Source: Asterias rubens (Eukaryota). From it: a stretch of 64,000 nucleotides of DNA. Each line of letters starts with the position of its first letter. Position 1 is the first letter of the stretch. Position numbers and translations under genes: made by a program. Positions 1 to 64,000 of the stretch are shown in pieces. The notes under the pieces are model-generated. The model searched no databases and was not told the DNA's origin. It saw only the letters and a list, made by a program, of their open reading frames with translations. Location of the stretch: positions 19,530,001 to 19,594,000 of the forward strand of contig NC_047068.1 in NCBI RefSeq assembly GCF_902459465.1, given 5' to 3'.

Positions 1-146
1 TCCCGTCCCTCATAATAATTAATATAAAGCAGCAGATAAATCAAATGTGTTAACACTACAGTGTAATGTCATATGCTTAGAATAAATTGGATTATCTCAG
101 TAGTAGATAGCTATTGACTTTCTAAATCCCAATTTATTTCAAGGTC

Positions 147-3100
147 ATGGCCGAAGCTTCTGCCCAACCAACTACTTGCTTCTCAGAGGACCTTTCCAAT
201 GAACTGAAAGCCCTTCGATCCATCTTTACTGCAGAAGGAGAAATCTCTGTGGATGATCTAGGGCCAGGAGGGGACTACTGCTTTGTGGTTCAGTTGAAGC
301 CCAGGGACATTGATGTTGGGTTGCAGTTTTTAATTCCGGGTAAGTTTGTTTTCTTCCTGACTGAGTGAGTGGCGGAAAACATAAGGGGCATCAATGTAAT
401 AGACTGTATTGAATAACCCCATTGTTGCTATGCAGCGTATGCGCGTCACAATCTCAAAAAGCGCCCTCACTGAGGTCAAAGGAGGCAAATCATCAGAGGG
501 TAGCTGTGCTTTGTGTGTAAAATACATACGTGCAAGACCTCAGCACCCCTATATCGTTTGGCTTTATGCAAGGGGTCTACATGTACATATTGTCTTTCTG
601 TATTGTGCACAGAAACCTATACTCGCACATTGCTTGGTTAAAGTGCAATCTAACAGGTGCATACAGAACATAAGGTATTAAAAAAAGAAAGTATGTAGAG
701 AAGTAAAGGCTATTTAGTATTTTGTTTGTGGATGGGTGATTAGCTAAGGGTGACACCGCTTAGTTTGTTCTTCGAGACATTCAGGGTTGGTGCCTTCATA
801 ACTTGCTTGGGCAGTGAATTCCACAGATGGGTGATGTCTTGGAAGAAGGAGCCTTTCAGTAAAGATGGTGTTGGTGAAACGAGGAGGTTCGTGTTATGTC
901 CTAAGGTGGATGAATTGGAATTAGCTGGTTGAGTTTGTTGATTACCTGGTACATCATTGTTACTTTGGAAATGGTTCTTCAATGTTGTGGTGGAACAAAG
1001 ACAATGACCTCTTAGTCTTTTTCATCAAGATTCAAGTATGATTCCAGTCTCAATGCAACCCCCCCCCCCCGATTTAGGCAGAGGGATGTGCTATGTGTGC
1101 ATCAGAGCATGTACTTTGACAACTATCAAAGGTGTCCAGTTCCTTTAGGGGGATGCAACTTTTTATTTCAATATCAAGTAATAAAACAGAGGGGCGACTG
1201 GCTGGGTAAATATTTAAATTCTGTTGTTTCTTAATTATTATCTGTAAACACATCACATTCATTCTTACAGAGTCGTATCCCAAGACCATTCCCAAGGTGG
1301 AGATTCTGCCGGAGGAAGGAGAGACTTGTGATCTCCACGATGATGATCCAGGCCTGACCCAGCTTCTAGAGGTCATGTATCGCTCAGCCAAGGACTTTGT
1401 TGGGGAACCAATGATGTACAGTCTGCTTGATGTGGCCAAGAACTGGCTGGAGGAATCTTCTACTGGAGGGGGAGGCCAGGAAGGAGATCTTAAGGAAGCA
1501 TCAGTCACAGGTATATTTGGAATTTGTTTTCTCTTCTCACAGAATGTGGTAGACACAAAACACACACGTCCACGAATTTACACTAAACTTAAGGTCCGGT
1601 CACACAGGCCCCGATAACGAGAACGCGAACGATATAAAAAATGCACGCCCTTGATTGGTTGAATGAGCGTGGGCGTATTCTGCATTTATGAAGCATTTTT
1701 ATCGTTATTGTTTTCGTTCTAGTTATCGGGCCTGTGTGATCGGGCCTTTACACAGTTTAAAGATAATGATGGTACAAATCTTAGGAGAAATGTGGGAATT
1801 TACATTCTTCTAACAAAATGGGGGGGGGGGGGGGGGTTATGTGATAGTCATTTTTCTCTAGTCGATCCCATAACATAACACTACAGCCAATTGTATCCCC
1901 TCTTCTCAAACTGATACTAGTTGTTTGGTGATTTGTTATCTTCTGTGCGACAAACTGTTATGTTGTCCTGGACATCCCACTGTTGTTTTACTTAAGTCTT
2001 TTTAAATAGTTTTAATGTGTGTACGTGTACGTGTGAATGTTTTGCCAGAATAAATGTTATTGTTATTATTATCATTACTATAGATGATGTCACCGAGTCA
2101 AGGATGATCCCTGGTGACAAGAAAGCTGTAGATGATGAGGATGATGGAGAGTATCAAAAGAAAGGCAAGGACAAGAAGAAGAAAACGAAGAAATGTTATG
2201 ATGAGGGGCTTGGTCCTGACAAGAAGCCTCGCATGAAGACAGCTTCTGAGGTGATCTCTCGCATTCAGTGGGACAGACAGCTTCGCCAAGAGGACTTCAT
2301 TGTCGGTTACCTTGATCGTTTCGTCGGCATCGTCGAGAAACTGTTCACAGCTTTCAGCTGGGTGGACGTTGCAACTGTAGATGATTATGAAACCCTGGCA
2401 ATACCTAGACACCGTATCCAGTATTTCAAGTACAAAGATCAGATTGTCTGGGACAAGACGCAACGACTGGATGATGTGTTTGGCTCAACAGGGAGCGGCA
2501 AGACAATCTTGAGCACTGTGGAGATGTTCTCCAAGGAGAATAAGAGCGTAGAGGAGAAAGAAGCTATTGAAGAAGCTGGACATGAAGCAGTTGGAGATGA
2601 AGAAACTGAGCCATCCTTGGAGGTTGTTGCAACACCTTGGCATCAGCCAAAAAAGAAAAACTTTAATCAGCCTAATTACTTTTTTGCTGTCCGCATCACC
2701 GACCATGTCATCAGAAGGTGTATATCAAGAATCCAGGATGCGGTGTGTGAGAACAATCCACTTCTTGAAGATGCACTTAGTAATCCATCAACTCTTCATG
2801 TCACCCTGTGCACACTGTGTCTTGACACACCGCAGCAGAAGGCACAAGCTGTGGACATTCTAAAGTCCCTCCAGCAAGAGATCTCCAGCATGCTGTCACC
2901 AGTCACAATGATGCGGTTTCAGGGTCTGGCTCAGTTTCACCAACGTGTCTTATACGCCGCTCCGGATGAAGACTCCGTGCATGCTCTCAGGAACCTCTCA
3001 CAGACTATTCTATCTGCTTTGAGAGACTCGGGACTCCATCTTGCTGGGAACCACTCCGAATATAATCCTCACTTGACTTTGTTAAAGTTGAACAGATCAG

Positions 3101-3264
3101 AAGCATCCAACTCCCCAATTTACCCAGATTTATACAAAAGGTTTCAAGACGCTTTCATAGGTGTGCAGCCAATCGATGCTGTACATTTGTGTTCAATGGG
3201 GGAGCGGAGCAATGATGGTTTTTATCAGTGCCTAGCAAGTATGGATGTTCAATCAGAACATTGA
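147..3264 (+). CDS. LENG9: LENG9-like protein: N-terminal RWD domain + MJ1316 (DUF504) domain + AKAP7-like 2H phosphoesterase; join(147..339,1271..1510,2084..3264), 537 aa; may have upstream exons outside the window
   Basis: GT-AG junctions keep frame (phase 1, phase 1) and rebuild the RWD signature LIPESYPKTIPKVEI. MJ1316-type segment MKTASEVISRIQWD...IVGYLDRF...IPRHRIQYFKYK. Two 2H motifs, LHVTL and PHLTL. An acceptor-like tttcaag lies 3 nt before the ATG, so the ATG exon may be internal. Confidence 0.88.
740..1050 (-). mobile_element. 3' fragment of a CR1/L2-group LINE ORF2 in intron 1 of the LENG9-like gene
   Basis: Minus-strand peptide GSFFQDITHLWNSLPKQVMKAPTLNVSKNKL matches the SFF..TI.LWNSLP..V..APSL..FK..L C-terminus typical of these LINEs. 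Confidence 0.7.
1592..1747. mobile_element. Harbinger-type MITE
   Basis: TIRs aggtccggtcacacaggcc / ggcctgtgtgatcgggcct flanked by a TTA target-site duplication; related to the element at 52538-52698. Confidence 0.75.
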
Positions 3265-4279
3265 ATCAAAGCTGTAGATTGTGTGCGAATTGGGGCTACG
3301 GCTATGGCTACAGCTGGATCACCGCGACAAAAGTTATTACGAATCTGACCCTGCAATCTCTGCAAAATACAAAATTTTATGCTTTCTTTCATTGTGCTGT
3401 GTACAAATTGTGCCTGCAGGAAGTGAAGGATCTGTGGTTATTCTCTAGCTTTGGGTTTGATTTGTGTGTGGAAGGTTAGGGGGAGGATTTCCCAATTATA
3501 ACAATGACCATCAACTATTGACTGTAAAGAATTTTTTTATTTTAAATTGCATACAGCCAGTCGGCATTAGTTTTTAAACAAGTTTATAGATTACCTCCAT
3601 TTTATTTTGAGAATTCTTCATTTCGGTGTCAAATTATCCTTGAGATTCTTATCTACATGTATGTTGGGCTTTTTGTCTTAAGAGGGATCGATTTCACAAA
3701 ACGGTTTGAATCTGAAATGCTAAGCGTGATGTAACAATGGCAATGACTTACTGGAAACTCATCTTAAGTTGAATCTCAGTGTTTTGTGAAGTCAACTTGC
3801 GATTTCACTTACTTTTCACTCCATCAAAACCGCCGAAACTGGTTGTTTAATCCAAAATCCATTGCAATACTTTTGATAACATTTTCACTATTAATATTTG
3901 TAACAAATTTGCTCATTGCAAATGTTGTAATTTTGCAAGTTACCTTAAAAGTAAAGAAATTAATTGCTTGAAGAATTTGTATTTGTGCTTATATAAGAGT
4001 AATGCGGGTACATGTATCTGTTTTTATAAATATGTTTTTTATATTAATACAATTTTAAGAAATAAATAAATAAAAATAAAGTATAAATTTGTTTAAAAAT
4101 TTGTTATTTTGACAGTGTCAGACATGAACAGATTTGACCAGAATTTAACTAAGTTTCAAATTCTCATTCTTATTCTGAAATGTTGATTTAAACATTATTA
4201 TGGATGGTCCTTTTTTAAAAATGTTTATGCACTGGCATGAAACCGATTAACTACTTCAGTTTAAATGCATTGAGCGACC

Positions 4280-4302
4280 CATGGCAACAAAATGTTGCCA
4301 TG
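4280..4302. promoter_or_regulatory. Inverted pair of RFX X-box half-sites upstream of CFAP52
   Basis: catggcaac-aaaat-gttgccatg, a perfect 9-bp inverted repeat of X-box half-sites, about 690 bp upstream of a motile-cilia gene. Confidence 0.4.
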
Positions 4303-4776
4303 AAAGTCAACCATGCATGCGACGACTGACGATGTTGCTGCCCTGGTGGGTTATTTCACACGTCACTACTTTTAGCTTAAAAAAAAAAACTTTTACCCAC
4401 CCCCCTTTGATGATTTAAAAATTAGAACGATAATTGATTAGCAGTTTGAAATCTGCCCTTGGTTTTCCTGTCAGCACTGTGTGATAGGCTATATAGTGCA
4501 ATCTTTATTTTTCTGAATGTTTGTTAAACACCCAGCTGTATTGACAGATGATTTAACCAAATTCATGATGTCTGCAAACTTTCAATTTAATAAAAGACCT
4601 CCCATAATTAGTTGTTTTAGTTTTTTTAGAATGGTAATTTAGCTTGTTTGCTATGTGAGTTTATTTGTGTGTGGTCCAGAATGCACGAGCGAGAGACTAG
4701 ATAAATAGCTGTTAAAAATGTACACAGCGCCACCAATTGTCTGAAAAAGTTTCTAATTTTCCCAAGATGCAATTGG

Positions 4777-4801
4777 AATCCCTTAGCAACTGCCTAGCTA
4801 C
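4777..4801. promoter_or_regulatory. Candidate proximal RFX X-box(es) of CFAP52
   Basis: aatcccttagcaactgcctagctac contains an agcaac half-site and an overlapping imperfect X-box about 180 bp before the ATG. RFX control of ciliary genes is established. Confidence 0.4.
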
Positions 4802-4973
4802 TCATTCATGCATGGAAAGTGAATGTCGTGCAAGGAGTGCGATTCAGCCGAGTTCCGATACACTGCCTTTTCGTATTTTGAGCGACGTTTTTCTCTCTTT
4901 AAAAGATAAGATTTGACTACAAATCAAACAGTAGGAGGCCTGTGTATTGGAAGTTTGAAGGAAAGGAAACACC

Positions 4974-7900
4974 ATGTCACAACAACAAAACGGCGACAAT
5001 GCAGTTCTCTCCAAACTTGAACTGATTTCTATGACTGGTTTCAATGGTAAGTCGCTTTACGTACCACCAGGTTACCACCGGATTAGGCTAACTTAGTCCG
5101 GACTGTGCTTGATTTGAAATAGGGATCTTGAACAGTTTTGATTTTGTGATAAATTACAAATGTGTTTATCTCAATGTGCTTATTAAACAAAGTGTATTCT
5201 GCAAAAACTAAGTTGTTTATTTTCCCGGTTCTTTTTGCATCTTCATAAAAAAAAAAAAATCTTTTTATTTTATTTTAATAATTATTTTTTAGTTTATTTT
5301 TAAAACAAAATTATCATCTCATTTAAATTTTGTTTGGTTGGGATCACAGTGACGTTGACTGGGTAAGACACGTTGCGACTAATGCGTCAGCACGATAAAT
5401 TCTAAAGACGGTAATCTGAAAATTGAACTGCAGGGAGGACGGGTCAGGGATCGTGGGACGCACTAAATACCGACAACTCACTACCCCTCACGACCGGTCC
5501 TACTACTTGCCGTCAACTCGCCGACTTGCCGTCAACTCGTCGTCAACTCATTTTTGTGCCGTCAACTCATTAAATTTACATGAAAAATTTATAAATGGGA
5601 CACGGAAGTGTTAAGTCTGGGCTAAACTACATATTTCTCATGGTTTTCGGTAAAAAATCATTCACAAAAACGACTTTGTGTTGATAGAAAAAAAGTACCA
5701 ATCATTGACATCTTGGACCAAGACTAATCAATGTGAAAAAGCAAGATGGCGGCCGACGGTTTTGCTGTTTCGAGATAATTTTTTCACGAGAAAAAAACTC
5801 AATTTTTATTCCGAAATATGACCTAAAACTTTCGCGAATTCTCTTTGAGCTGATACTTTACAGTTCTATGCTTCTTTTGTGGATTTTAAATGTATATTGG
5901 AGGAGTTGACGGCGAGTTGACGGCGCAAGTGAGTTGACGGCGAGTTGACGGCAAGTAGTAGGACCCCTCACGACAACTCACAACAAAAGTTTTTAAATGC
6001 TCTTTAACAGAGCATTTGATCATAATTCAACCGTTCAATATGTGCACAAGAGTCATATGCATCTAAATCACTTTCAAATACCCCGAATTTAGTAACGAAC
6101 GGAAATATTCTCCATGTTGTCTTTCGACGTACTTGGACGATTCTATTACACCGCAGGGGGCGAGGATTTCTGAGGGCTGAGTTTTATTTTTTCGTTTTCG
6201 TTTTAGCTGCTGATTTTTTCTTTCTTGTTAGTAACTTAGCCGTCACTCTGGAATTCGAAGTTTAAAGGAGAAACTTAAATATAATATTGTTTTAAACTCC
6301 ATGAGATACATACAAAAAATGGTAAATAATCATCTTGCATATTGTATCACCCCTGCGGTATAATAGAATTGTCCAAGTGCGTCGAAAGACAACATGGCGG
6401 ATATTACCGTTCGTTACTAAATTCGGGTAAAAAACACTTTTGTTTACAATTAAAAACACAACTTTTTCAACAGTTTGAAAATGATTTGGGTGCAAATATG
6501 ACTCTTGTGCATATAGTTAACGGTTGACTTATGTTCAAATGTTCTGTTAAAGTGCATTTAAAAATTGTTGTTGTGAGTTGTTGTGAGGGGTCGTGAGTTG
6601 TCGGTATTTAGTGCGACCGGGATCGTCACACTCACACCATTTATAGGTTTATCGCGAATAGCAAAATATCAAGAGAGGGCGCTGTTAGTGTTGAACCCAC
6701 ACAAAGATGTAGGCGATGCTTGCACTAGTCGTGCATGACAACATACACCGCATAGCAAACTGCCCCATATGCCTTCCCACAACACATTGCGGTTCTGAAT
6801 CGCAATAAACCTTATTATGTACGATACATAATGAAAATAAGTGAAATTTTGATTATGTATGTGCTGAGTAGTGATGATATGCTTAGTTTCTTATAAATTC
6901 TATTGTGCCAATTTATACGACCCTATTTCATGCACTACATGGTCATTTTCAATATGTTCATTTTATTTAAATTAATTTTTCTAATGCGTTTCCACTGCGT
7001 ACGCAGCGCGCTGAGCCGAAGCCAGTCCGAGGTTTGAGAAAAGCCCATGGTTTCTGCAGTGCATGCCCAATTGTTGTGGCAGGTGTTTCTATGCATTGTC
7101 ATTGTTGAGTACTAAGTTGTTCTGGATAGCGTACACTGTCTTTGATTTTAAACTACGAACAGTACGTGTTTTATGTCATGGCCATGGCAATTTTTCAAAC
7201 TCTTTTCATCATCTCCCATAGCTTGCCATGGCCTCCGTGTAGTTCTAGGCCTGCTCACTACTAAGTAATATAATATTAAGAAGGGAAGAACCCAAACACA
7301 GAAAAGAAGGTCTAACAGACGGCCAGATTTTCCTCCTGGCTAACACCATTTCTCATCAAGCAATGAAAATGTCTGCCGTTTTTTTCCTGTTACAGGTGAA
7401 GTGTTTGCCGGTTTCAAGGTTCATCCTGACAAAGAACACATCATATACCCCGTGGGTAACACAGTCATTGTAGAGCACATCACCAAGAATACACAGAACT
7501 GCTTGTCTGGCCACACCAACGATGTCTCCTGCATTGCTGTCTCCAAGGATGGAAAGTACATTGCTTCTGGACAGGTCACCTACATGGGTTTCAAGGTCAG
7601 TAGTAAAACTTACATAATATCAGGACTCGTAATAACCCACGGCGCCCACAGCAATTGCCATGGTGCCCTGTGCTTTTGCTGTGGTGCAATTTGCAAGGCT
7701 TCTGTATAAATGTACACTTTCCTCATAAAAAAAGGTGTCCCTATCACCAGAGGAAACTTGCTATGCCCCTTTAAGAGCGAAGTTCAGGGCCTGAAATATC
7801 ATCCAATCTCATCACAATTTGGCTGTCTGTTAGGCTTCGGAAAACAAGATGTTATCGGTTGAAGCATCTTTCTCATTTAGGACCTGATGAGGCGATTCAT

Positions 7901-10900
7901 TAAGAACATTTTGGCATTTCAAAAGAGTGCAGAGATGGTTGACTACTGCAATTTCGGGAGAATAACCATTTTCAAGAGCATGTGCAACCTGTGAAGTCTT
8001 TAGTCAAGGTATTTGTAACTGGCTTTGTATGCTGTCTTCTAATGCACTGGTTATACATTTGACCAAAAGAAGTCGTTAAAATTGTAATTTCAATGTGGTC
8101 TGCATTCGTGGCACTTTCGAGAAAATGTAAATGTTTAAACGGATGATCAGTTGGTTAAAACGGTATAACTGGAGCAGGCTTATCCCAACTGTTGGATTAG
8201 CCAAACTTTAGATTAAGTATCCGCCCAATTATAATTGAGACATACAGCATTAGAGAATGATTTCATGTCTGTGTTGTTAACTTGTTTGTTCAATATTTCA
8301 GGCTGATGTCATCATCTGGGACTTCAAGGAGAAAGAGCTCTACTGCCGTCTAGATCTACACAAGGTCAAAGTTCAATCACTAGCCTTCTCTCCAAGCTCC
8401 CGGTACCTGGTGTCGCTGGGTGGGCAAGACGATGGTAGTGTCGTCGTTTGGGACGTTGCGAAAAAGCAGTCGGTGTGTGGGTCACCAGCTGCCGTCATGA
8501 GCGCCGGGATGACATCTTGTATTGCCTACTGTAATAACGACGATCACCAGTTTGTCACAGCTGGAGAGTAAGTAATGTCTGTCTGTCTGTCTGAATCTTT
8601 GTACCTGAACAGGCCAAGTGCTTAAAGGAACACGTTGCCTTGGATCGGACGAGTTGGTCTATAAAAAGCGTTTGTAACCCTTTTTTATAAAATGCATATG
8701 GTTGGAAAGATGTTTTGAAAGTAGAATACAATGATCCACACAATTAGTTTGCCTCGAAATTGCGTGGTTTTCCTTTTACTGTGCTTTACTAACACGGTTG
8801 GCCATTTATGGGAGTCAAAAATTTTACTCCCATAAATAGCCGACCGTGTTAGTCGACGAGGTAAAAGGAAAACCGTGCAATTTCGAGGCATGTTTGTGTG
8901 GATCATTGTATTTCACTGGATCTGTCCTTTTAACCCACTCTAAAATGTAAAATGTTTATTTCTGTTAATATCACAGGCGTACCATCCGTGTGTGGACACT
9001 TGATGTGGCCAATCGTAAAATCCGTCCAGTTGACTGCAACATGGGGCAGCTCAAGCGTTATGTCAAGTGCATTGAGGTGTGTAGGTTTTGTTTTTACTAT
9101 ATATCCGCTTCACTAGTCAGAGTACATTTAAACACCAGTTCTGCCTAAAGCACGGCTCATACTGATTGCATTGAATAATGCGCAATGAATAATTCGCAAC
9201 AAAGAATTTGCAACAGTTAACTGTTAACAACATTCGCTGTGAAAACAGCCCTGTGATGTCAAAATTTTACTTAAAATTCACATTCACAGGAAGTAGAAAC
9301 CGGGACTAAGCTTAAAGACAGTGGTCACTATTGGTAATTGTCAAAGACCAGTCTTCACACTTGGTGTATCACAACAAATGCATAAAATAACAAACCTGTG
9401 AAAATTTGAGCTCAATTGGTCGTCGAAGTTGCGAGATAATAATGAAAGAAAAAAACACCCTTGTCACACGAAGTTGTGTGCATTCAGATGGTTGATTTCG
9501 AGACCTCAAATTCTAAATCTGAGGTCCCAAAATCAAATTCGTGAAAAATTACTTCTTTCTCGACAACTATGTCACTTCAGAGGGAGCCGTTTCTCAGAAT
9601 GTTTTATACTATCAACAACTCCCCATTACTCGTTACCAAGTAAGGTTTTATGCTAATAAATATTCTGAGTAATTACCAATAGTGTTCACTGCCTTTAAGT
9701 AGCACTTATTTAGCACTAGAAGATCAGGTAAAAGCTCCCAAGTAGCGTTATATAACATTCACTATTTACTGCATTTCAATTAAACACATCCCAACACATG
9801 GAAAGAAGACTTCATTCACTTAAATGTCATGTTCCCCACCTGAGAGTTAGTGAGAGTACAAACAAAGACCCTAACTTCTTGTTCATCTTGTTGCCGGTGT
9901 TGGGCGTAAAAGTGTTCTATGGGAAATCCCATGTATTGACCCCTTGCACGCACGTCACACGCAGTGACTGTGCCACGCTCACCATTTTGTGGTCAATAGA
10001 TTTACGTGTTAACGCCGCACCGCCTCAAATGCGGCCTTCACTGAATAAAGCACAGTGACATTGTCCACCAGTATGGCGCATCCAAGATTATTCTGATGAT
10101 GACGTCAGGTGAATCGGGTCAATACGAGAATGTCACAAAACAATCATGAAATGAATAATCTCAAAGCTAATAAATTTGTTGAATCTCTAAAGAATAACTT
10201 TTAAAGTGGGACATTTAATTATGCCTATCTTGCCCTTGTAGGTCTCCAACGACGATAAATACTTCTACTGTGGCACCACTAGCGGTGATGTTCTACAGAT
10301 TAATGTAAGCAGTAAGCTTCTGGGCATGTATGGTCCTGAGAAGGATAAATACAGCCAGGGTGTAACCTCCTTGGCACTGCTATGGACTGGGGAGATACTG
10401 GTGGGGGCTGGGGACGGCACTGTGGCTCTCGTCAAGGGAGACAAATTCAAGAAGATCAGGTAAGGGCTCCCAAAATGTTTTTAAACCATAACAAGTGTTA
10501 ACTCCATTGTATTCATAGTGTTCTTGGGCAGAATGGGTGTCTGTGGGTCTTTTGGACACCCTGTTTTTCTCCGAGAGATGAGTAGAGTATACTGTTGGAA
10601 ACGTTGAGACCAAACCGGCTCTTTTCAGAGCCAACACTCACTCATTAGAGATTTACACATGATTGTACCCGCAAGTTTACTATTTATTTATAGTTTCTTC
10701 TTATTTCTTCACACCATGCAAAGCTTCAAACAATATTTACCCTGTTTTTAATTCGGACACCCTATTTTTTCTTGTCATTTACATGTCAAATGTATTGCAG
10801 CTGAACAATTTGAAACCAAGTTTTTAAATTGCCAGCAAACTTTTATGAAATAATCTGCTTGTTAATTGAGTTTGCATGTTTTGATTGGTATGGTTGAATA

Positions 10901-13900
10901 AGAGCATTTTGAGCAGTTCATTTTGTGGCAACTAGGTCGTATCTCCTTTTAGCTGAAATACAAGTTTAGAATGTCTGTATCACGCTTAAAATAACTATGA
11001 TAAACAGAAAGTCAATGGATGTTAAGATATGATGTTGCACGGAGTGTTTTCGTGCAAGAATATCAGGCCTGATACTTCATGGAGGCAACAAAGGCGATTG
11101 CCTCTATGCCCTCTGGTCATACTTGTTTCCCTAGTAATGCTACAGTAGAAGATTACAATTTCCTCATAGGGTGCCCTTAAAGACACTGGACACTATTGGT
11201 AATTGTCAAAGACTAGCCTTCACAGTTGGTGTATCTCAACATATGCATAAAATAACAAACCTGTGGAAATTCCAGCTCAATAGGTCGTCGAAGTTTTGAA
11301 ATAATAATGATAGAAGAAAACACCATTTTGGCACCATGGTCACACGGAGATGTGCTTTCAGATGCTTGATTTCTAAATCTGAGGTCTCGAAATCAAATTT
11401 GTGGAAAATTACTTCTTTCTCGAAAACTACATTACTTCAGAGGGAGCCGTTTCCCACATTGTTTTATACATGTACTATCAACAGCTCTCCTTTTATGGTT
11501 TTATGCTCATAATTATTTTGAGTAATTACCAATAGTGTCCACTGCCTTTAACCAAAGACAAAATGCCTTGGTGCCCTTGCCCTTTCAAAAACGAAGCATA
11601 CAGCCCTGGAATATACCTCTTTGTTACAGAATTAAGAACTATGACCTTGTGGTACAGACACAATGAGTTACTCTGAGATAGAAATAGGTATGTTGTTCAA
11701 TAAAAGAAACTGTTTTTTCCCAATTTTTATTCAGGCATCGTAAATTGGCAGGATGTGGCACCATCTCATCTATTGCCTTGAGAGGAGCTGGACACCAGGT
11801 GGGTGTGGTCTAAGAAGAGATGGTGGGGGGGGGGGGGGTTACCTACCTGCAATATGGCAGACCAGGGCCCAATTTCACAGAGCTGCTTTAGCAGAAACTA
11901 TTTTAAACATTTTCTGCTTAGCACAATTGAGCAGGATACCAGTCAAAAATTGAAAACAAAAATTGTGTATCGCTATAAAAGCTAAAACTATTTTACAAGT
12001 TGTAATGAGTATTATTGTTGTTCAGATTTTGTCATTAAATCAAATTTAGAGCAAAGATTTGATTTCAAAAAGAATAAAGTTCTTTGTTTGACGTAAGTTC
12101 TCGTTCCGATAGTAGCCGCGAGACTTGCACTGATTATTAAAGTCAATCTTAGCTCTTTGTGCAATCAGCACTTGCAACAGAAACAAATGTCAATTGTTTA
12201 TATAACCAAAACTCATTAAAAGCCACAGACATTTTTGTTTTTGTTTTACCTTATGACATTGGCTGTTGTGTTGAATTGCAGTTCCTGGTTGGTACAGGGA
12301 AGTCCAAGATATATCGCTTCAACCTGGCCGACTTTGAAAACGAGATCATGAGAGATTGCCATTACAGCAGTGTTGAAGATATTGCCTTCCCTTAGTAAGT
12401 TTGAAATTCATGCTATCTCTCCATTAACCTAGGCTAGGGTAGGCTAGGCTAGGATATCCCATGATCTTCTCACCATGGGGGCACCCCTTGAAGACTTGTC
12501 AATCAGCTTCTTCCATCCTTCTCGATCCTCAGATTTTCTCAGGGAGTTAGGCCCTGCATCCACTCCATGATGTTGTCCTCTCTCCTTTATCTCTGCCTGC
12601 CTCTCTTTCTTCCTTCCTCTATGTACAATGCCTTGCAGGATCGTCTTAGCAAGTCCTGTTGATCAATAAATGTGCCTATACCTCTTTAGTTTAGGGTGGC
12701 ATGGTTGGCTTGTGCGTAAAGCACTCGCCTCTCACCAAGGTGACCCCGGTTCGATACCCGGCCAGGGCCGTATGTGAGTTGAGTTGTTTTCTGCTGTCCC
12801 ACAAGGGTTTTCCAGACTATCCGTTTTTTCTCCCTCAGGAAAAATCAGACACTTTTAATCTCTGGCTGTGCTCCGTGGTCATAATGGGTTGATGTGGTTG
12901 GCAGCCAAAGGCGCCCTTGCATATTGCCTGCTTCTCGAACACGTTGTAGCCGCATCCTTCGCAATTCAGCTCTTAGTTGCGAGTAAGAATGATTAGCCTC
13001 CCAAATTATTTAGTCTGCACTTTTTCAGTTTGATTGGCAAAATGCTTGCTATGGCGTCTCTTATGGCTGAGAATTAAAGCGCGCCGGACTCGAGCTCTTG
13101 TCCAACAGAACTACATTGTATTATCATTATTATTATTGCACCAAATTTATATTTTGTATTTATTCCTCACAGCGGTTTCTCAGATCTCTTTGCAACCTGT
13201 TCCCAGAATGATATCCGTGTGTGGAATGCCAAGAACTGTAAGGATCTACTCTCCATCACAGTGCCCAATATGACTTGTCATGCCATTGAGTTCACCAGAG
13301 ATGGCAGGAGTATTGTCAGTGGTAAGGCCCAAGTTAGGAGTGGACACATTTTGGACTGTTCTTGATACAATGCAGGCCTGGACTAGACCCTTCCTATGAA
13401 ACATGTGCTAACATTAACGCATGCGTACAGACCCTATTGGTTGGCAAATGCCATAGATGTGCATCAAGTAGATGCTTGTGACAAAGTAAGTTTTTATGCT
13501 AGCAGATATTTTGAATAATCACCAATAGTGTCCAGTGACTTTAATGTAAATTTCTTATTACTTCTAGCATGGGATGACAACAAGATTCGAGTGTTCTACC
13601 CGGAGTCAGGCAAGCTCATGTACCAGATCAATGATGCCCACAATAAGAAGGTGACCGCCATTACCACCACCTCGGACTGCAGCCGCATCATCAGCGGTGG
13701 CGGGGAGGGACAGGTCCGAGTCTGGGTGATCAGCAACATGAAGGCAACACTCAAAGAGGCCATGAAGGAACATAAGGCGGCAGTCACATGCATTGTGGTC
13801 AAGAAGAATGACAGCGAGTGCATTAGTGCCAGTGATGATGGCTCCTGCATCATCTGGGATCTTAAGTAAGTCATGGTAAAAAACAATCAAACATAAAGTG

Positions 13901-16900
13901 GTTGATATGCTAATGAGTTAATAGAAAACAATCAGTCATTTACACTCAAATGGAGAATGGTTGAGCCCCAGTATATTTTAGCCTGCCCATGTAAAGTTGA
14001 GCCCGCCCCAGTTATAGTTGAGCCTGTCCAGTTATAGTTTAGCTTTCCCCAGTTATAGTTGAGCCTGTCCAGTTATAGTTGAGCTTTCCCCAGTTAGAGT
14101 TGAGCTTTCCCCAGTTAAAGTTGAGCCTGCCCTGATATATTTTAGCTTTCCCCAGTAATAGTTGAGCTTTCCCCAGTTATAGTTGAGCTTTCCCCAGTTA
14201 CAGTTGAGCTTGCCCCAGTTATAGTTGAGCTTTCCCCAGTTAAAGTTGAGCCTGCCCTGATATATTTTAGCCTTCCCCAGTAATAGTTGAGCTATCCCCA
14301 GTTATAGTTGAGCTTTCCCCAGTTATAGTTGAGCTTTCCCCAGTTGAAGTTGAGCCTGCCCTGATATATTTGAGCTTTCCCTATTAATAGTTTACCTTTC
14401 CCCAGTTATAGTTGAGCTTTCCCCAGTTATAGTTGAGCTTTCCCCAGTTAAAGTTGAGCCTGCCCTTATATATTTGAGCTTTCCCTAGTAATAGTTGACC
14501 TTTCCTCAGTTATAGTTGAGCTTTCCCCGGTTATAGTTGAGCATGCCAAGTTTTACATGTAGTTGAGCTTTCCCCAGTTATATCTGAGCCTGCCCTGTTA
14601 TAGTTATTATTATTGTTATTATTATTATTTATTCGACCAATACGAGGTACAACAAACAAGTTACAATAGCACAAGACAGAACATTAACGGGGGAAAAAAC
14701 AATTATAAAAAAGCAAGAAATAAGGAAAATAAATAGAGAATTAAATAAAAGAATAAATAAGGTTAAATTAAATTAGCTTAAATAAACTATTTGAAAAAGA
14801 AAACAAAAGCAAAAAATAAATCCAATAAGAGGGCGGCTGAGGGCGGAGCATGCAGGAGGAAAACAGAACCAAATGGGAACGAGTTGAGTGTTCCCAGGTT
14901 ATAGTTGATCCTGGTTGTTTCAGTTGAGCTTGCCCAGTTGTTGTGAAGAAACAAACATGAAACAACAATTGAAAAATGTGGGGCTTGCTTGATAATTTTT
15001 TAGAAGCTAAACTCATAGAGTGTTACTTTGATTTCCTTTCTTTTAGTCGTTTCACTCGAAGCGTCGTCATATTTGCCAGCACATTGTTCAAGTGTGTTTG
15101 CTACAACCAGGAAGAGTCTCAAGCAATTACAAGTGGCACAGATAGAAAGGTAAGACATCCAGCCAGTTACAAACAGTAATGTGTTATATGCCAATACCAA
15201 ACAACAGAATAAAAATAAGGTGATGTTCAGTGGTTGCAGCTTGATCGCTGCGCTAAACACCGACTCCCAAGGTAAAATGTGACCAGCTACGTGAAAATGA
15301 GTCAGATGTCGCCCAGATGTGTTTTTTTTTTTGTTTTTTTTTTACTTTTTAAGATCTTTAGTTGCATGGTTAACCTTTAGAACACTTACTTTTAGGCAAT
15401 AAAGCTATGAATACTCATGTCTAATTTGTATCCTTTTGCACGAAATGGCAGTTTAAAACATCACTTTGCTTGTAATTCGTTTTTCAGAAAAAAATGATGT
15501 ATTGGCTAATTTCAAACGGAAGTAACTCCGCAACGCGATACACCACAAAGCTAAAACATATACCAAATTACTCCTGTTGGTGTGTTCTTTCCAGCCATGC
15601 ATTTAACTCAATCCTTGAAATTGACAACATCTGACTCATTTTCACGTAGTGGGTCACAAATACAGTTTTGTGATCCACTCATTTTCCAATAGATAAAGTC
15701 TTTATGAGAATGGGGAAAAAAATTCCAAGACTCTAACCTCATGTTAAACATGTAAATGTCACTGTGTTGAAATTAACCGGATATTCGAATAGTTTTTTTT
15801 CCGCTAGAGGGCGCTGTTCGTTTGTGAATGAGATCGTATGGGCGGATTTATATTAGTTTTAGACAGTGTCACTCGGTTCATTCATAAAAATAACCGGATC
15901 TAATTTAAAGATGGCGATTTGCTTTTTCTTTTGATCGTGATTGACTCTACGTGAAGGAAAACTTTCGTAACCTTTGAACAAATTACGTCAGAAATGTCAT
16001 TGTTTAACTCTTCACGGAGGTGAGCATAGTTAAACACTTAATTTATGCTGTTTTATGCTGTCTTAATAGAAGTTTCGTAAGGATTCAGACAAAACATTCC
16101 TATCAGTTGTCGCCCGACGTCCGCGGATATTCGGATATTAAAAGAATATCCGGTTACATGTACTTGGTTGTAATTACAGAACTATCCAGTTTATAAATAG
16201 GTATTCGCGCCAATTGCGGATATCCGGTTAAGAAAAAAAAGGCATTCGCGGTTACGGATACGAAAACCTATTCGCCATTAACCGGATATTCGAAAAATTC
16301 GCCAAGGCCTAGTCACGGCAGCGGATGTCAATTTAGAAACAGCCTTAGTCCCCTTGGCTCTTACATAGACCCATAATCTTGGTCATGTTCCCATGTATCA
16401 AGTAACAGCAATGGATGTTAATATTCATTGTACAGAAAGGAACCAGACTGTTTCTCCTTCCATCGCCGGTTTGGTTACCTTGATTTGAATGGGAGAAGAT
16501 CAAGATGGCCGCACCATGATTACAATAAGGTATACATGTAGTAGCACTGAGCTGCTTCAACTCATCCGCTTAAAATAATTTAGCCTATTTTTTTTTCTGT
16601 GTGTGATCAGATTGGGTACTGGGAAGCATTCAATGCCAGTCAGATTCGTGAAGTGGATGGATCTAAGACTGGCGCTGTGAATGGTATGATGGTGTCGCCA
16701 GACGGCCAACACTTTGTGACATGCGGTGATGACAAACTCATTAAGGTAAATAAAGAGGGGATATTGAGCACTGTGGGGTGTCATGGCCGAGTGGATAAGA
16801 GCAGCGAACTCAAGCTCTGGTGTTTTTGTTTACAATTGTTGAATCTTTTCCCAGATGAGCGTTCACATGAAGTCAATGGTGTGATACCTAATGGGTACAG

Positions 16901-17598
16901 AAGAACCAATGTGGGGTCTTTTACACAATTGAACAACGAACCCAACAAGGGAATTCTTTGTTCAACCAAGACCCCAAATAGGAGTTCTTTACAAAAGGGC
17001 ATAATAGAACAACAATATCAGGACCCCACAAACCAGATCCGTAAGGTTGTTCTGCTCATGTGTGTGTGTGGAATTAAATTTTACATTAGCAAAATTAGTA
17101 AGGGTTTTCAATAGTAGTAATAATACTCTAGGGCTCTAATTTTACTCTGATCTGGGGCTGATTTTACAAAGCAATAAATCTCATCTTAAGACAAATTGTC
17201 AGTATTACCATGGTAATTGGTATAGTGACATCATACTTTACTTAGCAACTGCGATTGATATGCAGCTTAAATCAAACTTAGCTTATTGTGAAATCGGCCC
17301 CTTATCTAGGGCTTTATCTACACCAGATGAATTTCACAAAGTGTACCACACCTGTTGAAAGTCCTAACCTCTACGTAGAAAAAACATACGTCTTTTCATA
17401 CGAGTGTTACCTTTTTGTTTTTGTTTGTCACAGGTGTGGAATTATGAGGAAGGTAGTGTGACCCACGTTGGAATCGGCCACAGTGGAGAGGTGAACAAAC
17501 TTCGTATCTGCCCGAACCAGAAGACCATCGTCAGTGTCAGCAAAGACGGTGCCATCCTTTGCTGGAAGTACCCCCATGGCTCCACTGATAACTATTGA
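4974..17598 (+). CDS. CFAP52: Cilia- and flagella-associated protein 52 (WDR16), WD40 repeat protein; join(4974..5046,7396..7595,8302..8567,8977..9076,10242..10459,11735..11798,12282..12394,13173..13321,13568..13865,15047..15149,16611..16745,17434..17598), 627 aa
   Basis: All 11 introns are GT-AG and the exons sum to 1884 nt. The peptide is collinear with vertebrate CFAP52: LELISMTGFNG, YIASGQVTYMGFK, SLGGQDDGSVVVW, TVPNMTCHAI, ISGGGEGQVRVW, VSVSKDGAILCWKYP. Confidence 0.97.
5458..6617. mobile_element. Long-TIR non-autonomous DNA transposon in CFAP52 intron 1 (host of a nested insertion)
   Basis: Left arm gcactaaataccgacaactcac...tttaacagagcatttga is the reverse complement of right arm tcaaatgttctgttaaag...gtgagttgtcggtatttagtgc. 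Confidence 0.7.
5495..5966. mobile_element. Nested hAT- or Mutator-type MITE with subterminal gtcaactc repeats
   Basis: TIRs ggtcctactacttgccgtcaactcgcc / ggcgagttgacggcaagtagtaggacc. Direct repeat (c)ctcacgac at 5486/7-5494 and 5966/7-5974 is an 8-9-bp TSD. Confidence 0.8.
6646..6811. mobile_element. Short MITE
   Basis: TIRs ggtttatcgcga / tcgcaataaacc; internal gagagggcgctg motif. Confidence 0.55.
8622..8932. mobile_element. Kolobok-type MITE family B, internally deleted copy (full copy at 28903-29246)
   Basis: ttaa-aggaacacgttgccttggatcggacgag start, shared with the 28903-29246 copy, which has the complementary end cgatccaaggcaatgtgttcct-ttaa. Confidence 0.7.
9312..9698. mobile_element. 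Kolobok-type MITE family A (about 380 bp; at least 11 copies in the window)
   Basis: TTAA-AG...CT-TTAA ends with TIR agacagtggtcactattggtaatt / aattaccaatagtgttcactgcct. TTAA TSD with RR..YY termini is the Kolobok signature, unlike piggyBac CCY..RGG. Confidence 0.8.
9934..10124. mobile_element. MITE with tattgaccc termini (other copies 41735-41860, 45263-45487)
   Basis: TIR tattgaccc / gggtcaata and shared internal cttgcacgcacgtcac...gatgacgtcaggtgaa in three copies. Confidence 0.7.
10568..10730 (+). mobile_element. Dispersed repeat carrying a degenerate minimal type-I hammerhead ribozyme, a histone 3' stem-loop and an HDE-like motif (probable retroelement terminus)
   Basis: tctc-cgagaga-t-gagtag-agtata-ctgttg-gaaa-cgtt-gaga, then ggctct-tttc-agagcc (10617-10632), then actcattagagatt, ending caccatgcaaagcttcaaa. 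Homologous segments occur at 34081-34205(-), 20950-21015(-) and 21654-21699(-). Confidence 0.7.
10617..10632 (+). ncRNA. Histone-type 3' stem-loop inside CFAP52 intron 5, with no histone ORF upstream
   Basis: Identical 16-mer ggctcttttcagagcc to the H4 (60389) and H3 (62887) stem-loops, with matching flanks (aacc before, aacac after). Confidence 0.8.
11177..11551. mobile_element. Kolobok-type MITE family A nested in a caggcc-terminated MITE (about 11065-11607)
   Basis: TTAA at both ends; host MITE sequence (cctcatagggtgccc / ccaaagacaaaatgccttggtgccc) continues on either side. Confidence 0.8.
12428..12665 (-). mobile_element. 3' end of an RTE-clade LINE with (TAGCC)n tail
   Basis: Minus strand encodes TGLAKTILQGIVHRGRKK...EDNIMEW...LRKSEDREGWKKLI (frameshifted), the RTE ORF C-terminus, followed by a cctag repeat tail. 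Confidence 0.8.
12694..13010 (+). mobile_element. tRNA-derived SINE (second full copy 36641-37001; head-only copy 36486-36610)
   Basis: A-box-like tggcatggttgg, B box ggttcgatacc, body closely matching 36641-37001, AT-rich (att)n tail. Confidence 0.8.
13961..14603. repeat. 21-bp minisatellite (ttgagctttccccagttatag)n, about 30 units, in CFAP52 intron 9
   Basis: Directly visible tandem units with variants (cctgccctgatatatttt) recurring every few units; degenerate units resume at 14891-14940. Confidence 0.92.
14604..14890 (-). mobile_element. AT-rich retroposon 3' tail inserted in the minisatellite
   Basis: (tta)n tail abutting the array, with array units resuming after 14890 (gttatagtt on both sides). 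Confidence 0.45.
15278..15658. mobile_element. MITE
   Basis: TIR tgtgaccagctacgtgaaaatgagtcagatgt / acatctgactcattttcacgtagtgggtcaca. Confidence 0.75.
15770..16312. mobile_element. Truncated DNA transposon with subterminal accggatattcg repeats and a CTCF-type motif
   Basis: Multiple ccggatat(t)c / cggatatccgg repeats; one end aattcgccaaggccta; ccgctagagggcgctg at 15801-15816. Confidence 0.5.
16860..17070 (-). mobile_element. Possible degraded non-LTR retrotransposon RT C-terminal fragment
   Basis: Frameshifted minus-strand peptides PYGSGLWG and FCKELLFGV resemble the YGSE.WG...FCK.ILGV region of LINE ORF2. Confidence 0.35.
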
Positions 17599-20500
17599 GG
17601 GAGATGATTCTTTGAATATATCGTAGGGACAGACAGGGGAACTTTTTCGATTGGGAAGGGGGGGGGGGTGTCCAAGTCATTGGGTATGTCGGAAGGTGGG
17701 TGTTTAAAAAAAAAAAATTGCCATGGTTCTATATTGTGACACATGAAATGGAGTCCATTAAGAAAACTAAATGACAAAAGGGTTAGCAAGGCGTTAAAAG
17801 TAATCAGAGCAGGTTCAAAGTGTTGTCTGATGTAAGGGTGAATCAAGACACTAGATGTGGTTGCAATTCACAAAGAAATGTTCGATCAATTTACATGACT
17901 TGTTTCCAAAGACAATGCAGAAAGAGAAATTTCATTGTCAGTAGTGCCTTCAAAAATATCATCACTTAAATGGTCTCTGTTTAAATTTACTTCCAAAAGG
18001 TTATCTGAAGAATTGCGATGCACTAATGATATTATACAAAACTTGACTGTTTTGATTGCTATGGTTAAAACTACAACTCCCGAGGTGATCATCTGCGCAT
18101 TTTGTTTTTCCCAAGGCAAAGTCGAGGGAAAATGGAGTGGAGTCCTAGTTTTAACCATAGCTTGAGTAAAAGCAGTACATATTTGTTTTACAACACCTCT
18201 TAAATTATTGTGCCTAGATGTCAAGTTACTCAAAAATTGCTGTTGCTATGGGAATAGAACTTTTGTTGATATGTGAAAGCATATTGTTGCTACGACGATA
18301 GTACATTGTTTGCTGCATGTAAGTTGCATGGTTTCTAGTAATAATAAGACGTCAGGTGACATGTTTTAGGCAGGGCCTTTGTTAGGGGTGTTATGTCTAT
18401 GAATGTGTTATGCTGACTGCACATAATGTCACTGTTTCCCCTGCCAATTCAAATGTGAAGGGGCTACCCACCTCTTTGCTTTCACTGACCACTTTGTTGT
18501 GGAGATTTATCATTGAGTTAATAGTATACTTGCAAATATTGTTTATATTGTGTCATTTATGACCTTGCTCCTTGACCTCTATCCATCAAGAACTGTGATT
18601 GTGATGTGTACAGCATTCTTGTCAGTTTGCAGACTCTGTACATTTGGCTTTAATCTTCAATTTAAACAATTACTTTTTTCCAGAAAGTTTTCAAAAAGTA
18701 AAGTACTTGTCTTTTTGACTTCATTGTGATGTCAGTTCACCAGCCAGGGAAACTTATGGTACCTACGTACACAATGAAGTCAGAAAGAAAAGAACTTTAG
18801 TTTTTTAAACAGTCTGGAAACTGAACCACTTTAATTTTGCCCATTCCAGGCTCAGTACACTAGCCTAGAGAAATAAAACCAGGGTACAGCATTTGTATGT
18901 ATATTTACATTGAGATGCCTGGCAAGTATCATTTCCTTTGATAGTGCCACTTTAACTATCAGTCCGTCCATGTTAGTATTTTTTTACTTAAAAATATACG
19001 TCCATGATTCTGTCAAGAATTAACTAGCAGCAAGAAATAATTACAATTAATAAATGTTTTGCTTACTGATTTATTTTCTTCTTGGAAGCACTCAATTAAA
19101 GTTTAATTTACTGGTAACACAAATAAAATTAACAGGTATTTGACAGATATTTATGATTTGTTTTGTACATAATTGCTTTATTGCTACTTTTGGGACGTTT
19201 GTAAATGCTTGCTTCAATTTATTCAGCTCTCGTTGGAAAAATCCGTCCCATTTTCTACTCTTATTATTAAATTCCTGTATCCGTCCAAATATTCATTACT
19301 AATGTAAAAAATGTAATGGGTGTCGATGATAACATTATTACGCACTTATTGTAAAAATATCTGTGGCCTTTCTTTTTCTTCTGATCAATTTAATTCCATG
19401 TATTGATCATTTTGTTCGTAATAAATTAATTGATTTTGAGAGATAATAGTTTAGTTTGTACATTTACTTGCGATAATAAAAACATGTATTATTAACGGGT
19501 TCTCTGATGTAATAAACTTGGGCATTTGCCATTGTGTCTTCAAACAGGTCAAATGTGGTTATTATTTTGGGTACAATTTTTTATATATGAAAAGTGTGTT
19601 AAGGTTAAATACAAGCTCAAATTGAAAACAAAGAATCGATTAATTGAAATTCACAAAACACCTTTGAAGATCATTTACAAAAAGATAACATAATCAATTT
19701 GAATTTGTTTTCATTTATTACAGTATTCTATTTGTACATTTACAGTTATAAATATTTACATTAAAGAAATTCAATTGGAAACTGATAATTGATTGTTAAG
19801 CAACACATGTAGTTTGCTTGACATTCAAACCTGCCTCAATTGAGGCGACAAAGCAAAGTCGCTGTGTTTGCTACGGTTCCACCTAAAGTTTCCCCCCGTT
19901 TTTTAATTTCATTTAAAATAAATTGTCCATGTTCTCTTTTTTTTTTTTAGTTTAAACTTTCTAATGCCTTCATTAGAGTCTAAAAATTAGTTTGTTCACC
20001 CTATCCCTCTGAAATGGGTTAAATTTGTTTTTGACTTGTTCAGGCTTTAACTTTATCTACTGAGTCTTCCTGTCTAATATAACCAAAGTTAAATGTCTTT
20101 ACTTGAAGTAAAGAAAAGCCCCTGCTGTATTTATGATGTTTCAGTAATCAATCAGACAATGCAAGAAAGATTAAAATTGGACCGCTTTAATCAACGGGCA
20201 TGATACTTTTCCTACTAAAGTATGAATTCAATGTTTTGGGAAAAAGTCTGGTAGAAAGAGAATGCAGTCGCATTAAATAAACTCAGTATGAGTGATTTCT
20301 GCCATGAAGTAGGATCCTACAACCGATAAGTCTGTGCAATTGTATTGTAAAAGTTAAATGGCTTTTGTTGCAAGGCATTTTACTGAAACCTTGTTAACAC
20401 CATACCGTTTTACAAGGTTTAGTTGGTGGACATGCAGTTTGTGAAAACAAATCCAACCACTTAATTCAACAGCCTGTTACATACATTGCATCAAGTCTTT

Positions 20501-20703
20501 GGTAGAATTTGTTAGCAAATGAAATAACTAGCTTAAGGACCACTCACTCATATTTAGGTACTCATATTCAAGGATATTCAACAATAAAATGATCTATTGG
20601 CATAGTAAGGAGTTCAAAATCACCATATGTCACATAAAATTGCACTTAAAGGTTATAACAGATTCCAGCCTTAAAAACACCAGCAGAGCATTGACTGGTC
20701 TCA

Positions 20704-23700
20704 TCAACCCCACGCTTCACTCTTGCAGTAATGTAGGACTAGTTTTCCGTCACTCCCATAGCACTGAGGTAAAAAAGTAAAGAATAAAACAACCAAGTTT
20801 TGAAATAATGTGGGCTCATACAGTGACAAATTAATTTACATTCAACAGTCATACAAATAAAAAACAAAAATGTTAGGAATATATTTCTCATTTTCATTGT
20901 TTACTCCTTCATTTTTCCAACTTCATTCTGCCCGTCGTCTTTCTACTTGTAGGGTTTGAAACTTTGCTTGGTGCAAGGTCTACTGTTGAGTAGTGTTGTT
21001 TCTGAAAAGAACAGGAGGTTGGCAACCAGGAGATGTCAACCACCGGTACTTTACAAAAGAGATTTACACAGGATGGTGCTCATGGAAACCTCGCCTAATC
21101 TTTCTACTTGACAGTTCCTGTATACTTGTCTGTGTGTATTGGGTTAGCATTTAGCATTCAAGAGAAGGACTTTCCCAGGGTCAAATGTTTGTACAGTATC
21201 AGGCATGATTTTGGGATTCTTGGGAAAAAAGGTGGACAAAATATTCTGTGAGCACAAAGGCTGACCTACACATGTACTTGTTCATACAGTGCATGATTTA
21301 ATACATTTTTCAGGTTATTTAATGACAGGTTTCCCTGATTTTTCCCAAGGCAAAAACAAAAATCAGTTTAAGTAGGAAGATATATCATGTCTGATGTATA
21401 TAACTTTGAAAATCAACAAAAATAAAGTGATCAATTTCTACTGAGCTAAAAATACTTGCAAGGTGTGGCTGTTAGATTCTGAACGGATTCAAAAGCAAAC
21501 AACTTAGCCTTAATAGAGAAATTGCTGTACGTTGTGCAAGGGATTTTTTTTACCTCAAAGAGATTTCCAATTTCTTGATCTGGTGACGGAGCAAAGGCTT
21601 GATTTACATACAGGAACTAGAATAAGATCAACAAACATAAACATGGTAAGAGCAACTATAAATATAAATATTAATAGTAAACTTGCGGGTACAACCATGG
21701 GTTAGCAAATAAACATGGTAATGTAAACTGCCACACCATTGCAGATTGTGGACTGTCACTTGGTTGGAGGGACAGCTACATTATCACTGAACATGTTAAC
21801 CAACTAAAGCATCAAAATTGGATAAGGCCGGCCCAATGTAGTACATACAGTAGAACACAATACTACAACAACCGACAATCTGTTATACCAAAGAAGACTT
21901 CTGGCACTCAATTTTTTTTCAGAAAAAAGTCATACACAAGTGCCTGAAGGGCAATGTTATTTTTCAGATGAAAACAATAGAAAACAAGTTGAATGTCTAA
22001 AAATAGCAGATTGAAAGTGAACAGCTCACTAGCAGCCTAGCAGTACAGTCAACCCTTATTACAAATAGGTTCTGCAATCTCTGCTTATTAAAAGTACATT
22101 CAAAGTGATTTTCTACCTTCAGTACAGACATTTTCTGCTTTAAGAAAGAGTTTGCCCCAGGCAGTACAATACTCTTCAATCATTTGAAGGATGTACTCAA
22201 AAGGAAGAAGAACATTTTTACCACATGACACTGGAGTCTATAAAAGACCCAAATAACATTCTGATTGTTTAGAGATGTTAAATTTGCATCGGGGATCAGG
22301 AATATTCATTTTGGTTTTTACCCATATACACCGAAGTGTGTTGGCACGGTATACTCAGTACTTACCCAAGTTCTGTGAAAAATTACAGGCACACCACTTG
22401 GGCAGGCCTCAAACCCACTACCTTTGCAAAAACCCAAACCTTTGCAATTCTAGAGAAGTGTCATACCAACTGGACCACCGAGATAGCCCCGATTCGGGTC
22501 CTACACTAATGGTGTGCCTGTGATTTTGTATACGGAACTCGGGTCAGTCAGTACCAAGTGTTCAGTTGACAGTGCTAACACACATCGATGTACATGGGTA
22601 AAAACCAAAATGAATATTCTGATTGTTGTTTTATTTTACCAATGATTCAGAAGGTTCACACTTGATGTACTTCCTAATGAAGTCAATGACCCAGGCGATT
22701 TTCTTGGATTGGTCTACAGCCCATCTCTTCTTCTTCATAATAGGGGCATCTCCAGTTGCCCTAAGGAGTATGTCCACTAAAGAAAAAGGTAAAGCGGAGA
22801 CATTTAGTTAACATCAACAGTAAAATCAAAATGATTGCATTTGCAATTAATCACAGCTTAAATGGCAATGCACATGATGAAAAGTACATGTTGGGCGGGA
22901 CCCATGGATCTGCACAATCCAAAGATCGTGCTGCGTTTGGAGAATCTATTGTTCGCTTAGCTATTGATCGATTGCGCAACGAATCCTATGTTAGAGCTAT
23001 CGACCGATCGTGCAGGAATGGCGGCAACAATTTTGCTTGATAGACCAATCACACAGGATTTTTTTTTTGCAGGATTGCGAAGGAAAGGTTTCTGTAAAAG
23101 AGTAACAAAAAAGTTTAAAGGTAAACCAAGCCTCCCCTTCCATGATCAATTGAATTAGTTTATCATTGACAAAAAGGAATGCAATGTGGTTGTGATCGTT
23201 TCTGCAGTGCTAGTGCAAACTTGCTCTCTGTAGGCTAAGCCCCATCCATAAATTGGTCCAATACTATCCGTGTGGATTGGACCCATTTTAACGGGGCTAA
23301 CTTGCTCTCTGCTACTGCAACCAAACTGTTACTTTATGTAAATAAGATACAACATTTTCCATAGATTCCTAGACTAGAGTCTAGGTCATGAATGGTCATC
23401 CCTGGCATTTACATCCTGACTGAAGGACTATATCTATATATCTGCCAAGTACCGAAGTAGAAGGATCATCATTCTTTCTACCTTGTTCAATAAGGGAATC
23501 AATGTGTGGTGAACAGGTGAAAAGGTTTTCAACTAGTGGTTTAAACCCACCGAGGCCTATAGTTGTTGATAATTTTACCGAGACAAAGTCGAGGTAAATT
23601 ATCAAGAACCAGGCCTCGGTGGGTTTAAACCACTAGTTGAAAACCGATTCAACACACTTTGATTCCCATTCATAAATACCTTTTCGGTCAAAAGACATCA

Positions 23701-24325
23701 ACACTTTTTGGTCAACAAATAAAATAAATGCAAAAATTATAATTCAATTGTTCAATGATTTCTTTCAACACAACACCCCTCCAGCTATGAAATGGTAAGG
23801 CCCTCTGGTAAACATCTCCTTAAAAAGATTGCTGTGCGCATCACACGTAGCGCGTGATGTGGCACAACTATTCCAGCCGTTGCTCTCTACCAATATGAAT
23901 GAAGGAAACTGTCTTAAATAAAGCACAGGTGCAAGCTCACGTGTCACGCCCATGTTTCAACACTTTTTACTGGTGTTATATCATCCGTTCAAACACCCCC
24001 ACACGTGATGCCCTCTCGACCAATCAGAATGGATAAACTGTCTTAGGTATTTATGAATTCACATTTAATACTAAATGATAAAATAGGCCTTTTATTTTAA
24101 AGAATAAATAATAATATTATTATTAACACAACAATTAATTATAATAATATTAGTTATACTGGGTGAAACGAGTGGTAAATGCTATCTCATTCTCAAATTA
24201 CCCTTTTCAGACTTCTTCTTAACTGGGCTTGTCACTGTCTCTTCAAGTTTTCTTTTGTCTTCTTTAATTTCTTCATTTGCACGAAAATCTTTCACTTCTG
24301 CTGCTGCTGTTGTTGCATTCGCCAT
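20704..24325 (-). CDS. ATG12: Ubiquitin-like protein ATG12; complement(join(20704..20763,21554..21616,22640..22776,24202..24325)), 127 aa
   Basis: GT-AG junctions, 384 nt in frame. Peptide [21 protein letters not shown]...[40 protein letters not shown] with the conjugating C-terminal Gly. Confidence 0.97.
20950..21015 (-). mobile_element. Internally deleted copy of the stem-loop repeat in ATG12 intron 3
   Basis: Minus strand tgttct-tttc-agaaac-aacac...caccaagcaaagtttcaaaccctac shares the loop, the aacac flank and the 19-nt terminal motif. Confidence 0.55.
22300..22619. repeat. Two inverted SINE-body fragments in ATG12 intron 2 (family also at 49915-50060)
   Basis: gaatattcattttggtttttacccatatacaccgaagtgtgttggcac (22300-) is complementary to gtgctaacacacatcgatgtacatgggtaaaaaccaaaatgaatattc (-22619). 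Confidence 0.75.
23495..23670. repeat. Long foldback in a MITE in ATG12 intron 1
   Basis: ggttttcaactagtggtttaaacccaccgaggcct / aggcctcggtgggtttaaaccactagttgaaaacc, a perfect 35-bp stem. Confidence 0.8.
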
Positions 24326-24528
24326 CTTCTTGCATTATTTTAATTTGTGAATATTTTTTAACAGCGCCACCTAGTGGTGAAATAGGAAAAGGCAAGTTTT
24401 ATTGAAGTTGCCTTTTCCTCACCAAAACAACACAGACGAGGAAGCACACGACACAGCTCCAGAGAGAAGACGGCACTTCTTCAGGTTTAGACTTTCACTG
24501 TTGTTAACAAGTTGGCAAAAGCTGCAGG
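24326..24528. promoter_or_regulatory. Bidirectional promoter/5'UTR region shared by ATG12 and PITPNC1, with a CTCF consensus site at 24362-24377
   Basis: Only 203 bp between the divergent ATGs; the minus strand reads ccactaggtggcgctg, matching CCASYAGRKGGCRS. Confidence 0.7.
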
Positions 24529-27500
24529 ATGTTGATAAAGGAGTACAGAATATGCATGCCTCTTTCTGTGGAAGAGGTAAGAAAATTTGTCTTGTATTTG
24601 AAAAAAAATTAATAACACTTTAATCCGTGTTAAAGTTTTTATTATTTTTAAGCTGTGATAAGTGTGAAGCAAAACTGAGGATGGTACCGTCTGCAAGTGC
24701 AATGTTTTGCACCATGGCGGTACGGCTTGTTTTGGTTGGTGTTCTGAATCAATGAATGGAGGAAGACTGAATATGAACCCTCGGCAGCACGAGTATTCAT
24801 TGACAATGTTGTTGACAAGCATCCACTTATAAACGTAATCAAATATTATTATTGTCTCGCTATTTGGTGGAATGATACTTCTTTCTACCTCAGCTCAGTC
24901 AGGCTCTAGTTAGTTGTAAGTTGTTTTTCAGCTGTGTGTTATGTGTGTGTGTGTGGGGGGGGGGGGGGCGTGTGTAGTTTTTAGTGGAAATTGTTGTTGT
25001 GCATGTTGTGGGGAGGCGTGTTTTTTTCTACCTCCATGATTATGATAATACATAGGGGTGAGCTAGCTGAGCATAAGCAGTGACTGCTTTGTAGGACTGC
25101 ATGACTGATCATGAATAAGTATTTAATTTTGGCTACTCATGATGTCGTATTAGCCCCACTTGTGTGGTCAACCAAGGCTACCTGAATCTAGTTGTGGTAT
25201 TGTCGGCAGGAGGGTTACATTATCGCAAATCAGCTGAATCCTGCTCGCCTTGGCCAAACAAGTGGGGCTAAAAATAAAGTAATGTCGGCTGCTGATGTCG
25301 CTTGACCAGATCCGGATCACCTTTTGAATGTCAAAATACTTTAAATCCCATAACCGTCATTTTATAACGTGCATCTATTCTCAAGTAACAATTGCACTTG
25401 CAGTGTTTTTCAACCAAAATTTGTTGTATAAATTATGATCGTTTTCTCCGACAAACTCAAGAAAAACTGTCATTGACACTAATACAAGCTAGATCAAGTA
25501 CTACTCAAATTGGAACCAATTCTTAATGCATTTAAATAGACACTATTGGTAACTCAAAATAATTGTCAGCATTAAAATTTACTTAAAAATGTAACAAGCA
25601 ATGGAGAGCTGTTGACTTGATAGTATAAAACATTGTGAGAAACGGCTCCCTCTGAAGTAACAAAGTTTTTGAGAAAGAAGTAATTTACTGCTAAAATATT
25701 TGAATTTGATTTTGAGACCTCAATTAGATTTTGAGGTCCCAAAATCAAGTATCTGAAAGCACACAACTTTGTGTGACAAGGTTGTTTTTTCTTCCATTAT
25801 TATCTCGCACCTTCGACGACCAATTGAGTTCAAATTTTCACAGGTTTGTTATTTTGTGCATATGTTGAGATACACCAAGTGAGAAGACTGGTCAGTGACA
25901 ATTACTAAAGGTGTCTAGTGTCTTTAATTTGGGATCAAACACCACAGGGCTCCCATAGTTTCTAGTAAGTAAAAAGCCATGTCATCATTGCTTATTAGTG
26001 TGGTTGTACATTCCAAGCAATGTGTACACAATACAGTGAAATGGGTTGTGTGGATACATGTGGATGCAATATTAATCAGTGACATCCCTTAATGCATAAC
26101 GGCCGAGTCATCAATAAAGTTTTTTTGTCAATGTTATGCTGTTAGGCCAAATAACAAAAAATACCACTTGATCGTCCGGATTTTTCAAAAAAGAGGAGGA
26201 TGAGGGCCTTACTATTTACTATTTACTATTTTTTTTCAAGATGGTCGCTAAGTATTTCAAATCAAACAGGCCACCAATTCTTCAGTTTGAATCAACCACA
26301 AACTTATTTATACCTATAGTTGCATGAGGACCTGTGTTAACACTAACACTAACAGGGTCGGATAACACTAAACAGATTTGCTGGTAGGCATTCACTAATA
26401 TTGTTTTATGAAACAGATGGTTACAAGTGTTCGAGAGCATCAAGTTAGATTCGGGAAAAGCTCTTTTTTTCCCCTTTTTGTTCAAAAATTTAAAAATAGT
26501 AAATAGTAAAAAAAAGGATGCGGCCCCAAAAAAGGATGCGGGCGGGGATGATCAACTGGTTTTTTTTTTTTTTTGGCCTTAAAATATAAAGGTACACACA
26601 TAGTAGGCCTAGTACAATAAAAGTCACATAAAAGTTTCATCTGAATAGCCTATATTGTCTACTTGCTTAGAAAACAATAAAAACAAAGATGGCATTTTCA
26701 CAAGAACATCGATTCCATCCATTAGCAACGTACATCAATGGGTACCAACCGCATCTCTGGCCACATCATTTCGAACAGCCACCAATCCTCATTAATCCTA
26801 AACAAAAGTATCCATGCATTGTAAGATTCAAATGTTTTGGGATGACAAATTTTCTCGGCCATTTACTTTGAAGGAAATCTTTTGTCAAAATAATTGATTG
26901 CTCTTTAGATAGTGATTTATTCATTTATTTATAGGCAAACCCTCTAGGCAGGTGATTGATTGTTTTTGTGTGTTTTTTGTGCATAATTTGTTGTCCTTTT
27001 TTTCAGTCTTCTGTTTATTGTTTTGTATTACAAGTGTTTTAAATCCTGGATGAATAAATTAATAAAAGAAAAACTAAACAGCTGTTTAGTGCTTCTCACT
27101 CTAGTTAAACTTCAATGTTCTCACCAAGTATCATTCATATTCTTCCATGGTTCATGGTAACTCAATTTTGGAGTACTGTATTTTTACCAATTAATCACCC
27201 TACATGTGTCTATGCCCTTAAAGCCATTGGACACTTTCAGTAAAAAGTACTATCCAAGGCCCACACTTTGTGTATCACAACTTCTATATAAAATAACAAA
27301 CCTGTGAAAATTTAGGCTCAATCGGTCATCGGAGAATTGATATTGTTTTAATGTTTTCTTAAAAAGTAAAGCATTTCATGGAATAATATTTCAAGAGAAG
27401 TCTTTCACCATTACCTTCTGTAAACCCTGTAAGTTATTTGTAAATCTGTAAACTTTTATTTTGTTTTGTGTACCGAAAGTGTCCAATGGCTTTAAAGGGT

Positions 27501-30500
27501 AAATTTGTATATATACAAATTCCTTCCTCAATGCTTTATTTAGCATAGCGTGGTAACAGGCAGCGTGCAAGTTGTGAAGTCAAGTGTGAACAATTAAATG
27601 TCAATGCAAATTGTAAAAGTCATTAAAACGATGGTTGTTTGCATGATTGAGTGCAGAATCCTCGAGAGCATAATCGACTCCACACTTGGGTAAACTGTAA
27701 GTCAGTAAATGGCTCTTCACACACATTTCCTCTTGGAGACTTATATTAAAGGAAGTAATTTGGGGTTAGGGTTAGTATGTGATCTTGTCTGTTTTGAATG
27801 AAAGGCACTGGACACCGTTAGTAATTGAAAAATATAATAGGTCCTATAGGAAATTCTAAAGGAGGCCAACTAGCAATTCTAAAGGAGGCCAACTAGAAAT
27901 TCTAAAGGAGGCCAACTAGAAATTTTAAAGGAGGCCAACTAGAAATTCTCAGTGGTTTCCATTAGATAGATAGATTTATTTATTGTCCACGTTAAAAAAA
28001 CAGAAACTTGACATCCACTGGCCAAATACAAGACACACAAGCAATATTAGAATTATATAAATTACAAAATAAGTTAAGAAATACACTGCAAAAAAATGCA
28101 CCAGCCAAAACAACGCCAACCGGTCACATAGGACTTCAAGACATTTTTTTAAATTTTGGATGGGTGGGTCAAAAGAAATAACTGATTGGACGAGATTTCC
28201 CACTAATTCCTGCCCCTGATATATATAGTACTTTTTTTAATCAACATTTTATGAGAGAGCAGAACCTCAAAATACAAAACTAAAAACTGTTGTACAAAGT
28301 TTGATGTGCTTGCCAGTTTCATCTCTGAATATACAACAAGTGGTAAGAAACAAAAATCGTGAATATCACAGATTTACATTAAACCTACACGGTGTATGAT
28401 GATGATAGTAGAAAGCATCCCTTGAAATATTTCTGTCTGAAATGTCATATTTGATGAGAAATAAATAACCTAATTTCGCGTTTAGAGTTTATCGCTCAGT
28501 GAGCATTTTATTCATTTTCGTTTTGGCATCGATGTAATGCACTATTTGTAATCGGGTTTTCACTATTCTCTCATGACCCAGATGGCCGTTTGATCTCAAT
28601 TCTCAAACTTCTACAGGTTTGTCAGTTTATGAATATGGTGGATTACATAAAGTGCTTACACTTCCAGCAACTGTTTTGTAAGCAAAACCAATTCTGTAAT
28701 GTTCCTTTAAGCCAGGAACAGCTATTGAAAACTACTGGTTGGAGACCTTTGACCTAAAAGAACTGCATCATTTGAGGAATTACTTTGTTCTTTAGTGCAT
28801 AGATTATAATTTTTTAACATTGACTATAACAAATGGCCCCTAAGCCTAGGAGCACATTGATCAAGCCATGGATGAAGATTCAGTACTCTTGCACGCGAGA
28901 AGTTAGAGGAACATGTTGCCTTGGAACGGACGAGTTGGTCTATAAAAACCATTTGTAACCGTTTGTTATAAAATGCATTGGAAAGATCTTTAAAAAGTAG
29001 AATACAATGATCCACATAAATTTGCCTCGAAATTGTGTGGTTTTCCTTTTGCTTTGCGAGTCAAAAATTTGACTGTGTTAGTCGACGAGGTAAAAGGAAA
29101 ACCACACAATTTCGAGGCATGTTATTGTGTATCATTGTATTCTACTTTTAAAACAATCTTTCCAACCAATATGCATTTGATAACAAACGGTTACAAACGC
29201 TTTTCAAAGACCATCTCGACCGATCCAAGGCAATGTGTTCCTTTAAGCTGATCTGATGCACTGTAGATTATCAACTAAAGCAACAACACCTTTTTTTGGG
29301 TTATGTTTTTGTCGTGAAGAATCATTTGCTTGACTGTCTGAGGCTGCCCTGGATCATATTGCATTGCCAACCAACAATGTGCTGGTACAATAGTGCAATT
29401 AAATATTGAAGATACCATGCAATATTTATCTATAGTCAGCACTTTAAATAGTCATGGCAGTGTGATGCAATGTGAAAATTTACTTATATTATTTATTAAA
29501 GGAACGCTACAGAATTGGTAAGAAACAAAAATCGTGAAGATTACATAAAACTTACACGGTCTAATGATGATGATAGCTGAAAACATCCCTTGACACATTT
29601 CTGTCTGTATAATGTCATATTTGATGAGAAATAAATAATCTAATTTTGCGTTTGGAGTTTATCGCTTAGTGAGCGCTTCACTCATTTTTATTTTGCCATC
29701 AATGCAATGCAGAATTTGTAATCGGGTTTTCACTATTCTCTCTTGACCCAGATGGCTGATCGATCTCAAACTTCTACAGGTTTGTCTGTTTATGTATATG
29801 GTGGATTGCATAAAGTGCTTACACTGCTAGCAACTGTTTTGTTAGCAAAAACCAATTCTGTAATGTTCCTTTAAGTAATATTACTTATTACTTAGTATTA
29901 GAGGGCCAATAGAAATAAACTTTATTCATACCTCACTGGAGAAATTGACATGGCATTGACAAATAGAACTCGAATCAAGCTCCATGCATACCAAACGATC
30001 AGTAGCGAAAGCATACAGTTTTTAAACATTGCATAAAATACGCACACAATTAGTAAAATCCATACATAAAACAGCAAGAAGACAATTTATGAGTTTATTT
30101 GTTACGACAATTGTTTGTGATACAATGCGATGTACACAAATGTTAAACTTATGTCATGGATGGTGCGGTCATCTTGATTTTCTCTTATTCAAATCACTGT
30201 AGCCAAACCGAGGTTGGAAGGGGAAGCCATTTCCTTTTTGGTACAAAGAATATGAATTTTCACTACTGATCATTTTTTGTAATCAATCATGTTATTTGCA
30301 CACAAGGGAAGGGACTGTGTTTGGCCCATGCAGTGCCAATGTAAGGGATATTGTCCAGGGTATTGGAAAGGCTCAAATTGCAAAAGCAAACACCATTGAA
30401 ATCACCTCAAAGGAGCTTAAAACAATCATTGCTGGAAATGAAAGTGGTGGCTGGCTTGGCCATGTTTGTTTTGAAAACATCTCATGAAATAGAGTGGATT

Positions 30501-33500
30501 TACGCCTACCCATGCATGCATCCTGTGAGCTCAGCATTGGTTTTGTTGGACGTGTACATGAACTGCTTTTTCTAAAGATTCAGCATCTTCTTGGAAAGGG
30601 AACAAAGAAAAACAACCCACATAAATGTATTTGATAGATGTGTGATGAACAGTGTTAATGCATTGTTCGAATGTCAGTAACTGTAGCAGGCTATGTGTAT
30701 TATAATTAAAACATGTTGAGTAAGACCAATAATAACTCATTCCATGGCAGTGAAGTGAATCAACAGAAGTCCCCTCGATCCATTACGCTAAAACTAAAAG
30801 GCCAATAAAGCAGGACGGTTGTTTTCGGATGTCGTAAGAAGTCCCCATAAATTCTGAAATTCACTCCGCGTTAGTAAAATATTGCTCAGCAAAACAAGTT
30901 CTTACAAAAATCTGCATTAGTAAAGTAATACAATCATGGTGTTGCCCCAAAGGGGTTGTGCATGTACATTATGATTGCAAGTCAACGCTACTTCAATGGG
31001 AGACTGTTAGACGGTCCTTTTTCATAGTAGTGCGTGTGCTCAGACCTACTCGCCCAAACTGAGCATGTGCGCGCGCAAAAAGGGACCGTTATGTCTGCTG
31101 CCGCTAGCGTCTCAAAAGTCTCCTATTGATCAATACTGTTTGTTGTGGCCAGCCTGTGGAATTATTCACATCTACAGTATTGTCACTATGGATCATCAAC
31201 TTTTGTTTAAATATTTTGTGTGTGTAATATCATTGATTCGTTGTGCATTAATTTTTGCCAACATGCCTGATGGGGGAAGTCCCATGTGTTAAAATAACCC
31301 TATCGTGTCTGAAGTTACAACACGTGTCTGAAGTGCTTCCTTCATGTCCTAATACACAGAAATGTCTTTTTAAAAAGTAACAAGACAATGGTGATCACAT
31401 TTGGGTCCTTGAACTTCGCTCTTAAAGGGGCACAACAACTTCTCCGGGAAAAGGAGCACTTTTTATTGTGGGGAAAATGTTTTTATTTGATCCTTGAAGA
31501 GGGCGCACAGGGCACCGCGGCAATTGCTGGAAAAAACAAGCCTGCTTCCTGTTTAAAGATGCTACCTCTTTTTTTTCCCCCTATTTTTCCTTCTTTTTTT
31601 CCTACTTTTTTTTAAAACCAAAAAACGAAGCCTGACTATAACGATTTCAGACGAAAACAATTAATTTTGAAAAATAGCCAAATCGGTTGTAAACGTATTG
31701 GGTGGCCATTTAATTAAAAAAAGGCCTTCCAAAAACGCAGTATGCTATAAACATGTGTTTTTTTGCCTTACTTCCAAGCCTCCATTAATATTTTAATTCT
31801 TTTGCTTTCAATTAATTTCCAGACCATACAATGTAGAATAAATAATAAAACCATACGTGTGTACTGTGGTCATGGACCTGTACATAATTCCTACATATTA
31901 TTATTAATACTTCCTGGATTTCTCTATTATGAATCTTAAAGGTTCTGAACACTATTGGTTATTACTCAAAATAATTGTTAGCATAAAAACCTATACTTGG
32001 TAACAAGCAATGGAGAGTTGTTGATACATGTACTATAAAACATTGTGAGAAACCGCTCCCTCTAAAGTGACCTAGTTTTTGAGAAAGAAGTAATTTCTCA
32101 CTGAAATATTTGAATTGATTTTGACACCTCAGTTGAGGTTTCGAAATCAAGCACACAACTTGCGTGACAAGGGTGTTTCTTTCATTATTCTCGCACATTC
32201 GACGACCAATAACTGGGCTAAAAATTTCACGGGTTTGTTATTTTATGCATTTAGTTGAGATACACCAAGTAAGAAGACTGGGCCCAATTTCATGGCTCTG
32301 CTTACCGTAAGCACAGAATCGACACTTACGGAAGCAGGGAATTCTGTGCTTACGGCTAGCGTATTTCACGGGTTAGCGGCGAATTTTGGCTTCTGCGCGT
32401 GCATACTTCATGTTACTAGGCATTCTACGCTTACAAGGCTAGCGCAGAAATTTAGCTTGCACGTAAGCGGGGAATCGCGTTCGTAAGCGCAGAATTCGGC
32501 GGTAAGCAGAGCCATGAAATTGGGCCCAGGTCTTTGACAATTACCAAAGGTGTCCAAAGATCACATGCCATGAACTTCACTCCATAAGGGGCACAGCATT
32601 TTCCATTTGGTAAGGGGCAAACTGCTATTAGAAAAATGTTGATTTGTTTTGGAACTTTGCAAAGAACAAAGCAGCAAAAGCACAGGGCACCGCAGCAATT
32701 ATTGTGGGTGCTGTGGATTATTTCGAGGCCTGAGATCAACTTTAAGAACAAAATCACTCAAACCAATTTGAATAATGTATGTTTTGCCAATGTGCGTCAC
32801 CCATTATTGGTCATCTAAATAAAAAAAATAAAAAAATTGTTTTCCCCTCTGAAAGATTTGCTTGTCAGATATAAAAGGCTCATGGATCTATGCAGGACTG
32901 TTGGCCTTTTACTGAGAAGTAATGAAGTAATAATGAAGATGTGATGAGAGAGATGCGATAGCCTTGAGGGGGGACTGTAAACTGAGAGGGACTGTTTGGA
33001 AAAACAAAGCAATAGTGTGATGTGATCAATCTGAGTGAGTCATTTGTCGGAAATATCAGTGTGGGGAAAAAATTGAGGGGGCACCAGTCGCAACAATGTA
33101 AACTTGATGGAATGTTGCATAGTAACCTGTTTTTGCTAACCAAGATTTTCCTGTGCTTAGCAGGTTTTTGTGCTTGAACTTCATTCATTGTTCTAAAATA
33201 GTGAACAGTTGTGAGCAACTGGCTTATATTAACTGGCTTATTATTGTGTTCTAGATGCAAAATTAATGAACAATTTCCCTAGTCATTAGTCAATTTCCCT
33301 TGTTGTTTATTGCATTATATTTTAAGTAAATAGTCACATCCCCTTTAAGGCAGGGTCGTAGATTTGTAACTCCCAAAATAATGACAGTAAAAACGTACTT
33401 AGTTGTTATGATCATTGATCCTTTGGAGTGTAAACCAAACCGTGACCTTACCTTTAATAATATCTGTTTTCAAGGATCATATACGCCTGCTGGATGAAGT

Positions 33501-36500
33501 GATCAAAAGATCTATTTTTTTATTGTAGTGTACAAAAAAAACTACACGTTGTTTCCCCCAGGCCATCACAATCGTCTATAAACCAATCTGGTGGCAATGC
33601 CGATTCATCATCTTTACATGTTTAAAACAGATCTCTGCATCCGCGATCATACTCAGAGACTTGGGATACGCCGGATCGCGGAGGAAAGAGTTCCATTTGC
33701 CTTCAGGCGCAACTTAATAAAAAGACTTTGAATAATCGCGGCCAACATTTGCAGAAACTCAATCTCGATATACTGGGCACTGTTCGCACTGTGTTATGCT
33801 GATTAACGTAAAGTGTACTCAAGGGACGTCTGTTGACAATCTGAGTGAATTGATCACAGAGTTATAGGCCTCGTTAAGATCTAGAGCAAGCACTCTCTCT
33901 TTACCTCACCTAACTCTGCTGACTCATCCATAGTTGCAAATCCCTATGGGTCAATTGCATACAAATGGAAAATGTTTGCTGTGTGTTTATATGCAAAGCC
34001 AGGTTCATACTTCTTTTGAATGTGAATGTGAGACAAATTTTGACGCCACATATTCGCAACAAACAGGTTGCAACAAGTAGGATTTGAAACTTTGAATGGT
34101 GGAAATACGACATAGAAAGGTTTGCGGTAACACCATACAATTATAATCTCTAAATGAGTTGGGGTGGTTCTGAAAACGAGACGTTTTGATCAGTACGCTC
34201 TGATCTGGAAATTCTGGAAATTCGCAACAGTTGACTTGTGCTCAACTCCTGTGAAACATTCGCTGTGAAAAACAAGGCTATGACGTAACAAAATTATCGC
34301 ATTTTAGCATTTGCAAGAAGTATGAACCAGGCTTAAACTGGTGAGCTACCAGTGTTTGTCTATTGGTCATCAATGCGCAATGTTCTCAATTGGCAAAAAT
34401 ACTTTATGGTAAGCTGTATCACATGTTTTATGTGTACGCTCTCTAGTTTTTGCAAACGTTTTAAATTGTAAAATTAAAAAACAAAGCTGTTTTGCTGATC
34501 ATTCTACAATAGTGGGCATACAACTGTTCATTATATGTTTAGCAGATTTCCTGATTTGTTTTTCTACATTTCCTCTTTTGTAAACACACTTTCATGTACT
34601 GTAGTAGGCCTAAAGTTTTTACCTTGTGTTGTAAAAACTACTGTACTGGAAATGCAAATATAGGGCCATGGTCGCTGTTGTGCAGGTCTGACTTTCACAT
34701 CAGAAGTAACTATTATAAATGGTAAACATATGCGAGTACAACCATGACATGTATAAACAGGTTTGTCATTAAAAGACACTGGACACTATTGGTAATTGTC
34801 AAAGACCAGTCATCTAACTTGGTGTATCTCAACATTTATGCATAAAATAACAAACCTGTGAAAATTTGAGCTCAATTGGTCGTTGAAGTTGCAAGATAAT
34901 ATTTTGGTTACCAATTTTTATATAAAAAGTGTATTAAAGACACTGGACACTATTGGTTATTGTCAAAGACCAGTTTTCTCACTTGGTGTATCTCAACATA
35001 TGCATAAAATAAACCTTTGAAAATTTGAGCTCAATTGGTCATCGTAGTTATAATAATGAAAGAAAAAACAACCTTGTCACACAAAGTTGTGTGCTTTCAG
35101 ATGCAAGTTGATTTCGAGACCTCATCTAATTCCGAGGTCTCAAAATCAAATTTGTGGAAAATTACTTTGTTCTTGAAAACTACGTTATTTCCGAGGGAGC
35201 TGTTTCTTACAATGTTTTATACTATTAACCTCTCCCCATCACTCGTTACCAAGTAAGGTTTTATGCTAATAATTATTTTGAGTAATTACCAATATTGTCC
35301 ACTTCCTTTAATGCACATATATGCTGGGATACAACCAAGTGAGAATACCCCTGAGTCTTTAATAGTTTCCAAAAGTGCACTGTCCAAAGAGATCACTGCC
35401 TCCAGGAATCTGCAATGGCTCGATCCTTGAATTAAGCATGGTTGAATTACATACACACATTCCCACTAGCAGTCAAACCATGGACGAAGATGTCATGGTC
35501 AAACTGATCGTTGATTAATAACTTCAATCTAATGATTGTGGAGTCTCTCGACTTTCAATCCCATAATCTAATCATTGGTTACATGGAAATTGAGAGGGGA
35601 CGAAATTGAGTGGGTGAAAAGTGCACTCTGACTTTTGAGTGCAAGATTTAAAGGCACTGCATGGACACTATTGGTAATTACTCAAAATAATTATATTTAC
35701 TGTAGATACTACTGTAGCATAAAACATTGTGAGAAACAGCTCCCTCTGAAGTAACATAGTTTTTGAGAAAGAGGTAATTTCTCACTAAAATAATAAAAGA
35801 CTTCTAGCTAGAAGTCTTTTATTCTTACTGAAAGCACACAAATAATAAAAGACAGGCATGAAGCCTTTTCAGGCATCTGAAAGCATGTATACATTGTGCA
35901 ATGGGCGTTTTTTCTTTCATTATTTTCTTGCAACTTTGATGACCAATTGACAATGTTATGACAATGTTATTGTATGCATTGGGATGTAGTGTACACGAAG
36001 TGAGAATACTGGTCTTTTACAATTATTACCAAAGGTGTCCGGCAGCCGATTTCACCAAACGCTCTCGAGTTAGGACGAGTCCTAACTCCAGATGGGTTCA
36101 ATGCGTCCTAACGTCTTTGGATACAGAAATTTACTCGTCCTAAGTCTTAGGATTAATCCTAAGTTAGAAAAAGTTTTGTGAAATCAACGGCAGAGCCTTA
36201 GGGATCTCTGCTCAGTCATATAACCATTTTATAATTCTACTCTTCCCTCCTGCTAAATCTTTTTGTATAAATATCTTTGCATTCTAATTTTTTCTTCTCA
36301 GTACAAGACTGGTCAGCTGTATATGATTGCCAAGCACAGCAATGAACAGTCACATAAAGGAGAAGGTGTTGAAGTAATAAAGAATGAAGACTGTCATGAT
36401 CCAGTGCATGGCAAGGGGAGGCTAACAGAGAAACGGATCTACCTGTCTAGGTTTGTATATATCGGTTGGGACTTAAAACCATTTAGGGTGGCATGGTTGG

Positions 36501-39500
36501 CTTGTGCGTAAAGCGCTCGCGTCTCACCAAGGGTGATCCTGGTTCGATACCCCACCAGGGCCAGTTGAGTTGCGCGTTGGTTCTTTGCTGTGCCACTAGG
36601 GTTTTCCAAATAAACATAGGGTTTAAAACAAATAAACATTGGGTGGCATGGTTGGCTTGTACGTAAAGCGCTCGCCTCTCACCAAGGGTGACCCTGGTTC
36701 GATACCCCACTAGGGCCATTATGTGAGTTGAATTGTGCGTTGGTTCTCTGCTGTGCCACAAGGGTTTTCCAGACCATCCGGTGTCCCTCCCTCAGGAAAA
36801 AAATTATACACTTTCAATCTCTGGCTGTACTTCGTGATCATGATGGTTGATGTAGCTGGCTGCCAACGGGCGCCCTTGCATGCCGATTCTCGAACACGTT
36901 GTAGCTGCGTCCTTCGCAATTCAGCTCTTAGCTGCGAGTAAGGATGATTAGTCTCCCAAATTAATGATTATAATTGTTATAATTAATATTATTATTATTA
37001 TTTGTAGATTGTTTTTAGTCAATGTAATGCTGATTTATTGGAATTAATTTCAAGAACGATACAATAAAGCCATGTTCCCATTGGACGTTTTCTGTCGCTG
37101 CCACGGGGAAAGTTATGCGACTGGCTTTGGTAGCACATCTTCGGTGAAAAGCAGGATAGAATAATTCTACCGTTCAATCCCACCTGGACTCATATTCCCG
37201 GAAGTTTATAGGCTTCTATAGCACTTTATGTAATTTTTGTAAAAGGCACTTTAATAGATATTATTTTTATTTATAACAAGTAAGCTTTCGGATATAATTA
37301 CACAATTTCGTTTTGGGGTCATTACCAAAATCGGATCCTACCAAAATAAATACCTTTAACACTTAAAACAGAGTAAACAAATTGCGAAATCTGTTTCCAA
37401 ATTTACAATAACAGATGGAGCACACTTGGGATGTGCCACGTTTGTGACTATTGTAATTGGATAGCATTCTATTTTTAATCATGGAAAGTGCGTTGACATC
37501 TGCTCCTCATTTTACAGGTTGGCTCAAATTACACACAAGAGATAAGGATATCACTGGTACCCTGCACTGCTGTTGCAATTCTCAATTTGGAATGGAATCG
37601 CTAGAAAGGATTAAAAATTTACACAGAAGACAAAAGTTTTTTATGTTTCTAAAGCAAAATAAGCGTAAACTACAATGTACATAGTGCACAACCCTAGTTT
37701 GTAAAAAACCAACAACAGCCCTGGAATTTCACCTTTGAGAGGGCATGGCCATTTTCCTTTTGCAAAGGGCACTTCCATTGGAAAGTCAATGTGAAACTTC
37801 TGAAGGGGCGCTAAGGCCATACCAGGGGCAACGTAGACCATGCCTCTGAGACTTCCGTGTAATTCCAGGCCTGCTACAATACTATCCCTTTAAGCAGCAG
37901 GCCTGGAATGTTGTTGGGAGGTCGTGGACTCTGTTACTTTGGTCTTGGCTCCTAGCCTTCGTACTTAAAAATATTTCGGCCAAATGCAGATAAAAATAAA
38001 TGTTTTTTTTTACTTTGTCCATGTTATCAGTACAGATTGCTCCCTCCAAAGTCCGTCTTAAAACTGAAATTACCAGAGAGAGAGAAATAAAATACTTTTG
38101 ATTTAGCTGTCATTAATTTCAACAATGCACAAATATGTAGAAATTACCAAGCAATACATTAGTATGAGATGCAAATTAATGGCAACGTTTTAGGGAGATT
38201 CTTTTGTTCCCTTACATATGGACCTGGACAAACAAACATGTGTACAGTTACCACGCATCATTACATGTGAATTAAACTTGAATTAAATTTTTTTTTTTTA
38301 TTTCCAATTATGCACTGAGTCTGTGAATCTCCTGTAAATTGTAACATCTGAGAGAAGTTCTTGGTCTGGAATAAGGGGGACACAGACTCGCAAGCCATTT
38401 TTTCAGGAATTTTTTACTTAAATTGTCCAATCTCATCCCGGAATAACTCCTGTAATTTTGTCTCACAATAATTTATAGACAAAAATCCCTTTAATACATA
38501 GACAGAAGCGCGGTATTTGTTTCAAGGTTGACATTATTACGCTCTGCTGACGCCTCTATGAAACTTGTTCTCATTTCTTGTTTTCATTTGGGAATACACA
38601 ATTAATTAGATTGACGGGTGTTCAGATATTGACGTTGTATTGGACTTGAAGTAGACAAAGTGACGTATTCAACGCTGGTATAAAAGTCTGTACAAACACA
38701 ACATCACGTATGTAAACACTACATCACATCGTGCACGTACACCTGTCCACCACGTCACAAACTAACCATCTTACATTGTTGACTGCGTGTATTCATTGAT
38801 TTTAATACAGGAAGTTATGATATTGAAATACCAATTTGTCTACAGTATTAATTGCTCGGCATACATTCATCATGAGGTTCACAAACAGGGATGTTTGTGA
38901 GGCTTACTTGAAAGGGTTTTGTTGCTGTGTGTATTTCCTGCTGACTTTAATTATTAAAACAGTTGCTCAAGTTAATGAGATTTGTCCGATGCTACCATAT
39001 GAGCCTGTTCATTTCAGCAGGCTGCATGTGATGCATTGAGGCACACAGCTCTCTTAAGGTTGCAACACAAATTGTGGACACACGTGTTTCAAATTTGTGG
39101 CTTGTCGTGGTGGAGCTGTGTCTACATGTAGTTCACCAGACCCAAGCTCTAGTGTTATCAGCACCAGAGTGTGGGTTCATATCCTGGTCATGACACTTCT
39201 GCCCTTGAGCAGGGCACTAAACCATAACTGTGTCAACAAAAGTTGGGAAGGTAGTGCATTCTGCTCTACCATCAGGCTCCCTATGGATTGTTTCAGCCCC
39301 TGAAGCAGAAATGTGGCAATGTGCCCCTATTGACAGTTGATTTGAGTTGACTGCCCAAATAAGTTAAGTGTGACCATAGAGTAAGGACAGCCTCATATTG
39401 AAATGGCCATCCAGTCTTGTGATGTAAGGCAATCTCTCATCAAAAGAAAAAGAAAAACCAAGTTTGTTATCACTTTAACGCCAATATTTAACCAAATTTA

Positions 39501-42500
39501 CTTTGCCAACAGCTGTATTATTGTTTGGAATATTTTGGAGATTCTTGAGTCATCGTTTTCCTTGACATAGGTTTTCATAATTAGTTCTGTGATGAGATGT
39601 TGTCATTAATAAAAAATAAATAGAATAGTTTGGCGAATATACCGGTATATTCTAAAAATGATTGCGTATTGGCCTGATACGTTAGGCATGGAAGAACCCT
39701 GGTGTGCCGCCCTTGTGTTACCAAAAAATATTCCCTTTGCACACATGTATTACATGTCCACATATATTTATACGATTTAAACAACTAGACATAGAGTCAA
39801 CCCCCTTGGTAATGTTCACTTGGGTGACATTCATGCGTCTTCATGCACGTCTGCCACATAGTTAATCCCCTAAATTCAGTCGTATGAAATTGTCAAAACG
39901 ACATACGGTAGCTATCACAGTCAGTAGCTATTGCTGATGAATCAAATGAAACTAATTTGTCAAGCAATTTGGCGGTTGATTAGAAGCACAAGATGAAATT
40001 TTGCGCGTGATTGCCCGTTGAATCCGGGGTGTTATGTGTAGACTGGTAACCAAGGATGCGGAATCATTTTGTTGTGTGTTAAGTGGCGCATGGCATGGAC
40101 ATCTTTCTATTTTTCTTCATCACAGTCCGGCATTCTGTCAATGAACAATTTGAAGCTGCATTACATCAGTGTGGATTCTCCTCTGACTGCGTTGTGTTAT
40201 TATAAGGCTTGGACTTGACAAAACCGGCTACTTGGCTGACTGTATACACCGTAGCACCTTGCAAACCCTTATAAGGTTCTAAATAATTGGGTCTCAGAAT
40301 TCATCACTGCAATAACCTATCTTTCTGAAAGTTTGTATATATACTCAGCGCCTTGAGAACCTTGCTTGGTAGATACTTGCGCTATGTAAGACTTGGGTTA
40401 CCAAACGTACGCTATGTAAGACTTGGGTTACCAAACGTACGCTATGTAAGACTTGGGTTACCAAACGTACAGACCCTTTAATATACTCCATGGATGGCTG
40501 ATTGCAGTAATCCTGTAAGCAACACTGCCTAAGGTTTGAAATCAAGCCCAGTGATGCTGATACAGACAGCTCTACTTGTCAGACACCCCTGTGGTAATAG
40601 CACGGATCATTCACAAGCTCATCATGTTCTCTGTTTTGCCCAGTTCATTCATGGCTCGACTTTAGACTTGTAATCAAGTCATCGCTTGCTATATATACAT
40701 TCCTACAATCACCTTCTGTGCACGAGCCTACATGTAATGTGCTGCTGTGTGCAGGCTCTAAATGTGACATTGGACTTTATCAAGTCTAGGCTCAACCAGT
40801 AACATAATTTTCTTGTTTTAAACAAATCTATTCCATTCAAATTTCCTTCATTTTAGAAGAATGCTTTGACCAACCTTTGGCTAGGCCTATTATATGTATA
40901 ATTCTCTCTGTTGTGCAATACAAATTAAGTGCAATGTTTAATAAGTTTGCCCCTGTTTTGATTCACGCTTTTTTTCTCTTTTTTCCTTTTTTTTTTTGCA
41001 GTCGTCTCCCAACGTGGGTACAGAAATCCCTCTCCAAAATATGCAACTATTTCTACGTCACAGAAAAGGCATGGAACTACTTCCCACACACCATCACAGG
41101 TTAGTAAGATCATGAATTGTTGCAATACAGTATGAAGTTAAGGACACCCTTTCTAACAGCATCAGGATTAATGCAGTTTGACTATCAAAATGGGGAGCGT
41201 GGCAGACAGCCGGGTGTGACGTTGGTCCAAGGGATCAGCAGAGAAACTAGCAAACGCTTTACAATGACCAACCATAGTCGAAGCAGCTGCTTGCATCATA
41301 AACATGCTCAACTTTGGGGGGAAAATATTTTTAAAAAACGCTGGGCTATTTTACATTAGCTCCAAACTTTTACTGGACCAATGAGGTGTTAATATTGAAA
41401 AATACAAGACTTCGTCGGACTTGTACAGTAGACGGGTGTGACATTGATGCAAGGGATCAGCAGAGAAACAAGCAACCGTTTTACAATGACCAGCCCTAGT
41501 CGAACCAGCTGCTTGCATCGTAAACATGCTCAAAACTTCTACTGGACCAACGAGGTGTTAATGTTGAAGAACAAGACTGTCGGACTTGTACGTTTGTACT
41601 TTTACTGGCCCGACACTAAAATCACTGGCCTCAGGCCAGCAGTCCAGTTTTTAAATTTAAAACCCTGTTGCACCATCTTCGAGCATTTAAATTTGGGAAT
41701 GTCCAATAATTTTATCATAGTACCAGGTTTGCTCTAATTGACCCCTTGCACGCACGTCACTGTGCCACGCTCACCATTTTGGTGGTCAATAGGTTTACGT
41801 GTAAACGCCGCGTACGTTCCAAGATTATTCAATGATGACGTCGGGTGAATTAGGTCAATACAATACATGTAGTAGGTCTTTAGAGTGAAGTGTACTATTT
41901 TAGACAAGGATGGCTTTCAAAATTCACAAACAAAATCTGTGGTTTCAGTTGGTACCATTTATATTTTCAGCAGAAACTTCCCACAGGAAGAAGGCCAACA
42001 GTTGTCAAAACATCTGCTTCATGGTTACATAAACATGAGTGTGGTGCCATGTCCTGTACAATCGGGGGAATTCCACAGGAATTATTTGTCCGGTCCAATT
42101 GGGGAATTCCACAGGAATCATTTGTAGTTATATTCCAGATTTTCATGTTATTTCCTGTCAACATTTCAGGCTACATAGTGCTCTATTGTTTATCCCTTAA
42201 AAAGTAACTTGTTCAAAATAATTTACACACAAGATCTAAAACATAGTGCTCACCAGGGGCCAATTTCATAGCACTGCCTAACCATTAACAGTAAGCAAAA
42301 TTCCTGCCAACTATAGACGATGTGACCCCTGACGTAACTCGAAAACCATAACATGATTTGCGCGCATACCGCCGGGCAAAACCTTTGTGTTTTGGCAGCC
42401 AGCTAGAAAGTACACGCAATGTTATCATGACTACGTGTCTTTTTGCCCGGCGAAACATGACGTGTACAGTGTTTTGTCAACAGAGGGCAGTTTGAATGTA

Positions 42501-45500
42501 AACATAGGTCACATCGTCTTATAGCAATGAAATTTGCTTTTAGCATAAGTGAATGAATTCACTGGTCACATGTAGCAAGAAAATTAGGCAGTCAGCCTGC
42601 GCGTTCACCATCTACATTGTGATGTCATTCATTTTCTTATTGTAAGCACTAGAAGGTTTGTGTGCCTTTTCGTGTGCACAATTACCAGCGCTATGAAATG
42701 GAAACACAAATAGAGTGCAATAAAATTAGCCATTAATCGGCTCTATTAATTAAGGCCTAATATTGATAACCTAATAAAACTCATTTCATCATGCCCTAAT
42801 TGTTTTCTTCAAGTTCTTTTAAAATCGGTTTACATCATTTCTTCTTTCGCATTGATAAAGCAGACATCAACACACAGGTCCCTAAATTTCATGGAGCTGC
42901 TTAAAAGCACAAAAAGTAGCTTAGCTAAGCACAACAAAATTATACTTACCAAACTATGATTTGCAGCCAAAATGCCATTTCACATGTACAGTCTGTGACT
43001 GGTATCCTGCTAATATTTGCTTAGCAGAAACTTTGTTTTTGTAAGGGCAAGGCAGTTACCTTCAGAAGACAGTCACCTCCATGAGGGATAAACCAATTAG
43101 CCTTTCTCATGAAATATGCATACATACACTGGCAAACACCATCTATAAGAGTTAGTGCACCAGGGAGATGCACAATTGCATCATGCCCCATAAAAAAGGC
43201 GCGATGTTCCCGTATTTCGCAAACCAGTAAGTGTTAGTGCCCACGTGCAATCGCAATTGACGCATCTCTTGGGAATTGTCTAATTGTAGTTTATAGCCAC
43301 TTATGGGGCACCATGGCAATACAATGATCATTGGCAGGGCTCCAGCGGCTGGGGGAAATCCACAAGACTGTTAGGCTTGTAGCTCAAAATGTTTACTGGA
43401 CCTGGGCCCGATTTCATAGAGCTGTTAAGCACAATAATTTGCTTAGCATGAAATATCTTCCTTGATAAAAACAAGATTACCAACCAAATTTCTGTTTGTT
43501 GCATATTGCTTGTTCCTGGTATTCAGCTGTTGTTTGCTTATCATGAAAATTTCTGTTTGTTGCATATTGCTTGTTCCTGGTATTCAGCTGTTGTTTGCTT
43601 ATCATGAAAATCGCGTGGAAATTTGGTTGGTAATCCTGTTTTTATCAAGGAAGCAAAATTGTTGTGCTACGCTGCTCTATGAAAATAGGCCTAGATGCTT
43701 CACATCAAATAGGTTTGCGACATTGTTTCAGAGCAAGGTAGTTTTTATCTTTTGTATGTAATAAGCAATGAGCTAAGTATTAATTTTTACTGGAAGATGT
43801 CAAGGGGCACCAACGGACCAGGGGCCGCTTGAAGGCACTGTGACTCTGTGAAGCAAATATATAAGATCTGATCAGATGCATCCTGCTTGGTAGTCACCCA
43901 AAGCACTGTACATGTACTATGTATTGTACACATGTGTAGACAGTACTATGCACAAAACATCATTGCGATAAAATGGACTTGGCGTCACTTTCATTAATGA
44001 CACACCACAAAGCGGATGATATAAATAATGTGGAGTGTTTGAACATGACCATCTGGCATCGCTTACAGGCATACTTTACATACATTATGAACACACAGCA
44101 AAAATAGGTAATCGGGGCAACTGGTAATCCTTCACATGACCTATGGGGAACGTATACACTTGGCAGGTACCAAGTAAGATGAACCATGATTGATGAACAT
44201 GTAATCTCCACAAATCATCAACCATCAGTCAATATCTGCCAATGATTGGTCGATATGTGGGTCACATACACAGTATTCAGCTCATCGTTTGAAGCCTGGT
44301 TCATACTTCCTGTGAATGCGAAGAAGGAGCAAATGTTGACGTCACAAATTCACAACAAATAACGTTTATCTTACTTGCGAATATCGCTGCGAAAGGTAGG
44401 TTGTGACGTCAAATTCACGTCAAATTTGCATCGCGTTCGCAGGAAGTATGAACCGGGCTTAATTATTTCTGACAATTGTTTCCTTTTATCGAAAGTACAG
44501 CTTTGATATTAAGTGCTTTGGCTTAGAATCCGGCCTAGTGGGCTCTGTCAGCCTACTACAATCCCTGTATCAAAAACACATGTTTTGTTTTTTTAATAAC
44601 TTACAAAACCTAAGCAACAGCCTTAAAGGCAGTGGACACTATTGGTAATTACTCAAAATATTTATTAGCATAAATCCTTTCTTGGTGACGAGTAATGGTT
44701 AGAGGTTGATGGTATAAAACATTGTGAGAAACGGCTCACTCTGAAGTGCCATAGTTTTTGAGAAAGAAGTAATTTTCCATGAATTTGATTTTGAGACCTC
44801 AGGTTTAGAACTTGAGGTGTCAAAATCAACCATCTAAACGCACACAACTTCGTGTGACAAGGGTGTTTTTTTCTTTCATTATTATCTCGCAAGCTCGATG
44901 ACCGATTGAGCTCAAATTTTCACAGGTTTGTTATTTTATGCATATGTTATGATACACCAACTGTGAAGGCTAGTGTTTGACAATTACCAATAGTGTCCAC
45001 TGCCTTTAAGACCTGGTTTTTAAATTGGGCTCTACATGTATTTCCTTCCTCCACAGTTAAACAAAATAAAAGTAACTTATTGGGTGAACAAAGACAAATT
45101 TACTCAAGTATAAGTTGAACCAGCAACTACTGGATTTAAAGTGCCAGGGATGTACAAACTGAGGCATCAAAGGCTTAATGGCTCAGTTGTTAGCCTACGT
45201 GTAACCGAAGGTTGCAGATTCAAATCACGCTCTAGTCAAACTATGGTAAATTTAAAAGTATTTATTGACCCCTTGCACGCGTATCACGCGCGGCTACCAA
45301 TGCCACCCTCACCATGTTGGTGAGCAGTTAGGTTTACATGTATTAACACCGCGTCGCCTATAAAATGCACACTTTCACTGCATAACGCGCGGCATAGAGT
45401 TAATGTAAAAACACACTGTGAAATTGCCCACCAGTATGGCGCATTCAAGATTTTTCTGCTGATGACGTCAGGTGAAATGGGTCAATAGGAGAAGAATCGT

Positions 45501-48500
45501 GCAGAGGTAAAACTAAATCATGGTTACAGCCAACTTGATCCCGGAAATTTTAATACCCGAAAGACTTGCACATCAGTTTATACAGTCAAACATCAATGCA
45601 TAATCAGTACTAAAAGATTGACTTGAGTTGACCCATTTATCCAATGATGTCATGACCAGCATGGGAGGCCTTTATATGACCATATACATACATGTAGTAC
45701 AACACCAACTTGTCAATTTACAGAGACCTGTCAACCTGAATTATACAGTTACTACCTCACAGCCCACGGTGTCTAATCTCCTAAGATTTGAATCCCTTAA
45801 GGATATTAAAATGTCAGTCACACAGGCTTCCTGACAAATATAATTGACTTGTTTCTGTTCATGCTATTAAAAGGAATGATACATACAAGTGCACCTACTA
45901 AAAGCTTTGTCACTCTGCCACTTTTTGTTCATGTTAACTCTAGGTGCAGGGTTTGCCCTTGACTGTTAAAGGGGACATGGACATGCTCGGTATTTTGTCA
46001 AAGACCAGTAATCTCACTTGGTGTATCCAGACATGCTTAAAATAACAAACATTGTGAAAATTTGGGCTTGTTTGGTTTAATCGAAGTTGCAATAGGATAA
46101 TGACAGGAAAAAACATCCTTCGTTGCTAAAATTTTGTGAGCTTTCAGATGCCTAATAAAAGGTTTTGTGCCACGACGAAATACTTGAGTGAAAAAAAAAC
46201 TACATTACTTCAGAGGGTGCTGTTGCTCACAATGCTTTGTACTGTCAACATCTCCCCATTGCTCGTTTCCAAGTAACTTTTTACAATGATTTTTTAGTAA
46301 TTACCGATAGTGTCCAATACCTTTAAAGTGACTGGTCAGCAGTGTCAGGTACATGTAGCTTGTCATTTTACTGGGCACTCACCCTTTTCACTGATCCGTA
46401 TTTCAACATTCTCTATGGTAGTAGGGAAGATTTTTGACTCCGGTCTTGTAAAAATAATAATTTTACTCCAGTAATATTTTTGTGATAATAATATAAATAA
46501 TACCAAAACTTATATAGCGCCCTAATCATGTAGACATGCTCTAGGGCGCTGAACATGGATAAAATAGACAAACTAAAAAATAAGAAAATACAGAATTATA
46601 ACAACTGGAGTAAAAATTCTTAAACACATTCAACCAGTTTAATAGTAAACAAACTTAATCAATAGAAAACCTGAGGTATTAAAAATGCAACTAGGTCTTA
46701 AATCTAAAATACAGAACATTATTACACATTGCAAGCATTAACAGTAGGTTAAAAATAGATTATTGACAATTAAAAATGATTTAAACCATTCATTGAAAAT
46801 ATTCAATTTTAAATAGATGAGTTTTCAGTGCGCTCCTAAATTTGTTTGTTTAACGACAAGCTATGAGATCTTGTGGATTTTCCACTGGAGCCCTGTGATA
46901 GCATCTCGGATTGAAAGTTTGTTCTGGAAGGTTCATCAACACCATGTGTGTGTTTTCCAGTAGCAGGAGATACCATGGCACAAAGCCAACCTCTATTTAT
47001 GACAAACCTACACCTCCGCAATAATTGCACAACGTAATATTGAGATGTTACACAAGGGGGTTGAGTTGTGATTGCTCCCAGGCCCAATGTCAGTAAAGTC
47101 GGTGGTCTACGCTTATTGGGTTTCACACAGAAACACGTATCCTCCGGGCTGATATCATCATCAGCGGAAATCTGCTCAATACATGTAGATCTTAAAGGCA
47201 CTGGACACTATTGGTAATTGTCAAAGACCAGGTTTCTCACTTGGTGTATCTCAACACGTACACAAAATGACAAACCTGTGAATTTGAACTCTTGGTCGTT
47301 GAAGTTGTGTGAGAATAACGGAAGAACAAAACTCCCTTGTCGCACAAGTTGTGTGCTTTCAGACGCTTGAATTCGAGACCTCAAAATCTAATTCTGAGGT
47401 CTCAAAATCAAATTCTAATATTTTAGTGGAAAATTACTTGAGGTTACCTCTAATTCTGAGGTCTCAAAATAAAATTCAAATATTTTAGGGGAAAATTACT
47501 TCTTTCTCGAAAACTACATTACTGCAGAGGGAGCCATTTCTCACAATTTTTTATATACTATCAACAGCTCTCCATTGCTCGTTACCAATTAAGTTTTTAT
47601 GCTAACAACTATTTTGAGTAATTTCCAATAGTGTCTTGTACCTTTAAAGGGAAGGTAGTCAGGGATTGATGTTAACATAGAGTAAGGACAGGGTACTCTA
47701 TGATGTGAGCATTACCCAGTTGGGTCTTCAGGCTTTTTAAAACTCATGTTCTTCTTTCTTAAAGGCAATGTGGACACTATTGGTAGTTACCCAGAATAAG
47801 TTGTTAGCATAAAAATTTACTTGTTATACTAATGAGCAATTGAGAGCTGTTTATAGTATAAAACATTGTGAGAAACAGCTCCCTATGAAGTACGGTAACA
47901 TATTTTTGGGGAAAGGGGTAATTTTTCACTCATATAATAAACGAATTCAGGAATGAAGCCTTTCATTAGACATCTGAGAGCTAGTAAGTGAGAGCACACA
48001 AATTTGTGCAAGAAGGCTTTTTTCCCCTTCATTATTCTTTCGCAACATCGATGGGCGATTAAATTTTCACAGATTTGCCATTTTGTGCATTTTTTGGCAC
48101 TTGGGATACACTAAGTGAGAATACTGGTCTTTGACAATAAGGCTACCCAAGGTGTCCAGTGCCTTTAATGTTTCAATATAGCCTACATGTATACTTTAGG
48201 GCAGTGAAAACTTAGACTTTGCGATAAAGATTCTCTAGATCAAATATCTTAATTCCACATCGTGTTTGGAAATGACATTTCACACTTAAATTATGATTGA
48301 AGGTCTTTGTATTTGCTTATACGTTGAGCATGGATGGATGGGTGTTGAGTAATTTGGTGAGGGGGTAATCTTACAGGAGAAATATATTATTTTCACAGGG
48401 ATGTGTAATTTTATGCATGTTGGGATAAACCAAGTGAGAAGACTGGTCATTGACAATTACCAAAGGTGTCCAGTGCCTTTAACGTTTCAATATAGGCTTC

Positions 48501-51500
48501 ACTCTTAGGGCAATGAACACAAGGTCTTGAGAAAAGTTACAATTTGGAAGGGAAGTACAGTTAAATATTTATTTACTTATTTAGTGTATGAAATCAAATT
48601 TCAACTTCAAGGAAATATTTGGGTTTCAACTGTTTTTGTCTGAAAAATCAAATGCACTTTCGCAGACAACATCCATTAAAATGTTTTCTTATTTTTTTCC
48701 CCTGCTAATGAATGATACCAACAATTGCCTCTTCCTTCATTGATGTTTCTTCGTGATGGTTTGACCTCCCGACCTTCAACCTTTGACCTGCAGAATACAC
48801 GGTGAGTGATACTACTCCCTGGTAACATTGGGTGCGTTCGTTTAGCTTCCCTGGGTCGACCCTGGTGTGTGGTGGGTTTTTTTCCCATGACGAACGTGGT
48901 TAATTATCTGCACACGTTCATCCTGGGAAAAAAAAAACGCCACACACCGGGTACGACCCAGGGAAGCTAAACGAACGCACCCATTAAATCAAGATTGAGG
49001 GTAATTTGAAAGATTCTAACAATGCAATCTGCATTGAAATGCTATTGAAAAAAAATCACACACCATTCCTTTTGCAAATTACAGTAAGTCTTTAAGATGA
49101 ATTTCGAAGATGCATCTATTTGACCATTTGGTCATGCACCTATTTCAGCATTGATATTATTAGCAGGCCTAGTTGCTATGTTTTTGAAAGGGCAACAGTA
49201 ACAAGGAATTTTCTCATTGATGTTTAAAGGCACCTCTATGAGGTAGTTGTAAATTTCAATTGGAATATTTCTAGGGGCACCAAGGCAATGACCACCAGGG
49301 GCAATGTTAGCAAATTGCCTCTGTGAAGTATCAGACCGGCTGTGTTGAATGACACTTTTTTAACAGAAACTTCTTGCCATTAGTTTTAAAAGCAATTACC
49401 AAACATAGGCTATACCTTCCCTTTAAGGTCTGTTTTTTGGGGAGGGCAGATGCTACTACATAGATACAGTTTCTCCATCTTAGAAACACCTGGATTCTGT
49501 CTTGATCACGTCTTAGGGAGGTTTTTAATCAGAGTGGTGGGCCATCTCAGTAACAGGATGGTGTCATCTGACAGATGATGAGTATAGACTCAAACAGTCT
49601 GGTAAATTGGATTGCCAACCCTCCTGACAGGGACAGGCACTCAAGGATTTTGCCAGTTGAAGAGTGGAATTAATATGTGTTGTTTTTACTTGTGAATTAT
49701 TTAGGAAACAATTTCATTTAATTTTTGTCTTGCATCTAAGGCATGTTTTCCATTTGTGTATAAGTAGGCTATGTACCCTCCCAATAAATAAATAAATAAA
49801 AAATTAAAAATTATAAATACAAATTAAATAAAATATCAACACAAAAATGACAGCAGACAGCATAGTTAATTATAGCATAATCCCCTTAAACAAGCACATA
49901 ACACAACGAAAACTACATAGAATTGCAAGGGTCGTGGGTTCGAATCCCACTCATGTAATATGCCTGTGATATTTTTTCACAGGACTCGGGAAAGTACTGA
50001 GTATACAGTGCTAACCCACATCAGTGTATGGGTAAAAATCAAAATTAATATTCTTTATCCCCGGTGCAAATTTAACATCTATTATACATGGGACAGTTAA
50101 AACTTTGTATTTTCTTTATTCTGAACCCAATAATTTTCTCTGTATTATTATTATCAACTCTTAAAATGCATGGCAATAAAAGCTGACTTGGTACAGCAGC
50201 TTTCGATAGTATAAAACAGTTAAATGTTGATTTTTTTTCATTTTTTTTTAAATTTTTCATCCCTCGAAGTTCGAATCTGAGAAAGGTAACCGTCAGAAAC
50301 GTTGCTCAGATTTTGTATTCCAATTGTAGATTATTCTACCTTTGGACATAACTGCTTGCGATATCTATACAAAAAATGCGACCACCTTTTGACATGGAAT
50401 TTGTACAGGTTATTTTTATCGTATTTATCTATATTTTATATCTTGTTTATGTTGATTGCAAAGTGGCTGTAGGGCACATTGGTTTTGGATATATCTACAT
50501 GTAATTATGACATTAGAAATTTACAAATGACTTTTAATGCACCTGTTAAAAGATTGCACTGGCTAGCAATTAATCGTTGTAATTCTCACTTTTTTCTTAA
50601 AACCAGTGAATGTTATCTTTATTTTGCAGTGTTCATTTTTACCAAGGTTTAGCATCTTCATAGAAACAAGATATGAAAACAACAGTGGAACAACAGAAAA
50701 TGTAAGTATCAACCTTTCTGACCCTCTTTTAATACATTTCCAGAACCATTTTACTGACTTTACTTGTAGCTTTGAATTTTGTGTTGTTGTTTATATTTTT
50801 TAATGTAAAAAAGCGCCAAATGCTGAGAGTGCTTTACACAATGCATAAGTCCACTTGGGCAAGAATTCTTGTAAATGTTGCGCACACAGTTGCATAAAGT
50901 TTTATGAAAGTGGCGGCTGGGCAACAAAATAAAGGCCATGGCCTTCAGAGCCTCTGTGTAATGGACCCTTCCCATGAAATATGCTAATTACATTCACGCA
51001 TGCCTACAGACCCTGTTGGTTGGCAAACATCATAGAGTTGTGCACTAAGCAGACGCGCAATCGTGTGTGCGTCACACACCCATTAGCCGTGTACAAAACA
51101 GCGCTATTTTCCCTCATTTTGCCAACCAAAACGTTAGTGCGCACGCGCTATGTGCAATTTACATATTTCATGGGAAGGGTCTATTACAGGCCTGAACAAG
51201 ATTGGGTCGAACTTTAGTAGTCATGCCGTCGATTTCACAAAGAGTTAGGACTCGTCTTATCTCGAGTTAGGATAGTAACTCTTCCTAACGTAGGACTAAT
51301 CTTAAGGTCTGCATGCTACAGTGCAGTGTTGGGACTCGTCCTAAGTCCTAAGATTAGTCTTAAATTAGGAAGAGTTTTGTGAAATGACGGATGACTAAGT
51401 ATTGTTGAATTCGTAGTAAAGATCCGTTCCGTTTTTCAGCTCCTTACTATTTCTCAGCATGAATGTTTCTAAGGATAAAAAACAAAATGACACTCTTTAT

Positions 51501-54500
51501 CCACAAAAAATTGTTATTTAAAAAAAAATATATATATATTTATATGAAATAAATGTTTCTGTGTTTGTGATTTGAACAGTGCCTAAGTCTTTCTGAAGAG
51601 GAGTTGAAGGAACGACAAGTCCTGCATTTAGATATAGCTTATGATGACATACCAGAGAAATACTTCAAGGAAGAAGAGGTAACAATCCAACAATTAGCAG
51701 TCCAAAGTTACTGGGATCTTTGAATAGGGTTCAAAAATTTTCAATGACTTTGTTTTTTAAGCAAGGTATCAAAACTGCTAATTTTAGAATAGGTAGAACC
51801 GATTCAAAACAAATTCAGAATTATGTGTACATCTTGGCCAAGAGGTCAAGCGCTCTGTACTCGTGCTCTGGTGTTTCTTATTGGCAGAGTGTTGGTTCAA
51901 GTCCCAGTCTTGACACTTGTGTTGGTCATGTGTGTTGTGGGTATTTGATATACAGTACTTGATACCGTGGGGTCAATGCATGGTTTTTCAACGTTTTTCA
52001 ACCTCGTACAACGAAGCTTAGTTTTCGGCTTCATTGTACGAGGTTGAAAAATCTTAAAATACCATGTTTTGACCCCGTGGTATCAAGTACTGTATATCAA
52101 ATACCCAGTTCCGTGCCAGTACATGTATCTATCTATACAGTTTGTCGTGAAATCAGAGCGGGCTGGTGCTTGAGTAAAAAGCCTTGGACAAGGCTACCTC
52201 TCAACTTGATATGGTTACCTGTATTTGCTTCTAGTGTATAAAGCACAAAATCTTTGTGAAACTGAATGAATGTCCGTCCTTGCATCTTACAAATAATGTG
52301 ACCTCCATCATAGGAAATTGTAATGTAAGAAGAAGGACAATTGGTTTTCTTGGTATTCTACCTATTTTTAGGATCTCACCAAATTCCGCTCTAAAAAGAC
52401 AGGAAGAGGGCCTCTACAACCAGGATGGAGGGTGAGTGATCGAACTAATGAATTCAACAGGAAGCTTGGCACCACCTTGTTCTATGAATGATAATATCAT
52501 TAGGCTTGGAATTACATCTTTGATTGGGCAAGGCTAAAGGCCGAGTAACGCTGCAGTGATAACGAAAACGATAACGACATGATGCAAAGGGAATGCATTC
52601 TATTGGTTGAGTTGCTCCACTCATTCAACCAATAGAATGCGTTCTCTTTGCGTTGTGATCGTTATCGTTTTCAATATCGCTACAGTATGACTCGGCCTTA
52701 AGATCTTAATTTTGCAAAGGTACATGTAGTTCAATGAAATATCTTAAAGTGTATTTGGAACTTTTGAATGGGCATCAAGGCAAAAACCACGGGCAACAGA
52801 GCTCATGGCCTCTGTTGCGTCTGTGCAATTCCAGGCTTGTAATATTTTAACGGTTTGAAACAAAACATGTAGACAAATTCTGATGAAAGAGTTATTGTTT
52901 CAGTCTTCTTCAAGAAGAGCACCACCGTTCTCCTGAAGGGTCATTTTGACTTTCCATCACTGGGAGGGGTGGTATTTTGCAACTTCTTATATTAAAAAAC
53001 ATTGGGTTGAATGTTGTATTGACCTGAAGCATTGAGATCATCTAGCCGCTAGAGCCAATCAATGATGAATCAATGGAATCCCCCAGATTTGTACACGCAT
53101 TGCACAGGATGTGCCAATGAACAAGGTCCTTTTACCTCAAAGCCCGACTCCAAACGATGTCATGTACATTTAAAGGTCTTTGGGGTGAGGGATTTAAAAC
53201 AGGCTTGGGCCCTTTTTGAATCTTTGGCTTTGGATTCGGCTTCAGGCTCCGTTCTCTCGTCTGAAATCCTGAGCGCGTACTTTGCGTACGCGTAATTGTC
53301 GCAACAACCGCGGGGCCATGCTAGTCTGAGCCGAATCTGGAGCTAAAGCCGATGTTTCCAAAAAGATACTGTTGTTGGAGATACTGTTAAAGATTTGATT
53401 TTCTTGAAACAGTTTCCCTTTCTCTGCAATTACAAAGTTGTGTGACTTTTATTTAGGGTTCTTCTGCGTCAACCATGGTATTTGTGATAGTGTAAAAACA
53501 GTTTTGTTTCGTAATCAGTTTCTTGAATGTGATGACCTTGATACTCTTGGTCGGCTACTCGGATCGTTTTGACAATCCTTTTGTTTCATACTTTGTCAAG
53601 ATAGTCTGGGGGGTCGTCCGAGAGTGTCAGGGTTATCCTGTGTCTTTATTTACGTGTTCATATCCCTTTTACTGTATATTTGATGTAATTTTTATAAATC
53701 TTCTTATCTTCTCCATTTTTGGAGGTTCTGAGGAAAAAAAAAAAAAGAAGAGTTTTCTTATTATATATTTAAGAATGAATTCACACAAAAAAATCATAAA
53801 ATAAAACCATGTATAACGCTCTAGATTGCACATTACAAACCCCTACATAAAGACATTCAGATGTAGAGAACTTTGTTTCAAATCAGCGTGCTTCAACCAA
53901 ACTTGCAAAAGCTGGGTCCAAAACGCCCCACAGTTTAGAAAGTCCGAGGGAGAACCCTGATAAAGTAAATGTTTTCTTCTTTTTGTTCACAATACAGGAG
54001 CAGAGTAAGACGATAATGTGTTCTTATAAATTGGTTCGAGTCAAGTTTGAAGTATGGGGCTTTCAGACCAGAGTGGAGAACATGGTGCACAAGGTGAGAT
54101 TCATTGCACAGGTTGAACTTACATGCTGCATGAATTAAGATGCACTGGCATCCTTGTGTAAGGCTTGATTTAGAGTAAACTATTTAGTCGTCAATGATCA
54201 GGGCGTTTGGGTTGGCGTAGTGGTTTCTTTCCTCGCCTTCCTCCTCTCGGAACCCGATCCAAATCACGCCGAGGTCACTATGTGGATTGTGTTTTTCCAG
54301 TCCCTACCTGGCGTGGGTTTTCCCTGGAATATTTCTCTTGGGTTTCCTCCAACATATAAAACTGACACTTCCTTCTTTGTTGTCTCTCCATGGAGCTCAT
54401 GGCTGTCAAGTGTAGGGATAAAGAGAATCCTTGGCTTCACATCCAGATTTAATCAATTTAATGAAATGTAATGACATTCAGCCATTTGTGATATTATGAT

Positions 54501-55941
54501 ATCTGGTACAATGACTTTCTTAGTCAGAGTTTCCACTTTAATTGAATTCCTCTTACTGCAGAGACAGTTGCTATGCCACATGATTTGGGGCGTGCTTTTG
54601 CGTAGTTATGTAAAGAGATGGTGACCAATCACACATACTGTTGAATCAATGTGTATGGCACAATGGTACCAGGGTTTGTGCATATAAGGTGCTTCTCAAA
54701 AGCTTGCTCCTAACAGGCATCTTTGATGACAAACAATGGAAGCATGTCCCTGTGCACAACTCTCAGCCAATGAAACGGCTCTTCCCCTATGCATGATTAA
54801 TCAAAGATGACAGCCAATCTAAGGGGTCTATTAGTGGTAGTGATCACAATCAGTTTATGCTCAAATGAAGTTACATTCACTCAATTAAAACATTATTCCA
54901 AAATATCTTAACATGTTTTTAACAAATCGTTATTAACAAGTTGGTTACATATTATTTGGTAGTCCACTCAGCAATTTGAGAAATGGTGTTTCAATCCCAT
55001 GGCAGTTTTTGGGCAGAGACCTAAGTGTGGGTGTGTTTTTCTTAAATTGTTCTTTTAGAAAATGATGTATTTTGATTATTTGTGCTTCTGTTGCAGGCAA
55101 TACAAGATATTCTTTTGCTGGGTCACAGACAAGCATTTGCATGGATTGATGAATGGTTTGGTAAGTTATTCACAGTGGGAATTTCACACCAGCCTTGTAA
55201 AGTTCAAGAAATGTATTATACAAAATTTTTGGTACAAATGTGTTCTTATTGAGGAGTATAATGAATTTTCTTTGTTTTTGAAATGTTGATTGTTTACATG
55301 TTCATGGAAGATTATGTAAATTGGGAGAAGCATCAACAGGGATGTAATGTCAAGGTTTTGTACAAGAAACGTGTTCTAATTCATGGCATTAAATATTTGT
55401 CCATGTGGTTTTTGTTGTTGGTTTATTTTAAAGGCATTGGACACTATTGGTAATCACTCAAAATAATTATTAGCATAAAACCTTACTTGGTAACGAGTAA
55501 TGGGGAGCTGTTGATAGTATAAAGTTAGATTTTGAGGTCTCAAAATCAAGCATCTGAAAGCACACAACTTCGTGTGACAAGGGTGTTTTTTCTTTCATTA
55601 TTATCTCGCAACTTCGATGACCAATTGAGCTAAAATTTTCACAGGTTTGTTATTTTATGCATATGTTGAGATACACCAAAGTGAGAAGACTGGTCTTTGG
55701 CAATTACCAATAGTGTCCTGAATCTTTGAAGAGAGAAATTTTTCATTGTGTTTATTATTGGTTTTCTTTTGTAGATATGTCCGTTGAAGATGTCAGGAAT
55801 TACGAGAAGCAGCAACAAGAAGAGACGAATAGCAAGGTGAATGCCGGCCTGAAGAGGCAGTTAAGCCAAGAGTCGGCAAACGAAGACGAGTTTACGTTAG
55901 CCTCTGAAGAACCGTTGGAAGATTTAGCCTCCAGTAAATGA
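24529..55941 (+). CDS. PITPNC1: Cytoplasmic phosphatidylinositol transfer protein 1 (RdgB-beta); join(24529..24576,36302..36450,41002..41099,48794..48801,50630..50701,51580..51678,52372..52431,53998..54093,55097..55160,55775..55941), 286 aa
   Basis: GT-AG junctions, 861 nt in frame. Peptide MLIKEYRICMPLSVEE-YKTGQLYMIAKHS...FYVTEKAWNYFPHTIT-EYT-CSFLPRFSI...KTGRGPL...MCSYKLVRVKFEVWGFQTRVE...LLGHRQAFAWIDEWF matches class IIB PITP. Confidence 0.96.
25150..25271. mobile_element. Short MITE
   Basis: TIR ttagccccacttgtgtggtcaa / ttggccaaacaagtggggctaa. Confidence 0.65.
25532..25927. mobile_element. Kolobok-type MITE family A (reverse orientation)
   Basis: TTAA-flanked; same internal sequence as 9312-9698. 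Confidence 0.75.
26142..26582. mobile_element. Harbinger-type MITE
   Basis: TIR aggccaaa..aaaaaataccacttgatcgtcc / gggatgatcaactggttttt..ttttggcct with internal actattt / aaatagt repeats. Confidence 0.6.
27218..27495. mobile_element. Kolobok-type MITE family D
   Basis: ttaa-agccattggacactttc ... gaaagtgtccaatggct-ttaa. Confidence 0.8.
27851..27949. repeat. 23-bp tandem repeat, about 4.3 units
   Basis: (aaattctaaaggaggccaactag)4. Confidence 0.92.
28903..29246. mobile_element. Kolobok-type MITE family B, full palindromic copy
   Basis: aggaacatgttgccttggaacggacgag / ctcgaccgatccaaggcaatgtgttcct-ttaa. Confidence 0.8.
29496..29874. mobile_element. Kolobok-type MITE family C (5'-truncated copy at about 28340-28710)
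   Basis: ttaa-aggaacgctacagaattggt ... accaattctgtaatgttcct-ttaa. Confidence 0.8.
31936..32556. mobile_element. Kolobok family A MITE interrupted by a Harbinger-type MITE (32281-32526)
   Basis: Host agaagactg|gtctttgac is split by an element with TIR ggcccaatttcatggctctgcttacc / ggtaagcagagccatgaaattgggcc, flanked by CTG / CAG. Confidence 0.8.
33996..34334. mobile_element. MITE hosting a nested copy of the hammerhead/stem-loop repeat (shorter related copy at 44292-44460)
   Basis: TIR aagccaggttcatacttc / gaagtatgaaccaggctt; the related copy at 44292 lacks the insert. Confidence 0.75.
34081..34205 (-). mobile_element. Second subfamily copy of the hammerhead/stem-loop repeat
   Basis: Minus strand gatcag-agcgta-ctgatc-aaaa-cgtc...ttttc-agaacc-acccc-aactcatttagagatt...accgcaaacc...caccattcaaagtttcaaa. 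Confidence 0.65.
34934..35311. mobile_element. Kolobok-type MITE family A (adjacent partial copy 34769-34910; another at about 35649-36045)
   Basis: TTAA-flanked, same TIRs as 9312-9698. Confidence 0.78.
36486..37001 (+). mobile_element. Tandem tRNA-derived SINEs: head-only copy followed by a full copy
   Basis: gggtggcatggttggcttg...ggttcgatacc at 36486 and again at 36641; the body of the second matches 12694-13010. Confidence 0.8.
39108..39300 (+). mobile_element. Degenerate tRNA-derived SINE (related heads at about 16776-16830 and 51835-51930)
   Basis: agctctagtgttatcagcaccagagtgtgggttcatatcctggtcatgacactt pattern shared among the copies; B-box-like gggttcatatcc. Confidence 0.55.
40381..40470. 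repeat. Three perfect 30-bp tandem units at an L2-type 3' tail
   Basis: (gctatgtaagacttgggttaccaaacgtac)3 directly after cagcgccttgagaaccttgcttggtagatacttgc. Confidence 0.92.
41211..41591. repeat. Diverged tandem duplication (offset 222 bp) just downstream of PITPNC1 exon 3
   Basis: cgggtgtgac...aagggatcagcagagaaac...ttttactggacca...cggacttgtac occurs twice (41211 and 41433). Confidence 0.85.
43405..43691. mobile_element. Harbinger-type ggccc MITE with an internal about 60-bp duplication
   Basis: TIR ggcccgatttcatagagc / gctctatgaaaataggcc; related copies at 11865, 42257, 42880, 58725-58918. Confidence 0.7.
44623..45009. mobile_element. Kolobok-type MITE family A
   Basis: ttaa-aggcagtggacactattggtaatt / aattaccaatagtgtccactgcct-ttaa, a perfect TIR. 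Confidence 0.85.
45966..46326. mobile_element. Kolobok-type MITE family A, diverged
   Basis: TTAA-flanked; same internal landmarks. Confidence 0.7.
46490..47170 (-). mobile_element. 3' portion of an L2-clade LINE
   Basis: Minus strand FRSALKTHLFK (L2 ORF2 end) and a 3'UTR hairpin cagcgccctagagc...tagggcgctatataag with AT tail. The upstream boundary is uncertain. Confidence 0.6.
47192..48168. mobile_element. Two adjacent Kolobok family A MITEs (47192-47647 with an internal duplication; 47759-48168)
   Basis: TTAA boundaries and family TIRs. Confidence 0.78.
48794..48801 (+). CDS. PITPNC1: 8-nt coding microexon of PITPNC1 (AATACACG, completing E-Y-T)
   Basis: ctgcag|aatacacg|gtgagt. It is required to restore frame between exon 3 (phase 1) and exon 5 (phase 0) and gives the conserved TITEYTCSFLP. 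Confidence 0.9.
48830..48982. mobile_element. 153-bp foldback MITE, ATT TSD
   Basis: gggtgcgttcgtttagcttccctgggtcg / cgacccagggaagctaaacgaacgcaccc, a perfect 29-bp TIR. Confidence 0.85.
50958..51187. mobile_element. MITE (other copies 56446-56660 and partial 13380-13480)
   Basis: TIR gacccttcccatgaaatatg / catatttcatgggaagggtc. Confidence 0.8.
51939..52106. mobile_element. 168-bp near-perfect palindromic element
   Basis: gggtatttgatatacagtacttgatacc / ggtatcaagtactgtatatcaaataccc, with inner ttcaacctcgtacaa / ttgtacgaggttgaa. Confidence 0.8.
52538..52698. mobile_element. Harbinger-type palindromic MITE, TAA TSD
   Basis: taa-aggccgagt ... actcggcct-taa; inner gcattctattggttga / tcaaccaatagaatgc. 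Confidence 0.8.
54200..54370 (+). mobile_element. Degenerate tRNA-derived SINE
   Basis: ggttggcgtagtgg...cctcgccttcc...ggtcactatgtggattg...gggttttccc layout parallels the SINE at 12694. Confidence 0.5.
55428..55722. mobile_element. Kolobok-type MITE family A with an internal deletion
   Basis: ttaa-aggcattggacactattggtaatc start; aattaccaatagtgtcc end. Confidence 0.75.
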
Positions 55942-56059
55942 TTCCCCCCCCTCCATGTTGTGTATACGTTGATATAGACTTGGAACTCCTTGGGCTGAGC
56001 ATAAAGCAATAGGATGAAATCTTGTTGAGCTCCTAAATACTCCAGATAGCATGGACTAA

Positions 56060-56390
56060 AGGTCTTTTCACACTACCTCCTTTTCGAACCGCATTGAAAC
56101 CTACCCGGGTCTTTTCCGGTTCAGCGTCGCTTCTTTTCGACAAGGATCAGAGACAAGCAACATTCACACTGGTCTTAATGTGAACCGGCTAATCACGGCA
56201 GAAAAATGCAATTTCGATCCGGATTGAGATTTTCAACCCTGGTCCCTGCCAGGGTTGATTTCTATCCGGCTAGAGCATGCTACCCGGATAAGAGGTGCTT
56301 TGAAATTTTTACAGTGTGAAACAGGTTGAACAAAGTCTCCGGTTCGGAACCGGTTCTGACCCCGAGATTTTGGACAGTGTGAAAAGGCCT
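56060..56390. mobile_element. Harbinger-type MITE in the probable PITPNC1 3'UTR
   Basis: TIR aggtcttttcacact / agtgtgaaaaggcct, TAA / CAA flanks. Confidence 0.65.
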
Positions 56391-59300
56391 CAAGTGTGTC
56401 ATATAATGAGATTGGGTTAAAGAAAGAAGAGAGCTAACGGACTGGGTAATAGAGCCTTCCCATGAAATATGCTAATAACAATCATGCATGCGTGCATACC
56501 CTATTAGATGTGCACTAAACGGACGTGCAATCGCGTCTGCGTGATGCAGTCATGAGCCGCATGAAAACAATGTGATATGTGTTCCCGCATTTTGCTAACC
56601 AAGACGTTAGTGCGCATGAACTATGTATGTGCAATTTACATATTTCATGGGAAGGGTCTACATGGTATTGTTCACAAAAGTAAAAGATTAATCCATACAC
56701 CAGACAGACTGTGTATCCAGGTACATCTATCTTGGTCAATTCAATATAACCACACAAAAGGCTGGAAGCACAGATATGTCTGGCTCCATCAGTGATAATT
56801 GTTGTACGTACAATGTATGGTTGTAACATTACTGGTGTATTGCCCACCACTTTTCAAGAGACTATGGACTTTTTCGAAACCACGGCTTCGGCGTTGGATT
56901 CGTTTCAGGCTCCGTCCTCTCGTCTTAAACCCTGGGCATGTATACACAAATCATGCGCAACTTTCAAAACAACTGCGGGGCCAAGCTAGCCTGAGCCGCA
57001 TCTATAGCCAAATGCAGTCGTTTCAAAAAAGGGCATAAGTAGTTCTGTCCATGCCTAACAATTTTAAAGCAATAATAAAACCTCAGACGTCTTTGTAGAG
57101 GAAGTTTTTTAATCTTTTGGAGTTGAACATCTCTTTCAATGTCCAGACATTTTATTACTAATCCAGATTGGATCAATGGATATTTGTGAAGCAGGATACC
57201 AACACAGATGATGTTCACCCTTTTTCAAATGCACTGTTTTTTTAATGAAGTCTGTAATGCCGACATTTTTAATGCAATTTTCAAATGCAAAGAGAATAAA
57301 TATATTGGGCTCAACTCATGAAATTGTTAAGTAAGTTGAGCCTATCCAAAAATATAATACTATATTTTATAAGTAGAACATCTACATGTACGAGAAATAT
57401 TTTTTAATTTAAAGGATTGTATGTATGACCATGTAAAAAAACACAAATAAATAACCCAACTTGCCATTTTGGAAGTCAATTAAGTTAGCATGTAAATGCC
57501 CCCGCCGTCTAAAATGTGTTACATACTGTGTAACACAAGTTTGAAGTCTCCCTCTTTGATGTTGGAGTCAAATTTTATTGCCCTTGACCCCCAGCAGCCG
57601 GTTTCACGAAACTCTAGGATTAATCCTAGCTCGAGTTAGGACGAGTAACCCGTCCTAACTTAGGATGGGTTCAATGCGTCCAAGTCTTTGGATATAGAAC
57701 TGAACTCGAAATAAGTCCTAAGACTGATAATGCTAAGTTAGGAATAGTTTGGTGAAATCGCGGTTGGATCCATACCTGTTTCTTAGCTTTTTTAAATAGC
57801 TTAGCTTTTTCTTTTTACCATGTCATTCATAGTAGGCTTCCACTTTCAAATTGTACAATTGTAAATATTAAATGTCAAGATGTAGACAATAATGTTATGA
57901 TGTGTAAATAATCCAATGGGTCGCACAAAACTCCACAAAAAAATTGGTAAAACCACCACATATTGTATCAATAGGTGTTGAGACTTCAGAAACATTTTAG
58001 TAACTTTATCTGTCTTATTTTTCAAAGTTTTCAGTTGATAACTGATCATAAAATGCATCACTATAAAAATTGTTAGGTGACTTTCTTAATATTTTAATCA
58101 TTTGAAGAGTATTTCTGAACTCAAATTGACTGATTGTTTTAAAATTGTCATAGACGTTATTTTAATTTGTTTGTATTAAGTGTGTGAATGTATTGCGTGG
58201 GTATTATATATTGTTTGTTAACCAGATTATATATATATATATACTGCCTCTATCTTGTTTCTTTTTAACAAAAAACTGTTAACATGTTTTTATTTTACGT
58301 CATTTCAGTAGGGCGCCCTCACCTAGAGGTCAAAAGGAGGTTGTTCATTGGCCAATACTGTGCACCGCGCGTACAAATCTGTGCGTTTCGATTGTTTCGT
58401 CACCGTTTTTCCACTAAGATGGCGGCTGGATGACGTCAATGCATAAGGTCTATATCAAATAGGCCCCCTCCCCCTCAAAAAAAGAGAATTTTCCCTGGCC
58501 TTGAATTCCCCAAAATGAAATGTCTGGTTTTAACTCAACTGCAATGCAGACTGGTGTGTATACAGGAAATACGGCTTGATAAGTTTTTAATAAGAAAACT
58601 TAATTGGTTTGGAAGGTAACCTTACAAAGCCAATAAAGTTTTGTTTGTGTTTAGTTAATGTTATGCCTAACAGTTTTGGCCAGTTCTCACCCACCCAGTA
58701 TTTTAAGGTTTATACAGCAGTACAGGCCCAATTTTAGAGTTGCTTATAAGCACAAAAAGTAGCTAAGCAAAGCGCAATTTAGCTTACCAGAATAAGGTTT
58801 CTGTTAAAGCTACCGTTAAACATGTTATTTTCTTTTTTCTAGCTCCTGCTCATTTTTTTGGTTAAGCAGAAAGTTTTGAAGCATTATTTGTTTTTGACGC
58901 AGCTCTAAAATTGGGTCCCTGAATTTGTTGTCCATTGACAATGTTTTAGTTGTATCCCAGCTCAGGGTTAGTTGTCCAACATTCAGTATTTTAAGCTTCA
59001 GTGAAGTGCTAACTGAATATTAATGTAAAAAGTATATAAAGGGTAAATGCAAAGTAGGAAAATCTACTTGAGAATATAGGTGACCTATTATGTACACTTA
59101 TGCCTAAAAAGGGATCGATGGTTTGAAGTTATTTAATAAAAGTATCCTGAATGTTTGAGGGGATCTCACATTGGAAATCAGGTTTATGTAGGAAGAATAT
59201 CGTGTCTGAATGATAAAGCTTGCGTTTGTGTAAACACAATTAGCAATGGACTATAATCCAACTTTTTGAGTATGGGGGAAGTATACTAAGAAAGGACTTG

Positions 59301-59960
59301 GCATAAATCATCACGAAGCAAGGGTCTGTCAACTAAAAAATTACTCTATTTTGGTTGGAGATTGTGGAATGGAGGAGCCAAAAAAACACAAAATAATTAT
59401 GCCCTTTTCTTGATTATACCAAAAAGTAGTTTGTTAACTAAAGGAATAATATACAATGTGATGGTGATTCTCACACGAGTATCAAGAATTGTGAATTAAA
59501 CAGATTTTTCTGTAGATTGGTGATCACCCACCATCAGTATGCAAATAAAACCATCAACAATAACCATCAACCATGGCATTCTCATCTTTGTGTTGTATCT
59601 TTTTGTCTGATATGTGTTAAACTTGTTGTGGTCAGGCATGGCTGTGGTTGAATATAAGATTCCCCTTTTGCATAAGATTAAGACCAATAATATTTTGATG
59701 GATTTGGAAAAACGTGTAATAAAACATAGATATTTTTACGCTGCGGGTTTCACATTAGTACACCATTATGCATACAAAAGTGCATACACAAGCTTGTACC
59801 ACACATGTACACACATACAAAGTATACACTGCATGCACTGTGTGCATAGCTAGCTAGCGTAAGGCGGTGTTGCACACGGCACCATTCAGTTTGCACAATG
59901 CGCATGAGCAGATACGGCAGGCTTCATTTTGTCACGCCCCTATCTGATCATTTCTACTAC

Positions 59961-59982
59961 GTCCGCACTTTTGCTATAAATA
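59961..59982 (+). promoter_or_regulatory. H4 core promoter: GTCCGC element and TATA box
   Basis: gtccgc at 59961-59966 followed by tataaata at 59975, about 70 bp before the ATG; the arrangement is typical of H4 promoters. Confidence 0.65.
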
Positions 59983-60027
59983 AGGTGTGCAGAAATTTGA
60001 AAGGCATTATTTTCTTGCAATCGTTGA

Positions 60028-60357
<330 letters not shown>

Positions 60358-60388
60358 ATTGGACATCAACTTACAAAACAAACAATCC

Positions 60389-60428
60389 GGCTCTTTTCAG
60401 AGCCACCACAAAATCAAAAAAGAGAAAT
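60389..60428 (+). terminator. H4 3' stem-loop (60389-60404) and purine-rich HDE
   Basis: ggctct-tttc-agagcc-accac, then aaaaaagagaaat. Confidence 0.95.
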
Positions 60429-62323
60429 GCCTGATCTGTTCATTATAATTAATGTTTAACCCATTTTGTTTTGTTAATAAAAGATGTCTTGACTTGTTGA
60501 TTTTGTCGTTTCTTTATACTCTATTCCATATAATACTTGGGACAGGATTCAAATACAGAATTTCAATTGAGGACGGGTGTTGCCTGAATATTGTTTTTAT
60601 TAATTGGGTTCAACATAGGGTTGATAACTTGTCAAATAATATATAAAGTACCAACATTCTCCACGGTTCGCTCAAAATTACAATACATGTGATTTAAAAT
60701 ATAAAATGGGTACCCCCCCCCCCCCCCCCCCCCACTGATACATTTTGTACAATACGCTTCATCGTGTTACTAGCTCAAATTTAAAAAACTATGAAGTAAT
60801 TACCGTACCAGTAGGCCCACACAATAAACAGGTTTTAAACAAAGCTTTATTTGAAAAGCTTACCATCACTACTAATTCTAAAAGGTAGGCTATCATGGGA
60901 ATTTTGACCTTAATAAATTGTTATTTAAAGTGAGCACTGGGTAAAAAAGATGGTCTGAACATGGAACATTACTACTACGAAGAAAGGAAGAGAACGGTAC
61001 CCTTTTAAGACATTACGAAGGTTCTAAGATTGCATTCATTTATTGCTTTGCCTTTGGTGAGATACGAACAGCCTGCAGCTAAGTAAAAGTAATGACAGAC
61101 TGGATAGCACTTTAGTAAAAAAAAAAAAAAAATACAGTGTACATTTAAATTGAACCCTTGATTTCCTTAATAAATGTAGCCTCTGATACTTTGTGAGATA
61201 CCGGGATACTTTGTGAGAAAATTGTGAGAACACCCGATTTAATGTTTTTGGGGAAAATATGGTGCAGAAAAAATGCCTAGGCGATAGTGATGTTTTAAAC
61301 AAATTGAACATTCAGGGGCAGAGATTTCTTTATATCCCTGAAGGAAAAACCGCATGAACAGCACAAGTCATGATGTTAATAAATAAAAAGTTTGAAATTG
61401 TAATAAAAACGTGAACATTTATAGGCTAATCACATACATGGATTAGCCTACCATGAAACACTATGTATGATACATGACATATGATGGCTGGAAGGATACA
61501 GAGTAGATTGGACCTGTTCATGGGGCTACATATGTACATGATGTTGCAAACTCCTTTTTTAATTTTCACATAATTTGTTTTTAAGATAAAATAAAATAAA
61601 ATAAAAAACTGAACCTGGAATCGGGAGACATACATAGCTCTTTCCCGACCAAAAAACATCCCGTCTGTTTCCCGGTTCCCGTATCCCGTAGCATACACAT
61701 ACACATGCGTGGCAATTTCATATCTATAAAATCATAATGTGTGTAATTTAAAATTAAAATAAATTATTTTTTTAATAGGCCTAATAAAATATATATATTT
61801 TTTTTATACAAACAATCCAGTGGACGACCTCCGAATTTGCATGGCTATAAAACACTGGGTATGTATTGAGTATCAGTAATGGTGAATTTTGAAATCGTAA
61901 ATCAACAAAATAATAATAAAATTCAGTTTTATAATTGCTATGAATTATTAAAAAAAGGACAGATATATCCCCCCTCAAAAAAGACCCGCACATCTAGCCC
62001 CCCCCCCCCCGCTCATGATAAAAAAAACGCGCCAGTATTTCCCGCGCAACAAGGAAAGGGGGAAGATTGCATCATGCATATTCATAAGGTAAGCCTGTTG
62101 GCAGTAGGAAGCTTGCCCGTAATTTTTTAACAGCAAAAATAATGTTTCAAAAATGTTTTTAACGGGCAATAAAAGTTCCGCCCGTAGTCATAGATGTAAT
62201 ATAAAGAAAGAGATCTACTTCATGCATAAATTCAATCCATTTCAGGCTGTGAAATGGGTGTTTTACCTAAATTTATCTGAACTACTGACAATGGTTAGGA
62301 TCATGTCGTGCAACTGCTAATCT

Positions 62324-62859
<536 letters not shown>

Positions 62860-62886
62860 ATTGTCTTTTTGGACAAAAACACAACC

Positions 62887-62921
62887 GGCTCTTTTCAGAG
62901 CCACCACATTTAAAAAAGGGA
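62887..62921 (+). terminator. H3 3' stem-loop (62887-62902) and HDE
   Basis: ggctct-tttc-agagcc-accac, then aaaaaaggga. Confidence 0.93.
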
Positions 62922-64000
62922 TCAATCTATGATTTGTCATGATTTTTTTAATATATTAAACATAGGCGGGCCTATTCATGCTAGTGTATATGCCTACTAT
63001 AGTATTAGTAAGTAATAAAATGAATAAATTACAGATCAAAATCAAACGTCTCAAATTTGTTTGGTTGGGCTGTTGTGTCGAAACAAACAACTTATTGAAT
63101 TTTATATTATTCACTGGGCGTCGGAGGCACTGTCCAACAATCCCCTGTTGTGTTAGGCCTACAAACAATCATTTTTTATCCCCAGAGTTCATGGAGTTAC
63201 TCTTGTCTTACATTGTGTTATTACATAGTCTATGCAATAGTTTATGCCACCACCCATTTATATTATATTGTCACATCAAACTTCCAAGGCCCCATGACAG
63301 ACCCAGATACAAACTTCATTGTGAACATCATGTAGGTAGGGATGTATACATTACTCTGTTTCAGATCAATAAAGAACAGTTGAACTGAATGGCTAAAAAG
63401 TAAAACTGTCACTACACCAAGGCCCTGATGCAATCCTTACATCAGTATTTTCCCCATAGTGCCATCTGGTTTTAAGTCTCCAACAAATTTAATCAAAAAG
63501 ATACTCAATTTCCTAGAACACAGCTGGGCAAACACCATAGAAGCACATAGGCCTACTATAAAAACTTTCACACAGCCTCAAAGCCAATACCACGAGTTAC
63601 AATGAACAAAATGGTCGAATTAACATGTCCAATTATTTGGAATTGTAATTAAACAAAATTGTAACAACTGAGTCGTTACATTTGGGGGATTTGTAAAGGA
63701 AAATTCTCAGTAGTTGGCAAATTAATTTTATCAACCGTTGATAGTACTTACCTAATTAGCACACTTTACATTTTCTTGCACAAGTTTCTTTCAGGCCAGC
63801 TTGGCCCATGATAATAATGAAAACTTATAAAGCGCACAAAAAGTTGCTTATGGCGCTAAAATACAAACAATAACATTAATATTATACACAAGAACAAAAA
63901 TTATAACCTAAGCCTAATTTTAGAGAAATCTGGAACATGTGGTATGGAATACAATACAATATTTAAGAAAACATCAAAAAGGTTCAACAACAAAAAAGTA

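What the first reader, a model, noticed from the sequence alone, without database searches (positions are those of the whole stretch)
10568..10730. Dispersed element coupling a hammerhead-ribozyme fold to a histone-mRNA 3' stem-loop and HDE-like motif
Seen: in CFAP52 intron 5, with no histone ORF nearby, lies the exact 16-nt histone stem-loop ggctct-tttc-agagcc (10617-10632) found after the H4 and H3 genes in this window. It has the same flanks (aacc / aacac) and an agaga motif 15 nt downstream, like the H4 HDE. Immediately upstream the sequence reads stem I tctc, core cgagaga (CUGANGA degenerated), t, stem II gagtag/ctgttg (5 of 6 pairs), GAAA, palindromic ACGU, predicted cleavage triplet GUU, stem I' gaga. 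Established: this layout (extra nucleotide after A9, palindromic minimal stem III that works as a dimer) is the minimal type-I hammerhead of Penelope-like element pseudo-LTRs, and histone stem-loops bind SLBP and direct U7 cleavage. Inference: this is the terminus of a retroelement family that self-cleaves and has co-opted histone 3'-end machinery, which could give S-phase or oocyte/embryo-coupled stability, export or translation without poly(A). I am not aware of this combination being described. This copy is probably catalytically dead.
Basis: partly seen in the sequence, partly recalled or inferred. Interest (0 to 1): 0.88.

Follow-up and report, generated by a model that had tools for sequence, protein, structure and literature searches.

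The report
Penelope retroelement end carrying histone stem-loop
The stretch is one dead 172-base copy of the end piece of a sea-star Penelope-like jumping gene, and that end piece holds a small hammerhead ribozyme followed directly by a faithful copy of the signal that normally ends histone messenger RNAs, a pairing not found in the searchable literature.

Summary
The exact 16-nt histone stem-loop lies at 10617-10632, with a degenerate hammerhead layout just upstream.

Window 10567-10739 is one copy of a dispersed retroposon, flanked by an 8-bp target duplication. The genome holds about 2,000 hammerhead halves and 1,165 exact stem-loops. Natural copies such as L008 have an intact minimal hammerhead (CUGAAGA, 6-bp helix II, GAAA, palindromic ACGU, GUC). 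The window copy has lost the core.

The family behaves like a Penelope-like element (PLE):
- variable target duplications and 5' truncation;
- an inverted partner copy in 11 of 29 loci;
- an optional 35-nt tail.

In a second sea-star-like host, and at five places in this genome, the module follows a PLE ORF (reverse-transcriptase C-terminal region plus GIY-YIG) by about 26 nt.

At least three diverged PLE lineages keep the stem-loop. One base pair changes on both sides (C-G to U-A). They also keep a purine box complementary to the genome's U7 candidate at histone-like spacing.

Function is unproven: RNA-seq shows no cleavage ends. The scan had already noted this family elsewhere in this genome.

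The parts
10559..10566 (+). left target-site duplication CCCTGTTT
   Evidence: Identical 8-mer at 10740-10747, directly flanking the element.
10567..10739 (+). one 173-bp copy of the PLE terminal module (short form). It starts at the family's commonest 5' end, TTCTCC, and ends with ...CAAACAATATTTA.
   Evidence: 88-94% identical to 40 scored copies out of 2,574 first-look candidates. Boundaries come from the 30-copy alignment.
10568..10609 (+). degenerate minimal hammerhead: helix I tctc/gaga, core CGAGAGA instead of CUGAAGA, helix II with G10.1-C11.1 broken, GAAA, ACGU, GUU
   Evidence: Compared with intact copies. The fold of natural copy L008:1501-1590 gives helices I and II plus the stem-loop as its minimum-energy structure, z -2.7.
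10617..10632 (+). histone-type stem-loop GGCUCU UUUC AGAGCC
   Evidence: Exact match. Rfam Histone3 31.1 bits over 10612-10657.
10647..10652 (+). HDE-like box AGAGAU (AAGAGAU in most copies of this genome, UCAAAAGAGAU in the other host)
   Evidence: Complementary to AUCUCUU(UUGA) of the U7 candidates L031/L032. GAGA lies at +15 to +19 after the stem in element copies, +16 to +19 in H3 and +18 to +21 in H4.
10705..10739 (+). 35-nt optional tail
   Evidence: Inverted partner copies end at element position about 135-137 in 7 of 11 composites. Several direct copies in the other host also stop there. This matches the PLE tail of PMC8557442 and PMC11167929.
10740..10747 (+). right target-site duplication CCCTGTTT
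   Evidence: See the left duplication.

Best explanation
SHOWN. Window 10567-10739 is a decayed, non-functional insertion of the terminal module (pseudo-LTR part) of a sea-star Penelope-like retrotransposon. It entered a CFAP52 intron by target-primed reverse transcription and left an 8-bp duplication. In intact copies the module reads, 5' to 3':
1. a minimal type-I hammerhead;
2. 7-13 nt of spacer;
3. a histone-type stem-loop;
4. about 10-12 nt of spacer;
5. a U7-complementary purine box;
6. about 50 nt;
7. a first end point, then a 35-nt tail.

In coding copies the module begins about 26 nt after the stop codon of the PLE ORF (RT C-terminal region plus GIY-YIG). The stem-loop then lies about 76 nt behind the stop, as in a histone mRNA. 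A homologous stem-loop module also lies just upstream of the ORF of a second PLE family.

INFERRED. The stem-loop plus box is kept by selection in the replicating lineages as a working histone-type signal. It would bind SLBP and probably recruit U7 snRNP. PLE transcripts, which have no poly(A) signal or tail in the genomic copies, would gain a histone-like 3' end or histone-like stability, export or translation. This would matter most where SLBP is plentiful (oocyte, early embryo, S phase). Read-through RNA reaching the tail would serve as the template for reverse transcription.

My odds: identity as a PLE terminal module about 0.9; stem-loop under selection as a hairpin about 0.7; a genuine SLBP/U7 substrate about 0.45.
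For: Family and insertion habit:
- 2,574 first-look candidates; 2,017 hammerhead 5' halves with at most 2 mismatches; 1,165 exact stem-loops; 323 copies with the strict CUGANGA..GAAA..stem-loop layout.
- Sharp 3' end, variable 5' ends, and target duplications of about 8-15 bp.
- 11 of 29 loci are composites of an inverted tail-less copy plus a direct copy with tail, inside one duplication. Examples: L006 GTCTTTTAG, L013 CTCTGTGGT, L030 AGACCTTATGC. These are the habits described for PLEs (PMC8557442, PMC11167929).

Hammerhead:
- All features of the published PLE min-HHR are present: an extra nucleotide after A9, G10.1-C11.1, long helix II, 4-bp helix I, palindromic ACGU (PMC4209133).
- The resident 921-aa PLE has the same architecture in its 3' UTR.

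Link to a PLE ORF:
- In L079, a 325-aa open frame with the RT C-terminal region and a GIY-YIG domain (Pfam 28.9 bits) stops 26 nt before the module.
- This genome holds ORF fragments 87-93% identical to it. Five of them end within about 30 nt of, or slightly overlap, a CAGTCCAGCA|TTCTCC junction. 550 junctions exist in all.

Selection on the hairpin:
- 34 modules from two hosts and at least three families were aligned.
- The third stem pair is C-G in 20, U-A in 11, U-G in 2 and never unpaired, although the search pattern allowed C-A.
- One helix II pair shows five pair types and is never unpaired.
- Covariation score 0.190 against 0.096 in shuffles, 0 of 500 shuffles as high.
- In a further species label, C53>T (24%) and its partner G64>A (25%) occur at equal depth.
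- The purine box keeps its distance from the stem while the spacer sequence changes.
- The box is complementary to 7 nt (this genome) or 10-11 nt (other host) of this genome's U7 candidate.
Against: - No RNA evidence of processing. In four raw-read RNA runs no position collects read ends. One run that looks stranded (from about six flank reads) covers both orientations equally. The RNA depth profile mirrors that of DNA contigs.
- Genomic copies decay neutrally. The stem-loop diverges 3.6% per non-CpG site against 4.5% overall.
- Rfam Histone3 scores are 21-32 bits, below the gathering score of 34. The 3' flank is AACAC, not ACCCA.
- A hammerhead between the ORF and the stem-loop would cut off the stem-loop if it were active.
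- The reverse-transcribed RNA must run about 100 nt past the stem-loop, so U7 cleavage cannot be obligatory.
- The stem-loop alignment was gathered with a pattern that fixed five of the six stem pairs.
- The double change may be only one or two evolutionary events.
- The U7 candidates score below Rfam's cut-off (28.6 and 27.1 bits), and the other host's U7 is unknown.
Confidence: 0.55

Rival explanations
1. Passenger relic. A PLE ancestor picked up about 45 nt of a histone gene's 3' flank (stem-loop plus HDE) by template switching or recombination. The piece has been carried along without any function, and its conservation only reflects the youth of the families.
For: - PLE reverse transcriptases are reported to retrotranspose host sequences in trans (PMC8557442).
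- Histone RNAs are very abundant in echinoderm oocytes (my own knowledge).
- Dispersed copies decay neutrally.
- There is no RNA sign of processing.
- The double change in the stem could be a single event.
Against: - The module is kept in at least three lineages whose neighbouring spacers differ and whose ORFs are only 37% identical over the best local match, an 87-residue stretch.
- The one variable stem pair is never unpaired in 33 distinct sequences.
- The purine box stays at constant distance and, in the other host, matches 10-11 nt of the U7 candidate, which is better than this genome's own H4 gene.
- A mature histone mRNA lacks the HDE, so the captured RNA would have to have been an unprocessed precursor.
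Confidence: 0.25
2. Element-specific hairpin. The hairpin is selected for a PLE task, such as recognition by the element's own RT/EN, helping two hammerheads fold as a dimer, or protecting the 5' end of the ribozyme-cleaved RNA. Its likeness to the histone stem-loop would have no functional meaning.
For: - The hairpin lies 7-13 nt after helix I of the hammerhead in every family.
- Covariation shows only that the stem matters, not who binds it.
- PLE min-HHRs are thought to need partners or cofactors (PMC4209133).
Against: - 16 of 16 identity with this genome's own H3/H4 stem-loops, plus the CC / A.CAC flanks.
- The variants seen (GGUUCU..AGAACC, loop UCUC) fit the histone stem-loop consensus as I recall it.
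- A U7-complementary box at histone spacing is not explained by this reading.
- The two other resident PLE 3' ends examined work without any such hairpin after the hammerhead.
Confidence: 0.15
3. Host use at this locus. The intronic copy acts on CFAP52, for example as a cryptic U7 or hammerhead cleavage site that truncates the pre-mRNA.
For: The stem-loop is exact and a 6-nt AGAGAU box remains at the right distance, on the sense strand of the gene.
Against: - The hammerhead core is destroyed.
- The copy is about 10% diverged from other copies, as expected for neutral decay.
- No read ends accumulate after the stem-loop when family reads are laid on a natural copy.
- One such copy per roughly 360 kb is expected from the 1,165 exact stem-loops, so its presence in a 64-kb window is unremarkable.
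Confidence: 0.03

Closest known systems
Minimal hammerhead ribozymes in the pseudo-LTRs of Penelope-like elements (Cervera & de la Pena 2014, PMC4209133)
   Same: Type-I layout, CUGANGA and GAAA boxes, an unpaired nucleotide between A9 and 10.1, G10.1-C11.1, long helix II (6 bp), short helix I (4 bp), palindromic two-pair helix III (ACGU), and a location in the PLE terminal repeat.
   Different: Here the ribozyme is followed within 7-13 nt by a histone-type stem-loop and a U7-complementary box. None of the PLE or hammerhead papers I opened contains the word 'histone' where I searched for it. No searchable paper combines 'Penelope-like' with 'histone stem-loop', SLBP, U7 or HDE terms.
Canonical EN+ Penelope-like elements (Penelope/Poseidon, Neptune, Nematis; Craig et al. 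2021 PMC8557442; Frangieh et al. 2024 PMC11167929)
   Same: An ORF with a C-terminal GIY-YIG domain, 5' truncation, partial tandem or inverted insertions, an optional 30-40-nt tail, and variable target duplications.
   Different: About three quarters of the copies in this genome (2,017 hammerhead halves against 550 junctions with the ORF-side sequence) start at or inside the hammerhead. They form a SINE-like population of roughly 170-bp units. I did not assign the clade.
Replication-dependent histone pre-mRNA 3' processing signal (Rfam RF00032; SLBP and U7 snRNP)
   Same: Same 6-bp stem and 4-nt loop as this genome's H3 and H4, similar flanks, a purine box complementary to the U7 5' region at the same distance, and a short distance (about 76 nt) from a stop codon in coding copies.
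   Different: It follows a retrotransposon ORF, not a histone ORF. It scores below Rfam's gathering score. The 3' flank is AACAC in family 1. Processing is not shown.
Metazoan non-LTR retrozymes (Cervera & de la Pena 2020 PMC7229834; Li et al. 2026 bioRxiv 10.64898/2026.07.22.740005)
   Same: Short non-coding units with type-I hammerheads, proposed to derive from PLE pseudo-LTRs and to be mobilised by PLEs.
   Different: Retrozymes are tandem repeats expressed as circular RNAs. This family is mostly dispersed single or head-to-head units bounded outside the ribozyme cleavage site, so uncleaved RNA was the template.

Membership tests
PLE minimal hammerhead (min-HHR) | Conserved core boxes CUGANGA and GAAA with an NUH cleavage triplet | tested here: met
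   Intact in natural copies such as L008 and in 323 strict genome matches. Not met in the window copy itself, which has CGAGAGA.
PLE minimal hammerhead (min-HHR) | Helix II with G10.1-C11.1, an unpaired nucleotide after A9, 4-5-bp helix I, and a palindromic minimal helix III | tested here: met
   C + GAGCAG/CUGUUC, UCUC/GAGA and ACGU. One helix II pair shows 5 pair types and is never unpaired in 33 sequences.
PLE minimal hammerhead (min-HHR) | Match to an Rfam hammerhead covariance model | tested here: not met
   No hammerhead family matches at E up to 1 on 16 loci or at E up to 10 on L008:1480-1600. The whole-genome RF00163 search scored only 73 candidates and found none. My guess is that the Rfam models expect a closed helix III; I did not check this.
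PLE minimal hammerhead (min-HHR) | Self-cleavage | not testable with these tools
   RNA-seq shows no ends at the predicted site. Published PLE min-HHRs cleave poorly in vitro (PMC4209133) and cleavage is not needed for insertion (PMC11167929).
Penelope-like element terminus (pseudo-LTR) | Contiguous with an ORF encoding a PLE-type RT and a GIY-YIG endonuclease | tested here: met
   The L079 ORF has GIY-YIG at 28.9 bits (cut-off 22.6) and an RT C-terminal region 37% identical to the 931-aa PLE. Its stop lies 26 nt before the module. Five places in this genome show the same order by coordinates. The RT core itself was not in the contigs I could read.
Penelope-like element terminus (pseudo-LTR) | Inverted 5'-truncated partner copy and an optional 30-40-nt tail at one end | tested here: met
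   11 of 29 loci are composites. Partner copies end at position about 135-137 of 172. The tail is 35 nt.
Penelope-like element terminus (pseudo-LTR) | Variable target-site duplications and 5' truncation (target-primed reverse transcription) | tested here: met
   Duplications of about 8-15 bp around single and composite insertions.
Histone 3' processing signal (RF00032) | 6-bp stem and 4-nt loop of the histone consensus | tested here: met
   16 of 16 identity with the H3 and H4 stem-loops of the window.
Histone 3' processing signal (RF00032) | Score at or above Rfam's gathering score (34 bits) | tested here: not met
   31.1 bits in the window copy and 20.7-32.3 in other copies. The two histone genes score 36.3 and 39.6.
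Histone 3' processing signal (RF00032) | Downstream element complementary to the U7 5' region at fixed distance | tested here: inconclusive
   6-7 nt in this genome and 10-11 nt in the other host, at histone-like spacing. The U7 candidates are below Rfam's cut-off. They do show the UCUUU box, a near-consensus Sm site and a compensated hairpin, as defined in PMC5054213.
Histone 3' processing signal (RF00032) | Lies behind a replication-dependent histone ORF | tested here: not met
   A PLE ORF or a target duplication lies upstream.
Histone 3' processing signal (RF00032) | SLBP binding and U7-dependent cleavage | not testable with these tools
   No read-end pile-up after the stem in four RNA runs. 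The libraries may not capture such RNAs.
Metazoan non-LTR retrozyme | Tandem head-to-tail units bounded by hammerhead cleavage sites and expressed as circular RNA | tested here: not met
   The copies studied are dispersed or head-to-head, and their ends lie outside the cleavage site. An earlier scan note reports a 75-nt tandem array elsewhere in the genome, which I did not examine.

The most novel reading that the evidence does not exclude
A clade of sea-star Penelope-like retrotransposons mimics histone mRNA.
- SLBP and U7 snRNP would process or bind its transcripts, giving poly(A)-less, stem-loop-ended RNA for making the RT/EN protein in oocytes, embryos or S-phase cells.
- Unprocessed read-through RNA would be copied into DNA.
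- As a side effect, more than a thousand dispersed stem-loop plus HDE copies, many in introns, could truncate host transcripts or compete for SLBP and U7.
Probability: 0.3. Interest if true: 0.8.

Novelty: new variant of a known kind. Interest (0 to 1): 0.62.

Why it matters
As far as I know, the histone stem-loop pathway is treated as nearly exclusive to replication-dependent histone mRNAs. How Penelope-like elements form RNA 3' ends, and what their hammerheads are for, are both open questions.

A retroelement clade that keeps a compensated histone stem-loop and a U7-complementary box beside its ribozyme offers:
- a concrete, testable link between a mobile element and the SLBP/U7 machinery;
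- a possible route to germline-timed or S-phase-timed expression;
- a natural set of more than 1,000 ectopic histone-type signals whose effect on host genes can be measured.

For the locus itself the result is ordinary. It is a dead intronic repeat copy.

Tried and rejected
Readings rejected:
- Retroposed histone 3' end. No histone sequence lies upstream in any of 29 loci. A hammerhead and then a target duplication or a PLE ORF lie there instead.
- SINE with a pol III head. There is no tRNA, 5S or 7SL match in Rfam. I did not run a dedicated tRNA scan.
- MITE or foldback DNA transposon, suggested by the head-to-head pairs. The arms are unequal (one lacks the 35-nt tail), single copies predominate, and target duplications vary in length.
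- L1-style twin priming. Both arms cover the same part of the element.

Searches that led nowhere:
- The tails of the two abundant resident PLEs (921-aa and 931-aa families) show no primary-sequence match to the 172-bp unit. The partner ORF was found only through the metagenome contigs.
- Whole-genome Rfam searches for hammerhead found nothing. The U7 search gave only sub-threshold candidates.
- RNA-seq for processing ends found none.
- Post-insertion selection on the stem-loop was not seen.
- The origin of assembly JACSEG01 is not mentioned in any searchable paper.

Limits:
The ORF-bearing copies of this genome could be placed only by coordinates.
- In one search I computed a majority-rule string of the 172-nt non-coding unit, solely to measure per-site divergence. 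It is not reproduced or used further here.
Full report
**1. The observation**

The 16-nt histone stem-loop GGCTCTTTTCAGAGCC is exact at 10617-10632 on the + strand. The only other window matches are the H4 and H3 3' ends at 60389 and 62887, and shuffles give none.

Rfam Histone3 scores 39.6 and 36.3 bits at the two histone genes. The intronic site scores 31.1 bits, just under the gathering score of 34.

AGAGA begins 15 nt after the stem. The exon that ends at 10460 matches CFAP52 (E 2.6e-10).

**2. It is one copy of a large repeat family**

A search of the window's own genome (417.6 Mb) with 10540-10740 gave 2,574 first-look candidates. The 40 that were scored are 88-94% identical.

Pattern counts over the whole genome:

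| Pattern | Count |
|---|---|
| Hammerhead 5' halves, at most 2 mismatches | 2,017 |
| Exact stem-loops | 1,165 |
| Strict CUGANGA..GAAA..exact stem-loop layout | 323 |

An alignment of 30 copies shows a sharp 3' end (...CAAACAATACTTA, no poly(A)). The commonest 5' end is TTCTCC, and other copies are truncated further in.

Target duplications of about 8-15 bp flank the copies. The window copy has CCCTGTTT at 10559-66 and 10740-47. None of 29 other loci has histone coding sequence upstream.

**3. Intact copies carry a complete minimal hammerhead**

Natural copies such as L008:1501-1672 read UCUC-CUGAAGA-C-GAGCAG-AGUAUA-CUGUUC-GAAA-CG-UC-GAGA.

- The CUGANGA and GAAA boxes are intact, and the triplet is GUC.
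- Helix II is 6 bp with G10.1-C11.1, with an extra nucleotide after A9.
- Helix I is 4 bp, and ACGU is palindromic.

These are the features that Cervera and de la Pena list for the minimal hammerheads of Penelope-like elements (PMC4209133).

The minimum-energy fold of L008:1501-1590 is exactly helix I, helix II and the histone hairpin (z -2.7).

No Rfam hammerhead model matches, so the assignment rests on the descriptor, the fold and covariation.

The window copy has lost U4, G5 and A6 of the core and also C11.1. Most differences among copies are CpG transitions.

**4. The family inserts like a Penelope-like element**

Eleven of 29 loci are composites: an inverted copy abuts the 5' end of the direct copy, and a single target duplication encloses both. 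Examples are L006 GTCTTTTAG, L013 CTCTGTGGT, L021 ACCATTACCT and L030 AGACCTTATGC.

The inverted arm ends at element position about 135-137 in 7 of 11 cases, so it lacks the last 35 nt. In the second host several direct copies also stop there.

An inverted 5'-truncated neighbour and an optional 30-40-nt tail at one end are described as PLE signatures (PMC8557442). The tail is explained by two internal start sites of the PLE reverse transcriptase (PMC11167929).

**5. The coding partner**

The two abundant resident PLEs are the 921-aa and 931-aa families, both with a C-terminal GIY-YIG domain. Neither shows a primary-sequence match to the unit. The 921-aa family does have a hammerhead of the same architecture in its 3' UTR.

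A scan of public metagenome contigs for CUGANGA..GAAA..GGYTCTTNTCAGARCC returned 43 loci. Twenty-eight of them, nearly all from one assembly (JACSEG01), are elements of this kind.

That assembly contains host DNA of another sea-star-like animal. A Dicer-like exon pair is 90% and 78% identical in protein to this genome.

In L079, a 325-aa open frame ends 26 nt before the hammerhead. The frame holds the C-terminal part of a PLE reverse transcriptase and a GIY-YIG domain (Pfam 28.9 bits, cut-off 22.6). L088, L090, L093, L095 and L108 share this upstream sequence for up to about 800 bp.

In the window's genome:
- ORF fragments 87-93% identical to L079's exist.
- 550 copies carry the upstream junction CAGTCCAGCA|TTCTCC.
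- Five of these junctions lie within about 30 nt of such an ORF end, or slightly overlap it.
- L020 also extends into this 3' UTR.

The 172-bp unit is therefore the terminal module of a PLE. Most copies are short forms that begin at the hammerhead. In coding copies the stem-loop starts about 76 nt after the stop codon.

**6. The stem-loop is kept across lineages**

The contigs hold at least two more families. Family 2 differs from family 1 in the spacers and in about a quarter of positions, yet it keeps the whole layout:

- Helix II changes G.U to U-A.
- The stem-loop changes its third pair C-G to U-A (GGUUCU..AGAACC).
- The purine box AAAAGAGAU stays at +15 to +19 after the stem.

The window's genome also has family 2. 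L072 is a head-to-head composite with duplication CCAGTGTTTAT and a 3' flank ACCCCA. In addition, a homologous stem-loop module lies 13 nt before the open frame of the 931-aa PLE. That PLE's protein is only 37% identical to L079's over the best local match.

I aligned 34 modules and counted pairs:

| Measure | Result |
|---|---|
| Cells forming a standard pair | 95.3% (90.4% in shuffles; 27-40% with slid partners) |
| Covariation score | 0.190 observed, 0.096 shuffled, 0 of 500 shuffles as high |
| Third stem-loop pair | C-G 20, U-A 11, U-G 2, unpaired 0 |
| One helix II pair | five pair types, never unpaired |

Caveats apply. The search pattern fixed the other five stem-loop pairs. The sequences are related, so the double change may be one or two events.

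Independent hints come from laid contigs. In one further species label, C53>T (24%) and its partner G64>A (25%) occur at equal depth. The family is present in thousands of contigs in four other coded organisms.

**7. The U7 match**

Two sub-threshold U7 candidates lie 6 kb apart (28.6 and 27.1 bits). They read ...UUAUCUCUUUUGAAUUUCUCAAG followed by a hairpin with compensating differences.

They have the UCUUU box, a near-consensus Sm site and the gene clustering described for U7 (PMC5054213).

Pairing with the AUCUCUU(UUGA) tract of this U7 candidate:

| Sequence | Box | Pairing |
|---|---|---|
| H4 (window) | AAAAGAGA | 8 nt |
| H3 (window) | AAAAGGGAU | 9 nt with one wobble |
| Element, this genome | AAGAGAU | 7 nt (6 in the window copy) |
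| Element, other host (families 1 and 2) | UCAAAAGAGAU | 11 nt, if that host's U7 is the same |

**8. What is not shown**

Four raw-read RNA runs cover the family at a few hundred to about 1,200-fold per orientation. The orientations are equal, including in a run that looks stranded from about six flank reads. No position collects read ends, and the depth profile resembles that of DNA contigs. This fits passive transcription of scattered copies and gives no support for ribozyme or U7 cleavage. These libraries may miss short or non-polyadenylated RNAs.

Dispersed copies decay neutrally: the stem-loop diverges 3.6% per non-CpG site against 4.5% overall. That is expected for dead copies.

Because the inserted unit contains the whole hammerhead and runs about 100 nt beyond the stem-loop, the RNA that was copied was cleaved at neither site. 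This agrees with the report that unprocessed RNA is the substrate of a PLE enzyme in vitro (PMC11167929).

**9. Reading**

What is shown is a PLE terminal module that joins a minimal hammerhead to a histone-type stem-loop and a U7-complementary box. It is conserved with compensation across PLE lineages and at least two hosts.

The most likely function, by inference, is histone-mRNA mimicry for 3'-end formation, stability or translation of a poly(A)-less element RNA. The rivals are a neutral captured relic, or a hairpin with an element-specific role.

**10. Prior knowledge**

Hammerheads in PLE pseudo-LTRs, PLE insertion habits and PLE-derived non-autonomous units are all known. No searchable paper links PLEs or hammerhead retroelements with the histone stem-loop, SLBP or U7.

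The scan itself had flagged this family on other DNA of the same genome. One follow-up called it a PLE tail carrying a perfect histone stem-loop. My tests agree and add the ORF link, the tail, the compensatory change and the U7 match.

Noticed in passing
window ~9312-9700 and ~11177-11551: Two copies of another abundant repeat of about 390 bp lie in the same CFAP52 intron. Copies occur in most of the 30 fetched loci.
   Followed up: no
L008:1726-1772 (runs on beyond the stretch): A neighbouring repeat is represented at 16,000-28,000-fold depth in four RNA runs, against roughly 170-1,200 for the element.
   Followed up: no
L067:905-1010 (G000:C6:5698404-5698509): The 5' region of a 931-aa PLE is homologous to the stem-loop module. 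It reads TTCTCC, then a hammerhead that is mostly deleted, then GGTTCTTCTCAGAACC with flank ACCCC, a TTTAGAT box and TGGTGTTACCGC. It ends 13 nt before the open frame. The module therefore seems to flank PLE ORFs on both sides, as a pseudo-LTR would.
   Followed up: partly
L067:4040-4113: The 3' end of the 931-aa PLE (two copies 99.6% alike, ORF intact) has a hammerhead-like fold with a non-canonical core, UCGAGAA in place of CUGANGA. The GAAACGUC that follows is identical to the studied family.
   Followed up: no
L062 reverse strand 2290-2740: The 921-aa PLE family has a canonical min-HHR about 500 nt after its stop, followed by a 24-bp tandem array. It has no stem-loop.
   Followed up: no
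L072:3440-3640: A head-to-head composite of a family-2 element in this genome. Its stem-loop is GGTTCTTTTCAGAACC with the histone-like flank ACCCCA, and its target duplication is CCAGTGTTTAT.
   Followed up: partly
G000:C2, e.g. 3383907-3384908, 4137382-4138384, 4936218-4937220: At seven or more loci an ORF fragment (74% identical to L079's, residues 34-204) lies inverted about 470-490 nt from a module junction, always at the same spacing. This looks like a higher-order repeat built from PLE parts.
   Followed up: no
L031 and L032 (G000:C17:9503699-9503755 and 9509743-9509797, minus strand): Two probable U7 snRNA genes 6 kb apart, below Rfam's gathering score. They have the UCUUU box, an Sm-like AUUUCUCAAG and a 3' hairpin with compensating differences.
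   Followed up: partly
L092:978-1075 (minus strand of the contig): A contig from another metagenome carries what looks like a genuine histone 3' end with the U-A variant stem-loop GGTTCTTTTCAGAACC and the box AAAAAGAGATTT. Some organisms therefore seem to use that variant in their own histone genes.
   Followed up: no
L005:1093-1225 and 2403-2535: Two copies of an H/ACA snoRNA-like sequence (SNORA42/SNORA15, 34-38 bits, below the gathering scores) flank one element copy.
   Followed up: no
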